A stretch of 64,000 bases of DNA, from positions 1 to 64,000 of the forward strand of contig JAQBVF010000017.1 of the NCBI GenBank assembly GCA_027623675.1, given 5' to 3'. Shown piece by piece: positions 1-64,000 of this stretch. The stretch comes from Chloroflexota bacterium. GTDB taxonomy: Bacteria > Chloroflexota > Dehalococcoidia > Lucifugimonadales > UBA3495. A program made the translations under genes and the position numbers. The stretch's first letter is position 1. The number at the start of each line of letters is the position of its first letter. The notes below the pieces were generated by a model, which had not been told where the DNA came from, did not search any database, and saw only the letters and a program-made list of their open reading frames with translations.

Positions 1-166
1 CGCCACTTGAAAGGGTTGTCTGATGTCATGGCCTTGGCATCCTTGAGGAGAGATGATCCCAGACCTTATCCGACCAGCTAATTATTTGCAACGGAGCCTG
101 TGTGACGCCAGTGTGCGTCTTCCCGCCGCTTAAACCGCCAGCCGCCAATCCGGAAGAGGAGACCCG

Positions 167-1177
167 ATGAAGCTAGGATTTTTCGTTACGAATCAGTACC
201 TTCCCGGCGAGTCCATGCCCCAGAAGATCCAAGACAGCGCCGAGCAGGTGAGGGCGGCACGGGATGCTGGATTCAGCCTGATCGCCACGGGCCAACACTA
301 CCTGGCCGCGCCATACCAGATGAGCACGGTGTTCCCCCTGTTGGCCCGGCTGGCAGCCGAGGCTGGAGACATGCGGGTTGCCGCCACGGTGATCTTGGTG
401 CCCCTGCACAACCCGGTCGAGTTGGCCGAGAGCATCGCAACCCTGGACTGCATCACCAATGGCAAGTTTGTCTTCGGTGTCGGTCTGGGCTACCGGGACG
501 AAGAATACACCGCATTTGGTGTGGAACGGGGACAGCGAGTCGGCCGTATGAACGAGGCCATGGACCTGATCAAGCGGCTCTGGACCGAAGACGAGGTTGA
601 GTTCAAGGGCAGGTATTACACGGTGCCCAGAACCAAGATCGCCACCCGGCCGGTCCAGGACCCACATCCTCCCATCTGGGTCGCGGCCAACAACGACGTG
701 GCCATCCGCCGTGCCGCCCGCTGGGGCGCCCCTTGGCTGATCAACCCTCATGCCACCGTGCCCATGGTGGCCGACCAGTGGATCCGGTACAAAGCGGCCC
801 TGGACGAGTTCAATCAACCGGTGCCGGAAGAACTGCCCATGATGCGGGAGATGTACGTGGCCGAGGACCGGGAGACCGCCTATATCGAGAGTCAGCCGTT
901 CTTAGAGGGTAAATACCAGGCATACGCCGCCTGGGGTCAGGACAAAGCGCTGCCCGGCGAAGAAAGCTTCAATGTTCCCTATCAGGACCTGGCCAAAGAC
1001 CGGTTCTTGCTTGGCTCGCCCGACGACATCGTTGATGAGTTCCGGCGCTATGCCGGCGAGCTTGGTGTGAACCATATGATCTGCCGGATGCAGTGGCCCG
1101 GAATGCCTCAAGAGCAGGTCCTAAAGCAGATCGAACTCTTGGGCCGCGAGGTCATCCCCCGCATCAAAGATTTCTAG
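167..1177 (+). CDS. LLM-class flavin-dependent oxidoreductase (luciferase-like monooxygenase)
   Basis: 336 aa; typical LLM motifs (GQHYL, NPVELAESIATLD, GVGLGYR, PxQxPHPPIWVAA); SD GAGGAG upstream. Confidence 0.9.
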   Translation: MKLGFFVTNQYLPGESMPQKIQDSAEQVRAARDAGFSLIATGQHYLAAPYQMSTVFPLLARLAAEAGDMRVAATVILVPLHNPVELAESIATLDCITNGKFVFGVGLGYRDEEYTAFGVERGQRVGRMNEAMDLIKRLWTEDEVEFKGRYYTVPRTKIATRPVQDPHPPIWVAANNDVAIRRAARWGAPWLINPHATVPMVADQWIRYKAALDEFNQPVPEELPMMREMYVAEDRETAYIESQPFLEGKYQAYAAWGQDKALPGEESFNVPYQDLAKDRFLLGSPDDIVDEFRRYAGELGVNHMICRMQWPGMPQEQVLKQIELLGREVIPRIKDF

Positions 1178-1247
1178 GCGGGGGGATGCAGCCAGGTCCG
1201 AGCTAGTCCAAACGTTTGACGCTTCGGACCGGATGCGCCTCCAGCTG

Positions 1248-1340
1248 ATGCCGCCCTGAGTACAGCGAAGGGTCTCGTTGCTCTTGACGGATGTTGTTCC
1301 AGCGGCGACGAGATTCCTCGGCTGACGCCTGGGATATGAC
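1248..1340. repeat. Degenerate dispersed palindromic REP-like element related to the GIY-YIG element ends at 59.4-60.4 kb
   Basis: ATGCCGCCCTGAGTACAGCGAAGGGTCT aligns without gaps to the reverse complement of the right end at 59729-59756 (ATGTCACCCTGAACGTAGTGAAGGGTCT); inverted partner CGAGATTCCTCGG...ATATGAC at 1309-1340. Confidence 0.55.
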
Positions 1341-1564
1341 CGGAGCGCGGCGCTTTACTTGGTGTTTGGTAGATGGCAGTCCTCAGCACGCGCGGGGCTA
1401 TGAATCGAAACCAGCTGGCCAAGCCCTTGCCGAACGAGGCCATTTGGGCACGGACCCGGCTTGGTTAACCGTGATTGCCACGTGATAAACTGGGGCTCGC
1501 CGGAGTAGTCCGGAAATATAGGTTATCGCCGGGACGGTCCGCCGTCCCCAAAGCAGGTGTAGGT

Positions 1565-3595
1565 TTGGTTCCTCCAGGAGATATTGGCGCCCTGCCTCTT
1601 TGGGTTGGGGTCTTCGTGTTGCTGGGGTTGGCTCTGGCAATCTTCAACTACGTCTTTTACTTCAGGGTTGTCCGCCTGGTGCTGCAGGGCAAGGAGACCG
1701 CCCGTTTCGACCAGCCCCTAAAGCGGTTGAAGGGCGCATTGCTCATCTCGTTAGGCCAACAGAAGGTATTGCAGCGGGTGAAATACGGCGATTATGCCGG
1801 TATCGGCCACGCCACCATCTTCTGGGGATTCCTCACCTTTATGCTCAGCTACGGAATCTTCATCTTCGCCGGGTCCGCTTGGCGTGGCTTCCCCGAATGG
1901 CTACTCACCGAGACTGGAGTCAGGGTCTATAGCAGCTATCTGGACATCCTGTCCGCCGTGCTGCTTGTCGTCCTAGTCTGGGCCTTCGCCCGGCGCTGGC
2001 TGTTCACGCCCCGCCGCCTGAGCTACGACCTGACCCGCCACTCCGACGCCATCATCATCGTGGTCCTGATCGCGGGGTTGATGGCGTCCACCTTGCTGAC
2101 CCATTCTTTCTGGGTGGCCCAGGGCGGCATTGGCCCGGAGGCCGACGTGCCCATCGGCAGCGCCTTGGGTGGGCTGTTCTCCGACTGGGGATTGAGTATA
2201 TCCGCCGCCAACACGCTGCAGGGCGTATTCTGGTGGACCCACCTTTCAATCATCCTGGTATTCACCGTCTATATCCCGTTCACCAAGCATATGCACATGT
2301 TCGCCGCCCCGGTGAACGCCTACTTCCGGTCGTTGGAGCCCCGGGGAGCGCTCCCATTGATGGACCTGGAAAACACCGAGAAATTTGGCGCCGGGCGCGT
2401 TCAGGACTTTACCTGGAAGCAGTTGCTGGACGGATATGCCTGTGCCGTGTGCGGCCGCTGCACCGACGCCTGCCCCGCCAACCTAACCGGCAAGCAACTC
2501 TCACCCATGCACATCGTGGAGAACTTGAAGGACCACATGGTGGCCATCGGCCATCAGGGCGAGCGCAACGCCGACCACGTCGAGCCGTCACCCATCCTGA
2601 ACGGCGCCATCTCCGAGACGTCGATCTGGGACTGCCTGAATTGCGGCGCCTGTATGGAGGAATGCCCGGTGACTGTGGAGCATGTGCCGACCATCATGGA
2701 CATGCGCCGCTACCTGCTCTTAGAGGAGTCCAAGGCCCCCGAGTCGGCCATGAACGCCCTGCTGAGCATGGAACAACGCGGCCACCCCTGGCGCGGCACC
2801 CAGTTCTCCCGCACCGACTGGGCGGAGGGACTGGAGGTTCCCACTCTGGCCGAGAAACCCGATGCCGAAGTGTTGTTCTGGGTTGGCTGCACCCCGGCAT
2901 TGGAGCAGCGCAGCCAGGCGATAGCCCGGTCCATGGCCAAGGTCTTGAAGGCCGCCAAGGTGGACTTTGCCATTCTGGGCGACGAGGAAACCTGCACCGG
3001 CGACCCGGCCCGCCGCATGGGCAACGAATACCTGTTCCAGATGCTGGCCCAGCAAAACATCGAGACCATGAATGGCTACAACGTGAAGAAGGTGGTGACC
3101 GTCTGTCCCCACTGTTTCAACACCATGAAGAACGAGTACCCCCAACTGGGCGGCAACTTTGAGGTGTTGCACTATAGCCAGTTGGTGGACCAACTCATCA
3201 AATCCGGCAACATCAAACCGGTGAAGATGATGGACATGACCATGGCCTACCATGACTCCTGCTTCCTGGGTAGGCACAATGGCGTCTACGACGAACCCCG
3301 CAGCGTGGCCAAGGCCATCCCTGGGCTCAAGCTGGTCGAGATGGGTTCCCGCTGCCGCGAACGCGGTTTTTGCTGCGGCGCCGGTGGCGGGCACATGTGG
3401 GTGGAGGAAAGCGAGGGCACCAGGGTTAACCACGCCCGCACCGACCAGTTCTTGGAGACGGAGGCCGATACCGTGGGCGTTTCCTGTCCCTTCTGTGCCC
3501 AGATGATGGAAGAAGGGATCCAAGCCAAGGGTCTGGCCGGTGAGAAGAAAGCGAAAGACGTGCTGGAGATTCTGGCCGACAGCCTGGAGCTATGA
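1565..3595 (+). CDS. FadF-like membrane-anchored Fe-S oxidoreductase (TM domain + 2x[4Fe-4S] + two CCG domains)
   Basis: CAVCGRCTDACP and CLNCGACMEECP ferredoxin motifs; CCG motifs (CPHC, YHDSC, CCGAGGG, CPFC); N-terminal TM helices. Start placed at TTG 1565 after AGGTGT; ORF open from 1475. Confidence 0.85.
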   Translation: MVPPGDIGALPLWVGVFVLLGLALAIFNYVFYFRVVRLVLQGKETARFDQPLKRLKGALLISLGQQKVLQRVKYGDYAGIGHATIFWGFLTFMLSYGIFIFAGSAWRGFPEWLLTETGVRVYSSYLDILSAVLLVVLVWAFARRWLFTPRRLSYDLTRHSDAIIIVVLIAGLMASTLLTHSFWVAQGGIGPEADVPIGSALGGLFSDWGLSISAANTLQGVFWWTHLSIILVFTVYIPFTKHMHMFAAPVNAYFRSLEPRGALPLMDLENTEKFGAGRVQDFTWKQLLDGYACAVCGRCTDACPANLTGKQLSPMHIVENLKDHMVAIGHQGERNADHVEPSPILNGAISETSIWDCLNCGACMEECPVTVEHVPTIMDMRRYLLLEESKAPESAMNALLSMEQRGHPWRGTQFSRTDWAEGLEVPTLAEKPDAEVLFWVGCTPALEQRSQAIARSMAKVLKAAKVDFAILGDEETCTGDPARRMGNEYLFQMLAQQNIETMNGYNVKKVVTVCPHCFNTMKNEYPQLGGNFEVLHYSQLVDQLIKSGNIKPVKMMDMTMAYHDSCFLGRHNGVYDEPRSVAKAIPGLKLVEMGSRCRERGFCCGAGGGHMWVEESEGTRVNHARTDQFLETEADTVGVSCPFCAQMMEEGIQAKGLAGEKKAKDVLEILADSLEL

Positions 3596-3614
3596 CGCCG
3601 GCCTCGGAGCTTAG

Positions 3615-3872
3615 ATGCCAATAAATGAAGTTAACGTGATCCGGTCCTGCGGCGTATGCGGTACGGAGATCGAAACAGTCACGATAAAGAAAGACAACAT
3701 GATGCTAACCACCGAGGAACTGGTGTGGTGCCCCAATTGCCAGGCGGACCGCCCTGAGGTCCGCGACGTTGCCGGCCGCTTGGACGCCATCAAGCAAGAG
3801 CAGAGGAGCTATCCCAAGGCAGTGGCCGCTAAGCCCTTCTCCGACCAGCCTCCCGGTTCTTCCAGGGGCTGA
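3615..3872 (+). CDS. Small hypothetical zinc-ribbon protein
   Basis: 85 aa, CGVC...CPNC pair; co-oriented 19 bp after the FadF-like gene. Confidence 0.65.
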   Translation: MPINEVNVIRSCGVCGTEIETVTIKKDNMMLTTEELVWCPNCQADRPEVRDVAGRLDAIKQEQRSYPKAVAAKPFSDQPPGSSRG

Positions 3873-3875
3873 CTG

Positions 3876-4256
3876 ATGGCTGAGAAAGAGACGGTGCTGG
3901 TCCTAACCAGTAATCTGTTCTTCATGCCGCGGATCGAGGCTGCCGCCGACGCGGGCGGGCTCGACCTGGTGAGCGCATCCACCTCGGCCAAGCTCATGGA
4001 AGCCATGGCCGGCCGCACCGTTCCCCTGGTCTTGGTGGACCTGGAGATGGACGAGCCGGTCTGGACCGAAGCCCTTGAAGCTTTGGGTTCTGCCGGCATC
4101 CCCGGAACCAAGGTCGTAGCTTACGGACCCCACGGCGAGCCGGGGACACTGCGGAAGGCCCGAGACCTGGGCTGCGACGCCGTGCTGATCAAGCGTGATT
4201 TCTCCGAGTCCCTGCCCGAATTGCTGGCCAGCCGCGGCGCTTCGGCCTCCGGGTAA
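3876..4256 (+). CDS. Stand-alone receiver-like (CheY-fold) protein
   Basis: 126 aa with LVLVDLEM and VVAYGPH...ARDLGCDAV pattern; N-terminal acidic pocket degenerate. Confidence 0.65.
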   Translation: MAEKETVLVLTSNLFFMPRIEAAADAGGLDLVSASTSAKLMEAMAGRTVPLVLVDLEMDEPVWTEALEALGSAGIPGTKVVAYGPHGEPGTLRKARDLGCDAVLIKRDFSESLPELLASRGASASG

Positions 4257-4266
4257 CCCGCGCCAG

Positions 4267-5142
4267 GTGGGGTCCGCGGACCGGTCCATCATCAGGCGTG
4301 CCCGGTCGGTCCTGACCTCCGTTGCCGTCGGCGCACTACTGGCCTATGGAGTTGCTTTCATCGTGCTTTGGTCGCAGTTGGAAAAGCGGTTCGTGTTCTC
4401 CCCCGTGGCCGAGTTGCTGTACACCCCGAATGACGCCGGACTGGAGTACGAAGACATCCGATTTCAAACGTCGGACGGCCTGACTCTGCACGGCTGGTTC
4501 ATCCCAGGGAAGGATCCCGTCACCGAAGTTGACCGGCCTTTCACCTGGGTCTGGTTCCACGGAAACGGCGGCAATCTCGGCTACCGGGTCGACGAACTCG
4601 CCCTCGCCCACCACCAGACTGGGGATGACATATTTATCTTCGACTACCGGGGTTTCGGCGAGAGCGACGGAAAACCTTCGGAGCGGGGCACCTACTTGGA
4701 CTCCCGGGCCGCCCTGAATCACCTGAAGTCTCGGCCCGGCTTTGATTCCAGGCGCATGGTCTACCTGGGGCATTCTTTGGGCGCGGCAGTGGCGGTGGAG
4801 CTTTCGTTGACCCAGCCTCCATCAGCCCTGGTGCTGGTCTCACCATTCGCTTCGGTGCGGGACATGGCCGGCCTGGCGCTGCCATTTCCGCCGGCTGCCT
4901 GGCTGCTTAGGAACCATTACGACAATGTAGCCAGAGTGAGAAAGATAAACGCTCCGGTGCTGGTGCTTCACGGCGACCAGGACGACACGGTCCCGTTGTC
5001 TCAGGGCCGAAAGCTCTACGAGGCGGCGAACCAGCCGAAACAATTTCAGACGCTGGAGGGAGCGGGCCACAACGACACCTACGAGGCAGCATCGGAGCAG
5101 TATTGCGGGGCGATAGAGTCCTTCCTGGCTGAGATCGAGTAG
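4267..5142 (+). CDS. Alpha/beta hydrolase (ABHD13/BEM46-like) with N-terminal TM anchor
   Basis: WFHGNGGN, DYRGFGES, GHSLG nucleophile, HGDQD, GAGHND; start uncertain (GTG 4267; ORF open from 4195). Confidence 0.85.
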   Translation: MGSADRSIIRRARSVLTSVAVGALLAYGVAFIVLWSQLEKRFVFSPVAELLYTPNDAGLEYEDIRFQTSDGLTLHGWFIPGKDPVTEVDRPFTWVWFHGNGGNLGYRVDELALAHHQTGDDIFIFDYRGFGESDGKPSERGTYLDSRAALNHLKSRPGFDSRRMVYLGHSLGAAVAVELSLTQPPSALVLVSPFASVRDMAGLALPFPPAAWLLRNHYDNVARVRKINAPVLVLHGDQDDTVPLSQGRKLYEAANQPKQFQTLEGAGHNDTYEAASEQYCGAIESFLAEIE

Positions 5143-5149
5143 ACAGGGA

Positions 5150-5443
5150 CTAGACCCCTGGAATTATCTCAGTCTCGTAGTCGATCAGTTCCAGGTCCCG
5201 GTTGGAATCTTCAACGAAGGCCACCACATTGGAGACGACCTCGTTGGCGTGGGCGGGATCGGTGCTCACACAGCACACGGCCAGGACCAGCCGTTGCCAC
5301 AGGTCGTGGTCTTCGACTTCCGCCACCGCCACGTTGAATCTGTTGCGGATCCGGGCGGACAGTGAACGGGCCACTTGCCGCTTGTCCTTGAGGCTGGCCG
5401 ATTCGGGCAGATGTAGCATCATGCGGCAAACGCCAATGTGCAA
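5150..5443 (-). CDS. DUF503 family protein
   Basis: SLKDKRQV...RNRFNVAVAEVEDHDLWQR signature; GGAGG before TTG start. Confidence 0.9.
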   Translation of the reverse strand: MHIGVCRMMLHLPESASLKDKRQVARSLSARIRNRFNVAVAEVEDHDLWQRLVLAVCCVSTDPAHANEVVSNVVAFVEDSNRDLELIDYETEIIPGV

Positions 5444-5659
5444 TTTGGCCTCCTGGTCGGGTGCGCCGCCGTGTCTGAATCGAGTACTGGATGATTGGGC
5501 GTGTTCTTGACTCTGATCGGACCCACATTATAGATTATAGATAGGCGCAGTCCGAATCTGCGCTACCCATCCCTTATCTGGAAGCCTGGGTTCACCTTCT
5601 GGCAGACTGTTTTAGTGATTTTACGAACGGTATGCTGTCGGTGAAGGAACTGAAACGAC

Positions 5660-6310
5660 ATGCCCTCCAATTCTGATTCCCGGCAGATTCGCTCGGAAGT
5701 GCCCGAGGTCGTCATCAGCCGTCTTCCGCAATATGTGCGGATCCTGAACCGGCTGTTGGACGATGGGATCGAGGTGGTTAGCTCGCAGCAATTGGGTGAA
5801 AAGCTCCAGGTTACCCCCGCTCAGATACGCAAGGACCTCAGTTATTTCGGGCGTTTCGGCAAGCAGGGGCGCGGGTACAGCGTACACGACCTGCTGGGCC
5901 GGCTGCGGCAGATACTGGGGATCAACTCCCCTTGGAACGTCGCTGTGGTTGGGGTTGGCAGGTTGGGACGGGCCATCTTGAGTTACCCCGGCTTCAATCC
6001 TGACGGATTCCATCTGGTGGCGGCGTTCGACCTGAACAACGACCTCATCGGCGAAACGGTTGGCGGATTGGCCGTGCGCAGCATGGATGAGTTGGACCGC
6101 GTGGTGCAGGAGGAAAAGATCAGCATCGCCATCGTCGCCGTACCGGTTGAGTTCACTCAGAACGTGGTCGACCAGTTGGTGGCCTGCGGCGTCAGAGCGA
6201 TCCTGAACTACGCGCCGATAACGCCTCAGGTGCGGGAGGGCATCCGCATCCGTAACATTGACCCTGTACTGTCCCTTCAGTCCATGACCTACTACATCAA
6301 CGACGACTGA
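5660..6310 (+). CDS. rex: Redox-sensing transcriptional repressor Rex
   Basis: RLPQYVR, PAQIRKDLSYFGRFGKQGRGY, GVGRLG Rossmann motif, ILNYAP. Confidence 0.95.
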   Translation: MPSNSDSRQIRSEVPEVVISRLPQYVRILNRLLDDGIEVVSSQQLGEKLQVTPAQIRKDLSYFGRFGKQGRGYSVHDLLGRLRQILGINSPWNVAVVGVGRLGRAILSYPGFNPDGFHLVAAFDLNNDLIGETVGGLAVRSMDELDRVVQEEKISIAIVAVPVEFTQNVVDQLVACGVRAILNYAPITPQVREGIRIRNIDPVLSLQSMTYYINDD

Positions 6311-6331
6311 CGCGGCCGCGGGACATCGGCC

Positions 6332-6371
6332 AAAGAGAAATGCCCCGGCTGATGCCGGGGCATTTCTCTTT
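6332..6371. terminator. Bidirectional intrinsic terminator between rex and atpC
   Basis: AAAGAGAAATGCCCCGGC-TGAT-GCCGGGGCATTTCTCTTT perfect stem between convergent genes. Confidence 0.85.
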
Positions 6372-6391
6372 TTATTCCGAGTGGTCTTTGC

Positions 6392-6838
6392 TTAGGGATT
6401 GGTGTTGGGAGGAGATTGCTGTCCCTGACCGCGGGACCGTCTCCGGCGAACCAGGCTAACCCTGACCTGAGCGCGCTGCAGTGAGCGCATGGCCCGCTCC
6501 AACTCTACCTCTGTGCCACCCCGGTTGGCCAGCCGTTCTTGCGCCCGTTGCATGGCCTGTTGGGCTCGTTCTTCGTCGATCTCGTCAGAGCGTTCGCAGG
6601 TGTCGGCCAGGACGCTCACCTTGTTGCCCAGAACTTCCATGAAGCCGCCGGACACAGCCACGTAGATGTCTTCTCCACCCTTACGGACGGTCAACTCACC
6701 GGGCTTGAGCATGGTCATCAACGGGGCATGCCGGGGCAGTATCCCCAACTGTCCGTCGAATCCAGGCGCGATCACCATGTCCACGTCGTCGGAATAGACC
6801 TCGCGTTCGGCGGTGATTATCTCCAATTTCATTGGCAT
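6392..6838 (-). CDS. atpC: F1Fo ATP synthase epsilon subunit
   Basis: GQLGILPRHAPL, VSGGFMEV; last gene of the atp operon. Confidence 0.95.
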   Translation of the reverse strand: MPMKLEIITAEREVYSDDVDMVIAPGFDGQLGILPRHAPLMTMLKPGELTVRKGGEDIYVAVSGGFMEVLGNKVSVLADTCERSDEIDEERAQQAMQRAQERLANRGGTEVELERAMRSLQRAQVRVSLVRRRRSRGQGQQSPPNTNP

Positions 6839-6883
6839 GATTCGTGCTAGTTCCTAAGCCTTTCGGCGGGCGTGGTTCTTGAT

Positions 6884-9186
<2,303 letters not shown>

Positions 9187-9230
9187 CTATCTCATATCTT
9201 CCGAATTAATCTGGCGATACCGGGCAACGG

Positions 9231-10742
9231 TTACGGATTAAACGTTGGCTTGAAATCGTTGATCGCCTTGCTCAGACTGGCCGACACCTCGTCGGAGATG
9301 TCCTTGGTCTCGGTGATGCTCTTGATGATTTCGGGATTGGTGCTGCTCACGTAGCGGAGCAGTTGCTCTTGGAACGCGGCCACTTTGTCCATCTCGATGT
9401 CTTCCATCAGGCCTTCGTTCACCGCGAACAGCACAACCACCTCATCGGCCAGCGACAAAGGCACGTATTGCGCCTGTTTTAGAACCTCGGTGGCCAACTG
9501 ACCCCGGGCCAGCTGGGCGCGGGTGCCGGCGTCCAGGTCGGCGGTGCCGAATTGGGCGAAGGTAGCAAGTTCCCTGTATTGCGCCAACGCCTGCCGGAGC
9601 TGACCGGCAACCTTACGGATGGCCCTGGTCTGTGCCGCGCCGCCCACCCGGGACACGGAAAGTCCCACGTTCACCGCGGGGCGGATGCCGGAGTTAAACA
9701 ACTCGGATTCCAGGTAGATCTGGCCGTCGGTGATCGAGATCACGTTGGTCGGTATGTACGCTGAAACGTCGCCTGCCTGGGTTTCAATGATTGGCAGGGC
9801 AGTGATCGACCCGCCGCCGCTGGCTTCGTCCAAACGGGCGGAGCGCTCCAAAAGGCGGCTGTGCAGGTAGAAGATATCTCCGGGGTAGGCTTCACGACCG
9901 GCGGGGCGGCGCAGCAACAGCGACATCTGGCGGTAGGCCCACGCGTGCTTGGTGAGGTCGTCATAAACGATCAAGACATCTTTGCCCTGGTCCATGAAAT
10001 ATTCGGCCATGGCCGAACCAGCGTAGGGAGCGATGTATTGCAGTGGCGCCGACTCGGCGGCGCCGGCCGTGACCACGATGGTGTGGTCCATAGCTCCGAC
10101 CGTTTCCAATGAACCCACAACCTGCGCCACCTTGCCCTGCTTCTGGCCGATGGCGACGTAGATGCAGATCATATCGCCGCCCTTCTGGTTGATGATGGTG
10201 TCCAGGGCGATGGCGGTCTTGCCGGTGGAACGGTCGCCGATGATCAACTCACGCTGGCCCCGGCCAATGGGAATCATGGCGTCCACTGCTTTGATGCCCG
10301 TCTGCACCGGTTGGTCAACCGACTGACGAGACACCACGTTGGGGGCCACTTTCTCAACGGACCGTGTGTCGCTGGTTTCGACCGACCCTTTGCCGTCCAG
10401 AGGCCTTCCCAGCGGGTCGACAACCCGGCCGATCAATGCTTCGCCAACAGGAACCTCGATTATCCTGCCGGTGGAGCGTACCCGGTCGCCTTCTTTAACG
10501 GCGTTGGGGTCGCCCAAGATGGCCGCGCCAACGATGTCCGCTTCCAGGTTCAAGGCTAGACCCAGCACGTCATTGCCGAAGTCCAAAAGCTCGTTGGAAC
10601 GAACGCCCTGAAGTCCTTGGATGCTGGCAACACCGTCGCCCACTTGGACCACCGTGCCCACATCCACCAGGGCCAAATCGCCGCCAAACTCTTCAATCTG
10701 GCGTTTGATCAGTGAAACTATGTCCTGTCCTCTGGTCGCCAT
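9231..10742 (-). CDS. atpA: F1Fo ATP synthase alpha subunit
   Basis: [38 protein letters not shown]. Confidence 0.98.
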
Positions 10743-10904
10743 CAGAGGTACTCCTTACGATAACGATTAGGCCGGGCGGTTCGACCGCCTTCCCATGCTT
10801 GTTGTTCGATCGCTTGTGGTTCCCAGACCATTCTCAGACTGGGAGACCGGTATTATTCCGTATATATCAAGAACGCTTAAAATCAACGCTACAGGTAAAG
10901 ACTG

Positions 10905-11453
10905 CTACCGTGAGGCGGCAATCTCGGTGTGCATGCGGTTGCGTAGGCCGTCCAGGCGGGCCTGGGTGCTGCCGTCCAGCAGCCGGTCGCCGATCTGAAT
11001 CACCAACCCACCAAGGATCGACTCGTCGACCTGGGTCGTCAGTACAACCTCCTGGTTGATCAGGTTGCTAACGAATTTCTGGATGCGGGTTTCCTCGGCG
11101 CTTTCCAGGGGCACCGCGGTGGTGATCTCCACCCGCTGCCGGCCTAGGTGCCGGTCCAGCAATGCGGTGTAACCGGCGTGAACGTCCAAGATGGCATCCA
11201 CCGAGTTCTTCGTCACCAGTAGGTCAACCAGGTTGCGCACCAGTGGGTTCACCCCGGCCAAGACCGACGCCGTAGCCGCCAGCTTGTCGGCGGCGGGCAT
11301 GTCGGCGTGTTTCATCAGAGCGGTGAATCCGGCATCGCCGAACACCTCGGCCACCACGGCCAAGTCCTCGCCCCACTCTTCAACTTGGTTGTTCTCTTGG
11401 GCCAAGTCGAATATGGCCTGGGCGTAGCGTTTTCCTGAGAGTCGTTTAGCCAT
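10905..11453 (-). CDS. atpH: F1Fo ATP synthase delta subunit
   Basis: RYAQAIF, VDESILGGLVIQIGDRLLDGS; position between atpF and atpA. Confidence 0.95.
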   Translation of the reverse strand: MAKRLSGKRYAQAIFDLAQENNQVEEWGEDLAVVAEVFGDAGFTALMKHADMPAADKLAATASVLAGVNPLVRNLVDLLVTKNSVDAILDVHAGYTALLDRHLGRQRVEITTAVPLESAEETRIQKFVSNLINQEVVLTTQVDESILGGLVIQIGDRLLDGSTQARLDGLRNRMHTEIAASR

Positions 11454-11461
11454 TGCGTCGC

Positions 11462-11965
11462 TTAACCCCTTCTCAGGGATTCGCCCTCTTCCAGCACCTG
11501 GTTGATCAGCTCTTCATGGGCCGTGCGGTCCAGGGAGCGCCGAATCACCCGTTCGGCTGCGGTGATGGCCAGGTCGCCGAAGCTAGCCCGGACATCTTCA
11601 AGAGCAAAGTCACGCTCCCGTTGGATGTCGGCCCTAGCCCGTTGCACGAAGGCCTCAGCCTCCTGGCGCGCCTTGTCCATCTCCTCGGTGCGGAACCGTT
11701 CCGCCGCTTCCCGCGTTTGGTCCATGATGCGTTGACCTTCACGCCGGGCCTCGGTTATCTGCTCTTGGATGGCCTCCTGGGACGACGCGGCGTCTTCCCG
11801 CGCCTTCTCGGCGGCGTCCAGGCTTTCCCGGATGCGTTCCGCCCGTTGGTCCATCAGCCGCAATATCGGTTTGTAAGCAAACAGATACAGCAACAGCAGT
11901 ACCAGCAGGAAGTTGACCAGGTATATTGCGAGGCTTGGGAAGTGGATTCCCAATGTCTCTAACAT
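11462..11965 (-). CDS. atpF: Fo ATP synthase subunit b
   Basis: N-terminal TM (VNFLLVLLLLYLFAYKPI) followed by coiled coil. Confidence 0.95.
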   Translation of the reverse strand: MLETLGIHFPSLAIYLVNFLLVLLLLYLFAYKPILRLMDQRAERIRESLDAAEKAREDAASSQEAIQEQITEARREGQRIMDQTREAAERFRTEEMDKARQEAEAFVQRARADIQRERDFALEDVRASFGDLAITAAERVIRRSLDRTAHEELINQVLEEGESLRRG

Positions 11966-12053
11966 ATCAACCTACTTCACTTGAATGAGATTGGGGTTCG
12001 ACAATACCGGGGCCTGGCGTGACCCAAAGGCCCCGGACTTGATGAAACCCAAC

Positions 12054-12335
<282 letters not shown>

Positions 12336-12386
12336 TTATCTCCTTAGTTCCGTGCGGTTCTGTTCCGTGGTTCTCTTGTTAGCTAT

Positions 12387-12485
12387 CTAGTCTTGGCGGG
12401 ACGCGTAGATCGCGAATATCCCACCCAGCGCTGCGGCCGCGATGCCAACGACGGCCAATACCATGACTAAGATCAATACATCCAT
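12387..12485 (-). CDS. Unannotated 32-aa single-TM protein inside the atp operon
   Basis: Read manually: MDVLILVMVLAVVGIAAAALGGIFAIYASRQD*, SD-like AGAGGA upstream of ATG, co-oriented between atpB and atpE. Confidence 0.7.
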   Translation of the reverse strand: MDVLILVMVLAVVGIAAAALGGIFAIYASRQD

Positions 12486-12613
12486 TACGTTTCCTCTACG
12501 CTAACGTCCCTGATTTGTTCCGGGGCACGGTCCGGGACACGCGCGCCCGATGATTATAACTGTCGTTGGAAGGTCCGGGAACCCGACTGGCAACCCAGCG
12601 GGGTGGCCTGTTC

Positions 12614-13696
12614 CTAGTGCTGCTCGCTGTGAGACTCGCCGTGGTGAGCCGTGATGGCGATCGCCGCGAACACCAGGGTCAGGCCGGAGAAGATGAGAGC
12701 CTGTATGAAGCCCACCAGCAGCTCGAGTCCGTAAACGCCCACCGTGGCTATGAATGGAACCAGGAAGGCGGACACCAAGACCAATATCTCGCCGGCGGTC
12801 ATGTTGCCGAATAACCTGAATGTGAAGCTGATCAACCGGACCAGTTCGGAGAATGCTTCCAGCGGTCCGACGAAGAAGAAGTCCAGCAGGCCTTGGAATG
12901 CGTCTAGGAAGCGCATCTGGAACAGCGCTTTCAGGCCCTCTTTAAGGCTGCCTATCCGAATGAATTTCGTGATGTAACTGAGGCCCAGCATCTTCAGGCC
13001 CAGCCATTCGACGAAGATGAAGGACACCAGGGCCAGGGCCAGAGGCATGTTGATGTCGGTGCCCGCGGGCCGGAGCAGATGTATCTGGATCGCGTCGCCG
13101 GCTTTAAATCCGAGTGACGGGTAGATGGGCAGCAGACCGATCCAGGCGTTAACAACAACAAAGAGGAAGATGGTGGCGATCACCGGGAATATCAGGCGGC
13201 TGTGCTGTCGCCCAACGACGGCTTCCACGAAGTTCAGCAGACCTTCGATGGCTATCTCGACGAAGTTCTGGAACCGGCCCGGCACCAAGGCGGCTTTGCG
13301 CGCACCCAGGACAAAGAGCAGGACCAATACGATGCTGGCGATGAACGAAGAAAGAATAGTGTTGGTGATGATGAAGTTGCTGCCTTGATAGGGGCCTTCT
13401 TCCACCAATTCTTCCTGGTCGTGGGTTAGGGATGCCTCGCCGTACTTCTTCTCAGCTTTCTCAGCCTCGAGGAAATCACGGTAGTGGTCGCGGTCGGAGG
13501 TGGGGAATACGACTTGGGCCGGCAGGTGCACTTCCGGTTTGGGTATGAAGGGACCCTCGGCAGTCTCGCCGGCGGCCTTGGCTTCTTCTGACTGGGTGAG
13601 TCCGGCGCCGATGGCTCCGGTGATGAGACCGGCAATGGCCAACGCCATTACGATTATCAGACCCAGTGCGATGTACTTTCCTGTGCCGGAACCCAC
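12614..13696 (-). CDS. atpB: Fo ATP synthase subunit a (long form)
   Basis: PGRFQNFVE, SFTFRLFGNMTAGE with essential Arg, ELLVGFIQALIF. Confidence 0.95.
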   Translation of the reverse strand: MGSGTGKYIALGLIIVMALAIAGLITGAIGAGLTQSEEAKAAGETAEGPFIPKPEVHLPAQVVFPTSDRDHYRDFLEAEKAEKKYGEASLTHDQEELVEEGPYQGSNFIITNTILSSFIASIVLVLLFVLGARKAALVPGRFQNFVEIAIEGLLNFVEAVVGRQHSRLIFPVIATIFLFVVVNAWIGLLPIYPSLGFKAGDAIQIHLLRPAGTDINMPLALALVSFIFVEWLGLKMLGLSYITKFIRIGSLKEGLKALFQMRFLDAFQGLLDFFFVGPLEAFSELVRLISFTFRLFGNMTAGEILVLVSAFLVPFIATVGVYGLELLVGFIQALIFSGLTLVFAAIAITAHHGESHSEQH

Positions 13697-14022
13697 TATG
13701 GATTCCCTCCGTCGTCGTTTCTGTCGTCGTTACTATCGGTGCTTTGGGGTTTCTCGCCGTTGGGGGGCGCACCGTCCCCGGGCTTGTCTTGCGAGGCGCT
13801 GGACTTTCCGGCGGGCGCCGCCGGTTGTATCAGCGGTTGAATCATTTTGAAGAGACCGTAGAAAGCTGCAGTTGTGCCGAGCAGGATTCCCAACAGTGTG
13901 AACAAAGGTTTGAAACCCAGCCACTTGTCCAAGGCCACACCGCCAACCACACCAACAACGATGCACGTTGCGACGTACCATCCAAGCCCGGTTAGGCGTA
14001 ACGCCAGGAGCCTCCGTTCCAT
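13696..14022 (-). CDS. atpI: AtpZ/AtpI family protein
   Basis: Two TMs with GVALDKWLGFKPLFTLLGILLG; first gene of the operon. Confidence 0.85.
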   Translation of the reverse strand: MERRLLALRLTGLGWYVATCIVVGVVGGVALDKWLGFKPLFTLLGILLGTTAAFYGLFKMIQPLIQPAAPAGKSSASQDKPGDGAPPNGEKPQSTDSNDDRNDDGGNP

Positions 14023-14037
14023 GTCTCCGCCAGAGCG

Positions 14038-14055
14038 TTGTGAATAATATCACTA
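14038..14055. promoter_or_regulatory. Putative Rex operator upstream of the atp operon
   Basis: TTGTGAA-TAAT-ATCACTA vs consensus TTGTGAA-N4-TTCACAA (2 mismatches), 15 bp upstream of the atpI start. Confidence 0.7.
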
Positions 14056-14111
14056 GGTATTCTATATGTCAATTGAGGCTAACATTACGAATTACGTTAG
14101 CAGTTTGAATG

Positions 14112-14146
14112 AAAAACGGCCCCGTCAAACTGGTGACGGGGCCGTT
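14112..14146 (-). terminator. Intrinsic terminator of the DUF151 gene
   Basis: AACGGCCCCGTCA...TGACGGGGCCGTT stem followed by a U-tract on the minus strand. Confidence 0.75.
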
Positions 14147-14172
14147 AATCTTGAATCAATTCTTGCGCTTAG

Positions 14173-14739
14173 TTATCGGGCGCCTGACTGCTTGCCAAAA
14201 TCTTCAAGGTCCAGAGAGTCAATGAAGTCGGTGAAGGCAGACATGCTTTTTATCTCTTCCGGCTTGACCTCGGGAGTTCCCCCTTCCGGGTTGGTATCTC
14301 CGCTCGTCATCTCCGGGGTCAGGGGCTTGCCGGTTTCCTTGTCCAGGTGGATACCGGCCTTGTCCATAACCTCTTCATTGGCGTAGATTGGCACCTGGGC
14401 CCTGACCGCCAAGGCCACCGCGTCGCTGGGCCGGCAGTCAATCTCTTTGGCCTCGCCATTGCTCATGATCGTGATCTTGGCGTAGAAGGTGTCGTTCTGA
14501 AGGTCGCAGACCAAGATGTGGTCTATCGAGCCTCCCAGGGAGTCGATGATGGTCCCCAGCAGGTCGTGGGTCAAGGGCCGGGGCACGCTCAGATCCTGGA
14601 GTTTGACCGCGATGGCGTCAGCTTCCGCGGGCCCGATCCAGATCGGCAGATAGCGGTCGGATAGCTTTTCGCGCAGAATCACGACGCGCTGGTAATTCAT
14701 GGGGCTGACCCGGATGCTGTCTACGGTCATTTCGAGCAT
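14173..14739 (-). CDS. Bifunctional nuclease family protein (DUF151)
   Basis: RYLPIWIGPAEADAI, PRPLTHDLL, IDCRPSDAVALA; start MLEMTVDS after GGAGG. Confidence 0.92.
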   Translation of the reverse strand: MLEMTVDSIRVSPMNYQRVVILREKLSDRYLPIWIGPAEADAIAVKLQDLSVPRPLTHDLLGTIIDSLGGSIDHILVCDLQNDTFYAKITIMSNGEAKEIDCRPSDAVALAVRAQVPIYANEEVMDKAGIHLDKETGKPLTPEMTSGDTNPEGGTPEVKPEEIKSMSAFTDFIDSLDLEDFGKQSGAR

Positions 14740-15136
14740 GCAGTTGTTGGCCTCCGAGGTTTGTCCGGCGCTCTGGCAAAATTGTAGTCCTCGGGCAAAT
14801 TGTGTGTCAACCCGACGCACGCGTGCGCCATGCCTAGACGCATGCCCAGTGAAGGCGGCGGGTTGCCAAGAATTTGGGCTGGTCCCGCGCCCAGGCCACG
14901 CACCTTGGCCCCGCGGGAGGAATCCTATGGATAAGACCGGGAACTCCATCATTGATAGCTCGGAAGGCCCGCCAACTGGCCCGTTAATCCCCTGCTCCGC
15001 CGATGACGGCCGGCGGCAGACTGCGCCCAACGCCCGGACGCTCCCAGGTATCTCGAGGGTATAATAACCTCTCGAAGCAGATCGTATTCGGGCAGCATCG
15101 GTTACACCCGTTACGCCCGTGTCACCGGAGGACAAG

Positions 15137-17677
15137 ATGCCTAGACGCAAGAAGCAAAATACAACGACTGACCCAGGCACCGAAGCTGCGACGAATGCTG
15201 GGACGAAGGCTGCCAGCGCGCTGGCGGATAGATTCCGGGTGGAGTGGGACAGAACCACCTGGAACCAGAATATGGAAGTCTTTTCGTTCCAATGCACCGA
15301 CGAATTGACACCCCTTGACCATTTCATCGGCCAGGAACGGGCGCAGGACGCGATCCGGTTCGGGCTGGAAGTCGACAAGCCGGGCTACAACCTCTTTGTC
15401 ACCGGTCTCACCGGGACCGGTAAAACCAGCGCCATCCAAGCCCATCTGCAGAGCATAGTCGATGGCCTGGACAGCCAAGAGAAACGCCGTCCCATCAGTG
15501 ACTGGGCCTATGTGTACAACTTTGAGGACCCTGATCGGCCAAAGTCGGTGCGCCTTCCCCGCGGCACCGGCAAGGTTTACCGGGCGCAGCTCGCCACGGC
15601 CCTCAAGACCCTCCAAGACGAGATTCCCAAAGTCCTGAGAAGTGAGGGTTTTGAGGCCCAGGCCCGCACCCAAGAGGAGTCCGACCGCAAGGCGACCCAG
15701 GAATTGATGAACGACTTGGAGCGCTCCGGGCAAGAGGCTGACTTCGCCGTGCAGCTTACTCCCAACGGGATCACCATCTTCCCAATGACCGACGGACGCC
15801 CCATGACCCCAGAGGAGTACCAAGCGCTGGAACCTGAACCGAAGCAGGCCATCGACGCGGTCCGGGCCAAGTTGATGCAGCAGACCCAGGAGACCATGGC
15901 CAAGATCAGGGTGCTGGAGAAGGCTTCGGCCCAGCGGATGCAGGAATTGGAGCGCGATGCCGGCGCCCAATTGGTCGAGCAGGTTTTCTTTGAACTGCGC
16001 GCGCTTTCCCAAGACATTCCAGAGGTCCAGGAATTCCTAACTGCTCTAGGCGAATACGTGCTGGAAAACCTCGGTCAATTCAAGGAGAAGGAGGGACCAA
16101 CCCCGATGCTGGGCACGATGCCCCCCGGTCCGGTCGGCGCCGGCACTGCTCTGGGAATCAATCCCTTTTTACCTTTTGAGTTGAATGTGCTGGTGGACAA
16201 CACCGCCGTCGAGAAACTGCCCATCATAATCGAGGCAAACCCCAACTGGGGCAATCTGTTCGGCCGCATCGAGCGCCGCGCCATCATGGGCGCCTATATC
16301 AGCGACCACAGAATGCTCAAGCCGGGAGCAGCCCATCTGGCCAACGGCGGCTACCTGGTGCTGAACGCCAGAGACGTGCTGATGGCGCCGGGAGCGTGGG
16401 AGGGCCTGAAAAGGGCCATCCGCAACCGCGAGGTGCGCCTGGAAGACCCTGCCGAGCAGACCGGACTGTTCATTCCCCAGGGACTTCGGCCGGAGGCCGT
16501 GCCCCTGGACCTGAAGGTTATCGTGACCGGAGATGAAAGCATCTACCGCCTGCTGACCTCCGCCGACAACGAAGATTTCTGGGACCTGTTTAAGGTGAAG
16601 GCTGAATTTGATTACCGGGTGGACCTTAACGAAGAGAACATGATGGCCTACTGCGCCTTCATCTGCCGCACTTGCGAGGATGAAGGGTTGCTGCCCTTCG
16701 AGACCGGCGGCGCGGCCCGCGTCTTGGAGTTCGGCGCTCGCCAGGTCTCCGACCAGACCAAACTCTCCACCCGGTTCGGGCAGATCAAAGACCTGCTGAT
16801 CGAAGCCGACTACTGGGCACGTAAAGACGACGTACACATGGTGCAAGACCATCACGTGCGGCAGGCGGTGAACCAGAAGATCTACCGCCTGAATCTGGTG
16901 GAGGAGCGCTTGATGGAGATGGTGGCCGACGGCTCACTGTTGCTGGATGTGACCGGTGAAGAGGTGGGCCAGATCAACGGATTGGCGGTCTACGACCTGG
17001 GTGACTTCAGCTTTGGCCGTCCGACTCGGATCACCGCACAGACCTTTGCCGGCCGGGAAGGGTTCATAAACATCGAGCGGGAAGCATCCATGAGCGGCCG
17101 TACCCACGACAAGGGCGTCTTGATCTTGAGCGGCTACCTGGGCGCCAAATTCGGTCACTACCGGCCGCTAACACTGTCGGCCAGCCTCTGTTTTGAGCAG
17201 TCGTACGATGGAGTGGACGGTGACAGCGCATCTTCCACCGAGATATACGCCATATCCTCCAGCCTGTCCGGTCTGCCGCTGCGCCAAGACATCGCGGTGA
17301 CCGGGTCGGTGAACCAACTTGGCGACATCCAACCCATCGGCGGGGTCAACCAAAAGGTGGAGGGCATGTTCGACGTTTGCCGGACCACGACCGGGCTCAC
17401 CGGGTCGCAGGGCGTAATCATCCCCCACCAAAACGTAAAGAACCTGATGCTCAGGGACGACGTGGTGGAGGCCATCCGGGACGGGAGATTTCACATCTAC
17501 TCGGTCAAAACCATCGACGAAGGACTTGAGATACTTACCGGCCGGCCCGCCGGGGTAGCGGACGAGTCCGGGGCCTACCCGGAGGGAACAGTGAACCACC
17601 TGATCGCCAAACGGTTGGGGGAACTGAACGATTCGATGCGGGGTTATTTCCAGGGGATGATGTCCAACGCCAGCTAA
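15137..17677 (+). CDS. LonC-like protease (AAA-like + helical insert + S16 domain)
   Basis: IGQERA, GLTGTGKTS, DGDSAS catalytic Ser, GGVNQKVEG catalytic Lys; GGAGG before ATG 15137. Confidence 0.9.
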   Translation: MPRRKKQNTTTDPGTEAATNAGTKAASALADRFRVEWDRTTWNQNMEVFSFQCTDELTPLDHFIGQERAQDAIRFGLEVDKPGYNLFVTGLTGTGKTSAIQAHLQSIVDGLDSQEKRRPISDWAYVYNFEDPDRPKSVRLPRGTGKVYRAQLATALKTLQDEIPKVLRSEGFEAQARTQEESDRKATQELMNDLERSGQEADFAVQLTPNGITIFPMTDGRPMTPEEYQALEPEPKQAIDAVRAKLMQQTQETMAKIRVLEKASAQRMQELERDAGAQLVEQVFFELRALSQDIPEVQEFLTALGEYVLENLGQFKEKEGPTPMLGTMPPGPVGAGTALGINPFLPFELNVLVDNTAVEKLPIIIEANPNWGNLFGRIERRAIMGAYISDHRMLKPGAAHLANGGYLVLNARDVLMAPGAWEGLKRAIRNREVRLEDPAEQTGLFIPQGLRPEAVPLDLKVIVTGDESIYRLLTSADNEDFWDLFKVKAEFDYRVDLNEENMMAYCAFICRTCEDEGLLPFETGGAARVLEFGARQVSDQTKLSTRFGQIKDLLIEADYWARKDDVHMVQDHHVRQAVNQKIYRLNLVEERLMEMVADGSLLLDVTGEEVGQINGLAVYDLGDFSFGRPTRITAQTFAGREGFINIEREASMSGRTHDKGVLILSGYLGAKFGHYRPLTLSASLCFEQSYDGVDGDSASSTEIYAISSSLSGLPLRQDIAVTGSVNQLGDIQPIGGVNQKVEGMFDVCRTTTGLTGSQGVIIPHQNVKNLMLRDDVVEAIRDGRFHIYSVKTIDEGLEILTGRPAGVADESGAYPEGTVNHLIAKRLGELNDSMRGYFQGMMSNAS

Positions 17678-17718
17678 CTGGCTTTCAGCCTCAGTTGGCG
17701 GAACCCGGCCCCAGACTA

Positions 17719-17768
17719 GAACGAGCCACGGCTAGCCTCCCCGTTCGGGGCGGTATCCGCGGCTCGTT
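17719..17768. terminator. Hairpin between convergent genes (possible terminator)
   Basis: AACGAGCCACGG...CCGCGGCTCGTT imperfect stem; no clear U-tract. Confidence 0.35.
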
Positions 17769-17841
17769 GATCCATTCCCTTTTGGTTTGCTTTGGTTCGC
17801 GGCAGGGAAAGCCCGGCGACGGCTGACCGAGATGCCTGGCG

Positions 17842-18384
17842 CTAGCGCGTCATACCGGCGGGGACGTCTTCCTCTTCGTAGCGGCGGGAGTTCATGCTGC
17901 CGGCGGCCTGAACGGCCAGCACCTGTATGCCCTTTCGCACCGAACCCACCAGCTTCTCCAGCTCCAGTTCCATGGTCCGCAAGCTGCGCAGGGCATAGGC
18001 GTCGGCCTCGGTCCGGCGGGATAGCGCCTCAGCCTCGGACTGCTGGAGCATCCGGGTGATGCGTTGTTCCGTTTCTTTGACCGTTTCCGCGGCCCTGGAT
18101 TCAGCCTGGGTCACCACTTCGCTCTGGTTCAGGCGGTTGCGAAGTTCATCTTCGGCCTGAGACTTGGTGCGGCGGGCGTCGTTGATGGCGGTGTTCAGTA
18201 TCTGGTCTTTCTGAGACAACACGTCTTCCGCCGCGCGAATCTCCTCGGGAATGGTGAGACGCAGCTGGTCCACCAACTCCATAATCTTTCTCTTGTCCAA
18301 GAGAATATTCCCGCTGACCGGGACCGATTTACTGGTTTCGACCAATGTTTCCAAACGGTCGATGATGTTTATGATATCGATGAT
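17842..18384 (-). CDS. Coiled-coil protein conserved downstream of coaD (ATP synthase b-like / cell division initiation-like)
   Basis: (I)IDIINIIDRLETLV...VDQLRLTIPEEIRAA; probable non-canonical ATC start; first canonical start is TTG 18354. Confidence 0.75.
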   Translation of the reverse strand: MIDIINIIDRLETLVETSKSVPVSGNILLDKRKIMELVDQLRLTIPEEIRAAEDVLSQKDQILNTAINDARRTKSQAEDELRNRLNQSEVVTQAESRAAETVKETEQRITRMLQQSEAEALSRRTEADAYALRSLRTMELELEKLVGSVRKGIQVLAVQAAGSMNSRRYEEEDVPAGMTR

Positions 18385-18402
18385 TGCTACCCTCCCCGGC
18401 CA

Positions 18403-18897
18403 CTACCCTTCTAAGACCGGTAATCCGAATTTTGAATAGACTGCCTTGGCAACGTTTGGCGGGACCATCTCGTTGATGTTTCCCCCTAGTTTGGCTACCT
18501 CCTTGAGCAAACTGGCGCTGACGAACATGTAATCCTGGGAGGTCATGAAGCAGACCAGGTCAACGTCAGGCTCCAACCTCCGGTTCATGAATGCCATGTC
18601 GAATTCGTATTCAAAGTCCGAGCCGCTTCTCAAGCCTCGCACTATCGCTTCGGCGCCGATGTCTTTGGCGAACCGCACCACTAGGCCGGAGAACCTCACA
18701 ACCTCCACATTCGGTAGGTGTGAACACGATTCCTTCATCAGCCGCTCTCTTTCGTCGGTGTTAAAGAGCAGGTTCTTTGAGGGCGTCTCGTAGATCGCGA
18801 CAACCACCTTATCGAAGAGTCTGGCGGCCCTTGTCGCGATGTCTACATGGCCCACGGTCACCGGATCAAAGCTACCGGGATATAGAGCGGTTACCAT
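18403..18897 (-). CDS. coaD: Phosphopantetheine adenylyltransferase
   Basis: YPGSFDPVTVGH, IVRGLRSGSDFEYE. Confidence 0.97.
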   Translation of the reverse strand: MVTALYPGSFDPVTVGHVDIATRAARLFDKVVVAIYETPSKNLLFNTDERERLMKESCSHLPNVEVVRFSGLVVRFAKDIGAEAIVRGLRSGSDFEYEFDMAFMNRRLEPDVDLVCFMTSQDYMFVSASLLKEVAKLGGNINEMVPPNVAKAVYSKFGLPVLEG

Positions 18898-19562
18898 GAT
18901 GGGTCACCAGCCAGGTCTCCGGAGGATCTCGTCTGAGTTTCCGTTTTCTGGTTCTCTATTACCTCGGGTCCGTCTTGCTTAGGGTTATCTGTATCTTGAA
19001 CTTGCTCGTAAACAAAAAAATCGACCACGTTGTCTCCGTACCGGCGATGTGATGTTAGTCGTAGGGGTCCGTATCTTTCCTTTAGATCCTCACGCTTGGA
19101 GTGCCCTGCAATCACCACGCCACCATCGACAATCAGCCCTGACTGAGAAGCGATCTTCTCCATCAGATCGTCCAATCCGCCCATCTTGTAGGGTGGGTCC
19201 AATAGCACCAGGGCGTAGCGTCCCGGTAGTGTCCGGAGGGCCTGGACCGCGTCCACCCGGTGTACCTGGCCCTGCTTAGCGAAGCCGGTGGTTTCCAGGT
19301 TGCTGGTTATGACGGCGCTCTGCCGCCGGTCCCACTCCACCAGGTCCGCCCAGCCCGCTCCGTGGCTTAAAGCCTCGATGCCCAGACTGCCGGACCCCGC
19401 GAAGAGGTCCAACACCCTGCCTTCCTGGTACCGAACAGGGTCTAAAATGTTAAAAATGGCCGCCCGCACCCGCTCGGTCGTGGCGCGGGTACCGGGACTG
19501 ACGGCCCCTTTGAGCCGCCGGCCTTTTGCGATGCCACCTGCTACACGCATGCCGTTAACCAT
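18891..19562 (-). CDS. rsmD: 16S rRNA (guanine966-N2)-methyltransferase
   Basis: MRVAGGIAKGRRL, VLDLFAGSGSLGIEALS, DPPY; start may be ATG 19550; C-terminal extension. Confidence 0.93.
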   Translation of the reverse strand: MVNGMRVAGGIAKGRRLKGAVSPGTRATTERVRAAIFNILDPVRYQEGRVLDLFAGSGSLGIEALSHGAGWADLVEWDRRQSAVITSNLETTGFAKQGQVHRVDAVQALRTLPGRYALVLLDPPYKMGGLDDLMEKIASQSGLIVDGGVVIAGHSKREDLKERYGPLRLTSHRRYGDNVVDFFVYEQVQDTDNPKQDGPEVIENQKTETQTRSSGDLAGDPSW

Positions 19563-19739
19563 GGCGTTCGCATGTGCCTGATAGGGCTGAATTATACATA
19601 ATGTGAAGCGCTGTTCCTAGTAAATTGGCCGTGAATTTTGACTAATTTTATATTATTTTTATATTATGATGAGTTAGCTAGGATGCTAAACCAAGCCCGT
19701 TGATGCCTTAAGACCGCCTGCCGGCCTCGCCTGGCAATA

Positions 19740-19768
19740 TTGACGCTAATAGGGGCCTGTGCTAACAT
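19740..19768 (+). promoter_or_regulatory. Putative sigma70 promoter for ribF-tyrS
   Basis: TTGACG-N17-TAACAT. Confidence 0.45.
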
Positions 19769-19941
19769 CGGGCGCACCCAGATACCCTTGTTTTACGCTC
19801 AAAAATCGCTGTTTTGCAACCTGTCCAAATCGTTGCCTGCCGGTCTTAGGGCCGAACACCCCGCAGGCGCTTCGGGACCAGCCCGATGACGAATGAGCAG
19901 CGCGAGGCCGGGGAATACCGCCTAATTGGAACTAATCAGGA

Positions 19942-20871
19942 ATGACCTTTCGCCAGATTTTGGCCAGCGCCGCGCCCAGCAAAGGGACCGTCGTCACCGT
20001 CGGGGTCTTCGACGGCGTTCATAAGGGACACCGTCACCTACTGCACCGTGTGGTCGAATTGGCCGGAGACCAGTACATTCCTGCAGTTGTCACCTTCTCC
20101 AACCGCCCCATAACCGTCCTACGGCCCGGAACCGAACCTAGCTACCTTACCACGCTGGACCAGCGTATCGAACTCATCAAACAGGCCGGCATCGAACTGG
20201 TGGTCTGCCTTGAGTTTACCCATGAATTGTCCCATGTATCCGCGGCGGATTTCGCCGGCATGCTGTCCGAGTCTCTGAACATGAAAGGGCTGGTCCTCGG
20301 CCCCGACTCGGCCTTGGGCCGAGACCGGCAGGGCGACTTGGCATTCATGCGCCAACAGGGCGAGCGATTGGACTTTTGGGCCGAGGCCGTGGAGCCATTG
20401 GACATCGAAGGGAAGCCGGTGAAGAGCCGGCGCATCCGCGAAGCAGTGGCCAGCGGCAACATGGATGTCTGCCCTGAGTTATTGGGCCGGTATCATTCCC
20501 TGACCGGGACCGTGGTGGTCGGCGACCAACGGGGCCGCACCCTGGGATTCCCCACCGCCAACGTGGAGGTTGATTCCCAATTGCTGCTGCCTGGCGACGG
20601 GATCTACGCAACCTGGGCCACCATCGACGGCAAGCGCCATCAGGCCGCCACCAGCATCGGCGTTCGCCCCACGTTTGGGCTGACCCAGCGGCTGGTGGAA
20701 GTCTTCGTCATGGACTTCAGCGCAGACCTCTACGGCAAGACCGTGGGCGTGGAGTTCATCAAGAAGGTCCGCGACCAGGAGAGATTCGACGGCCTGGACG
20801 CGCTGGTCAAGCAGATCCATCAGGATGTCGACGAATGCCGGAAAGTCCTGAACCAAGACCGGATCCGTTAG
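19942..20871 (+). CDS. ribF: Bifunctional riboflavin kinase/FAD synthetase
   Basis: GVFDGVHKGH, GRTLGFPTAN, GVRPTF. Confidence 0.96.
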   Translation: MTFRQILASAAPSKGTVVTVGVFDGVHKGHRHLLHRVVELAGDQYIPAVVTFSNRPITVLRPGTEPSYLTTLDQRIELIKQAGIELVVCLEFTHELSHVSAADFAGMLSESLNMKGLVLGPDSALGRDRQGDLAFMRQQGERLDFWAEAVEPLDIEGKPVKSRRIREAVASGNMDVCPELLGRYHSLTGTVVVGDQRGRTLGFPTANVEVDSQLLLPGDGIYATWATIDGKRHQAATSIGVRPTFGLTQRLVEVFVMDFSADLYGKTVGVEFIKKVRDQERFDGLDALVKQIHQDVDECRKVLNQDRIR

Positions 20872-20872
20872 C

Positions 20873-22159
20873 ATGACCACCCCCGGCGCCATCAGTCCAG
20901 AAGACCTGGAATCGGTTATCACCCGAGGCGTTAGCGAGATCATCTCCCGGGAGGAGTTCGTCCGGCTGCTTCAGAGCGGCAAGCAGCTGCGCCTGAAGAT
21001 GGGCTTCGACCCCAGCCGTCCCGACATCCATCTGGGCCACGTGGTCGGACTCCGCAAGCTGCGCCAACTGCAAGAACTTGGGCACCAGGTCATCTTGATT
21101 GTCGGCGACTGGACCGCCCAGATCGGCGACCCCAGCGGCCAATCGGCCACCCGCACCATGCTCTCCCACGCCCAGGTGCTGGAGAACGCTCAGTCCTATC
21201 TCAGGCAGTTCTTCAAGGTGGTGGACCAGACCCGGGCCCAGGTGATCTACCAGAGTGAGTGGTTCGGCAAGTTTGACCTGGCCAAGGTCATTGAACTGAC
21301 CGGCCGCTTCACCGTGGCCCAGTTCCTGCAACGGGCCGACTTCGCCCAGCGTTTCGCCGACCAGAAACCCATCGCCATCACCGAACTGCTCTATCCGCTG
21401 CTCCAAGCCTACGACTCCGTGGAAATCAAGTCGGACGTCGAGTTCGGCGGCACCGACCAGATGTTCAATCTGCTGGTTGGCCGGGAACTGCAGGGCATGA
21501 TGGGGCAAACCCCGCAGCAGTGTTTTATGATGCCCATCCTGGTGGGCACCGACGGCGTTATGAAGATGAGCAAGAGCCTAGACAATTACGTGGCGGTCGA
21601 CGAGCCGCCCGAGAATATGTACGGCAAGCTCATGTCGGTCTCCGATGAACAGATAATCTCCTACATGGAGTACCTGACCGACTTCCCCATGGCTGAGATC
21701 ACCACGCTCGCAGGCGATTTTAAGAAAGGTCTCAATCCCATGGAGACCAAGAAGCGGTTGGCCTGGGACGTGACCCGCCAGTTCCACGACAAAGAAGCGG
21801 CCAACGCCGCCCAGGCCCACTTCGAGCGGGTGATCCAGGGGCGCGACCTGCCGGAGGACATACCGCAGTTCAATTTTAGAGCCTACCGTGCGCAAGGATT
21901 GTTATTCGGGCCTCCGGAAGTTGTGGAAGGCGAGGCGTCTCTTAGCCCGGGCAACATGCTGCTCCAGATGTTGGTGGCCTCTGGGCTTGCGAAAAGTAAC
22001 CGTGAGGCCAAAACGTTGTTAGACCAAGGCGGCATAGAATTGATAAAGCCCGATGGAGGGTCGACGAAATTAACCGTTCAATCCACCGTGTCTGATTTGA
22101 ATCGAGGTGATGTCATTAGAAGGGGCAAGCGGCGCTTCGTCCGGCTCACGGACTCCTAA
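20873..22159 (+). CDS. tyrS: Tyrosine--tRNA ligase
   Basis: GFDPS, HLGH, IGDPSG, QAYDS, GGTDQ, KMSKS, C-terminal S4-like domain. Confidence 0.96.
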   Translation: MTTPGAISPEDLESVITRGVSEIISREEFVRLLQSGKQLRLKMGFDPSRPDIHLGHVVGLRKLRQLQELGHQVILIVGDWTAQIGDPSGQSATRTMLSHAQVLENAQSYLRQFFKVVDQTRAQVIYQSEWFGKFDLAKVIELTGRFTVAQFLQRADFAQRFADQKPIAITELLYPLLQAYDSVEIKSDVEFGGTDQMFNLLVGRELQGMMGQTPQQCFMMPILVGTDGVMKMSKSLDNYVAVDEPPENMYGKLMSVSDEQIISYMEYLTDFPMAEITTLAGDFKKGLNPMETKKRLAWDVTRQFHDKEAANAAQAHFERVIQGRDLPEDIPQFNFRAYRAQGLLFGPPEVVEGEASLSPGNMLLQMLVASGLAKSNREAKTLLDQGGIELIKPDGGSTKLTVQSTVSDLNRGDVIRRGKRRFVRLTDS

Positions 22160-22174
22160 AGGGGGCACCCGGTA

Positions 22175-23068
22175 ATGGCGTCTTCCCCGCAACTCGACCG
22201 CGTCATTGGCATCATGAGGGGCATCCGGTCCCGGCCGCCCGCCGACATACAAGAAGCGCGGGCCGTGCTGGACGAAGCTTTCGGCTCCTTCCCAGCTTCG
22301 CCTGATGTGACCATGTTCGACATCGACTGCGGCGGGGTCCCCTGCCAATGGATCACCGCTCCGGACGTGCCCCAAGACCGGCTAATCGTCTACTTCCACG
22401 GCGGGGCCTACGCCACCTGCTCATCGGCCACCCACCAAGACCTAATCTCGCGTCTGTCCCGCGCCTCAGGCGCCGCCGCCTTGGGCGTCGACTACCGGCT
22501 GGCGCCGGAGCATGTCTTCCCAGCGGCGGTGGAAGACTCGATAGCCGCCTACAACTGGGCGCTGGGTCACGGTTTCGAGCCGGGTAACATCGTTCTCGCC
22601 GGAGACTCCGCGGGAGCCGGCCTGGTTATCTCTGTCCTGCTGGCGTGCCGGGACGCAGGAACTCCCCTGCCCGCCGCCGGGGTCTGCCTATCGCCCTGGA
22701 CCGACCTGGAGTGTGCCGGAAGGTCGATGGATGATAACGACCACCTGGACGATTTCATCAAGCGCGGCGGGCTTCTGGCCAGGGCCAAGGCGTATCTTGG
22801 TGACGCCGACGCAAGGCATCCATGGGCCTCCGCCCTGTACGCCGACCTGCATGGCCTGCCTCCGCTGTTGGTGCAGGTCGGCTCCGCTGAAACCCTGCTG
22901 GACGATTCAACCCGGCTGACGGACCTGGCGCAACAGGCCGGAGTGGATGTGACGCTGAAGATATGGGATGACATGGTCCACGTGTGGCAGGTCTTCGCCT
23001 CCATCCTCCCCGAGGGTCAGCGGTCCATCGATGAAGTGGCAATGTTCGTGCGGCGCCGGTTGGGTTAG
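22175..23068 (+). CDS. HSL-family esterase/lipase
   Basis: YFHGGAY, DYRLAPEHVFPAA, GDSAG, HVWQ. Confidence 0.9.
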   Translation: MASSPQLDRVIGIMRGIRSRPPADIQEARAVLDEAFGSFPASPDVTMFDIDCGGVPCQWITAPDVPQDRLIVYFHGGAYATCSSATHQDLISRLSRASGAAALGVDYRLAPEHVFPAAVEDSIAAYNWALGHGFEPGNIVLAGDSAGAGLVISVLLACRDAGTPLPAAGVCLSPWTDLECAGRSMDDNDHLDDFIKRGGLLARAKAYLGDADARHPWASALYADLHGLPPLLVQVGSAETLLDDSTRLTDLAQQAGVDVTLKIWDDMVHVWQVFASILPEGQRSIDEVAMFVRRRLG

Positions 23069-23087
23069 GCGACGGCTCTTGGGTCCG

Positions 23088-23116
23088 TTGACACCAATCA
23101 GGCCTCTACTTAGACT
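23088..23116 (+). promoter_or_regulatory. Putative sigma70 promoter for the acyl-CoA mutase gene
   Basis: TTGACA-N17-TAGACT. Confidence 0.5.
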
Positions 23117-23168
23117 GGGTTCCAGGCACTATAAATCGATCCAGCCGGCGGCCACCCGGAGGTGACTC

Positions 23169-24833
23169 TTGGATTCCCCCAAAGACTTCGAAAAACTACG
23201 GGAGTGCAGCGCCCTTTGGCGTGATAGGCAGGACCCCAGCGCCCAGCGGAAGACCGAGTTCAAGACGCCGTCTCAGGTGATTGTGGACCAGGTTTACACC
23301 CCCGAAAACACCGCCGAGGAGAGGTACCTGGAGGACCAGGGCCTGCCCGGCGAATACCCCTATCTGCGCGGGGTGCACGCTTCCGGCTACCGGGGGCGGC
23401 TCTGGACCATGCGCATGTTCGCCGGATTCGGCCGGCCGGAGGAGACCAACGCGCGCTTCAAGTTCCTTTTGGACCAGGGGCAAACGGGTTTGAGCGTAGC
23501 TTTCGACATGCCCACGCTCTACGGCTACGACACCGACGACCCCCGCGCGGCCGGCGAGTTTGGCACCTGCGGCGTGGCGGTGTCGTCCCTGGCCGACATG
23601 GAGACTCTCTTTCAGGGCATCAAGCTGGACCAGATCACCACATCCATGACCATCAACAGTCCGGCGGCCATCATCTGGGCCATGTACATCGCCTTGGCCG
23701 AGAAGCAGGGCGCGCCGCTGGACCGGCTGGGCGGCACCATCCAGAACGACATTCTCAAGGAGTACATCGCCCAGAACGAATACATCTTCCCGCCGGAGCC
23801 GTCGGTCCGGCTGGTGGTCGACACCGTTGAATTCGCCACGCGCCAGGTGCCCCGCTGGAACCCCATCAGCATCAGCGGCTATCACATCCGCGAGGCCGGC
23901 TCCAACGCCATTCAGGAATTGGCCTTTACCCTGGCCGATGGGTTTGAATACGTCCGCCGCACACTGGAAAGGGGCCTCAAGGTGGACGAGTTCGCGCCCC
24001 GGCTCAGCTTCTTCTTCAACTCGCACAATAACTTCTTCGAGGAAGTGGGCAAGTTCCGGGCCGCCCGCCGCATCTGGGCCAGGGAGATGCAGGATACCTT
24101 CGGGGCCAAGGACCCACGCTCCATGCAACTGCGGTTCCACGCCCAGACATCGGGGCAGACATTGACCGCCCAGCAGCCCGAGAACAACGTGGTCCGCGTG
24201 TCCTATCAGGCCTTGGCCGCGGTGATGGGCGGATGCCAGTCACTGCACACCAACGGCAAGGACGAAGCCTGGGCGCTTCCATCGGAAGAGGCGGCCCTCC
24301 AAGCCCTTCGCACCCAGCAGATCATCGCCCACGAGACCGGCGTTACCGACACGGTGGACCCGCTGGGCGGCAGCTACTTCGTTGAGGCGATGACCAACGA
24401 GTTGGAAGCTGCCTGCTACGAGTATTTCAGACGCATCGACGACGTGGGCGGCGTGCTGCCGGCGCTTGAGACCGGGTTCTTGCAGCGGGAGATCGCCGAC
24501 GCTTCCTATGTGTACCAGATGGAAGACGACCGCAGGGAGCGCATCACGGTTGGCGTCAACGAGTACAACACCGGCGCGGGCACCGAGATACCCCTGCTGC
24601 GGGTCGACCGCGAAGGCGAGAAGAAGCAGATCGACAGCCTAAATGAGGTCCGCCGCACCCGGGACAACCGAGAGGTCGCCCGAAGGCTGAAGGACCTTGA
24701 AGTCGCCGCGCGAGGCTCAGAGAACACCATGCCCTACCTGGTGGAAGCCTCCAAGGCCTACGCCACCCTGGGCGAGATGATGGACGTGTTCCGCGAAGTG
24801 TTTGGCGAGTACCATCCCTCATGGGGATACTGA
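23169..24833 (+). CDS. B12-dependent acyl-CoA mutase large subunit (isobutyryl-CoA mutase-like)
   Basis: [40 protein letters not shown]; no B12-binding domain; GGAGGT before TTG. Confidence 0.9.
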
Positions 24834-24852
24834 GCCAACTCCAGTGAAGATG

Positions 24853-24886
24853 AAAAAATGCCCCGGATCACGCCGGGGCATTTTTT
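24853..24886. terminator. Bidirectional intrinsic terminator
   Basis: AAAAAATGCCCCGG-ATCACG-CCGGGGCATTTTTT between convergent genes. Confidence 0.85.
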
Positions 24887-24908
24887 ACGGCTAGACCAGG
24901 ACTGGCCC

Positions 24909-26957
24909 CTAGACCAATTCCTGTTCCCTGGCCCGTTTGGCGTCTTCGATCACTTTGGACTCTAGATTGGGCGGGACCTGATCGTAGTGATCAAACACCA
25001 GTGAGTAGGTGCCCCGGCCGTGGCTCACCGAGCGCAGGTCTTGGGCGTAGCGCTGCACCTCGGCCAACGGCACTTCCGCCTCGATGAGCGTTACGCCGTC
25101 GCCGGGGTTCATGCCCAGGATGCGGCCGCGCTTCACGTTGAGGTCGCTGATGACCTCACCGGTGTAGGCGTCGGGCACGGTCACGGATAGTTTGACCACC
25201 GGCTCCAATAGCACCGGGGCGGCGTCGCCAACACCCTGCCTCAGCGCTTGGCTGCTGGCGATCTCGAAGGACATGCCTGACGAGTCGACGTCGTGATAGC
25301 TGCCGTCGTACAGGACCGCTTTAAGGTCGACCAACGGGAACCCCGCCAGCGCCCCTTCATCCAGGCCTTTGACGACCCCCTTCTCCACCGAGGGTATGTA
25401 TTCCTTGGGGACCCGCCCGCCGGTCACCTCAGTGGTGAACTCGAATCCCCGGTCCCGCTCCTGGGGCTCCAGACGGATCAAGACGTGTCCGAACTGACCG
25501 TGGCCACCCGACTGTTTCTTGTGACGGTATTCGCTATTCGTTACCTTGGTGATGGTTTCCCGGTACGGCACCCGGGGCATTCTCACCCGCAGGTCGGCGC
25601 CGAACTTGCGCTTGATCTTCTCCAGGGCCACTTCGATCTGGGCGTCGCCCAGGCCGGTGATCAACGACTCACTGGTGTTGGCGTCGCGGCTGAATTGCAG
25701 GGTCGGGTCTTCTTCCACGATCCGGCTGAGGGCCATGGACATCTTGTCCAAGTCTTCTTTGGACGCCGGGGTGACGGCCATCCGGAAGTAGCCGACCGGT
25801 TGGTTGATGCTGGGGAAGGTCACCGGGTTGTCCTTGGTGCACAACGTGTCGCCGGTCAGCGTGGAACTCAGCTTACCGATGGCCCCGATGTCACCGGCGG
25901 TGATCTCAGTGACGTTTTCTTGGTGCTTGCCCTTGGGCAGATAGAGTTGGCCGATGCGCTCGGATTGTTCCCGGTTGCTATTCCAGACTTCGGAGTTGCT
26001 CTTGATGCTCCCCTGGTAGACCCGGAACACCGACAGCTTGCCAACGAACGGGTCGGCGGTGGTTTTGAACACGAAAGCCGCCAATGGGCCGACCGGGTCG
26101 GTCCGGTATTCGGTCCGTTCGGTTCCCTTGAGGAGGACCGCGGGATTGCCGTCAACCGGGGAGGGCAGGAAGGAGCGGGTGGTCTCAAGGAACTCATCGA
26201 TCCCTATGCCTACGGGAGTGGATGAAGTGGCTAATATGGGCACCAACTGCCCGGCCAAAACTGCCGTCCGCACTCCTGAGATCACCTCTTCGGCAGACAG
26301 TTCCTCGCCGCTCAGGTAGCGGTCGGCCAGATCGTCATCGCTTTCGGCAGCCGCTTCGATCAAGCGGTCACGGGCGGCTGCTACTTCGTCGGCGATCTCG
26401 GCGGGGATATCAGTGGGCGGATCGATGATGCTGACCACGCCCCTAAAGTCGTGGGCGTCTCCCAGGGGTACTTGGAAGGGGATGCACTGGCGCCCGAAAG
26501 TCGCCTGAATGTCGGACACGTTCCGCGAGAAATTGGCATTCTCCCGGTCCATCTTGTTGACCACGAACATTCGGGGGATCTGGGCCGACTCGCACATCTT
26601 CCAGGAGCGTTCGGTCCCCACGTCCACGCCGGTGGGGGCGGATACCACGATGACTGCTCCCTCGACCACCCGGAGGGCGCTAACCACCTCACCCAGGAAG
26701 TCGTCGTATCCCGGAGTGTCCAGGAAATTTATCTTGGAATCGTCCGCCTTGATGGAGAGCAGGGTGGTCTGAATGCTGCCGCCGCGTTTAATCTCTTCCG
26801 GTTCGTAGTCGGATACGGTATTGCCGTCGGTGATACTGCCCAGGCGAGTGATTGCTTTGGTGGCGAAGAGGGCGGCTTCGCCCAAAGAGGTCTTTCCGGA
26901 GCCGGAGTGTCCGAGGAGGGCCACGTTTCTCAGGTCTTTAGCATCCATAATTGGCAT
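24909..26957 (-). CDS. fusA2: Elongation factor G paralog (EF-G2 type)
   Basis: GHSGSGKT, NKMD, KKQSGGHGQFG, DGSYHDVDSS; divergent RGGSI and DTPGY; outside the str operon. Confidence 0.88.
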   Translation of the reverse strand: MPIMDAKDLRNVALLGHSGSGKTSLGEAALFATKAITRLGSITDGNTVSDYEPEEIKRGGSIQTTLLSIKADDSKINFLDTPGYDDFLGEVVSALRVVEGAVIVVSAPTGVDVGTERSWKMCESAQIPRMFVVNKMDRENANFSRNVSDIQATFGRQCIPFQVPLGDAHDFRGVVSIIDPPTDIPAEIADEVAAARDRLIEAAAESDDDLADRYLSGEELSAEEVISGVRTAVLAGQLVPILATSSTPVGIGIDEFLETTRSFLPSPVDGNPAVLLKGTERTEYRTDPVGPLAAFVFKTTADPFVGKLSVFRVYQGSIKSNSEVWNSNREQSERIGQLYLPKGKHQENVTEITAGDIGAIGKLSSTLTGDTLCTKDNPVTFPSINQPVGYFRMAVTPASKEDLDKMSMALSRIVEEDPTLQFSRDANTSESLITGLGDAQIEVALEKIKRKFGADLRVRMPRVPYRETITKVTNSEYRHKKQSGGHGQFGHVLIRLEPQERDRGFEFTTEVTGGRVPKEYIPSVEKGVVKGLDEGALAGFPLVDLKAVLYDGSYHDVDSSGMSFEIASSQALRQGVGDAAPVLLEPVVKLSVTVPDAYTGEVISDLNVKRGRILGMNPGDGVTLIEAEVPLAEVQRYAQDLRSVSHGRGTYSLVFDHYDQVPPNLESKVIEDAKRAREQELV

Positions 26958-27177
26958 CGCTCCCTTTAACGTTGATTGAAAGGATTGGCCAACTGGCCTC
27001 TACAGGCCAGTAGAGATCGCACAGAGACTTGCCATACGTGTTTTGTTAATCGTCTGCGGCCTTGCACCTCACGGCTGAGATGGAGCGCCGCATTTTGTGC
27101 CCCTATTCTATGGCTTTTGTGAGACCGGCGCAATTGGTAATCTGTGCCTGAATTATGGAGGCGTCCAGACCGGCGGA

Positions 27178-27205
27178 TTGACACCCCGTTAGCCACGGAT
27201 ATAAT
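27178..27205 (+). promoter_or_regulatory. Consensus sigma70 promoter upstream of the RidA gene
   Basis: TTGACA-N16-TATAAT, perfect hexamers. Confidence 0.6.
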
Positions 27206-27316
27206 GGGCAATTACTCATCTGCGGTTCCGTCAGCGGGTCGGGGCGACATCGGTCCGAACGAGAGTCCCTTAATGGCAAACCCGCATTTTGAAACTTCTG
27301 AATAAAGCAGGTTTAG

Positions 27317-27703
27317 ATGCCCAAAAAAGAGATCGTATCCACGGACAAGGTAACCGCTGGCGCGGCGCCTCTGTCCCAGGCCACTAAGCTAGGTAACCTG
27401 GTGTTTGTGGCCGGAAACACCGGCCGCCACCCCACCAATGGCTCGGTCGGCAGTGGCATCAAAGAGCAGACCAGGTATGCGCTGGAACGTATCTCTCTGA
27501 TCCTGGAGGCCGCGGGTTCGTCCATCGACAACGTGTTGACCAACACCTGCTACGTTTCCAACCGGGACGACCTGCCGGGCTTCAACGAGGTCTATGCCGA
27601 GTTCTTCACCCAGGACCGTCCGGCCCGGACCACCGTGGTGGTCAATTTCGGCGACGCCAACAACCTGGTTGAGGTCACCAGCACCGCCTACATCTCCGAT
27701 TAA
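27317..27703 (+). CDS. RidA/YjgF/YER057c family protein
   Basis: PLSQA, LVFVAG, FNEVYAEFF..RPART, LVEV. Confidence 0.9.
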   Translation: MPKKEIVSTDKVTAGAAPLSQATKLGNLVFVAGNTGRHPTNGSVGSGIKEQTRYALERISLILEAAGSSIDNVLTNTCYVSNRDDLPGFNEVYAEFFTQDRPARTTVVVNFGDANNLVEVTSTAYISD

Positions 27704-27787
27704 GGCGCCGCTCCAAGCTACCGGCGAGGCCGGATTTCCAGACAGAAGGGCTTTCCTGCGCGATCCGGAGTTGGCGGGAGTTAACAA

Positions 27788-28018
27788 GTGAGCGCACGAG
27801 CATATATCTTGATCGAAACCCAAGTCGGCAAATCGCGGGATGTCCTGGCGGCGCTCCGGTCCATGCCCCGTGTGCCGTCCGCAGACATCATCACCGGCGA
27901 GTTCGATATCATCGCCCTGGTGGAAGCGGAGGACATGGTCTCCATGGCCGACGCCGTCACCGGGCAGGTCCAGTCAGTCGCCGGCGTGATTCGCACCATC
28001 ACCTGCGTCGCCGCCTGA
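27788..28018 (+). CDS. Lrp/AsnC ligand-binding-domain-only protein
   Basis: AYILIET.VGK...TGEFDIIALVE...GVIRTITC. Confidence 0.85.
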   Translation: MSARAYILIETQVGKSRDVLAALRSMPRVPSADIITGEFDIIALVEAEDMVSMADAVTGQVQSVAGVIRTITCVAA

Positions 28019-28055
28019 TCCTAAATCAGGCCCGCTGGACGCCCGCTCTGACCAA

Positions 28056-28367
28056 CTAGCCCACTTTCTTGTAGATTGTGTGCGTCCGGTTGGTGGCGTG
28101 GGGCCGTATCTGTGTTGGCCAGTCGCCCTTCTCCGATTCAGCCAGCCAGCCGTCGGACGTGGGGATATCTGGTGAGTCGATGTCGTAGAGGGCGGCGTAC
28201 CGGGCCATCCCTTGGTTGTTGGTCGATTCCACCCGGTAACGCACACAGCCGTTGACGCCCGGCGCTTTTACGATGTTGGGGACGTGTTGGGTGTCATACA
28301 CCCGGTTGAATTCGTCTTCCATCTCCGCGGGGATGTCCATCATCACCAGGTAAGCGTAGTCTCCCAT
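28056..28367 (-). CDS. DUF4286/EthD-like dimeric alpha-beta barrel protein
   Basis: EDEFNRVYDTQHVP..APGV...RY.ALYDIDS; AGGAGG before ATG 28367. Confidence 0.75.
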   Translation of the reverse strand: MGDYAYLVMMDIPAEMEDEFNRVYDTQHVPNIVKAPGVNGCVRYRVESTNNQGMARYAALYDIDSPDIPTSDGWLAESEKGDWPTQIRPHATNRTHTIYKKVG

Positions 28368-28397
28368 GGGGTTCCCTCCTAGTAGTGCCTGCATATC

Positions 28398-28501
28398 TTG
28401 ACCGGGGCCAAGCGGCCCTATAGAATCAGAGACTCAGCGACCGGTCGTGTCCCGCTCCTTCAGCGGTTCCTTCGCCTTGGCGGACCGGCCGCTCTTTTTT
28501 T
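28398..28501 (+). ncRNA. Candidate small RNA with its own promoter and terminator
   Basis: TTGACC-N17-TAGAAT (28398-28426), then a ~70 nt structured sequence ending in T7, on the strand opposite both neighbouring genes. Confidence 0.45.
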
Positions 28502-28537
28502 GCCCAGATATTGCCCGCCGTGCTCAGCCCGCCGTGC

Positions 28538-29086
28538 TCAGTAAGTGAGAGCCGAAGTGGTGCCCTCGGGCAGGTCGACATCCAACGCCTGCAGACCGTG
28601 GGCCAGGCTGTGGTAGTAGCCGCTGACGACCAGAATGTCCACGATGCCGGCGTCGCCCACGATGGCCCTAAGCGCCTCGAACGTGGTGTCGGAAACCCGG
28701 TGCTGGCGCAGTATCTCAAGCACGAACCCGACCACCGCGGCGTCCTTGGCGTCCAGTCCTGCCGGCGCCCGGTACTCCCGTATGGCGGCGATGACTTCGT
28801 CGGACAGCCCGGCGGCCTTGGCGGCGGGCTGGTTTACGGTCCACACGTAATGCCCGCAGGCCTCCCGCGCGGCGGTTAGCACGGCCAGCGCTTTGACTCG
28901 CGGGTCAAGCGGCGTCTCGTACCGGGCATAGCCACCCAACCCCGCCATGGCGCCTGCCGCCTGGGGGTTGTTGAGCAAGGCAGCGTAGTTCCGGGCGACG
29001 CCGCCCCGGCTGTTCTCGATCTCGTCCCATACCGCCTGCCCGGCGGCGTCCATGTTCTCTCTGGTGGCGTAAGGCACTCTGGTCAT
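28538..29086 (-). CDS. Carboxymuconolactone decarboxylase (AhpD-like) family protein
   Basis: LDPRVKALAVLTAARE.CGHYVW...AKAAGLSDE; family-typical length. Confidence 0.8.
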   Translation of the reverse strand: MTRVPYATRENMDAAGQAVWDEIENSRGGVARNYAALLNNPQAAGAMAGLGGYARYETPLDPRVKALAVLTAAREACGHYVWTVNQPAAKAAGLSDEVIAAIREYRAPAGLDAKDAAVVGFVLEILRQHRVSDTTFEALRAIVGDAGIVDILVVSGYYHSLAHGLQALDVDLPEGTTSALTY

Positions 29087-29199
29087 GGTGGCCCTCCTGA
29101 TTGGTTTGAATCGGCTTGCCTGGATCGCCGATCGGGTCCATTCGCAAAAAATCAGGCCAGGCCCGTTGGGGAGCCTGACCTGCTTTCAGTTTGTCCTGA

Positions 29200-31488
29200 T
29201 CAGTCGGCCGCTTGAAGGCCGGCTGGTTCTCCGTCTTTGGCCCACATGGCTTCTAGCAGAGCGCCGGGAGACATGGGCAGGTGTGTCATGCGGAGGCCGG
29301 TGGCCCTGGCGATCCCGTTGGCGATGGCAGCCATCGGGGGAACGATGGGCACTTCACCCACGCCCCTGACGCCGTAGGGATGGCCGGGATTGGCCACTTC
29401 CACGATGATGGTATTGATCATCGGCAGGTCCAGACTGGTGGGCATCCGGTAGTCGAGAAACGAGGAGTTCTCCATCCGGCCGTCTTTGCTGTAGAAGTAT
29501 TCTTCGTTCAGCGCCCAGCCGATGCCCTGCACCACGCCGCCCTGCATCTGGCCCTCCACGTAACTGGGATGGATGGCTTTGCCGGCGTCCTGGACTATGG
29601 TGTAGTCCAAGATGGTGACCTTGCCGGTTTCGGGGTCAACTTCAAGGTCGACCACGTGGGTGCCGAACGCGCCGCCCGCGCCCTTGGGGTCTACGGTGGT
29701 CTGGCTGGAGAGGCCGCCGCCGGTCCCGGCCAACCGGCCGGCCAGTTCTTTGAACGTGAAGCTCAGGTCAGGGTCCGACTTGTGCCGGAAGACCCCGTCA
29801 GTCATCTCCACGTCGTCGGCGGAGATATCCCAGATCGAAGCGGCCCGCTCGACCATCTGCTGTTTGATGCGCCCGGCGGTCTCGTAGGCCGCCCAGCCGG
29901 TGGCGAATGTTGTGCGGCTGCCGCCGGTCATGGCCGTGTAGCCAACAGAGTCGGTGTCGGCCACGCTGGGGTGGACATCCTCGTAGGGTATGCCCAGCAC
30001 CTCGGCCGCCTGCATGGCGATGGAGGCGCGGGTGCCGCCGATGTCAGTGGAGCCTTCCACCAGGCTGATCGTTCCGTCGGGATTGACGGCTATGGAGCAG
30101 CTCGACTGGAACCCGATGTTGAACCAGAAGCCGGTGGCGACACCCCGGCCCCGGTACGGTCCCTTGAGTTCCGACTTGTATTGGGCGGAGTCCTTGGCGG
30201 CCTCTAGGCATTCCACGTTGCCGATGACCGGGTAGATGGGTCCGTCAACGCGGCGGGTGCCCTCTTTTGCGGCGTTCATCAGCCTGAATTCCAAGGGGTC
30301 GATGTTCAACTTCTGGGCCAGTTCATCCACCACCTGCTCGCCCGCGTAGGCGACGTTGGGGGCGGCAGGCGCCCGGTACGGTGCGACCTTGGGTTTGTTC
30401 ACCAGAACGTCGTACCCATCGGTCAGCATGTTTTCGATGTCGTAGGGGGCGAAGATGCACTGGGCGCCGGCCCCGACCAATGAGCCGGGGAAACCCCCAG
30501 CCTCAAACGCCAGATAAGCCTGGGCGGCGATGATGTTCCCATCGCGGGTCGCGCCCATCTTGACCTTCATGTGGGTGCCCGACGTCGGGCCGGTGCTCTC
30601 AAACGTCTCGGCCCTGGTCATGGTCATCTTGACCGTGCGGCCGGTCTTCTTGGAGAGGATGGCGGCCAGCGGCTCCAGGTAGACGGGAATCTTGCCGCCA
30701 AACCCGCCGCCGATCTCCAATGGCACCACTTTAATCTTGGACACCGGCAGATCCAAGATGAGGGCAAGGGAGTCGCGGGCGGTGAATGCGCCCTGGGTGC
30801 TGCACCAGATGGTAACCTGGCCGTCGTGGTTCCACATCGCGGAAGCCGAATGGGGCTCGATGTAACCCTGGTGCACGGTCTCGTTGCTGAACTCCCGCTC
30901 GACGATCACATCGGCCTTGGCGAAGGCCGCGTCCACGTCGCCCTGGGAGTACTGGATGTGGGTGGCCACGTTGCTCTTCTTGTCGGTGCGCTCGCCCAGT
31001 TCGGTGGTGGTCAGGTCCTCGTGGAGCAGCGGCGCGCCTTCGGCCATGGCCTGATGGACGTTCATCACGGCTGGCAATACTTCGTACTCGACCTTGATCT
31101 CGGCCAACGCCGCTTCGGCCACATGTTGGTTGACCGCCGCCACGGCCGCGACGGGGTGCCCTTTGTACAGCGCCTTGGCCCGGGCCATCAGGTTGTCGCT
31201 GGACATCTTGACCCCACGGCCGGCGTCGGCCTTGTTTGCGCCGGGCATGTCCTGGCCGGTGATGACCGCCTCAACGCCTTTCATGGCCAGGGCTTTGCTG
31301 GCGTCGATGGACTTGATCACCGCGTGGGCGTGGGGGCTGCGCAGTACCTTGCCGTACAGCATCCCGGCGGCCTGAAAATCCCCGCCGTATTTAGCTCTTC
31401 CGGTCACCTTATCGGTGCCGTCCGGGCGGACCGGGCGGGTGCCGACAACTTTGTATTCGGTGTTGGACAGAATTATATTATCCGCCAT
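29200..31488 (-). CDS. Xanthine dehydrogenase-family molybdopterin-binding subunit
   Basis: KVTGRAKY, LRSPHAHA, GGGFGGK, EGQMQGGVVQGIG, GVRGVGE. Confidence 0.93.
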   Translation of the reverse strand: MADNIILSNTEYKVVGTRPVRPDGTDKVTGRAKYGGDFQAAGMLYGKVLRSPHAHAVIKSIDASKALAMKGVEAVITGQDMPGANKADAGRGVKMSSDNLMARAKALYKGHPVAAVAAVNQHVAEAALAEIKVEYEVLPAVMNVHQAMAEGAPLLHEDLTTTELGERTDKKSNVATHIQYSQGDVDAAFAKADVIVEREFSNETVHQGYIEPHSASAMWNHDGQVTIWCSTQGAFTARDSLALILDLPVSKIKVVPLEIGGGFGGKIPVYLEPLAAILSKKTGRTVKMTMTRAETFESTGPTSGTHMKVKMGATRDGNIIAAQAYLAFEAGGFPGSLVGAGAQCIFAPYDIENMLTDGYDVLVNKPKVAPYRAPAAPNVAYAGEQVVDELAQKLNIDPLEFRLMNAAKEGTRRVDGPIYPVIGNVECLEAAKDSAQYKSELKGPYRGRGVATGFWFNIGFQSSCSIAVNPDGTISLVEGSTDIGGTRASIAMQAAEVLGIPYEDVHPSVADTDSVGYTAMTGGSRTTFATGWAAYETAGRIKQQMVERAASIWDISADDVEMTDGVFRHKSDPDLSFTFKELAGRLAGTGGGLSSQTTVDPKGAGGAFGTHVVDLEVDPETGKVTILDYTIVQDAGKAIHPSYVEGQMQGGVVQGIGWALNEEYFYSKDGRMENSSFLDYRMPTSLDLPMINTIIVEVANPGHPYGVRGVGEVPIVPPMAAIANGIARATGLRMTHLPMSPGALLEAMWAKDGEPAGLQAAD

Positions 31489-31706
31489 AAAGTCTACCTC
31501 ACGCGTAATCTGAGTCTGCCTGGACGCTTGATCTGGAGCCTGGATAAGATTGGCAAAATTGTATCATAGCAGCCCGATTCCCCGGGTCCTCGGATATATG
31601 AGAGAATTGCCGTCGAATAGACCTAGCCCGGCAACAAGTTCGGGGTTATTTTCCGGGTTATTTTTTAGTTATTCACGCGACCACTTGCGACGTCACTGAG
31701 GTTACT

Positions 31707-32933
31707 ATGGAACCGTTAAAAGATATCAGGGTCCTGGCAGTTACCGTGTACCTGGCCGGGCCGTTCGCCTCCATGAACCTGGCCCGCATGGGCGCCGAGG
31801 TCATCAAGGTGGAGATCCCCGGCAAGGGAGACCCGGTCCGGGGCAACGGCCCTTTCGCCGGCCCCAAAGGGACCAACGCCCAGCGCCAGACCGATGAGGA
31901 CATATCCACCCGCTTCCTGAAACGCACGCAGGGCGTGAAGAGCGTAACCATCAACCTGAAGAGCGCCAAGGGCAAGCAGATGTTCTTGGACCTGGTCAAA
32001 CAGTCGGACGTAGTGTTGGAGAACCTGGCCCCTGGCTCGCTGCGTCGCATCGGGCTGGGCTATGAAGAGGTCGCCAAGGTCAACCCCGGCATCGTCTACG
32101 CGTCGATCTCCGGCTACGGACAGACCGGTCCCTACGCCGACAAACCAGCCCACGACCCGCAGATACAGGGCATGAGCGGTCTGATGGACATAAATGGCGA
32201 GATGGGAGGACCGCCCATCAAGGTTGGCTTCTACATCGGCGACCTGGTTACGCCCCTGTTCGCCTGCTACTCCATACTCGCCGCCCTCAGAGAGAAAGAA
32301 AGGACCGGCCAGGGCCAGTACCTGGACGTGTCGATGATGGACACCCTGGTGTCGCTGATGTTCATGGAGAACCTGGAGGAGAGCATCGCCGACGGCCAGC
32401 CACTGCGCACCGGCAACATCAGCCGCAGCGGGCCCACCGGGCTATACCAGACCAAGAACGGCGACCTGTCCTTGACCGTCACCAGCGACGACCAGTGGGG
32501 CCGCCTGTCCCGCGCCATGAATGCCCCCGAATTGCTGGAGGACCCCCGGTTCTGTGACTATGTGGCCCGAACCGAGAATGTGGAAGACGCCCGGAAAGAG
32601 ATACAACGTCTGATCGGCGAATATTCCCTGGAGGACGCCCTGCGGATCTTGGAAGAGCACGACGTGCCCTGCGCCCCGGTGCGGACCGCTGAGCAGGTGA
32701 TGAACGACCAACACTTCTGGGACCGGGGCAGTCTATTGCCCATGCTGAACGCCGCAATGGGCGGGCCCGTTGAGGGAGTAGCATCTGGTTTCCCCGTAAT
32801 ATTCTCCGGCGGAGAGCTTCCTCAGGTACCCGGCGCTCCCACCCTGGGGATGCACAACAATGAGATATTCTCCAAGCTCTTGGGTCTAACCGACGACGAC
32901 ATTGAGAAACTGAAAGAAGAAAACGTAGTCTAG
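31707..32933 (+). CDS. CaiB/BaiF family III CoA-transferase
   Basis: LAGPFA, GAEVIKVE.PG.GD, SISGYGQTGP, catalytic Asp in YIGDLV. Confidence 0.92.
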   Translation: MEPLKDIRVLAVTVYLAGPFASMNLARMGAEVIKVEIPGKGDPVRGNGPFAGPKGTNAQRQTDEDISTRFLKRTQGVKSVTINLKSAKGKQMFLDLVKQSDVVLENLAPGSLRRIGLGYEEVAKVNPGIVYASISGYGQTGPYADKPAHDPQIQGMSGLMDINGEMGGPPIKVGFYIGDLVTPLFACYSILAALREKERTGQGQYLDVSMMDTLVSLMFMENLEESIADGQPLRTGNISRSGPTGLYQTKNGDLSLTVTSDDQWGRLSRAMNAPELLEDPRFCDYVARTENVEDARKEIQRLIGEYSLEDALRILEEHDVPCAPVRTAEQVMNDQHFWDRGSLLPMLNAAMGGPVEGVASGFPVIFSGGELPQVPGAPTLGMHNNEIFSKLLGLTDDDIEKLKEENVV

Positions 32934-32992
32934 AAGTCGGATGCCCCGAGGGAATCGGGGCCGACGGCTGATAGCTCGAAAGGAGCCACACC

Positions 32993-33892
32993 ATGGCAAC
33001 ACCCCGGCCGCTGCGGACGTCGATGTACGTCCCCGGAAACAAAGAAGACTGGATGCGCAAGGCGCCCCAATACGGGGCCGATGCGTTGATCTTGGACCTG
33101 GAGGACTCGGTGCCCGTGCCCAACAAGGCCGAGGCCCGCGTGCTGGTCCGGAAGATGCTGGAGGAACTGGGCGGCGAGAAACCGACGCTTACGGTCCGGG
33201 TCAACCGGCTGGAGACCGGACTCACCGGCGGCGACCTGGAGGCCGTCACCTGCCCCCAACTCTACTGCGTCCTGCTGCCCAAGGTTGAGAGTCCCGCCGA
33301 CGTGGTGGAAGTGGACAACCTGCTCTCCCACTTCGAGCGCAAGGCCGGTATGGAGGTCGGCTCCATATTCATCGACCCAGGCATGGAAACGGCGACCAGC
33401 ATCCGGCTCTCATACGAGATCGCCTCAGCTTCCCCCCGGGTTGCCCACATGGGCGGCAGCGGCGGCAAGGGCGGCGATACCGCCCGGTCCATCGGCTTCC
33501 AGTGGACCCCGGAGGGCCTGGAAACCCTCTACCTGAAATCCAAGGTGCTGATCGACGTCCGTTCCGCCGGCGTGCCTTTTCCCATGAGCGGCGGCTGGAT
33601 GGACATCCACAATCTGGACGGACTGCGCGCTTTGGCAATCCAACTGCGGCAGCTGGGTTACACCGGAATGCACCTGATCCATCCCTCCCATGTTCCGGTG
33701 GTCAACCAGGTGTTCTCGCCCACCCCCGAGGACGTCAAACACTGGCAGGGCCTGATTCAAGCCATGGAGGAGATGCGGTCCACCGGGGCCGCCGCCGTTA
33801 CCTTCGACGGCGACATGGTCGATATCGCCCACGAGGAGACCGCCCGCACCATGCTGGCCAGAGCCAAGGAGATGGGGGTTGAAGGGGCCTAA
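32993..33892 (+). CDS. CitE/malyl-CoA-lyase-like CoA ester lyase (HpcH/HpaI family)
   Basis: RTSMYVPGN, LDLEDSV, VRVN, LPKVE, IHPSHV, DGDMVD. Confidence 0.9.
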   Translation: MATPRPLRTSMYVPGNKEDWMRKAPQYGADALILDLEDSVPVPNKAEARVLVRKMLEELGGEKPTLTVRVNRLETGLTGGDLEAVTCPQLYCVLLPKVESPADVVEVDNLLSHFERKAGMEVGSIFIDPGMETATSIRLSYEIASASPRVAHMGGSGGKGGDTARSIGFQWTPEGLETLYLKSKVLIDVRSAGVPFPMSGGWMDIHNLDGLRALAIQLRQLGYTGMHLIHPSHVPVVNQVFSPTPEDVKHWQGLIQAMEEMRSTGAAAVTFDGDMVDIAHEETARTMLARAKEMGVEGA

Positions 33893-33906
33893 GCCTCCAG
33901 ACGATC

Positions 33907-34644
33907 ATGGCAGATGCTATGGAAAGGCGGATACAACTGGAAGGCTGTGTCAACTTTCGAGATCTGGGCGGGTACGCCGCCGCCGGCGGGCGGACCGTTA
34001 GATGGCGCAACCTCTATCGCAGCGACGCGCCAAACACCCTGACCGAGGCCGATGTCCGGATCATCACCGGCGCCTTGGGCGTTACGTCGGTTGTCGATCT
34101 GCGCAGCAGCAGCGGGGTGTTGAACGACGGCCGGGGTTTGCTGGCCCTGTCCGGCATCGGCTACCATCACTTTCCGTTCCTGGAACGCCGTGGCATCCTG
34201 CCGCCGACATCCGGAGAGGACTCGGCGGGCCGGCTGACCGAGATGTACCAATGGATGCTGCAGAACTCGGGGGCGCTGATTGCCCAAGCCTTTACAGCCC
34301 TGGCCCAGCAGGTGAACCAACCGGCTTTGTTCCATTGCAGCGCCGGCAAGGACCGCACCGGTATACTCGCCGCCACCATCCTGTCGGTGCTAAAAGTCAG
34401 CCACGACGATATCGTGGCCGATTTCATGATGACCAACGAGGTTATCGACGGCATACTGGCCCGGATAAAAAAGATGCCCGGCTTCGAGGATTCCACCCGG
34501 GACGGGATCATGGCCCCTAAACCGGCCATCGAGAGATTCTTGGCCGTGACCGAGAGCGAGTTCGGCGGCTCGGAAGCATACCTCCGCCGCCACGGGGTCC
34601 AGCAGAGCACCATCGATGGTTTCAGAGAGTGGATGCTCGAATAA
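33907..34644 (+). CDS. Tyrosine phosphatase family protein (Y_phosphatase3)
   Basis: NFRDLGGY, LYRSD, HCSAGKDRTG P-loop. Confidence 0.92.
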   Translation: MADAMERRIQLEGCVNFRDLGGYAAAGGRTVRWRNLYRSDAPNTLTEADVRIITGALGVTSVVDLRSSSGVLNDGRGLLALSGIGYHHFPFLERRGILPPTSGEDSAGRLTEMYQWMLQNSGALIAQAFTALAQQVNQPALFHCSAGKDRTGILAATILSVLKVSHDDIVADFMMTNEVIDGILARIKKMPGFEDSTRDGIMAPKPAIERFLAVTESEFGGSEAYLRRHGVQQSTIDGFREWMLE

Positions 34645-34692
34645 CCCCGTGAAACCCCGTCGCCACAGAGGCGGCGACAGAGGTGTCAGGCG

Positions 34693-35424
34693 ATGACCAC
34701 ATTCGTACTGGTCCACGGCGCATCCCACGGCTCGTGGTGCTGGGACAAAGTCGTTCCTTTGCTGGAAGCACAAGGCCATCAAGCATTCGCGGTTGACCTG
34801 CCGGGCAACACCTACGGCGAATTCGATATTCCCGCGGCGCGGGTTACCTTGGATTCGTACGCCAGCCACGTTTGCAAGGTACTGGACGATTTGGACGAGC
34901 CGGTGGTGTTGGTCGGGCACAGCCTGGGGGGACTGACCATCAGCCAGGTGGCCGAGCGCCGCCCCGGCAAGGTCAGGTCTCTCGTCTACCTGACCGCTTT
35001 GCTTTTGGAATCGGGCCGGGCCATGAGGCCGGTGAGGACTCGCGGTCCGGAGGACGTCCGGGATGGCCTGGAACGGGAGTCGTGGGCCGTCTCAGACGAC
35101 CTGAGCACCGTGATCTTCCATGAGGAATCACTGAAGCCCCGGTTCTACAACGACTGCACCGAGGATGACTTCGTCTGGGCCAAGTCCATGCTCGTGCCCC
35201 AGCCGTCCGGCCCGCTGATGGACCCGGTCCAGACCACCGAAGAGAACTTCGACCGCGTGCCCAGGGTCTACATCGAATGCCTCAAGGACGGGGCGCTCTC
35301 GATCGAGTATCAGAGAGAGATGCAGGCCAACGTCCCCTGCCAGCGGGTGATCACCATGGACACCGGCCACTCGCCCTTCCTGTCGGCCCCCGAACAACTG
35401 GCGGGCCACTTGGCGAGCCTGTAA
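34693..35424 (+). CDS. Alpha/beta hydrolase (methylesterase-like)
   Basis: FVLVHGASHGSWCW, GHSLGG, GHSPFLS. Confidence 0.9.
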   Translation: MTTFVLVHGASHGSWCWDKVVPLLEAQGHQAFAVDLPGNTYGEFDIPAARVTLDSYASHVCKVLDDLDEPVVLVGHSLGGLTISQVAERRPGKVRSLVYLTALLLESGRAMRPVRTRGPEDVRDGLERESWAVSDDLSTVIFHEESLKPRFYNDCTEDDFVWAKSMLVPQPSGPLMDPVQTTEENFDRVPRVYIECLKDGALSIEYQREMQANVPCQRVITMDTGHSPFLSAPEQLAGHLASL

Positions 35425-35578
35425 CACTTGAGATAAACCTCAAGGACCCGGCACGTAGCCAAACCCGGCGGCCTTGGTTATGATTGTCCCGGAGTTCCGG
35501 ACCCCGAATCAAATCGAAACCCCGGATCGGGCCGGAATCCCGACGTACATAAGCTGAACCCGAAGTTTGGAGGCAACA

Positions 35579-36238
35579 ATGGCTAACAAGAAAGGCACGG
35601 GCCTGATGATTGTTTGGGCCGACGTTCCGGCGGAACTGGAAGATGAGTTCAACCACTGGTACCAGGAAGAACACCTGCAAGAGCTTCTGTCGGTCCCCGG
35701 CATCTTGAATGCGGCCCGCTACGAAGCCACCAAGAGCGGCCCCAAGCACATGGCCGTCTATGAACTGGAGAGCGTCGACGTGGTCAACACGGACGCTTTC
35801 AAGAACCGCCCCCGCACCGAGTGGGGCAAGCGGGTGTCGCCCAGCGTCATCGGCACCACCGTGATCAACAACGTCTATGACATGATCCACCCCACGTCGC
35901 TCAGCTCCGACATCGCCGGCAGCGACATGGCCCCGGCCCTGCAGATCGGGCGCATGGCCGTCCCCGCTGAGAACGACGCCGAATGGAATGAATGGTACAG
36001 CGGCGTTTACGTGCCCAACTACGAGAAGGCCCCCGGAGTGATCCGCGGCCGCCGCTGGCGCGCCGTGAAGGGCGAACCCGAATACGCCACGGTCTACGAG
36101 TTCGAGAACGAGAACGTCTCGGAGACTCCCGAGTGGCTGAAGCAGCGGGACATCCACCCCGACAACGGCCGCATGCGGGACATCATGACCCACGCCACCG
36201 GCTCACCCGGTGTCTGGCGGAAGACCTTCCAACTCTAG
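35579..36238 (+). CDS. Tandem DUF4286/EthD-like protein
   Basis: Two repeats: EFNHWYQEEHL..VPG and EWNEWYSGVYVP..APGV; GGAGG before ATG. Confidence 0.78.
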   Translation: MANKKGTGLMIVWADVPAELEDEFNHWYQEEHLQELLSVPGILNAARYEATKSGPKHMAVYELESVDVVNTDAFKNRPRTEWGKRVSPSVIGTTVINNVYDMIHPTSLSSDIAGSDMAPALQIGRMAVPAENDAEWNEWYSGVYVPNYEKAPGVIRGRRWRAVKGEPEYATVYEFENENVSETPEWLKQRDIHPDNGRMRDIMTHATGSPGVWRKTFQL

Positions 36239-36392
36239 GCTAACTGCCGATCCAGCGCCAATCTCCAGGAAGTTTCGCGCCCTAACGACCGACCGGGTCC
36301 ATCATTAGGGCGCGAAATCGTCCTGGCATTGCGGCTAACCCCTGCCTTGGTTCAAGTGCGCGTTGCACTAACTTGGCGTAAAATACCGTCTG

Positions 36393-37367
36393 ATGGAAAC
36401 GCATAACCACACGGGGTCCACGGCTCCAGGACACACCCACCGTTCTGCCAGTAAACGCAGTCTCGGTATCTCGTTGACCTTGATCATGGGCTTCATGGTG
36501 GCCGAGGTGATCGGTGGTTTGCTCTCCGGCAGCATCGCCCTCCTCGCCGACGCCGGGCACATGCTCACCGACGGCGCGGCCATCGGTCTGGCGCTCATCG
36601 CCATCTGGATCGCGGGCCGGCCGGCCTCCATCGAGCAGACCTTCGGCTTCCAACGCACTGAGGTCTTGGCTGCCATGTTGAACGCCCTCAGCCTGTGGTT
36701 GATCGCTGCCTGGATATTCTTCGAATCGGCCCAGCGCTTCGCTGACACCCCAGAGGTCAACGGCGGTCTGATGCTGGGCGTGGGCGCGGCGGGTCTCCTG
36801 GTCAATCTGGCTGCCGCTGGGGTGCTGCACCGGTCGTCTGGGGAAAGCCTGAATGTGGAAGGGGCTTTCTTGCATGTGCTAGGCGATCTGCTCGGCTCGG
36901 TGGCCGTGGTGGCCGCCGCAGTATTTGTGCTGACGTTGGGATGGAACATCGCCGACCCCATATTTGGCGTGGTGATCGGTGTCCTGATCCTGGCCAGCTC
37001 CTTCCGGCTGCTCTGGAAGGTGGTCCACGTCTTGATGGAGGGCACGCCCGCGCATCTCGATCTGCACCGGTTATGCCAGCGTCTGGAGGAATTGGATGGA
37101 GTGACCGGCGTGCATGACATCCATGCCTGGTCCATAACATCCGGATACGACGCCATGAGCGCCCACGTTACCGCCAATGCCGGGGTCATGGCCGAACCCA
37201 ATCCGGTGCTCCAGCGGCTGCGGGACATCGCCTGCGGAGAGTTTGGCGTTGCCCATGTGACCTTCCAATTGGAGGACTCTGAAGAAGGCTGCGCCGAGGA
37301 CCACCATATCGAGCATCCGGAAGAACTCCCAGTCGGTCCCGGCACTAACCACTCCCACGAAGATTGA
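36393..37367 (+). CDS. Cation diffusion facilitator (CzcD/ZitB-like)
   Basis: SIALLADAGHMLTD, AFLHVLGDLLGS, HDIHAW; His-rich termini. Confidence 0.92.
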   Translation: METHNHTGSTAPGHTHRSASKRSLGISLTLIMGFMVAEVIGGLLSGSIALLADAGHMLTDGAAIGLALIAIWIAGRPASIEQTFGFQRTEVLAAMLNALSLWLIAAWIFFESAQRFADTPEVNGGLMLGVGAAGLLVNLAAAGVLHRSSGESLNVEGAFLHVLGDLLGSVAVVAAAVFVLTLGWNIADPIFGVVIGVLILASSFRLLWKVVHVLMEGTPAHLDLHRLCQRLEELDGVTGVHDIHAWSITSGYDAMSAHVTANAGVMAEPNPVLQRLRDIACGEFGVAHVTFQLEDSEEGCAEDHHIEHPEELPVGPGTNHSHED

Positions 37368-37442
37368 TCACTTCCTCTCCGAGACGAATCCCGAATCGTC
37401 CCGTCACCGTATATAGGCTGGTCCCACCTGAGTTACCGATAG

Positions 37443-38024
37443 ATGCCAATCAAGAAAAAAAGAAATACCGGCCCAATCATCCTCGTTGCCGCCACCTTGA
37501 TGGCGTTTTTGCTGGCGTTCCCGGTCTATTCGGCGGCGGCGCAAGAAGAAGACTCGGGGGCCGTCACGGTGACGGCCGGCCCCCATCTGGTGAGGGTGGT
37601 GCCGGTGAATACGAATCTGGCCGCCGGGTTCATCCAACTGGCGCTTTACGTCACCGATGCCAACACCGGAGAGATCGTCCCGCATGCCACGGTGATAGTA
37701 AAGGCCGACAACGAGGGCGAGAATTACGAAGGATGGGCCTACGCCCTGAATTCTCCTGCGGACCCCGGCAAGTATGATCTCCGGTTAAACCTTGGCTCCA
37801 CCGGCGATTGGGTCATCAATGTCGATGTGACCAGTCCGCTGGGCCAAGGCGGTGGCAGCGCCATGACCTTTACCGTGCCGTCGGTCAACCGCTACACCCA
37901 AGGCAGCCTGGTCTTCTTCGGGGTATTCGCCGTGATGATGTTGGGTGTCGCCTATCTCTTCTGGAGCGTCAAGCGTCAGAACCGCCGCCGCCGTGAGGCT
38001 GCCCAGAGTGTGTCACAGGAATGA
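37443..38024 (+). CDS. Exported Ig-like (YtkA/FixH-like) protein with C-terminal TM anchor
   Basis: Signal peptide, PGKY...GDWVINVDVTSPLG, C-terminal TM and basic tail. Confidence 0.55.
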   Translation: MPIKKKRNTGPIILVAATLMAFLLAFPVYSAAAQEEDSGAVTVTAGPHLVRVVPVNTNLAAGFIQLALYVTDANTGEIVPHATVIVKADNEGENYEGWAYALNSPADPGKYDLRLNLGSTGDWVINVDVTSPLGQGGGSAMTFTVPSVNRYTQGSLVFFGVFAVMMLGVAYLFWSVKRQNRRRREAAQSVSQE

Positions 38025-38055
38025 TTGCCCAGCACGTGGTTGTCCGGATGACTCC

Positions 38056-38991
38056 ATGAGATTAGGCCGCAAGATACTCTTGGTGGCGCCCGCGCTGGCG
38101 TTGCTCCAATTGTGGTGGGCCGTGCCTGCCGTTAACGCTCACGCTGGGATCGAAGCGGGCCAGAACCCGTTCACCGCCTGGAACTGGAACCCGTTGGCGA
38201 CCCTGCTCCTGTTGATGGTCGCCTACCTGTACCTGAACGGCCTGAACAACTGGCAACGCCCAACTCATCGGATCAGCCGCTGGCAGAAGGCGTCTTTCTT
38301 CACCGGCCTGTTCTTTATCTTCATCGCGCTCCAGTCGCCCTTGGACAATCTGTCTGAGCATATGTTGTCCTTCCACCAACTGCAGCACTTCATCCTTCGT
38401 ATGTTGGCGCCGTTGTTGATACTGCTGGGGGCGCCGCTGACGCCGGTGCTGCGTGGGTTACCCCCCTGGGCGTTGCAGGGTTTCGTCAAACCTACGGTGC
38501 GCAGTCCGTTGGCCCGCGCGGCCTACGACAAATTGACCAACCCGGTGATCACCGTCTTCATATTCATGGCGGTGCTCTATCTCTGGCAGATACCCGGCGG
38601 GTTCAACCTGGCCCTGCGGAACGAATTCATCCACGCTCTGATGCACATCACCATGATGTCATCCGGGTTCATCTTCTATTGGGCGGTGATCGACCCCAAG
38701 CCCCACCGCTCCAGGGTCCACTATGGAGTCAGGGTGCTCTACCTGGGACTGATAGTGCTGCCCAACACCATCCTGGGAGCGGTGATCACATTCTCCAGGA
38801 GCGTCGTCTACTCCTACTATGAGACCGCGTACCGGCCCTTTGACATGTCGGTGATGACCGACCAACAGATCGGCGGACTGATCCTCTGGGTGCCGGGCGA
38901 TATGATGAGCATACTGGTGGCCGGCATCGTCATGATCATGTGGTACGAGCAGGAAGAAGGCGCCAGCAACGCCGCTCGGCAACTGCCCTGA
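38056..38991 (+). CDS. ctaG: Cytochrome c oxidase assembly protein, caa3-CtaG family
   Basis: SPLD...SFHQLQH, APLLILLGAP, HALMH, DQQIGGLILWVPG. Confidence 0.85.
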   Translation: MRLGRKILLVAPALALLQLWWAVPAVNAHAGIEAGQNPFTAWNWNPLATLLLLMVAYLYLNGLNNWQRPTHRISRWQKASFFTGLFFIFIALQSPLDNLSEHMLSFHQLQHFILRMLAPLLILLGAPLTPVLRGLPPWALQGFVKPTVRSPLARAAYDKLTNPVITVFIFMAVLYLWQIPGGFNLALRNEFIHALMHITMMSSGFIFYWAVIDPKPHRSRVHYGVRVLYLGLIVLPNTILGAVITFSRSVVYSYYETAYRPFDMSVMTDQQIGGLILWVPGDMMSILVAGIVMIMWYEQEEGASNAARQLP

Positions 38992-39159
38992 ACCCAAACC
39001 AACGAAGATTCCGTGTCCCAACGAATACGGTTGGGCAGCGACGATCTACCTTGGCGCCCCACATCAGCACGGGTCAGCCACGCGCCTCCGTTCGGCCCTT
39101 GACCCCTTAATGCCTCATCCCTAGGATGTAGCTATCCGAACGGGGGAGAGGGGCGCGAC

Positions 39160-40290
39160 ATGACCACCGGTAACAAGAATGGCAACGCCAACGGCAACAC
39201 CAGCGGCGAGACACTGTTTAGCTGGTTCATACCCATCGACGGCGACGGCGCCAGGGCCGGCACCGCCAGGGCCGAGCGCCCACCCGACTTCGAATACCTG
39301 CGCAAGGTCGCCCAGACCGCCGAGGACAACGGCTTCTACTCGCTGCTGGTCCCCACCCGGTTCGCCAACGGTCTCTTCGCCGAAGATGCGCCCCTGGCCG
39401 AGACCTGGACCACCGCCACCGCCCTCGCCGCGGTGACCAAGCGCATCCGCTTCCTGATCGCCGTGAGACCGGGCTTCGTGGTGCTGGGGCTGTTCGCCCA
39501 GATGGCCGCCGCCCTCCATCACATCTCCAGAGGCCGCATCGACATCAACATCGTTCCCGGCGGCATCCAGAACGACTTCGAACGGGTGGGCGAGTTCACC
39601 GACCAGAGCACCCGCTACGAGCGCGCCGAGGAGTTCATCGCCGCCTGCCGCAAACTGTGGGCCGGGCCTGGCCCCGTGGAGTTTCAAGGCGAGTATTACA
39701 ACCTGAAAAACGCTTATTGCTCTCCCTCCCCCACTGGCCAACCGCCCGAGTTCTACCTGGGCGGAGCGTCGCCCCGGGCCAACGCCCTCTCGGGCCGTCA
39801 GGCCGATGTTCACCTTAACTGGATCGAGCCGCTGGCCGACTCCGCGGCCCGCTTCGACGCCGTGCGCGAAGAGTTCAAGAAGGCTGGCCGCACCCCCAAG
39901 CTGGGTATCAGGACGCATCTGGTGGTGCGGGACAGAGAAGAAGACGCCTGGAAGGCCGCCAACGAGCTGATCGACCACGCCGACCCGGCGGTGAAGGCCC
40001 AGCGTCTGGCAGCCGTCGCCGGCACGGCAATGGTTGGGGCGGCGGCCCAGGCCCGGCAAGCGCCCAACCACATAGTCGCTCCCCACCTGTGGAACGGCCT
40101 GTCCGAGGTCCGGGTCAACTGCGGCACCGCCATCGTCGGCACCCCCGAGCAGGTCACCGACGTGCTCCTGGACTACTGGAAGCTGGGCGTGGACCAGTTC
40201 ATCCTCTCCGGCTTCCCCCACGTAGAAGAATGCGAACGCACCGCAACCGACGTGCTGCCGCTGCTGCGCCAGAAGATGGCAGTCGGGTAG
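39160..40290 (+). CDS. LLM-class flavin-dependent monooxygenase (SsuD-like)
   Basis: WFIPIDGDG, AEDNGFYSLLVPT, FLIAVRPG, YLGGAS, IVGTPEQV, FILSGFPH. Confidence 0.9.
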   Translation: MTTGNKNGNANGNTSGETLFSWFIPIDGDGARAGTARAERPPDFEYLRKVAQTAEDNGFYSLLVPTRFANGLFAEDAPLAETWTTATALAAVTKRIRFLIAVRPGFVVLGLFAQMAAALHHISRGRIDINIVPGGIQNDFERVGEFTDQSTRYERAEEFIAACRKLWAGPGPVEFQGEYYNLKNAYCSPSPTGQPPEFYLGGASPRANALSGRQADVHLNWIEPLADSAARFDAVREEFKKAGRTPKLGIRTHLVVRDREEDAWKAANELIDHADPAVKAQRLAAVAGTAMVGAAAQARQAPNHIVAPHLWNGLSEVRVNCGTAIVGTPEQVTDVLLDYWKLGVDQFILSGFPHVEECERTATDVLPLLRQKMAVG

Positions 40291-40508
40291 CGCCGGAAAT
40301 CCCCTGATGAATTTTGGCGAAAGGAATACTCGCCGTTGATTTCGGAGTCTTCAGCGAAATCAAGCTACGTACGAACTTGAATGAAATGACACCGACGATC
40401 GGACTATTATGTGAAAAACCCGTATAATTTGTGAAACGCATTAGTTACCAATTTATGTTTTGTGGTGGAGGTAGATGGGTGGTAACCGCGTCATGCGGAG
40501 GATTGGCA

Positions 40509-41063
40509 ATGTCTGTAGACTATAACGAAGAAAAGTTCAAAGAATTAATTTTGTATATTTCAGAGGCATGTAGGGCGCATCCGATTTTTGGTGCAACTAA
40601 GCTCAATAAAATTCTGTTTTTCTCCGATTTTATTGCCTATGAAGACCTTGGATCATCGATTACTGGGGCGGAATATATGGCCTTAGAGTTTGGGCCTGCT
40701 CCACGAGAGATGATTCCGATTCGAGAGGAAATGGTTCTGAATGGAGATATCGTAATAGAAAGACGCGGGTCTCAGACCCGATTGGTCCCGGAAAGGCCAC
40801 CCAATTCCGAAATATTTTCTCCTGAAGAGCGCGCGATTGTCGACAGATTGATTGAGTTGCTCAAGTGTCAAGATGCGGAGTGGATTTCCGAACTCTCACA
40901 CAAGTTTCTGGGGTGGAGGGCCGCTTGGGCAGAAACGTTATACACTGGTGGATGGGCCACGATTCCCTACGAAACCGTTCACGTTTCCAATACACCCATC
41001 AACGAGGCCGAATTGATTGATGGTCTGACTCTAGCTGAGGAACATGGCTGGTCACTTAAGTAA
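40509..41063 (+). CDS. Panacea/SocA-family (DUF4065) antitoxin-like protein
   Basis: KFKELILYI, GATKLNKILFFSDF, G.SITGAEY.ALEFGPAP, ISELSH; GGAGG before ATG; visibly AT-richer than flanks. Confidence 0.8.
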   Translation: MSVDYNEEKFKELILYISEACRAHPIFGATKLNKILFFSDFIAYEDLGSSITGAEYMALEFGPAPREMIPIREEMVLNGDIVIERRGSQTRLVPERPPNSEIFSPEERAIVDRLIELLKCQDAEWISELSHKFLGWRAAWAETLYTGGWATIPYETVHVSNTPINEAELIDGLTLAEEHGWSLK

Positions 41064-41346
41064 CGACCAACCTAGTGGGATGCGAAATCTCCGCCATCAG
41101 CCAACATATGAGCTTTCAGCGCTAGCAATTGGACTGACTGTCGCCGAACTTGACGACTTGTTGCTCGGAGTTACATTTACAATCGCAAGAATCCCAGATA
41201 TTTTCCCGGTCGTTGCTCAAGACGCCATGGGAAACGAACTGTTTGTGGCAAGATATACCGGTAATCCACCCCTGTTGGTCTGGTTTTCATACAACGACGT
41301 AGTGGTTGACCTGTGGTTTGTCACTCTGGCCCAACCCGAATCCTGA
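41044..41346 (+). CDS. Hypothetical protein, RelE/ParE-like pattern (putative toxin)
   Basis: 100 aa overlapping the upstream gene by 20 bp; GAGGA SD; helix-helix, 'IARIPDIFP', then beta strands 'LFVAR', 'LLVWFSY', 'VDLWFV'. Confidence 0.5.
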   Translation: MAGHLSNDQPSGMRNLRHQPTYELSALAIGLTVAELDDLLLGVTFTIARIPDIFPVVAQDAMGNELFVARYTGNPPLLVWFSYNDVVVDLWFVTLAQPES

Positions 41347-41408
41347 TTTGGTCGGCGCGATTAACCTCAAGCATTACGTTATTTCTCCGGTGCATGTTCA
41401 CTCACCCC

Positions 41409-42824
41409 CTACGAAACCACCGGCCGTTTCCCCGCCCAAGGCTGTGCAGCTTCAAACGCTGCTGACGCCTGTAGGACCTTGGCTTCCGAGCCTCTGGGGC
41501 CGATGATGTGTAGGCCGATGGGCATTCCGTCGGACGAGTAGCCGCAGGGGACGCTGGCGGCGGTCTGACCGGTGATGTTGATCAGGTAGGTGAAGGGCAA
41601 GAACCCCCAGAACGGCTCCACGGTCTTGCCACCGATCACACTGGGACGCTGGTCGATCTCGAAGGCCGGCACCGCCATGGTTGGCGACAGCAGCAGGTCG
41701 AAATCGTCGAAGAACTCCTCCATCCGCCGCCCCAGCCGGTCCACCTCGTAGATGGCCCGCGACATATCGGCCCCGGTCATCGACTGGCCGTGCAGGATCG
41801 ACTTCAAGCCGTAGTCCGAGAAGTCGTCGCGGTGTTCCTCCAGCAGGTGCCCGTAGGAGGTGTAAGCCGCTGTGGCGAACACGTTCCAGAATGGCTCGAA
41901 GGGGTCCTCCAATCTCAGGTTGGCATCCTCAAGCTTTGCCCCCATGCCGGCGAACAACCCCGCGGCCAACTCGGTTACCTGAGCCACTTCCGGGTCCACC
42001 GCCGCAAAGCCGAAGTCGCTGCTCCAAGCCATTCTCATGCCTTCCACTCCCTCATTCAGGCCGGCGCTGAAGTCGGGAGCCGGTTGCCTGAGCGACGTAA
42101 CGTCGCGGAAGTCGGGGCCGGCCACCACCTGGAGCAGCAAGGCCGAGTCGGCCACCGTGCGGGTGATGGGGCCTGACTGGGAGAAATGATTGGCCGCCGG
42201 CCGTCCGTAGCCGCCGTAGCGGGGCACTCGACCCTGAGTGGGCTTGATTCCGTAGACGCCGCTGAAACTGGCCGGGATGCGGATGGAGCCGCCGCCGTCG
42301 GTGCCCATGGACAGGGTACAGAGACCCGCCGCCAGGGCCGCCGCCGCGCCGCCGCTGGAGCCGCCCGGCGTGCGGTCCGTGTTCCACGGGTTGCGGCACG
42401 GCCCGCCCAATCTGTTCTCGGTGGTGCCCGACTGACCGAACTCGGGGGTGTTGGTCTTGCCCAATATCACGGCTCCCGACGCCTTCACGCGCTCCACCAC
42501 GATTGAGTCCATGTCCGGCACCCGGTCCCTGAATACCGCTGAGCCCATGGTGGTGGTCACGCCCTTGGTCAACTCCAGGTCCTTGATGGAGATGGGAACG
42601 CCGTGCAACGGACCCAATTCCGAGCCGCTCCGCACCGCCGCGTCGGCGGCCTTGGCTTCGGCGAGCGCCTGGTCATGGCACAGGGTCAGATAGGAATTCA
42701 ACCGGGGGTCCAGGGCGTCGATGCGCTGGAAGAAATTCTCAGTGGCCTCCCATGACGAGACCTTCTTCTGACGTATGGCTTGGGCTAGTTCCACGGCGGA
42801 CATGAAAGCCAGTTCAGCGCTCAT
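41409..42824 (-). CDS. Amidase signature family protein
   Basis: GPLHGVPISIKD, GGSSGG, GTDGGGSIRIPAS. Confidence 0.93.
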   Translation of the reverse strand: MSAELAFMSAVELAQAIRQKKVSSWEATENFFQRIDALDPRLNSYLTLCHDQALAEAKAADAAVRSGSELGPLHGVPISIKDLELTKGVTTTMGSAVFRDRVPDMDSIVVERVKASGAVILGKTNTPEFGQSGTTENRLGGPCRNPWNTDRTPGGSSGGAAAALAAGLCTLSMGTDGGGSIRIPASFSGVYGIKPTQGRVPRYGGYGRPAANHFSQSGPITRTVADSALLLQVVAGPDFRDVTSLRQPAPDFSAGLNEGVEGMRMAWSSDFGFAAVDPEVAQVTELAAGLFAGMGAKLEDANLRLEDPFEPFWNVFATAAYTSYGHLLEEHRDDFSDYGLKSILHGQSMTGADMSRAIYEVDRLGRRMEEFFDDFDLLLSPTMAVPAFEIDQRPSVIGGKTVEPFWGFLPFTYLINITGQTAASVPCGYSSDGMPIGLHIIGPRGSEAKVLQASAAFEAAQPWAGKRPVVS

Positions 42825-43031
42825 GCGGCTCCTCCCGGTGCTATAATCGGGCCTGCCTGCCGCCCAGGGTTCGCCTGAACACGGCTGGCCGATTTACTGG
42901 CGCAATTATAGCGGCGAGGGCGGCTGGGCACCACTCGGTTGTTGCCGCGACCCACCACCCCCTAGCCCGCTTGATAAACCCGGCATCTGGCCCGGCATGC
43001 CGCCCGGTTGCCCGCTTGAGGAGAGATAGCC

Positions 43032-44042
43032 TTGGCCGTCGTCGGAATCATCGCCAACCCTGCCGCCAGCAAAGACATCCGCCGTTTGGTCGCCCAGGGC
43101 CGGGTTATACCCGACTGGGAGAAGGTGAATACCATTCGCCGGGTGCTGCTGGGACTCCAATCGGTGGGCGTGAAGCAAGTGATCGCCATGCCGGACAGCT
43201 CCAACCTGGTGCGGCGGGCCGCCGACGACCCCACGCTGGAGACCGACCTGGGGTTCGTGGAAATGCCGTCCTTCCACTCGGAGGGCGACACCGTGCGCGC
43301 CGCGGGAATCATGGGGGAACAGGGCGTGGACTGCCTGGTGACCCTCGGCGGCGACGGCACCAACCGGGCGGTGACCGTTGGCTGCCGGACCATTCCCATG
43401 GTGGCCATCTCCACCGGCACCAACAACGTGTTCCCCGCCATGGTCGAAGGCACCCTGGCTGGCTTGGCGGCGGGACTGGTCGCGACCGGCAAGCTGGCTC
43501 TGGCCGACGTTGCCCTGACCAGCAAGACCATGAACGTCTACGTGGACGGCGAACTGCGGGACATCGCTCTGGTCGATGTTGGCCTTTCCAAAGAGCGGTT
43601 CGTTTCCACCAGGGCCATCTGGGACATGGATACCTTGTTCGAGGTATTTCTCACCAGGGCCGAGCCGGCGTCCATCGGGTTATCGTCCATCGGCGCCCGA
43701 TTGGAAGCGGTCTCACTGGCTGACGAGGGTGGCCTGCGGTACAGCATCACCGACCCGGAGGATGGCCGGCCTGCGGGAGTCACGGTCCTGGCACCCATCG
43801 CGCCGGGCATCATACCTCCGGTGGCCATATCGTCGTGGCAGCGGATGGCTGACGGTGAACGGTTGGCCATCGAGAATCGGGACTGCACCGTGGCGCTGGA
43901 CGGCGAACGGGCCTTTTCGGTCAACAAGTCTCAGCGGTTGGAGATGGAGGTCCGCCGGGACGGCCCGCCAGTGATCGACGTGGAACTGGCCCTGACGGTC
44001 GCGGCCAAGCAGGGGTTGTTCAAACTGGCTGGAGGGAACTAG
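43032..44042 (+). CDS. ATP-NAD kinase / AcoX-like protein
   Basis: VGIIANPAASKDIRRL, LGGDGTNR, STGTNNVFP. Confidence 0.82.
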   Translation: MAVVGIIANPAASKDIRRLVAQGRVIPDWEKVNTIRRVLLGLQSVGVKQVIAMPDSSNLVRRAADDPTLETDLGFVEMPSFHSEGDTVRAAGIMGEQGVDCLVTLGGDGTNRAVTVGCRTIPMVAISTGTNNVFPAMVEGTLAGLAAGLVATGKLALADVALTSKTMNVYVDGELRDIALVDVGLSKERFVSTRAIWDMDTLFEVFLTRAEPASIGLSSIGARLEAVSLADEGGLRYSITDPEDGRPAGVTVLAPIAPGIIPPVAISSWQRMADGERLAIENRDCTVALDGERAFSVNKSQRLEMEVRRDGPPVIDVELALTVAAKQGLFKLAGGN

Positions 44043-44050
44043 ACCCGACT

Positions 44051-44791
44051 TTGGTAACCGGCATCGAGCTTTTCTTTAGCATCCTCATCGTTGCCGCCGC
44101 CTCAACCGTCATCGGCACGGTTGGTTTCGGGTTCGCTCTGGTCGCCGCGCCCGTCCTGCTGGTGTACCTAGATCCCCAACAGACGGTTGTGGTCATCAAT
44201 TGCCTCATCGGCGTGACGCTCATCATGGTCTTGGCGCGCACCTGGCGTTATCTGGACCTCCGGGCCAGCGCCGGTCTGGTCGCGGGCGGGGTTGCCGCCA
44301 CTCCGGTTGGGGTGCTGGCGTTGAACGCGGCCAGCCCCAGTGTGCTCCGGATAACCATCGCCATCGTGATCATCTTTCTGGGTCTCTTCAGCTTGAGGAA
44401 CGTCCAACTGCCCTTTGCCGAGAGCCGGGCGGCCGGCCCGGTCTTCGGGTTCCTAACATCGTTGTCGGTGACGACCATCGCCATCGGTGGCCCTTTAGGC
44501 GCCATCTACGCCATATCCCAGGGGTGGAAACCCAACATGGTCAGAGCGTCGTTGGCGTTGTTCTTCCTGGTATCGGACATCGTGGCCGTCGCCCTCTATT
44601 GGGCCACGGGACTGGTGGGAAAAGACACCCTGGCCAACGTCGGCGTGATGATCCCTGGGACGATCATTGGGTTCTTCGCGGCCAGGCTCTTGGTCAACCG
44701 AATCAACGAGCGGGTCTTCCGCCACGCGGTGATCGCCGTGGTCGTCATCGCCGGGAGCGTGACGCTGCTGCGGGAATTCACCCCGATCTAA
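44051..44791 (+). CDS. Sulfite exporter TauE/SafE family protein
   Basis: GTVGFGFALVAAP, IGGP repeat, about 8 TMs. Confidence 0.85.
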   Translation: MVTGIELFFSILIVAAASTVIGTVGFGFALVAAPVLLVYLDPQQTVVVINCLIGVTLIMVLARTWRYLDLRASAGLVAGGVAATPVGVLALNAASPSVLRITIAIVIIFLGLFSLRNVQLPFAESRAAGPVFGFLTSLSVTTIAIGGPLGAIYAISQGWKPNMVRASLALFFLVSDIVAVALYWATGLVGKDTLANVGVMIPGTIIGFFAARLLVNRINERVFRHAVIAVVVIAGSVTLLREFTPI

Positions 44792-44805
44792 GGCGATAAA
44801 TGATT

Positions 44806-44851
44806 AGCAATGAAAATGGGCCGAGATTATTCTCGGCCCATTTTCATTGCT
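44806..44851. terminator. Bidirectional terminator hairpin
   Basis: 21-bp perfect stem AGCAATGAAAATGGGCCGAGA-TTAT-TCTCGGCCCATTTTCATTGCT between convergent genes. Confidence 0.8.
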
Positions 44852-44897
44852 TGCCTGTGGGAATCGCCTGTGGGAAGCGCCGAGCCGAAAGGACGGG

Positions 44898-45818
44898 CTA
44901 GTTATTCAGGTCGTGGAACGCCGCCAGCGCCGCCGTGATGCCGTCGCCCACCGCCGCGCCGAGTTGACGGGTGGACTCGGCCCGGGCGTCGCCGCAAGCG
45001 TAGACACCGGGCAAAGCCGTCCTCATGTGGATGTCGGTGCAGACATGGCCGCCCGAGTCCATCTCCAACAGCCCCTGCAGGTACTCAGTGTTGGGGTGAA
45101 AGCCCACGTAGATGAAGGCTGCCGCCATGGGCAACTCGTAGGTTTTCTCCGTTTTCAGGTCTTTCACCAGAGCCCGGTCCAGAGCTTGGTCGCCCCGGAA
45201 CTCCTCAACGACGTGGCTCCAGAGAAATTTGACCTTCTCGTTGGCGAAGGCGCGCTCCTGCAGCACCTTGGCGGCCCGGAGTTCATCGCGCCGGTGGATG
45301 AAGGTAACCGAGTTGACGATGCCGCTCAGGTAATGGCCTTCGTCCATGGCGGCGTCGCCTCCGCCCACGACGACCACGTCCTGGCCGCGAAAGAAATTGC
45401 CGTCGCATACCGCGCAGTAGGAGACGCCACGTCCGGCCAGAGCGTCCTCGCCGGCCACCCCCAGCTTGTTGTGGGAACCACCGGTGGCGATGATGATTGA
45501 TTTGGTGGTGAAGTCCCGGTCATCGGTCCGGACAATCTTGATTGGCTTGTCGGCGTCCTCGATACCGATGACTTCGGTGTATTCGGTCTCGGCGCCGAAA
45601 CGGGCGGTCTGCTGTTCCATCCTCGTGGCCAGTTCCTGGCCCTTGATGCCCTCGGGAAAGCCGGGGTAGTTCTCGATCTCGTCGGTGATTAGGAGTTGGC
45701 CGCCGGGGCCGAGTTGCTCCAGCATCACCGTCTTCATCATTGCTCTGGTTGTATAGAGGCCGGCCGATAGTCCTGCCGCACCGGCCCCTAGAATCACCAC
45801 ATCGTAATCTGCTTCCAT
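44898..45818 (-). CDS. trxB: Thioredoxin reductase
   Basis: GAGAAG, ENYPGF, GVSYCAVCDG, VVGGGDAA, HRRDELRA. Confidence 0.95.
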   Translation of the reverse strand: MEADYDVVILGAGAAGLSAGLYTTRAMMKTVMLEQLGPGGQLLITDEIENYPGFPEGIKGQELATRMEQQTARFGAETEYTEVIGIEDADKPIKIVRTDDRDFTTKSIIIATGGSHNKLGVAGEDALAGRGVSYCAVCDGNFFRGQDVVVVGGGDAAMDEGHYLSGIVNSVTFIHRRDELRAAKVLQERAFANEKVKFLWSHVVEEFRGDQALDRALVKDLKTEKTYELPMAAAFIYVGFHPNTEYLQGLLEMDSGGHVCTDIHMRTALPGVYACGDARAESTRQLGAAVGDGITAALAAFHDLNN

Positions 45819-45873
45819 AACTGGCGTTAATACTCCTAATGTGTGCTTGCCGGGGCGTCAGCCAACTCCCAGG

Positions 45874-46869
45874 TTAGGGAGAGGCGGCGCCACCGGCTGA
45901 TTTTCCGGTCAAGTGTGGGGGCTTGCTTCCGGGCAACTTCATGGACTCTTTGAAATAATCCACCGTTAGGCGTAGCCCGTCTTCCAGACTTATCTTGGGC
46001 GACCAGCCAAGCTCTTTAATCGCCTTGGAGGAGTCCAATGATATCTTGTAGACTTCGCCGCCCCTCTGGGGAGCGTGGATGGGGTCCCACTTATATCCTG
46101 TGATGCCCCGCAGCAACTCGAAGATTCGATTGACGTTGGTGGCCTCGCCGGTGGCCACGTTCATGGCCATGCCATCGCCGCGATCGATCGCCGCGATATT
46201 GGCGTCAATCACATCAAACACCGATACGAAGTCGCGTTCCTGGGTGCCGTCGCCAAATATCTGAGGCTGTTTCCCTTCCAACATGGCCTGACTGAATATG
46301 GCGACCACTCCCGCCTCTCCGTGCGGGTCTTGCCGGGGGCCGAAGACGTTGCCGTAGCGCAGTGAGGTGTAATTCAGGCGGTACTGCCGGTAATAGAAGT
46401 CCATGTACTGTTCGGCAACCCACTTGGACATGCCATAGGGGGAGACCGGGGCTATCGGCGCGTCATCGGGACAAGGCACTGTTTCCGGGTTCCCGTAAAG
46501 AGCGCCGCCGGTACAGGAATAGATGACCTTTTCCACGCCGACGCGGCGGGCAACCTCTAGGACCCTCAGCGTGCCGAGCACGTTGGCGTTGGTGTCGTCG
46601 ATGGGGTCGGTGGTCGACTTGGTTACGCTGGTCTGCGCCGCCATGTGGAACACCAAGTCGGGCTGTTCGCGCTGCATGATCTCGGACATCGCCGGCTGGG
46701 TGATGTCCGTATGATGGAACACGGCTGCTCGGTTAAGGTTCTTGATCTTGCCTGAGCTGAGGTCGTCCATGATGACGACTTTGAATCCCAGGTCCAATAG
46801 GCGGTCCACCATGTGGGAGCCGATAAATCCAGCTCCACCGGTGACCAAGGCTGTTCTGCCGTCTGCCAT
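45874..46869 (-). CDS. NAD-dependent epimerase/dehydratase (UDP-glucose 4-epimerase-like)
   Basis: VTGGAGFIGSH, YGMSK, RYGNVFGPRQDPHGEAGV; start ATG 46869 after AGAGGA. Confidence 0.9.
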   Translation of the reverse strand: MADGRTALVTGGAGFIGSHMVDRLLDLGFKVVIMDDLSSGKIKNLNRAAVFHHTDITQPAMSEIMQREQPDLVFHMAAQTSVTKSTTDPIDDTNANVLGTLRVLEVARRVGVEKVIYSCTGGALYGNPETVPCPDDAPIAPVSPYGMSKWVAEQYMDFYYRQYRLNYTSLRYGNVFGPRQDPHGEAGVVAIFSQAMLEGKQPQIFGDGTQERDFVSVFDVIDANIAAIDRGDGMAMNVATGEATNVNRIFELLRGITGYKWDPIHAPQRGGEVYKISLDSSKAIKELGWSPKISLEDGLRLTVDYFKESMKLPGSKPPHLTGKSAGGAASP

Positions 46870-47118
46870 CCGATCCTCTTTTGATAGTAGTCGGGTGATA
46901 GTAGTCGGGGAAAGCGCGAATAGAAAACCCGCCCAGGTATCATAAACCCATGCGCATGCCAGTTCAACGGCGCAATCAACCGCCCCGCGCCCCCGGTGCG
47001 TGGCTTCCAGATGGAGCGGAGACCCCAAACTGTGTTACAGTTTTTGCGCCTGGCCGTAGGTCACCTACATGACCGTTTTGAAGAATAAAACCGCAGACCA
47101 ACTTGAGGAGGTCGCCAT

Positions 47119-48015
47119 ATGGCTGAACAGATAGGATTCATAGGACTGGGAATCATGGGGAAACCCATGGCGCGAAACCTGCTCAAGGCGGGCTATTCCC
47201 TGACCGTCTACGACATCGTGGGGAGCAACCAAGAGGAATTGGTGACCGACGGAGCGGCCGGCGCCTCCAACAGCAAAGAGGTTGCCGCCGTCAGCGACAC
47301 CATCATCACCATGCTCCCCGACTCGGCGGACTCTGAGAAAGTCATTCTGGGGCCCGACGGTGTGCTGGAAGGCGCAAAGCCCGGTTCCGTTATCATCGAC
47401 ATGAGCTCCATCGCCCCACTGGTCTCCCAGCGCATCGCTGCTGCCTGCGCCGAGAAAGGCGTTGAGATGTTGGACGCTCCGGTCAGCGGTGGCGAGCCTG
47501 GCGCGGTGGCCGGGACCCTGGCCGTCATGGTCGGCGGCAAGCAAGAGGTCTTCGACAAGAGCTTCGATCTGATGTCGGTGATGGGGGGCAACGTGGTGCT
47601 TACCGGCGACATCGGCGCCGGCGGGGTGACCAAGCTGGCCAACCAGATCATCGTCGCCGCCAACATCGAGGCGCTCAGCGAGGCGATGGTGCTGTCCCAG
47701 AAAGCAGGCGTGGACCCGGAGCGGGTCTTCAACGCCATCAGGGGAGGGCTGGCCGGCAGCGCCGTTATGGAAGCCAAAGCGCCCATGATGTTGAACCGCA
47801 ATTTCCAGGCGGGCTTCCGAATCCGGCTGCATCAGAAGGACCTGAGGAACGTGCTGCAGACCGCCCAGGAGCTGAACATCCCCCTGCCGGTTACGGCTTT
47901 GTTGCAGCAGATTCTCGGCGCGCTGGTGAACGACGGAGAGTCTGAGTCCGACCACTCGGCCATCCTCAAGTTCATAGAGGGCATGGCCAACGTCGAGGTG
48001 AAGTCAGGCGGTTAA
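47119..48015 (+). CDS. garR: 2-hydroxy-3-oxopropionate reductase
   Basis: IGFIGLGIMGKPMA, LDAPVSGG, TKLANQIIVA, GFRIRLHQKDL. Confidence 0.85.
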   Translation: MAEQIGFIGLGIMGKPMARNLLKAGYSLTVYDIVGSNQEELVTDGAAGASNSKEVAAVSDTIITMLPDSADSEKVILGPDGVLEGAKPGSVIIDMSSIAPLVSQRIAAACAEKGVEMLDAPVSGGEPGAVAGTLAVMVGGKQEVFDKSFDLMSVMGGNVVLTGDIGAGGVTKLANQIIVAANIEALSEAMVLSQKAGVDPERVFNAIRGGLAGSAVMEAKAPMMLNRNFQAGFRIRLHQKDLRNVLQTAQELNIPLPVTALLQQILGALVNDGESESDHSAILKFIEGMANVEVKSGG

Positions 48016-48053
48016 CGCCTGGCGGATATGGGCTGCGGGCTATTGGCTACCCG

Positions 48054-48884
48054 CTAAGCCTGGTCCAGCTCTCTGAACCGGGCGTCCTGCCAATCGAGGG
48101 CCGCCCGCAGTCCATTTGCAGCGTTGATCTCGTTGAATTCGTCCTGCTCCGGGCTGGTGCTGGTGGCGAACAGGGTCATCAGTTCCAAGTTATGACTGAC
48201 GGTATTCAGGTAGCCCATCTCTTCCATGGCGTGGTTGACCGAGTTCTTGGTCAACTTCACGCCGATCTGGGGCAATAGGCTGATCTTCTTGGCTACCTTC
48301 TCGCATTCGGCCATCAGTTGGTCGTGGGGCACCACCCGCCCCACCAGTCCGATGCGGGCCGCCTCGTGGGCGTCGACGGTGTCGCCGGTCAACAGCAATT
48401 CCTTGGCGTGGGCCAGATTCACGCTGTAGGGGGTAATGAGCAGCGGCGGCCCGTACCCGGCCCTGATTTCCGGCTCGCCCAAGACGGCTCGGTCGGAGGC
48501 GATCTTGATGTCACACACCTGGACCAACTCGCAGGCCCCGCCCAAGGCATAGCCGTTCACCGCGGCTATGACCGGCTTGCTGCAGTTCCATACCGTCATG
48601 AACGTCTCAACCAGGGTCTGCAACTGTGTCCGCCAGGCGTCTACTGAGCCGACTTGCGGGTCCGTGGATTCGCCGTTTCGCGCGATGTCGAATCCGCTGG
48701 AGAAAGCCCGGCCCGCACCGGTGATGATCAGTACCCGAACCAGTTCGTCCTCCTCCACCATCGCCATCACTTCCCTAAACTCGCACATCAACCCGGTGTT
48801 AAGGGCGTTAAGCTTCTCCGGGCGGTTCAAGGTCAGATAGGCGATCTGATCTCTACGCTCGTAGACTATGTATTCGAAGGACAA
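48054..48884 (-). CDS. Enoyl-CoA hydratase/isomerase family protein
   Basis: LNRPEKLNAL, GRAFSSGFD, KPVIAAVNGYALGGACEL, PEI. Confidence 0.9.
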   Translation of the reverse strand: MSFEYIVYERRDQIAYLTLNRPEKLNALNTGLMCEFREVMAMVEEDELVRVLIITGAGRAFSSGFDIARNGESTDPQVGSVDAWRTQLQTLVETFMTVWNCSKPVIAAVNGYALGGACELVQVCDIKIASDRAVLGEPEIRAGYGPPLLITPYSVNLAHAKELLLTGDTVDAHEAARIGLVGRVVPHDQLMAECEKVAKKISLLPQIGVKLTKNSVNHAMEEMGYLNTVSHNLELMTLFATSTSPEQDEFNEINAANGLRAALDWQDARFRELDQA

Positions 48885-48965
48885 TGGGTCTCCTTTGGTT
48901 GCGCAGGCCGGGGGTTTAGGTGTCCAGGGATGCGCTGGATCACTGATAGATTTGGCTAAGGGGAA

Positions 48966-49670
48966 TCAGGGACTCTTTAAGATATCGATTCCCTGAATCA
49001 CCACTGGTTCAACCGGCCGGTCTTGGGCGCCGGTCGGGGTCAGGGAGATGGCATCAACCACCTCTTGACCCTGTATAACCTGCCCGAATATGGTGTGGGC
49101 GCCGTTCAGATGCGGCGTGGGCACGGTAGTCACAAAGAACTGACTTCCGTTGGTGCCGGGGCCTGCATTAGCCATGGCCAGCCTGCCCGGTTGGTCGAAT
49201 GTCAGATTGGTGACGATCTCGTCTTCAAACTTGTAGCCCGGTCCGCCGGTGCCGGTCCCGGTGGGATCGCCGCCCTGAATCATGAAAGACGGTATAACCC
49301 GGTGGAAGATCACGCCGTCGTAGAACCCATCACTGGCCAGGAATATGAAATTGTTCACGGCGACTGGGGTCCGATCGGCGAATAGTTCAATCTCCATGGT
49401 CCCCAGGTTGGTATGGATGACGGCGCTGTACTTGGCGGTTCGGTCGATGACCACGGGCGGTACGTTGGAGTACTGGGCAAAGGTTACGCCGCCAAAAGTC
49501 ACCATTTGCCTCTGGGGTCCACCTCCGGAAACGGTTGACCCACCGGCCGGCAATGTCGGCCCTGCATCAGGGGTTGGTGTCGGTAGCGGTGATGGGGTTT
49601 CCAGCACGCATGCGGCCGAGATTAAGACCGCCGCGATGATGGCTGGAAGGAATAGTAATTTCGTCTTCAC
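48966..49670 (-). CDS. Cyclophilin-type peptidyl-prolyl isomerase, probable lipoprotein
   Basis: FHRVIPSFMIQGGDP, AMANAGPGTNGSQFF; lipobox-like ISAAC. Confidence 0.92.
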   Translation of the reverse strand: MKTKLLFLPAIIAAVLISAACVLETPSPLPTPTPDAGPTLPAGGSTVSGGGPQRQMVTFGGVTFAQYSNVPPVVIDRTAKYSAVIHTNLGTMEIELFADRTPVAVNNFIFLASDGFYDGVIFHRVIPSFMIQGGDPTGTGTGGPGYKFEDEIVTNLTFDQPGRLAMANAGPGTNGSQFFVTTVPTPHLNGAHTIFGQVIQGQEVVDAISLTPTGAQDRPVEPVVIQGIDILKSP

Positions 49671-49777
49671 GCCGATATTAATGCCTCCGCATCATTGCCG
49701 GTTGGCCCGGAAAGCATACCATAGCCCCAGCCGCTATTTCTTGCCCAGCCGGGACCTGGTTGATGGCCAGGAAATTC

Positions 49778-50248
49778 TTATTCGGTGACGGGCCTGAAGT
49801 GAGTGATGTCCGACATGGCGCCGGTGCGTTCTTCCGACCAGACAGGCTCAACTTCCATCCCCAACTCAACCTCGGCGGGGTCGATATCGCCCAATCGGTG
49901 GATCAGACCGCCGCGGGCTTCGGGCCATGAGACCATGGCAACCACGACGGGCGTTTCCAGTGGCTGTTCTTCCAGGTCCCGGTGCAGCACCGTGAAGCTG
50001 CGGACATAGCCTGGTCCTTCCAACGCCAGCCAGTCCGAAGACGTCTCCTCAAAGCACCGTTCGCAGTACATCTTGGGCGGCAGTAAAAAGTCGGCGCACT
50101 GAGGGCACGGCGAAGCCAACAGTTGTTGGTTGTCTCTCATGGCTTTGAAGAACCGCTCGCCCGCCACGCCCAAGGTGTAGCGGTGGAAGATGGGGATCGT
50201 GCCCGCCACCTGCCTGATTTTTCTGGTGTGGTTCGCCTTGTCCAGCAT
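49778..50248 (-). CDS. DUF35 Zn-ribbon/OB-fold protein
   Basis: CPQC...PP..YCERC, SFTVLH, GMEVEPVW. Confidence 0.88.
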   Translation of the reverse strand: MLDKANHTRKIRQVAGTIPIFHRYTLGVAGERFFKAMRDNQQLLASPCPQCADFLLPPKMYCERCFEETSSDWLALEGPGYVRSFTVLHRDLEEQPLETPVVVAMVSWPEARGGLIHRLGDIDPAEVELGMEVEPVWSEERTGAMSDITHFRPVTE

Positions 50249-50327
50249 GGACCGGTCTCCTAATGTCTAACTGTTGCCTTGATCGATCTGCCATCTTGAT
50301 TCAATTGTTTGCCGGGCGCTTTTTCGC

Positions 50328-50828
50328 CTACGCTAGGCTGGTGCCTTGATTGATCAGGCGGCGCGACTCGGTGATCTGCCGGGCATGCTCTTCCATGTGA
50401 CCGGCCAGATATTGGATGACGCCCTCCACCGTGATGGGATTGTCCTCGCCCCGGTGTCCCAGGACCGACAGGTCGGCGGGCGCGATCTCCCCGGTGGTTG
50501 CGACCGCCGAATCGTTGGCGGCGGCCAGGTCTCGGATCAGCGAGTCCAACGGGTCTCCGGCATGGTCGGTCACGGCTGCCGACCGGCGGTCATTCTCCAC
50601 GTCGGTCCGGGTGATGTTGGGGTCGGACTCCCTGGTGATCACCACCGCCTTCTCCATCCAGAAGTATTCAATCTCGGCGATGTGCGCCATAAGCTGGGCC
50701 ACGGTCCATTCGCCGGGCGCCGGGACCTGGCGAATCTCTTCCTCGGTGATGCCGTCGATGGAATCCATCACCACCTGGTGCGCCCCACGAAGCACCTGCT
50801 GGAGCATGGGTATCCGGTCCACACTCAT
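50328..50828 (-). CDS. DinB/YfiT family protein
   Basis: PAPGEWTVAQLMAHIAE...HMEEH metal ligands. Confidence 0.82.
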   Translation of the reverse strand: MSVDRIPMLQQVLRGAHQVVMDSIDGITEEEIRQVPAPGEWTVAQLMAHIAEIEYFWMEKAVVITRESDPNITRTDVENDRRSAAVTDHAGDPLDSLIRDLAAANDSAVATTGEIAPADLSVLGHRGEDNPITVEGVIQYLAGHMEEHARQITESRRLINQGTSLA

Positions 50829-50831
50829 GGT

Positions 50832-51347
50832 CTAGACAACCAGCTTGAAGTATTCGATGTCGGTGATGGAGCCCTCCCGTTGGTCCGCGGGCTTCCACAC
50901 CGCCCGCACCGGCATGCCGATCTTGAGCCGGGCTTTGATCTCCTCGATGTCCTCGCTGAGTTCACCCATCTTGTGCAGGATGCACATCCCCGGGCTGGCG
51001 CCGTCGATCTCGACCACCACCGGGACTTCCGGTGTGCGCCGCCTGGATGCGTCCCAGTTGACCATGGAGATGGAGAAGGTATTGATCTTGCCGGTGTCGC
51101 CCAACTCGACCCAATCGTCGATGGGGCGGTAGCATAGCTCGCAGAAGGCTCGCGGCGGAATCATGGTGCGCCGGCATTCGGGACAGCGGACGCCCATCAA
51201 CTTGCCTTCTTTCAGGCCGTCCAGGTATTGGCCCATGGCCACGCCCGCGTCCCAATGGTACTCGGCCTTCACGTTCCACATGGACACCAGCACCTCGCCG
51301 GCGGTGAGGGCATGGTCGGTTAGGGATGTTCCGCTGAATGGTTCCAT
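50832..51347 (-). CDS. DUF35 Zn-ribbon/OB-fold protein
   Basis: CPECRR..PPR.FCELC, G.INTFS, GMPVRAVW. Confidence 0.88.
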   Translation of the reverse strand: MEPFSGTSLTDHALTAGEVLVSMWNVKAEYHWDAGVAMGQYLDGLKEGKLMGVRCPECRRTMIPPRAFCELCYRPIDDWVELGDTGKINTFSISMVNWDASRRRTPEVPVVVEIDGASPGMCILHKMGELSEDIEEIKARLKIGMPVRAVWKPADQREGSITDIEYFKLVV

Positions 51348-51611
51348 ATCTATCTCATTTTCCGTTTGACGGATCGTTGATCGGCGAGGCTTCGTTGGGC
51401 CAGTCTTTCCCCAAGTTTAGTAAATAACGCACTGCGTCAGATTTGCCGGCTCGGTAACCCACATTCATCAGGATCGTGGATTCTCCCCAATCGGATTGTC
51501 TCGGACTGATACCGAATCGGGAAACGTATGGCCGGCAACTTTTGAATGCCATACGGCCTTGGCTCCGGCTCCGGTTGGTTGGTGAGTCTTGCTTGCCACT
51601 TCCCTAGAACC

Positions 51612-52790
51612 TTACTTTCCCATCACCACCACGGTGCCGACCTGCATCAGGTCGCCCCAGGCTTGGGCCACCCCGCGCCGAACTTCCCGCTTCACCTGGC
51701 GCGGTCCGGCCTCGCCCTGTAGCTGCCAGTAGATCTCGGCGCATTTCATCATGCCGGCGGCGGCGATGGGATTGCCCACGCCCAGCAGTCCGCCGGACGG
51801 ACTGGCCGGAATGCCGTGCTCCGTGTCCCGGTCCCAAAATCCCTCTTCCAACAACCTGGGCGCCTGGCCCTTGTCGGCCAGCATCAGGCCCTCCAGGTGG
51901 TGCAGTTCTTTGTAGGCGAAGGGGTCATACGGTTCGGCCACGTGGATGTCCGTCTTGGGGTTGGTGATGCCCGCCATCTCGTAGGCCATGCGGGCCGCTT
52001 TCTCGACGTAGCGGGGATAATACAGGTCGCGGTTGGTCCAGAATGACGTGTCCAGGTTCCAGCCCACGCCCTCGATCCACACCGGTGGTTTGCTCATGCG
52101 CCGGGCGAACCGTTCCGAGGCCAGCACCATTGCGCCGCCGCCGTCGCTTATGGGCGACACCATCAGCCGCTGCACCGGCCAGGACATGATCTCGGAGGCC
52201 ATGATGTCTTCGATCTCGAAGTCGCCGGCCACCCCCAACTGGGCGGATGGATGGTCCAGGCCGTTGCGCTTGTTCTTCTGGGCCACCCTGGCGAAGGTTT
52301 CCATGGGCACGCCGTAGGTCTGCATGTAGCGGTTCATCTCCAGAGAGAAGATCCACAGCAGGTTCACGCCCAGGGGCCGCTCGGTGAACTGGTCGTAGAT
52401 GGCGTTGAACGCCCCCTGAGGATGGGGCAGCGCCGGGGACATCTTTTCTTCGGCCACCACCAGGCAGGTGTCGAACTGGCCGCTGGCGATGTGGTACCAG
52501 CCCGAGACCAGGCCGAACACGCCCGAGCCGCCGCCCACGTAGGTGCGCATGTAGGGTTTGCCCCAGGCACCGGCGCCGTCGGCGAAATACTCACCATTCA
52601 TGTGCACGCCGTCGAACGCCTCGGGGGCGGTCACGGAAACCACGCAGTCGATGTCGTCAATGGTCATCCCGGCGTCGTCCAAGGCGGTCTTGGCGGCCTC
52701 GAAGGCCAGCTCTTTGGGCGTTTCCAAGGCGCGGCGCATGAACTTGGTCAGCCCGGCGCCCAGAATGGCTACTTTATTCTTGTAGGGCAT
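51612..52790 (-). CDS. Thiolase-fold (SCP2-type) protein, no catalytic Cys
   Basis: VAILGAG.TKF, SPISDGGGAMVL, SGGLLGVGNPIAAAG; YVGGGSG at the usual CxSG site. Confidence 0.85.
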   Translation of the reverse strand: MPYKNKVAILGAGLTKFMRRALETPKELAFEAAKTALDDAGMTIDDIDCVVSVTAPEAFDGVHMNGEYFADGAGAWGKPYMRTYVGGGSGVFGLVSGWYHIASGQFDTCLVVAEEKMSPALPHPQGAFNAIYDQFTERPLGVNLLWIFSLEMNRYMQTYGVPMETFARVAQKNKRNGLDHPSAQLGVAGDFEIEDIMASEIMSWPVQRLMVSPISDGGGAMVLASERFARRMSKPPVWIEGVGWNLDTSFWTNRDLYYPRYVEKAARMAYEMAGITNPKTDIHVAEPYDPFAYKELHHLEGLMLADKGQAPRLLEEGFWDRDTEHGIPASPSGGLLGVGNPIAAAGMMKCAEIYWQLQGEAGPRQVKREVRRGVAQAWGDLMQVGTVVVMGK

Positions 52791-52846
52791 CTATCTCTCA
52801 CGACCCGCTTGGATAATGATTGGGTCCGCCAGCTTGATTCGGAGTC

Positions 52847-53998
52847 TTACTCGACCCCCAGCACGGCCACTCCGCCGGTGGCGGTGGGGATGCCGCGCCA
52901 CGACTGCGCCAGGCCTGTTTTGACGCCGGCTATCTGCCGTTCGCCGGCTTGGCCTCGCAGTTGGAGCACCACTTCCAACACGCTGCGCAGTCCCGACATG
53001 TCGTAGGTGTGGCCGCAGCCCAGGTTGCCGCCGGACACGTTCACCGGCAGGTCTCCGGTGGGCGAGAACAACCCGTCCCGCAGCAGTCTGCCCGACTCGC
53101 CGGGACCGGCCAGCCCCAGTGCTTCCAAGTGCTGCAGTTGCTTGTAGGAGTAGGTGTCGTCCACCTCGGCGAAGTCGATCTCCGAGACCGGACTGCCGAT
53201 GCCCGCCATCCGGTAGGCCCGTTCGGCCGCCTGCTCGATGTACTTGGCACGGTGCAGGTCACGCTCTTCGATGTTGGGTGTGTCCTGACTCCAGCCGATG
53301 CCGTTGATGAAGACCGGCTGGCCGCCGATGCGAGAGAGCAACGACTCACGAGCCAGCACGAATACCACCGCGCCGTCGGCCGGGTTGGCGATGTCGCCGC
53401 GCTTCAGAGGTTCGGCTTCGGGGCGCGATCCCATGATGTCGTCGACGGTCAACGCCGCTGGAAATGCAGCGAGCGGATTGGATAAGGCGTTGTGGCGGTT
53501 CACCGCAGCCACGAGGGCGGCCTGCTGCTCGGTGTTGCCCGTCTCGTCAAGGAATGACCGCATCTCCATGCCGGCGACGAAGTGGGGGTGGAACCCCAAG
53601 GGCCGAGCGTAGAGCGGGTCCAGGGCGAATGCGTCGATGTGGGCGGGATAGTCGATGTTGGACGCTTTGCTGTGTCCTTCGATCACCGCCAGGTCCAGTT
53701 GTTCGGTCTGGAGTTGCATCACCAGCGATGCGATGCCGGTGATGCCGTCGGCGGTTACGGTTTGGACCGGTTTCAGCACGGCGCCCAGTTGGTCGGGCAC
53801 ATACTCGTCGGCGATGGCCGTGCCTTCGATGTAGTCCTCGGTGATGGAGACGAAGGTGCTGATGTCGTTGGGGCCGACACCGGCGTCGTTGTAGGCCTTG
53901 ACCGCGGCCTCGAAGATCATCTCCCGGTATGAAACCTCTGGCGAGACGGACCGGAAGGGCGTGTAACCGGCTCCGACTATTGCGACCCGCTCGAACAT
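52847..53998 (-). CDS. Thiolase-fold (SCP2-type) protein, no catalytic Cys
   Basis: VAIVGAGYTPF, DGAVVFVL, VNVSGGNLGCGH; TADGITG at the usual CxSG site. Confidence 0.85.
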   Translation of the reverse strand: MFERVAIVGAGYTPFRSVSPEVSYREMIFEAAVKAYNDAGVGPNDISTFVSITEDYIEGTAIADEYVPDQLGAVLKPVQTVTADGITGIASLVMQLQTEQLDLAVIEGHSKASNIDYPAHIDAFALDPLYARPLGFHPHFVAGMEMRSFLDETGNTEQQAALVAAVNRHNALSNPLAAFPAALTVDDIMGSRPEAEPLKRGDIANPADGAVVFVLARESLLSRIGGQPVFINGIGWSQDTPNIEERDLHRAKYIEQAAERAYRMAGIGSPVSEIDFAEVDDTYSYKQLQHLEALGLAGPGESGRLLRDGLFSPTGDLPVNVSGGNLGCGHTYDMSGLRSVLEVVLQLRGQAGERQIAGVKTGLAQSWRGIPTATGGVAVLGVE

Positions 53999-54226
53999 GG
54001 CACCTCGGATATTAGGCTTTCGATGTTGGGGATCCCCGGGGTTTTAGCTGTGAACCAGGCCTAAGTTTCGGACTTGAAATCGAGGTTTGAGCATACCAGA
54101 AATCGAGTGGCGGGCGCTACGAAGCTGAGGGACGCAGCACGGCTTTTAGATCATCCCTCCAGCGCCAGTTTCGCCCTTAAATCTTCAACAATCCAAAGGC
54201 CTGGGGGACGCCGGGATAAACGGGGC

Positions 54227-55603
54227 CTACCGGAAGAATGGCTCACTTGGCCCGTCGTGGTCATCGTCGTCGTCATCCTCCTCCTCCCACAGGTCCGGGT
54301 CTTCCCAGGGCTGCAAGCCCTCCTCCGGGTCGCGGGCTGGCCGGAGTCTGGACGCCACTAATTGGATGGACAGCGCGACGATCACCAGCAACATGAGCCC
54401 GCCGAGAAGCCAGCTATCGAAGAACAAAATGGGCGACGGTTTGGAGGCGGGGCCTCGGCCGGGCGCCGCCGGGGCGGGAGCGGGCGCTCCGGGAGCCTCA
54501 CCGGCCCAACGGGCGTCCAATCCGTCTGTGTCGAAGCCGTAGACGTTCATCAGCGAAGCGTCCACGGTGGCGCCGCCGTTCAATTCGGCCACGAATCGCT
54601 GGAATCCGGCCTCGCCGAACTCGTCAATCATGAACGCCACGACGCTCAGCGACTTCTGGTAGAAGGCGTTGATGGTGTGGGGCGTGCCGGTTACCGTGTT
54701 CATGGCCCGGAGCGGGATAGTGCGCGAGTTGAGGCTGGGGCCGCTTAGGACCGTGGACGATGGGTCCATGTAACTGGCGAATCCCTCGTCCAACCAAGCG
54801 GGTGTGGGGAGCGCCCGGTCGCCTACGGCTTGGCCAAACATCAGGTGGGCGACCTCATGCACGATCAGCCCCCGGTCCATGCCCAACCCCAAGAATAGCC
54901 CCCGCTCGGAGAAGGCGAACCCCTGGAATATCTGCTGTTCGGTGGTGGTGCGGCTCTGTTGCGGGAATGCTTCCAGGGTGTCGGAGCGGTTACTGTAGAT
55001 AATGCCCTTGATGGCGTTCGGCTGGTCAAGCTGCAGTAACGTTTGCAGTTTCTCCAAGTCCGATTCCAGTTGCCGGGCCACCGCTTGCACCGTGGAGTTG
55101 GACTGGTCGTAATACTGCAGGGTCAGCGGTCCGATCGTAACTTTATCCCAGTCGAACCGGGTATCTTCGTAGACCACCGTCGCCGGTTCGGTGCGGAGCA
55201 TGTTGCCCTTGGAGTCGCTGATCTCGTAGTAATACTCGATCTCGGTGCCCGGAGGCTGGTAGGTGGGCACCTCTCCCGTCAGGTTGATACTGGCGGTGAT
55301 CCGGTTGGCCGGCACGAAGCTTGGATAGGCGTAGGCCCAGATGCGGCTACCGGCGGTGCGGTAGAAGATACGCACCGCCACGATCTCGTCGTCTCCCCGT
55401 GCCGTCACCGACAGGTCGACGTTGCCGGGGAAGATCACCGATTGACTGGTCGCATCGACCTCGATTCCCCCTGCGGCGGAGACGGGAGAAGCCGTCGAGA
55501 GCGCGATGAGAAAAACGCCGACCGAGGCGAGAAGAACGGTCCGCCGGAGCGTTGCCCGGAGCGTTGCTATGAAGGACAGATGTCGGAGGATCGAGCTTGG
55601 CAA
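54227..55603 (-). CDS. Peptidase MA family metallohydrolase, membrane-anchored
   Basis: HEVAH...WLDEGFASY; signal peptide, C-terminal TM and acidic tail. Confidence 0.82.
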   Translation of the reverse strand: MPSSILRHLSFIATLRATLRRTVLLASVGVFLIALSTASPVSAAGGIEVDATSQSVIFPGNVDLSVTARGDDEIVAVRIFYRTAGSRIWAYAYPSFVPANRITASINLTGEVPTYQPPGTEIEYYYEISDSKGNMLRTEPATVVYEDTRFDWDKVTIGPLTLQYYDQSNSTVQAVARQLESDLEKLQTLLQLDQPNAIKGIIYSNRSDTLEAFPQQSRTTTEQQIFQGFAFSERGLFLGLGMDRGLIVHEVAHLMFGQAVGDRALPTPAWLDEGFASYMDPSSTVLSGPSLNSRTIPLRAMNTVTGTPHTINAFYQKSLSVVAFMIDEFGEAGFQRFVAELNGGATVDASLMNVYGFDTDGLDARWAGEAPGAPAPAPAAPGRGPASKPSPILFFDSWLLGGLMLLVIVALSIQLVASRLRPARDPEEGLQPWEDPDLWEEEDDDDDDHDGPSEPFFR

Positions 55604-55711
55604 CTCTGGCGGGTCCCTGCTGATTGGCGGTTGAGAGCCAGTGCGAACTGACCTACATAAAGTATACGTTGGATTCCTGCCAAAGGCTTTCCGCTCCCGT
55701 TCCCGCGCCCG

Positions 55712-56794
55712 CTATTCGGCTGCCTGCTCCATCGCCAGCAGTGACTTTTTCCGCTCCAGCCCCCATTCGTAGCCGCCCAGGCCGCCGTCGGTGCGCAGCA
55801 CGCGGTGGCAGGGTATGACTAGAGCCACCGGATTGGCCCCGCAGGCCGTGCCCACTGCGCGGGAAGAATTGGCGTTGCCCAGCGACTGCGCCACCTGCCG
55901 GTAGGTGCGGGTCTCGCCGTAGGGAATGGCTTTTAGCATCTGCCATACCTGCTGCTGGAAGGCCGTCGCTTGGATGTCCAGTGGCAGGTCCAAGCCGGTC
56001 TTTTCCCCGTCCAGGTAAGACAGTATCTCGGCGGTCCAGATCGCCAGGTTGCCCCCGTCTTGCTGGTGTTTTGCCGATGGAAACTCGGCTAGTAATCGCT
56101 CTTTCAGCGCCGTGTCCGAGTCGCCCAACATCACCGAGCAGACTCCCTTGTCGGTGGACGCCACCAGGAGCCGGCCCATGGGGCAGGCCGCCACCGTGTG
56201 ATAGATGTTCATACCCTTCCCTCCATTCCTGTAGACGCCGGGACTCATGCCCATGTGCGCTTCCGATCTCTCGTACAGCCTGCTGGGCGAACCGAACCCA
56301 GCCTCGTAGAGCGCGGCTGAGATGCTCTGTCCGCCCTTGATCATCGCCTTGAACCGGTCCATCCGCCAGGCCGACGCGTACTGGTGCGGCGTGACCCCGG
56401 TTGCGTCTTTGAACACCCGCTGCACGTGTGAGGGGCTGGTCCCAACCGCCCGGCCGATCTCGGCCAGGGTGGGTCCGGAATCTGAGTTGTCTTGGATGTA
56501 CTTGCACACCCGGCGGACCAGGCCGGCGTTGCCGACGCTGGCAGACTCTTGGTCCGGCAGGCAGCGTTTGCACGCCCTGAATCCCGCGGCCTCCGCATCG
56601 ACGGCCCGAGGGAAGAAAGCGACGCGGTGGGGCGCCGGCCGGCGGCTGGGACAGGTGGGCCGGCAATAGATGCCGGTTGAGCTGACCGAGTAGACGAAAC
56701 GCCCATCGGCCCTGGCGTCGCGCGTTTGTACAGCCTCCCACTTATCGGGGTCTATTCCGGAGTTCCGGTATTCAGCAGCAACCATATTTCCCAC
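55712..56794 (-). CDS. ada: Bifunctional transcriptional regulator / O6-methylguanine-DNA methyltransferase
   Basis: TGIYCRPTC, GFRACKRC, AraC HTH, PCHRV active site. Confidence 0.93.
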   Translation of the reverse strand: MGNMVAAEYRNSGIDPDKWEAVQTRDARADGRFVYSVSSTGIYCRPTCPSRRPAPHRVAFFPRAVDAEAAGFRACKRCLPDQESASVGNAGLVRRVCKYIQDNSDSGPTLAEIGRAVGTSPSHVQRVFKDATGVTPHQYASAWRMDRFKAMIKGGQSISAALYEAGFGSPSRLYERSEAHMGMSPGVYRNGGKGMNIYHTVAACPMGRLLVASTDKGVCSVMLGDSDTALKERLLAEFPSAKHQQDGGNLAIWTAEILSYLDGEKTGLDLPLDIQATAFQQQVWQMLKAIPYGETRTYRQVAQSLGNANSSRAVGTACGANPVALVIPCHRVLRTDGGLGGYEWGLERKKSLLAMEQAAE

Positions 56795-56821
56795 CTATCA
56801 GGCTCGTTCGGTGTCGCGTGC

Positions 56822-57268
56822 CTAGTTTGCGGGTCTGACGAAATGGGTCGAATTCACCAGGGCCAGCAGCTTGCCGTCGTCGGCGGTCACCCGGGTGGTC
56901 ACTGCCACTAGGGTGCGGCCCGGATGGGCCACCATGCTTTCGGCCCGAAGGGTGCCGGTCCGGACGTTGGCCACTATCTGGGTCGAGATGCTCACCGCCA
57001 CCGGTATCTCGTCCAGCGTTATATCCCGCCCCGTAGCGGCGACCGCGGCGTAGGTGGCGGCCGTGTCGGCCAGGGAGACCATGCTCCCCGCGTGGACGTG
57101 GCCCGACGGCGTTGCCAGGCCGGGGTGGACCGGCAGCTCAACCACCGTTTTCTCCTTGCTGACCTCCAACACGCGCATCCCCAGGTGTCCCATGAGGGTG
57201 CCGTCGAAGTGATCGGTCATCCATCTGCCCTGGTCTTCGGGGGTTGATCCCACGGGCCAACGTTCCAT
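56822..57268 (-). CDS. PaaI family thioesterase
   Basis: G.VHAGSMVSLADT hotdog motif. Confidence 0.85.
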   Translation of the reverse strand: MERWPVGSTPEDQGRWMTDHFDGTLMGHLGMRVLEVSKEKTVVELPVHPGLATPSGHVHAGSMVSLADTAATYAAVAATGRDITLDEIPVAVSISTQIVANVRTGTLRAESMVAHPGRTLVAVTTRVTADDGKLLALVNSTHFVRPAN

Positions 57269-57471
57269 CTATATCCCTTTCTATATCCCTTTCTGGCGGA
57301 GGTTGCAGTCCCTTCGACGCCATCAGAATACCTTAAATCCCAGGGCTGTTCTATCCGGTTCTGACTCTCAAAGTCGGGCTTTCAAAATGGCTGGTAGAGG
57401 CCATTGGCATCAGGTGTTTGAATAAAGTTTAAGCAATGTTCAAGGATGGTGACCCATGGTCATTGTTATGT

Positions 57472-57492
57472 CGTACAAACGTTCTATATAAT
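57472..57492 (+). promoter_or_regulatory. Putative LexA (SOS) box next to the -10 of the imuB-dnaE2 promoter
   Basis: CGTAC-AAAC-GTTCT, one mismatch to GAAC-N4-GTTC, followed by TATAAT at 57487-57492. Confidence 0.65.
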
Positions 57493-57599
57493 CCGTCCCC
57501 CACCGGGGAAATAGCCTCAGATAAGGGCCAAAACCAGGCTCTAAATCAGAACATTTCCCGAACTAAAGCCCCCGAACTAAAAACCCGGGACTAAAGCCG

Positions 57600-58799
57600 A
57601 TGACCGACCGTTCCATAGCCTGCATGATCGTCACCCACCTCCCGGTTAAAGCCGAGATGCGCCGCTATCCCCAATTGCGGGGAAAGCCCGTCGTTATCAC
57701 CGAGAGTTACGGTTCCAGGGACCTGGTGCTGGACAGCTCGCCGGAAGCCCAGGGAGTGACCGCCGGCATGCCACTCGCCGAGGCCATGTCCCGGTGCAAA
57801 GAGGCGTCCCTGGTCCAGGCCGACGCGCCCTACTACAACGGCGCCTTCGACAAGCTGGTCAAGGCCCTTGAATCGCGGAGTCCCATGGTGGAAAAGGCCG
57901 GACTTGGCTGCACCTACGTGGGTCTGGACGGCTTGGAGCTTATGTACGGAGGCGAGGCGCGAGTTATTGCGTCCCTGCTCCAGGCGGCGCCCCAGGAGTT
58001 CAATCCCAGGGTCGGCGTGGCCACGGGCAAATTCCCGGCCTACGTCGCCGCGGTGACCACCAAGGGCGGGCGGGCCACCAAGGTGCCCTCGGACGCGGCC
58101 GGTTCGGCGGGTTTCTTGAACGCACTTTCCATCGGACTGCTGCCCATATCTTGGGCCAATAAGACCCGGCTGCACCGCTTTGGCATCCATACCCTGGGAC
58201 AACTGGCGGCCCTGCCGGTGGGTGCGGTCCAGGCCCAATTGGGCACCGACGGCCGGCGCGCCTGGCAACTGGCCAGCGGGGTGGACAACAGCCCGCTCAA
58301 GCCCCACCGGGAGGAGCAGGCGGTGGAAGAATCGCTGACTTTCCCCTCGCCCACCGTCACATGGAGTCCGATCCTGATGGCCCTGAGCACGCTGCTGGGC
58401 CGTGCCTTTGCCCGCCCGGAGGTCGGTGGCCGCTACGTCCGCACCGCCACCATCGAAAGCCATGTGTACCGGCTGCCGCCCTGGGTGAAACGCTTTGGGT
58501 TCAAAGAGGCACTGGGCAGCAGAGACCGGGCCCTGTTCGCCCTGAAGAGCCGGTTGGACAGCGTGACCCTGCCCGGACCGCTGGAAGACATAAAGCTGAC
58601 CCTGGCCGGGTTCACCGGAGAGTCGGGGATCCAGACCAACCTCTTCTCAGACGTGCGCAAACAGGAGCAGCTCAAAGAGATGATGCGCCAGTTGGAAGCC
58701 GTGTTGGGTGGCAAACCGCCCATCTACCAGATGAAGGAGGTGGAGCCGTGGTCGCGCATCCCAGAAAGACGCCAAGCCCTGGTCCCATTCGACCCGTAA
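57600..58799 (+). CDS. imuB: ImuB-like inactive Y-family polymerase
   Basis: Y-family layout (GV..GMPL.EA, RLHRFGIHTLGQLAALP) without catalytic Asp/Glu; clamp-like motif QTNLF; upstream of dnaE2. Confidence 0.82.
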   Translation: MTDRSIACMIVTHLPVKAEMRRYPQLRGKPVVITESYGSRDLVLDSSPEAQGVTAGMPLAEAMSRCKEASLVQADAPYYNGAFDKLVKALESRSPMVEKAGLGCTYVGLDGLELMYGGEARVIASLLQAAPQEFNPRVGVATGKFPAYVAAVTTKGGRATKVPSDAAGSAGFLNALSIGLLPISWANKTRLHRFGIHTLGQLAALPVGAVQAQLGTDGRRAWQLASGVDNSPLKPHREEQAVEESLTFPSPTVTWSPILMALSTLLGRAFARPEVGGRYVRTATIESHVYRLPPWVKRFGFKEALGSRDRALFALKSRLDSVTLPGPLEDIKLTLAGFTGESGIQTNLFSDVRKQEQLKEMMRQLEAVLGGKPPIYQMKEVEPWSRIPERRQALVPFDP

Positions 58800-59260
58800 G
58801 GTCCAAAACCGCCACGGCTAAAAGCACGTCGCCCAAAACCTCAGATTCCATCTCTGAGGCCAATGCCGCCGCCGGGCCCGGAGTCCGGAACACGCGGTTC
58901 CGGCCCATGAACCTGCCTGTGCCCATAGACGTCGCCGTGGACGATGCCGAGCGTCCCGTGTCCGTCACGCTGCCGCCGGCGGCATCTGTCCGCCCGCTGG
59001 GTCCCCGCCGCCCAGCTAGCTACCGCGGTTCCGAGCAGAAAGGCCGAAAGCTAGCAGTCACTTCCATTGATGACCTATGGCAGGTGGACGACGAATGGTG
59101 GCGAGAAACCCCCATCTCCCGCCGCTACTATCTGATAACCGCTAGGCAGATAACCGCTAGTCAGCTAACCACCCAAGCCCCAATCACTCAAGGCGACCGG
59201 CGCCTGACCATCTTCCACGACCAGATAAACCACCAATGGCACTGGCAAAAAGGGGGGTGA
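58748..59260 (+). CDS. Small mutasome-associated protein (DUF6504-like)
   Basis: AAGGAGGT SD then GTG 58748 overlapping the end of imuB; VTSIDDLWQVDDEWWRETPISRRYY...TIFHD...W. Confidence 0.65.
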   Translation: MVAHPRKTPSPGPIRPVRSKTATAKSTSPKTSDSISEANAAAGPGVRNTRFRPMNLPVPIDVAVDDAERPVSVTLPPAASVRPLGPRRPASYRGSEQKGRKLAVTSIDDLWQVDDEWWRETPISRRYYLITARQITASQLTTQAPITQGDRRLTIFHDQINHQWHWQKGG

Positions 59261-59263
59261 GGG

Positions 59264-59335
59264 GTGCTAGGTTATCAAAGTAACTTGAAGCCCATCAGCC
59301 GCCAGTTACGCTCGGAAATGACCGATTGTGAGCAG
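59264..59335 (+). pseudogene. 5' fragment of a DUF559 (Vsr-like) endonuclease gene, truncated at the repeat array
   Basis: Reads MLGYQSNLKPISRQLRSEMTDCEQ, resembling DUF559 N-termini (Y..LK..AR.LR..MT.AE), then runs into repeats and stops at 59383. Confidence 0.55.
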
Positions 59336-59380
59336 CCACCCGCATATGTCATCCTGAGCAGCCACCCGCATATGTCATCC
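59329..59380 (+). repeat. Tandem repeat, 2 x 26 bp of the element left end
   Basis: TGAGCAGCCACCCGCATATGTCATCC twice. Confidence 0.9.
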
Positions 59381-59760
59381 TGAGCCAGCCGCGGCGGCGA
59401 AGGATCTACCAATCCCGAGGAACCGCAGAATGAACCATTACTACGTGTACATCATGGCCAGTTACCAGGGAACTCTATACATAGGAATGACCAACGATTT
59501 ATACCGCAGGGCATACGAACACCGTCATAAGTTAGTGCCCGGATTCACCCAAAAGTACAACGTGAACAAGTTGGTGTATTACGAGGAAACATCGGACGTG
59601 GAGTCAGCCATCGCCAGGGAAAAGCAGATTAAAGGATGGCGAAGGAGCAAAAAAGCATCATTGGTGGCATCATCGAACCCACATTGGGTGGACTTGGCTG
59701 AAAGCTGGTATGAAGACCGAAGCTTGGCAGACCCTTCACTACGTTCAGGGTGACATATGC
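59368..59760 (+). mobile_element. GIY-YIG nuclease element bounded by palindromic terminal inverted repeats
   Basis: Left end GCATATGTCATCCTGAGC...GCGAAGGATCT; right end AGACCCTTCACTACGTTCAGGGTGACATATGC; encloses one gene. Confidence 0.7.
59430..59753 (+). CDS. GIY-YIG nuclease family protein
   Basis: YYVYIMAS...LYIGMTNDLYRR.YEH, AIAREKQIKGW; catalytic Arg/Glu present; stop codon lies inside the right inverted repeat. Confidence 0.92.
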   Translation: MNHYYVYIMASYQGTLYIGMTNDLYRRAYEHRHKLVPGFTQKYNVNKLVYYEETSDVESAIAREKQIKGWRRSKKASLVASSNPHWVDLAESWYEDRSLADPSLRSG

Positions 59761-59780
59761 AGAGCCGTGTTCGGGCTGCC

Positions 59781-59939
59781 TATGTCACCCTGAGCCAGCC
59801 ACCCTCCTATGTCACCCCGAGCCAGCCACTCGCATATGTCATCCTGAGCCAGCCACCCTCCTATGTCATCGTGAGCAGCCGTTCGCATATGTCATCCTGA
59901 GCAGCCGTTCGCATATGTCATCGTGAGAAGCCATTCGCA
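59781..59939 (+). repeat. Tandem array of six 26-27 bp left-end units
   Basis: TATGTCA(T/C)C(C/G)(T/C)GAG(C)CAGCC... at 59781, 59808, 59835, 59862, 59888, 59914. Confidence 0.9.
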
Positions 59940-60115
59940 TATGTCATCCTGAGCCAGCCGCAGCGGCGAAGGATCTGCCAAGTCCGAGGACTGCAGGATT
60001 AACCGCTATTACGTGTCTGCCATGACCAGTTAACAGAGGACTAGATGCATAGGAATAACCGATCATTTACATCGAAGCTTGGCAGACCCTTCCCTTCGCT
60101 CAGGGTGACATATGC
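59937..60115 (+). mobile_element. Non-autonomous, internally deleted copy of the GIY-YIG element (MITE-like)
   Basis: Same two inverted ends; interior aligns to the SD and first ~25 codons of the GIY-YIG gene, joined to CGAAGCTTGGCAG. Confidence 0.75.
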
Positions 60116-60197
60116 AGAGTCGTGTTCGGGCTGAAAATAATAGCATCGAGGTTAGGTGCCTGGAGTAGAGCATGCTTTTGCGGCGAGCCAGGATTAG

Positions 60198-60277
60198 TAT
60201 GGCATCCCGAGCCAGCCACTCACATATGTCATTCAGAGCCAGCCACCCTCCTATGTCATCGTGAGAAGCCATTCGCA
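60198..60277 (+). repeat. Tandem array of three left-end units
   Basis: Units at 60198, 60225, 60252. Confidence 0.85.
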
Positions 60278-60450
60278 TATGTCATCCTGAGCCAGCCGCA
60301 GCGGCGAAGGATCTGCCAAGTCCGAGGACTGCAGGATTAACCGCTATTACGTGTCTGCCATGACCAGTTAACAGAGGACTAGATATGCATAGGAATAACC
60401 GATCATTTACATCGAAGCTTGGCAGACCCTTCCCTTCGCTCAGGGTGACA
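60275..60450 (+). mobile_element. Second non-autonomous copy, nearly identical to 59937-60110
   Basis: Differs from copy 1 by a 2-nt insertion (AGATATGC vs AGATGC) and loss of the terminal TATGC. Confidence 0.75.
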
Positions 60451-60532
60451 GATATAGCTACCATTCTTGGATGCTCAGATCCTTCATCCAAACCCTAAAT
60501 TCAGACCGCTGACCACTAACGCCTAACCCACC

Positions 60533-63500
60533 ATGTACGCCGAACTACATTGCCACAGCAACTACTCCTTCCAGGAAGGCGCCTCCTCCGTGGAGGACCT
60601 GCTGGTGCGTGCCCGCGGCTTGGGATACCGGGCGTTGGCGCTGACCGACCACGACAACCTGTGTGGGGCCATGCACTTTGCCCAGGTGGCCAAAACCCTG
60701 GGCATGCAGTCCATAACCGGCGTGGAGATGACGATCAAGGGCCCGGACGCGTGTAAAGACGGCCAGGGCAACTCGCATCTGACTTTTCTGGCCGAGGACC
60801 AAGACGGCTACAGCCAGCTTTCCAACCTGATCTCCTACTCCTACGTGGCCGGAGGCCGCAGGGACCCGGCCCTGGACCTGAAGTACATGCCGGACCGCGT
60901 CGATGGCCTGCTGCTGCTGACCGGCTGCCGCGCCGGACGGCTGCCCAGTTTGTTAACCGAAGGCAGATTCGCCGAGGCCGAGACCCAACTGCGGCAGTAT
61001 CTGGACTGGTTCGGTACGGACAACGTCTTCGTTGAGTTGCAGCAGAACCTGGTACAGGGCGACACCCAGCGCAACCGGCGGCTCATCGACCTGGCCCGCA
61101 AGCTGGGGGTCGGCACGGTGGCGACCAACAACGTCCACTACCACGTACCGGACCGCCACCGCCTGCAGGACGCCCTGGTCTCCATCAAGCACAACCGCAG
61201 CTTGGAAGAGACCCACAAGGAGCGCCGGGCCAACAATCAGGCCCATCTCAAGTCTCCCGCCGAGATGGCCGCCCTGTTCGCCGAATGCCCGGAGGCTATC
61301 GAGAACACCCTCCGCATCGCCGAGCGCTGTTCTTTCGACCTGACCAAGGACCTGGCATACCGTTTCCCCGACTACCCCGTTCCGGCGGGCGCCACGCCCC
61401 AGAGCCACTTGGAAGACCTATGCCTCCAAGCCGCCGAACGCCGCTATGGGGGCGTCAACCAAAAGGTCAAAGACCGCTTGGACGAAGAATTGCGGCTGAT
61501 CGGGAAACACGAGCTGGCCGGGTTCTTTCTGATCTACTACGAGATCATCCAGATGGCCCGCCAGATCATGATTGAGATGGGCCTTAGCGACGCCGAGATA
61601 CCCCTGGAAGAACGCCCGCCGGGCCGGGGCCGGGGCTCGTCGGTGGCCATGCTGGTCGGCTATCTGATCGGTCTTTCCCACATCGACCCCTTGGAGTACA
61701 ACCTGTCTCTGGACCGGTTCCTGTCCGACGACCTGGGTTCGGTGCCCGATATCGACCTGGACTTCCCCCGCAACATCCGGGAGGAACTGATCATCCGGGT
61801 GCACCGGAAGTGGGGCTGGGACCGGGCCGCTCTGACCGGCATGATCAGCACCTACCAGATGAAGGGCGCCGTCCGTGACTTGGGCAAGGCCTTGGGTCTG
61901 CCGGCCCAGGGCGTGGACAAGCTGGCCAAGCGGGTCGATTCCCATGATGCCAAGGAACTGGAACTGGAGATGCTCCAACTGCCCGAGTTCCGGGACATGG
62001 TGGACGCTCCGGGCTGGCGCGACCTCATCGAGATGGCGGCCCAGTTGGACGGCTTCCCCAAGTACCTGGCCCAACATCCCGGGGGCATGATCATTAGCTC
62101 GTCGCCTTTGATCGACACGGTGCCGGTGCAGCAGGCAGCCATCGCCGACCGCTACATCTGCCATTGGGACAAGGACAGCATCGACCAGGCCGGCTTCGTG
62201 AAGATCGACTTCCTGGCCTTGGGCGCCCTTTCTCAGATGCAGGAATGCCTGCTTTTGATCGAAGAACGCGAGGGCAATTACATCGACCTGAGCCGCATCG
62301 ACTTCAATGACCGGGCCGTCTACGAGAGCATGCACCAGGCCGACACGATAGGAATCTTCCAGGTGGAGTCGGCCGCCCAGATGCAGACCGTGCCCCGCAT
62401 CAAGCCTTGGAACCTGACCGACATGGCCTACGAGGTGGGCGCCGTGCGGCCCGGAGTGGGAGTGAACGACGGCGTGACCCAGTTCATCCAGCGCCGTTCC
62501 GAGGGCATACCATGGGACTATGACCACCCCTTGGAGCAACGGGCCTTGGAGCGCACCCTGGGCATAATACTGTTCCAGGACCAGGTTAACCAGGTGGCCA
62601 TGGACGTGGCCGGCTTCACTTCATTGGAGGCCGACCAACTGCGCCGGGCCTTCGGGAAGCGCAACAACGATGCCATGATTCAGCATTACTGGGAGAAGTT
62701 CCGGAGCGGGGCCGCCGGACTGGGCGTTTCCGAAGATGCGGCCCAACGTATCTTCAAAAAGTTCAATGGCCACTATATGTTCCCCGAGTCCCATGCCTTT
62801 GCCTTTGGCGCGACGGCCTACCACATGGCCTGGCTCAAGTATTACCACCCGCTGGAGTTCTACGTCGCCATCTTCAACCAGCAGCCCATGGGTTTCTACA
62901 ACACCGAGACACTGAAAGAGGATGCCAGACGCCACGGCATCACCGTCTTGAATCCAGATATCAACCACAGCCGGGAGAAGTGCGTCATCAAGGACGAAAG
63001 CGTCTTGCTGGGGCTGCGTTACGTCCGTGGCCTGGGCGACGCGGCGGCATCTCAGGCGGTGGCGGCCAGAGACAGAGGAGGGGCGTTCAAGGACCTGGCC
63101 GACGCCATGGAACGCACCGGACTGCGGCGGGAGGCCATCGAGAACCTGGTGACTGCCGGGGCCTTTGACGGCTTGACGGCCAAGACTGCCAAGGCTGGGG
63201 CAACGCCAAGGGCCAATGAGAGAACGGGCCGGCGGCAGGCGCTGTGGGAAACGGGCTTGCGTTACCGGCCGGTCAACGCCCAACTGCCCCTGCTCCTGCC
63301 CGTGGACCAAGACATGGCCGAACTGCCCGAGCAGAGCGAGTGGGAGACCATGGGCGAGGAATACCGCATCATGGGCCTCTACCCCAAGGGGCATCTGATG
63401 GCCCTGGCCCGCCCTCACCTGCGGCCGGGGATACTATCCAGCCGTGATGTGGAGTCCAGGGCCGACGGCGATGTCGTCACCGTGGCCGGGTTGGTGATAC

Positions 63501-63736
63501 GCCGCCAGCGCCCCCTGGCCAAGGCGGTTTTCCTCACGCTGGAGGACGAGTTCGGCCATATCCCGTTAGTCGTTTGGCCCGGCGAGTTCGCCAAGTACCG
63601 GCAGGTCATCAGAGAGCCGCTGCTGGTCATCACCGGCGAAGTCTCGCGCCGGGATGGCACCATGAATATCGTGGCCAAGCACGTGGAGCCCATGCCGGCC
63701 ATGGACCATCTCCCCAAAGCCAAAAGCTGGCAGTGA
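60533..63736 (+). CDS. dnaE2: Error-prone DNA polymerase III alpha (DnaE2/ImuC)
   Basis: PHP (YAELHCHSNYSF, ALTDHD), GRGSS, PDIDLDF, AQHPGG, KIDFLALG, FPESHA, OB fold; downstream of imuB. Confidence 0.92.
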   Translation: MYAELHCHSNYSFQEGASSVEDLLVRARGLGYRALALTDHDNLCGAMHFAQVAKTLGMQSITGVEMTIKGPDACKDGQGNSHLTFLAEDQDGYSQLSNLISYSYVAGGRRDPALDLKYMPDRVDGLLLLTGCRAGRLPSLLTEGRFAEAETQLRQYLDWFGTDNVFVELQQNLVQGDTQRNRRLIDLARKLGVGTVATNNVHYHVPDRHRLQDALVSIKHNRSLEETHKERRANNQAHLKSPAEMAALFAECPEAIENTLRIAERCSFDLTKDLAYRFPDYPVPAGATPQSHLEDLCLQAAERRYGGVNQKVKDRLDEELRLIGKHELAGFFLIYYEIIQMARQIMIEMGLSDAEIPLEERPPGRGRGSSVAMLVGYLIGLSHIDPLEYNLSLDRFLSDDLGSVPDIDLDFPRNIREELIIRVHRKWGWDRAALTGMISTYQMKGAVRDLGKALGLPAQGVDKLAKRVDSHDAKELELEMLQLPEFRDMVDAPGWRDLIEMAAQLDGFPKYLAQHPGGMIISSSPLIDTVPVQQAAIADRYICHWDKDSIDQAGFVKIDFLALGALSQMQECLLLIEEREGNYIDLSRIDFNDRAVYESMHQADTIGIFQVESAAQMQTVPRIKPWNLTDMAYEVGAVRPGVGVNDGVTQFIQRRSEGIPWDYDHPLEQRALERTLGIILFQDQVNQVAMDVAGFTSLEADQLRRAFGKRNNDAMIQHYWEKFRSGAAGLGVSEDAAQRIFKKFNGHYMFPESHAFAFGATAYHMAWLKYYHPLEFYVAIFNQQPMGFYNTETLKEDARRHGITVLNPDINHSREKCVIKDESVLLGLRYVRGLGDAAASQAVAARDRGGAFKDLADAMERTGLRREAIENLVTAGAFDGLTAKTAKAGATPRANERTGRRQALWETGLRYRPVNAQLPLLLPVDQDMAELPEQSEWETMGEEYRIMGLYPKGHLMALARPHLRPGILSSRDVESRADGDVVTVAGLVIRRQRPLAKAVFLTLEDEFGHIPLVVWPGEFAKYRQVIREPLLVITGEVSRRDGTMNIVAKHVEPMPAMDHLPKAKSWQ

Positions 63737-64000
63737 GCCCGGCCCAGATCAGGGAACAATGAGCTGCTACTGCACGCAGAGTTAGTCCAGGGACTCCAAT
63801 TTCTCTTTCATCTTATTTCGCAGGCTTTTCTATTGCCCGCCTGCGATCAACGGAATCATAAACCGCGCAGGCAACATGAAGATGGGGAATCAGGTCACAT
63901 TGGCCCGCCTGCTCAGATCGTACATAGCTTCAAACGCTTTAACTTGCGGGCCATTGATTACGATGCTCGGCATTTTTATCCGCACGCCGAGCAGATTTCT

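Follow-up and report, generated by a model that had tools for sequence, protein, structure and literature searches.

A small Ssn-type GIY-YIG nuclease gene enclosed by tagged hairpins at the imuB-dnaE2 site of a Chloroflexota genome: a candidate mobiliser of hairpin repeats

In the window, i.e. the whole stretch of 64,000 nucleotides analysed, the region between an imuB-like gene and dnaE2 carries a 381-bp cassette consisting of a single small nuclease gene enclosed by two inverted, GTC-tagged hairpins. Our sequence comparisons assign its 107-aa product with high confidence to the Ssn family of single-stranded DNA (ssDNA) hairpin nucleases, and on balance they incline us to a reading in which this cassette nuclease, and not a transposase, mobilises such hairpin repeats, and does so slowly. 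The proposed mobility of the cassette is supported by empty sites, by cassette remnants at a second locus and by gene-less hairpin doublets with the same ends, and hairpin abundance tracks ssn across 251 genomes of the order. The idea of the initial annotation is not new: Chenal et al. (2025) had suggested that the family is of IS-like origin, and both the IS-like layout and hairpin-specific cutting of ssDNA are in print (PMC11893778). The GA/GA hairpin variant, the mobility evidence and the tracking of hairpins with ssn across the order were not found in our literature searches; these likewise turned up no later paper on the mobility of Ssn and none on hairpin cassettes of DUF559 genes, with most subscription papers lying beyond their reach.

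The region reads imuB-like gene, small ORF, 1.27-kb repeat array and dnaE2, with all genes and gene stubs on the forward strand. The imuB-like Y-family polymerase gene (57600..58799; PF00817, E 8.6e-16) is immediately preceded by three 14-nt tandem repeats (57557-57598), and one LexA-like box lies upstream of it at 57473-57484; LexA-type boxes in the window are at chance level (24 matches, 22.9 expected), and we therefore make no claim of SOS control. The small conserved ORF (58907..59260; 50-62% identity in congeners), which gave no match in Pfam and NCBIfam searches, served as the left anchor for orthologous comparisons, with the dnaE2-type error-prone polymerase gene (60533..63736; NF004225, E 1.6e-270, below the curated cut-off) as the right anchor. 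Compared with congeners, the small ORF holds a short repeated insert (ataaccgctag twice, 59121-59200) that makes it longer. The array is bracketed by stubs of two other genes. On its left lie 24 codons from the 5' end of a DUF559 nuclease gene, truncated by the hairpin array (59264..59335; 71% identity to residues 2-25 of an intact congener gene, E 2e-5, which itself matches PF04480 at E 6.8e-34). On its right lie the last 13 codons and the stop of a four-helix-bundle gene (PF05635/TIGR02436; 60471..60512), which match the intact gene of locus L009 at its 3' end and are followed by decayed heptamer repeats.

Within the array, all parts of which are on the forward strand except the right hairpin, a tandem half-hairpin (flank, GTCA tag and first arm only; 59346..59371) stands 5' of the left hairpin (59374..59407), followed by the ssn gene (59430..59753) and, on the reverse strand, the right hairpin (59729..59754) with its GTC tag outermost. 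Then come six tandem half-hairpins (59782..59940), a decayed cassette copy with an internal deletion (U2, 59943..60109), three tandem half-hairpins (60199..60278; repeat family 93%) duplicated along with the next unit, and this unit itself (U3, 60281..60449), a tandem duplicate of U2. The half-hairpins in the array number ten, each of 26-27 nt; like the two bracketing gene stubs, they are absent from the initial annotation. The ORF, sequence and repeats of the initial annotation were all recovered at its coordinates. Its 393-bp unit (59368-59760) does have inverted ends, which are 16-nt repeats with 94% complementarity, but the boundaries had to be redrawn, the conserved part running from GTC at 59374 to GAC at 59754, i.e. 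381 bp. We do not count the GCATAT flank in the end, because relatives lack it, as does the right end of U3, and it is local only. The right hairpin indeed encodes the last residues and the stop codon (DPSLRSG plus stop), and the two units of about 180 bp described as having the same ends measure 179 bp (U2, 59937-60115) and 181 bp (U3, 60275-60455). The array was recovered in contigs of two independent-looking runs (X1, X2) of one study, of which X1 may be the source sample. An Rfam scan of 59200-60600 returned one match, at chance level.

The protein contains PF01541 only (E 1.3e-15), which makes it a stand-alone single-domain GIY-YIG protein of fewer than 150 aa, and its motifs are intact as first described, with Y7, Y17, R26 and E64 invariant in 43 sequences. 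It is 53% identical (45/85 residues, E 6e-20) to an SsnA-like homolog of N. gonorrhoeae, which lies amid nine NTS matches and was used as a proxy for N. meningitidis SsnA; by way of this proxy the homology is well below E 1e-10 and extends over at least 75% of the protein. Y7, Y17 and E64 align with gonococcal residues having the 11 + 47 spacing of SsnA Y6, Y17 and E64, and mutation of any of these three kills SsnA (PMC11893778). The gonococcal homolog (L165, ~1490-1775) shows no in-frame start in its record, a 2.17-Mb entry filed as a plasmid. In a quick tree (96 columns, many forks open) the query and gonococcal proteins share a 65-row clade (SH-aLRT 97) with six outgroup rows outside it, and the canonical-NTS proteins are nested within this clade (support 97). 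The closest homologs come from Chloroflexota according to their source labels. The AlphaFold model (pLDDT 90; beyond about residue 90 a short tail is of low confidence) matches the folds of UPF0213, Slx1 and UvrC domains, and searches of the PDB by sequence and by fold returned only UPF0213, Slx1 and UvrC-like matches and no Ssn structure. Among six congeners the dN/dS of ssn is 0.04-0.11, and the gene is under purifying selection.

In each cassette end a GTC tag is followed by a 5-bp stem, which a GA/GA internal loop separates from an inner stem-loop of variable length, the 5-bp stem being ATCCT/AGGAT at the left end, as borne out by arm covariation, and ACCCT/AGGGT at the right. The genome contains 86 tagged hairpins of this type against 0-2 in five shuffles, and the position before the tag (-1) is a T in 72-83% of hairpins. 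Using a search pattern that presupposed no pairing, we found perfectly complementary arms in 46/57 pairs of this genome (mean of 10 with partners shuffled) and in 92/104 pairs near homologous genes (mean of 19). Nearest-neighbour folding energies of the four ends do not beat shuffles (z -0.8 to +0.5); folding models handle sheared GA pairs and GNA mini-loops poorly. The published degenerate SRM motif matched none of the array ends, and the GA/GA-bulged hairpin is a variant missed by that motif, which we file as a variant and not as an SRM/NTS member. Half-copies stack with a clear polarity, on the 5' side of the tag in 27/68 hairpins of this genome (about 17 of these 27 belong to one repeat family) against 0/68 on the 3' side, and in 79 other loci in 45/186 against 9/186. 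This 5' side is the side of the tag where SsnA cuts. Altogether, 17 inward hairpin pairs were counted in the genome, including two ssn cassettes and U2/U3.

The association of nuclease and hairpins, for which a check on homologs had been suggested, proved to be general. We fetched 80 homologous loci from many phyla, 76 of them with enough flank, among which are one congener and two loci (L107, L155) of a single unpublished genome (G072) that is also counted in the copy-number, arm-covariation and half-copy polarity tallies. Inward-facing tagged hairpins were present at both ends in 36/76 homologs and in 0/67 control windows, and at least one hairpin end in 57/76. The GA/GA loop occurs in 76/99 ends of homologous loci and the stop codon falls within the right hairpin in 16 loci, and over the same 76 homologs the published SRM motif was found at both ends in none and at one end in six. 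Thus the GA/GA variant makes the Ssn-repeat association wider than the published motif indicated. Both ends are present at each of the three ssn-clade genes in this genome, and ssn paralogs carry their own matched hairpins. Two more ssn cassettes of the genome each have their own hairpin pair (L026, 833-1181; L027, 809-1264), the copy on contig C2 having stop codons and an 18-nt half-hairpin array. A third ssn subfamily, seen in congeners, has canonical NTS-type hairpins and a single site of its own (L044, L045, L046, L048, L054, L055, L056). In Azospirillum lipoferum 4B an ssn homolog lies between sufB and sufC with hairpin doublets flanking it (L166, 989-1282). A phage collection of 50,697 records yielded one weak ssn match and a plasmid collection yielded matches in 37 records, many of them chromosome-sized; these results give no evidence for carriage on mobile replicons.

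U2 and U3 had been taken as the mobilised, non-autonomous partners of an autonomous cassette; they are instead one old deletion followed by a recent local tandem duplication. Their mutual identity is 98%, against 79% to the intact cassette (U1) over the 5' 137 nt, and they have in common a 213-nt deletion between ACCG microhomologies (U1 59503-59506 and 59716-59719). They were duplicated together with flanking half-hairpins, their interior has no match elsewhere in the genome, and in runs X1 and X2 they collapse into one unitig of about twice the depth. Independent insertions were rejected as their origin, given the one breakpoint, the tandem arrangement with duplicated flanks and the interior without a match elsewhere. 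An intact gene under selection, and the left-arm variant ATCCT that U2 and U3 have in common with this genome, where congeners have ATTCT, would suit a transposon that is active and autonomous and from which U2 and U3 had recently been mobilised as deletion derivatives; the divergence from U1, the shared breakpoint, the confinement to one tandem with duplicated flanks and the absence of young multi-copy cassettes make this highly improbable, and we regard it as largely refuted.

Copy numbers agree with this. A genome has 1-4 ssn copies in a set of 47 and up to six in a set of 251, paralogs in seven multi-copy genomes are 43-85% identical, and neither comparison revealed young, near-identical multi-copy cassettes. 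The three ssn subfamilies occupy one orthologous site each across the genus and dS is no lower for ssn than for dnaE2, hence there is no sign of recent spread, and the active autonomous element of the initial annotation gives way to few, divergent copies at long-held sites.

The imuB-dnaE2 site has nevertheless changed hands. Loci were obtained from 17/19 congeners, and the occupants are the ssn cassette in six, DUF559 in six, the four-helix-bundle gene in two, two lone left ends in one and a contig edge in two. From the DUF559 5' and four-helix-bundle 3' stubs around the array, and from the DUF559 right hairpin that several cassette holders retain, we infer a layering of the site in which the four-helix bundle was followed by DUF559 and then by ssn, each probably overwriting its predecessor. 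The four-helix-bundle gene appears to be the oldest layer and may be a third cassette type; in other genomes (L009, L012, L018) a PF05635 gene with inverted heptamer tandem repeats occurs at the same site. On the dnaE2 tree the occupants are interleaved, which fits one insertion with differential loss as well as allele exchange. Because the site is common to unrelated cassettes, ssn has no fixed link to imuB-dnaE2.

This history bears on whether ssn is a domesticated ssDNA restriction or repair enzyme that trims hairpin-bearing ssDNA in uptake, replication or SOS repair, the hairpins spreading via gene conversion or slippage and being made tolerable, not copied, by the nuclease. The low dN/dS would agree with such a role, as would the fixed sites and low copy number, the position of ssn between imuB and dnaE2 in the same orientation and the reduction of Neisseria transformation by SsnA (PMC11893778). 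However, ssn is broken in 2/6 congeners holding the cassette here (a frameshift in G003, a stop in G016) and missing from the site in at least 9/17, the site is shared with unrelated cassettes, remnants of the cassette lie at a second locus and LexA-like boxes do not exceed chance. We therefore consider domestication unlikely, if less so than the transposon just discussed.

The second locus is the 3' end of mutS. In 18 congeners with both flanks, this site was empty in ten and held doublets in six (two of them degenerate) and remnants of the ssn cassette in two, the sisters G012 and G018, whose deletion breakpoints differ. The 5' part of the G018 remnant is identical at 92/94 positions to G018's own cassette, against 82-94% to others, and its 3' part is just 82% identical. 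In L065, an insert of about 550 bp before the doublet is bracketed by a duplicated mutS 3' end and contains an ORF that looks like the HNH type (family label by eye). Away from this contig, the right-end tail of the cassette was found at ten loci, mostly gene-less doublets of 76-98 bp, so the expected dispersed non-autonomous doublets with the same ends do occur; one such end (contig C26) is identical at 34/34 positions to the right end of U1. The empty orthologous sites that had been asked for exist as well, since besides those at mutS (10/18) two sites at which this genome carries a doublet lack it in 5/5 congeners each. At four further sites, congeners could be resolved in 0/5 (C44), 2/5 (C29), 3/5 (C17) and 2/5 (C3), and the C3 site is empty in G002 and apparently common to G005. 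These comparisons, between congeners too diverged for base-exact junctions, provide evidence that the gene cassette itself probably moved at least once in the genus. No target-site duplications were found at 13 elements, where the longest flanking direct repeats are 3-7 nt, as in random pairs. Neither an empty nor a joined form was present in contigs of runs X1 and X2, contigs being prone to drop rare variants; runs X3 and X4 hold small shares only and their joints, which come from relatives, were left out.

Across the order, 90/108 ssn-positive and 30/143 ssn-negative genomes are hairpin-rich (at least 10 hairpins), in a survey of 251 mostly incomplete genomes, among which related ones do not count as independent; within 11 informative genera, stratified by genus, the odds ratio is 17 (p 7e-5). 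The exceptions are 30 hairpin-rich genomes that are ssn-negative, some of which exceed 150 hairpins, and 18 ssn-positive ones with fewer than 10. HUH transposases are nearly absent from the order, the RAYT/IS200 Y1 transposase (PF01797) being present in 4/251 genomes, 3 of them among the 120 hairpin-rich ones, and not found in this genome (91% complete). On this contig none of the five transposase families tested was found; other contigs of the genome carry DDE, integrase-core and IS110 transposases.

The survey also weighs on the view that the hairpins are MITEs moved in trans by RAYT/IS200, DDE or IS110 enzymes, with ssn as a captured passenger. Besides the other transposase families and the 30 hairpin-rich genomes without an ssn match, such a view can draw on a composite family (family A, 260-355 bp) around hairpin doublets, of which there are 26 matches here, 2-6 partial ones in three congeners and none in 16, so that its roughly 25 copies are largely lineage-specific. 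Family A has terminal inverted repeats of about 22 bp, an inner hairpin doublet and variable arrays of 18-nt half-hairpins (e.g. L192, 940-1245; L194), and its mover is uncertain because the outer repeats are long and fully paired, unlike an Ssn substrate. Moreover, Bertels and Rainey assigned to RAYT the same Neisseria repeats (10.1101/2021.07.10.451892) for which Chenal et al. offered an IS-like origin and an analogy with RAYT/REP as a hypothesis (PMC11893778). On the other hand, the rarity of Y1 transposases among hairpin-rich genomes, the absent target-site duplications, the matching of hairpin sequence to each ssn paralog and the finding of Di Nocera et al. (2013; PMC3733652) that CGTC repeats have no linked transposase render trans-mobilisation improbable.

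Under the reading we prefer, mobilisation by the Ssn nuclease, both nicking and movement are inferred, the nicking by analogy with the hairpin-specific ssDNA cutting of the Ssn family (PMC11893778). The protein would bind its own hairpin in transient ssDNA and, following SsnA biochemistry, nick about 3 nt upstream of the tag (PMC11893778). Since the tags are outermost and on opposite strands, such nicks would fall just outside each end. When the host repairs these nicks, the cassette or a gene-less doublet might now and then be copied into another intergenic site. GIY-YIG enzymes hydrolyse DNA, keep no covalent link to it and cannot join DNA, hence the joining step would fall to host recombination or repair, in keeping with the absent target duplications. 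The same cycle of nicking and repair could generate the half-hairpins stacked on the 5' side, deletions between ends and the U2/U3 duplication, with local duplications and deletions commoner than the rare copying. The arrangement would work like RAYT with REPINs, in that few long-resident enzyme genes would serve many short doublets, by means of another enzyme class.

The DUF559 cassette displaced by the ssn cassette is, as far as its sequence goes, of the same design. In this DUF559 subfamily (e.g. L008, L010, L011, L013, L017, L019, L020), a single gene is enclosed by two inverted hairpins tagged AATCCCC, of which the right one encodes the C-terminus and the stop codon. The inverted tagged pair was found in 47/60 metagenome loci (80 fetched, 60 with enough flank; L233-L312) against 0/24 controls; the query used for ranking has the hairpin-encoded tail, which biases the right end and not the left (49/60). 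DUF559 hairpins are also dispersed in the genus. This parallel suggests that the design is general. We put forward, tentatively, that there are unrecognised transposase-free mobile elements in which a small nuclease gene between tagged hairpins, with its stop in the right one, would spread itself and REPIN-like doublets by nicking and host repair, that they arose at least twice (Ssn GIY-YIG with GTCA tags, DUF559 with AATCCCC tags) and overwrite one another at shared intergenic sites, and that Ssn may be the mobiliser that CGTC-type REPs have so far lacked.

The means by which CGTC-tagged REPs move have been in question since 2013 (PMC3733652), and the two printed leads, RAYT for the Neisseria repeats and a hypothetical IS-like origin for Ssn, differ. 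An order nearly free of Y1 transposases yet rich in hairpins, in which abundance follows ssn, separates the two ideas, and it offers, for direct assay, a cassette of 381 bp and doublets of 76-98 bp. Furthermore, the wider association adds many enzyme-site pairs for ssDNA tools, and the DUF559 parallel points to a substrate that can be tested for a large family whose function is unknown.

Free-standing GIY-YIG homing endonucleases likewise have no joining activity and spread via host repair, with a separate DNA-binding module and an empty dsDNA allele as target. The present protein, in contrast, is a single domain with a short low-confidence tail in which such a module is absent, and its proposed target is the element's own ssDNA hairpin. 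From DDE-type IS and MITEs the cassette differs in having neither target-site duplications nor several near-identical autonomous copies. With REPIN-RAYT systems (10.1101/2021.07.10.451892) it has in common a low-copy, largely vertical enzyme gene and many inverted doublets of about 100 bp, whereas the enzyme is a hydrolytic GIY-YIG and not HUH/Y1, the tag is GTCA and not GTAG, and here there is evidence for movement of the gene cassette at least once in the genus. CGTC-tagged REPs (PMC3733652) resemble our hairpins in the unpaired TGTC/CGTC tag before a self-complementary stem starting with A, in their inverted dimers and clusters, in their position just after genes and in having no linked transposase; those stems have 8-9 continuous pairs and a 4-5-nt loop, whereas ours are interrupted (5-bp stem, GA/GA loop, inner stem) and a candidate enzyme gene lies between the ends. 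The closest system is Ssn/NTS (SsnA, cd10448; PMC11893778), which shares the single-domain GIY-YIG protein of about 100 aa, the catalytic residues, the GTC-tagged hairpins beside the gene and, in print, an IS-like NTS-ssnA-NTS layout; in Neisseria SsnA lowers the integration of repeat-bearing DNA. Empty sites and second-locus remnants, none of which were noticed in the accessible part of that paper, are reported here, and the 5-bp stem with its GA/GA internal loop falls outside the published motif. Finally, whereas whole doublets flank the gene at the gonococcal and Azospirillum loci, here a single inverted pair of hairpins encloses the gene, whose stop codon falls in the right end.
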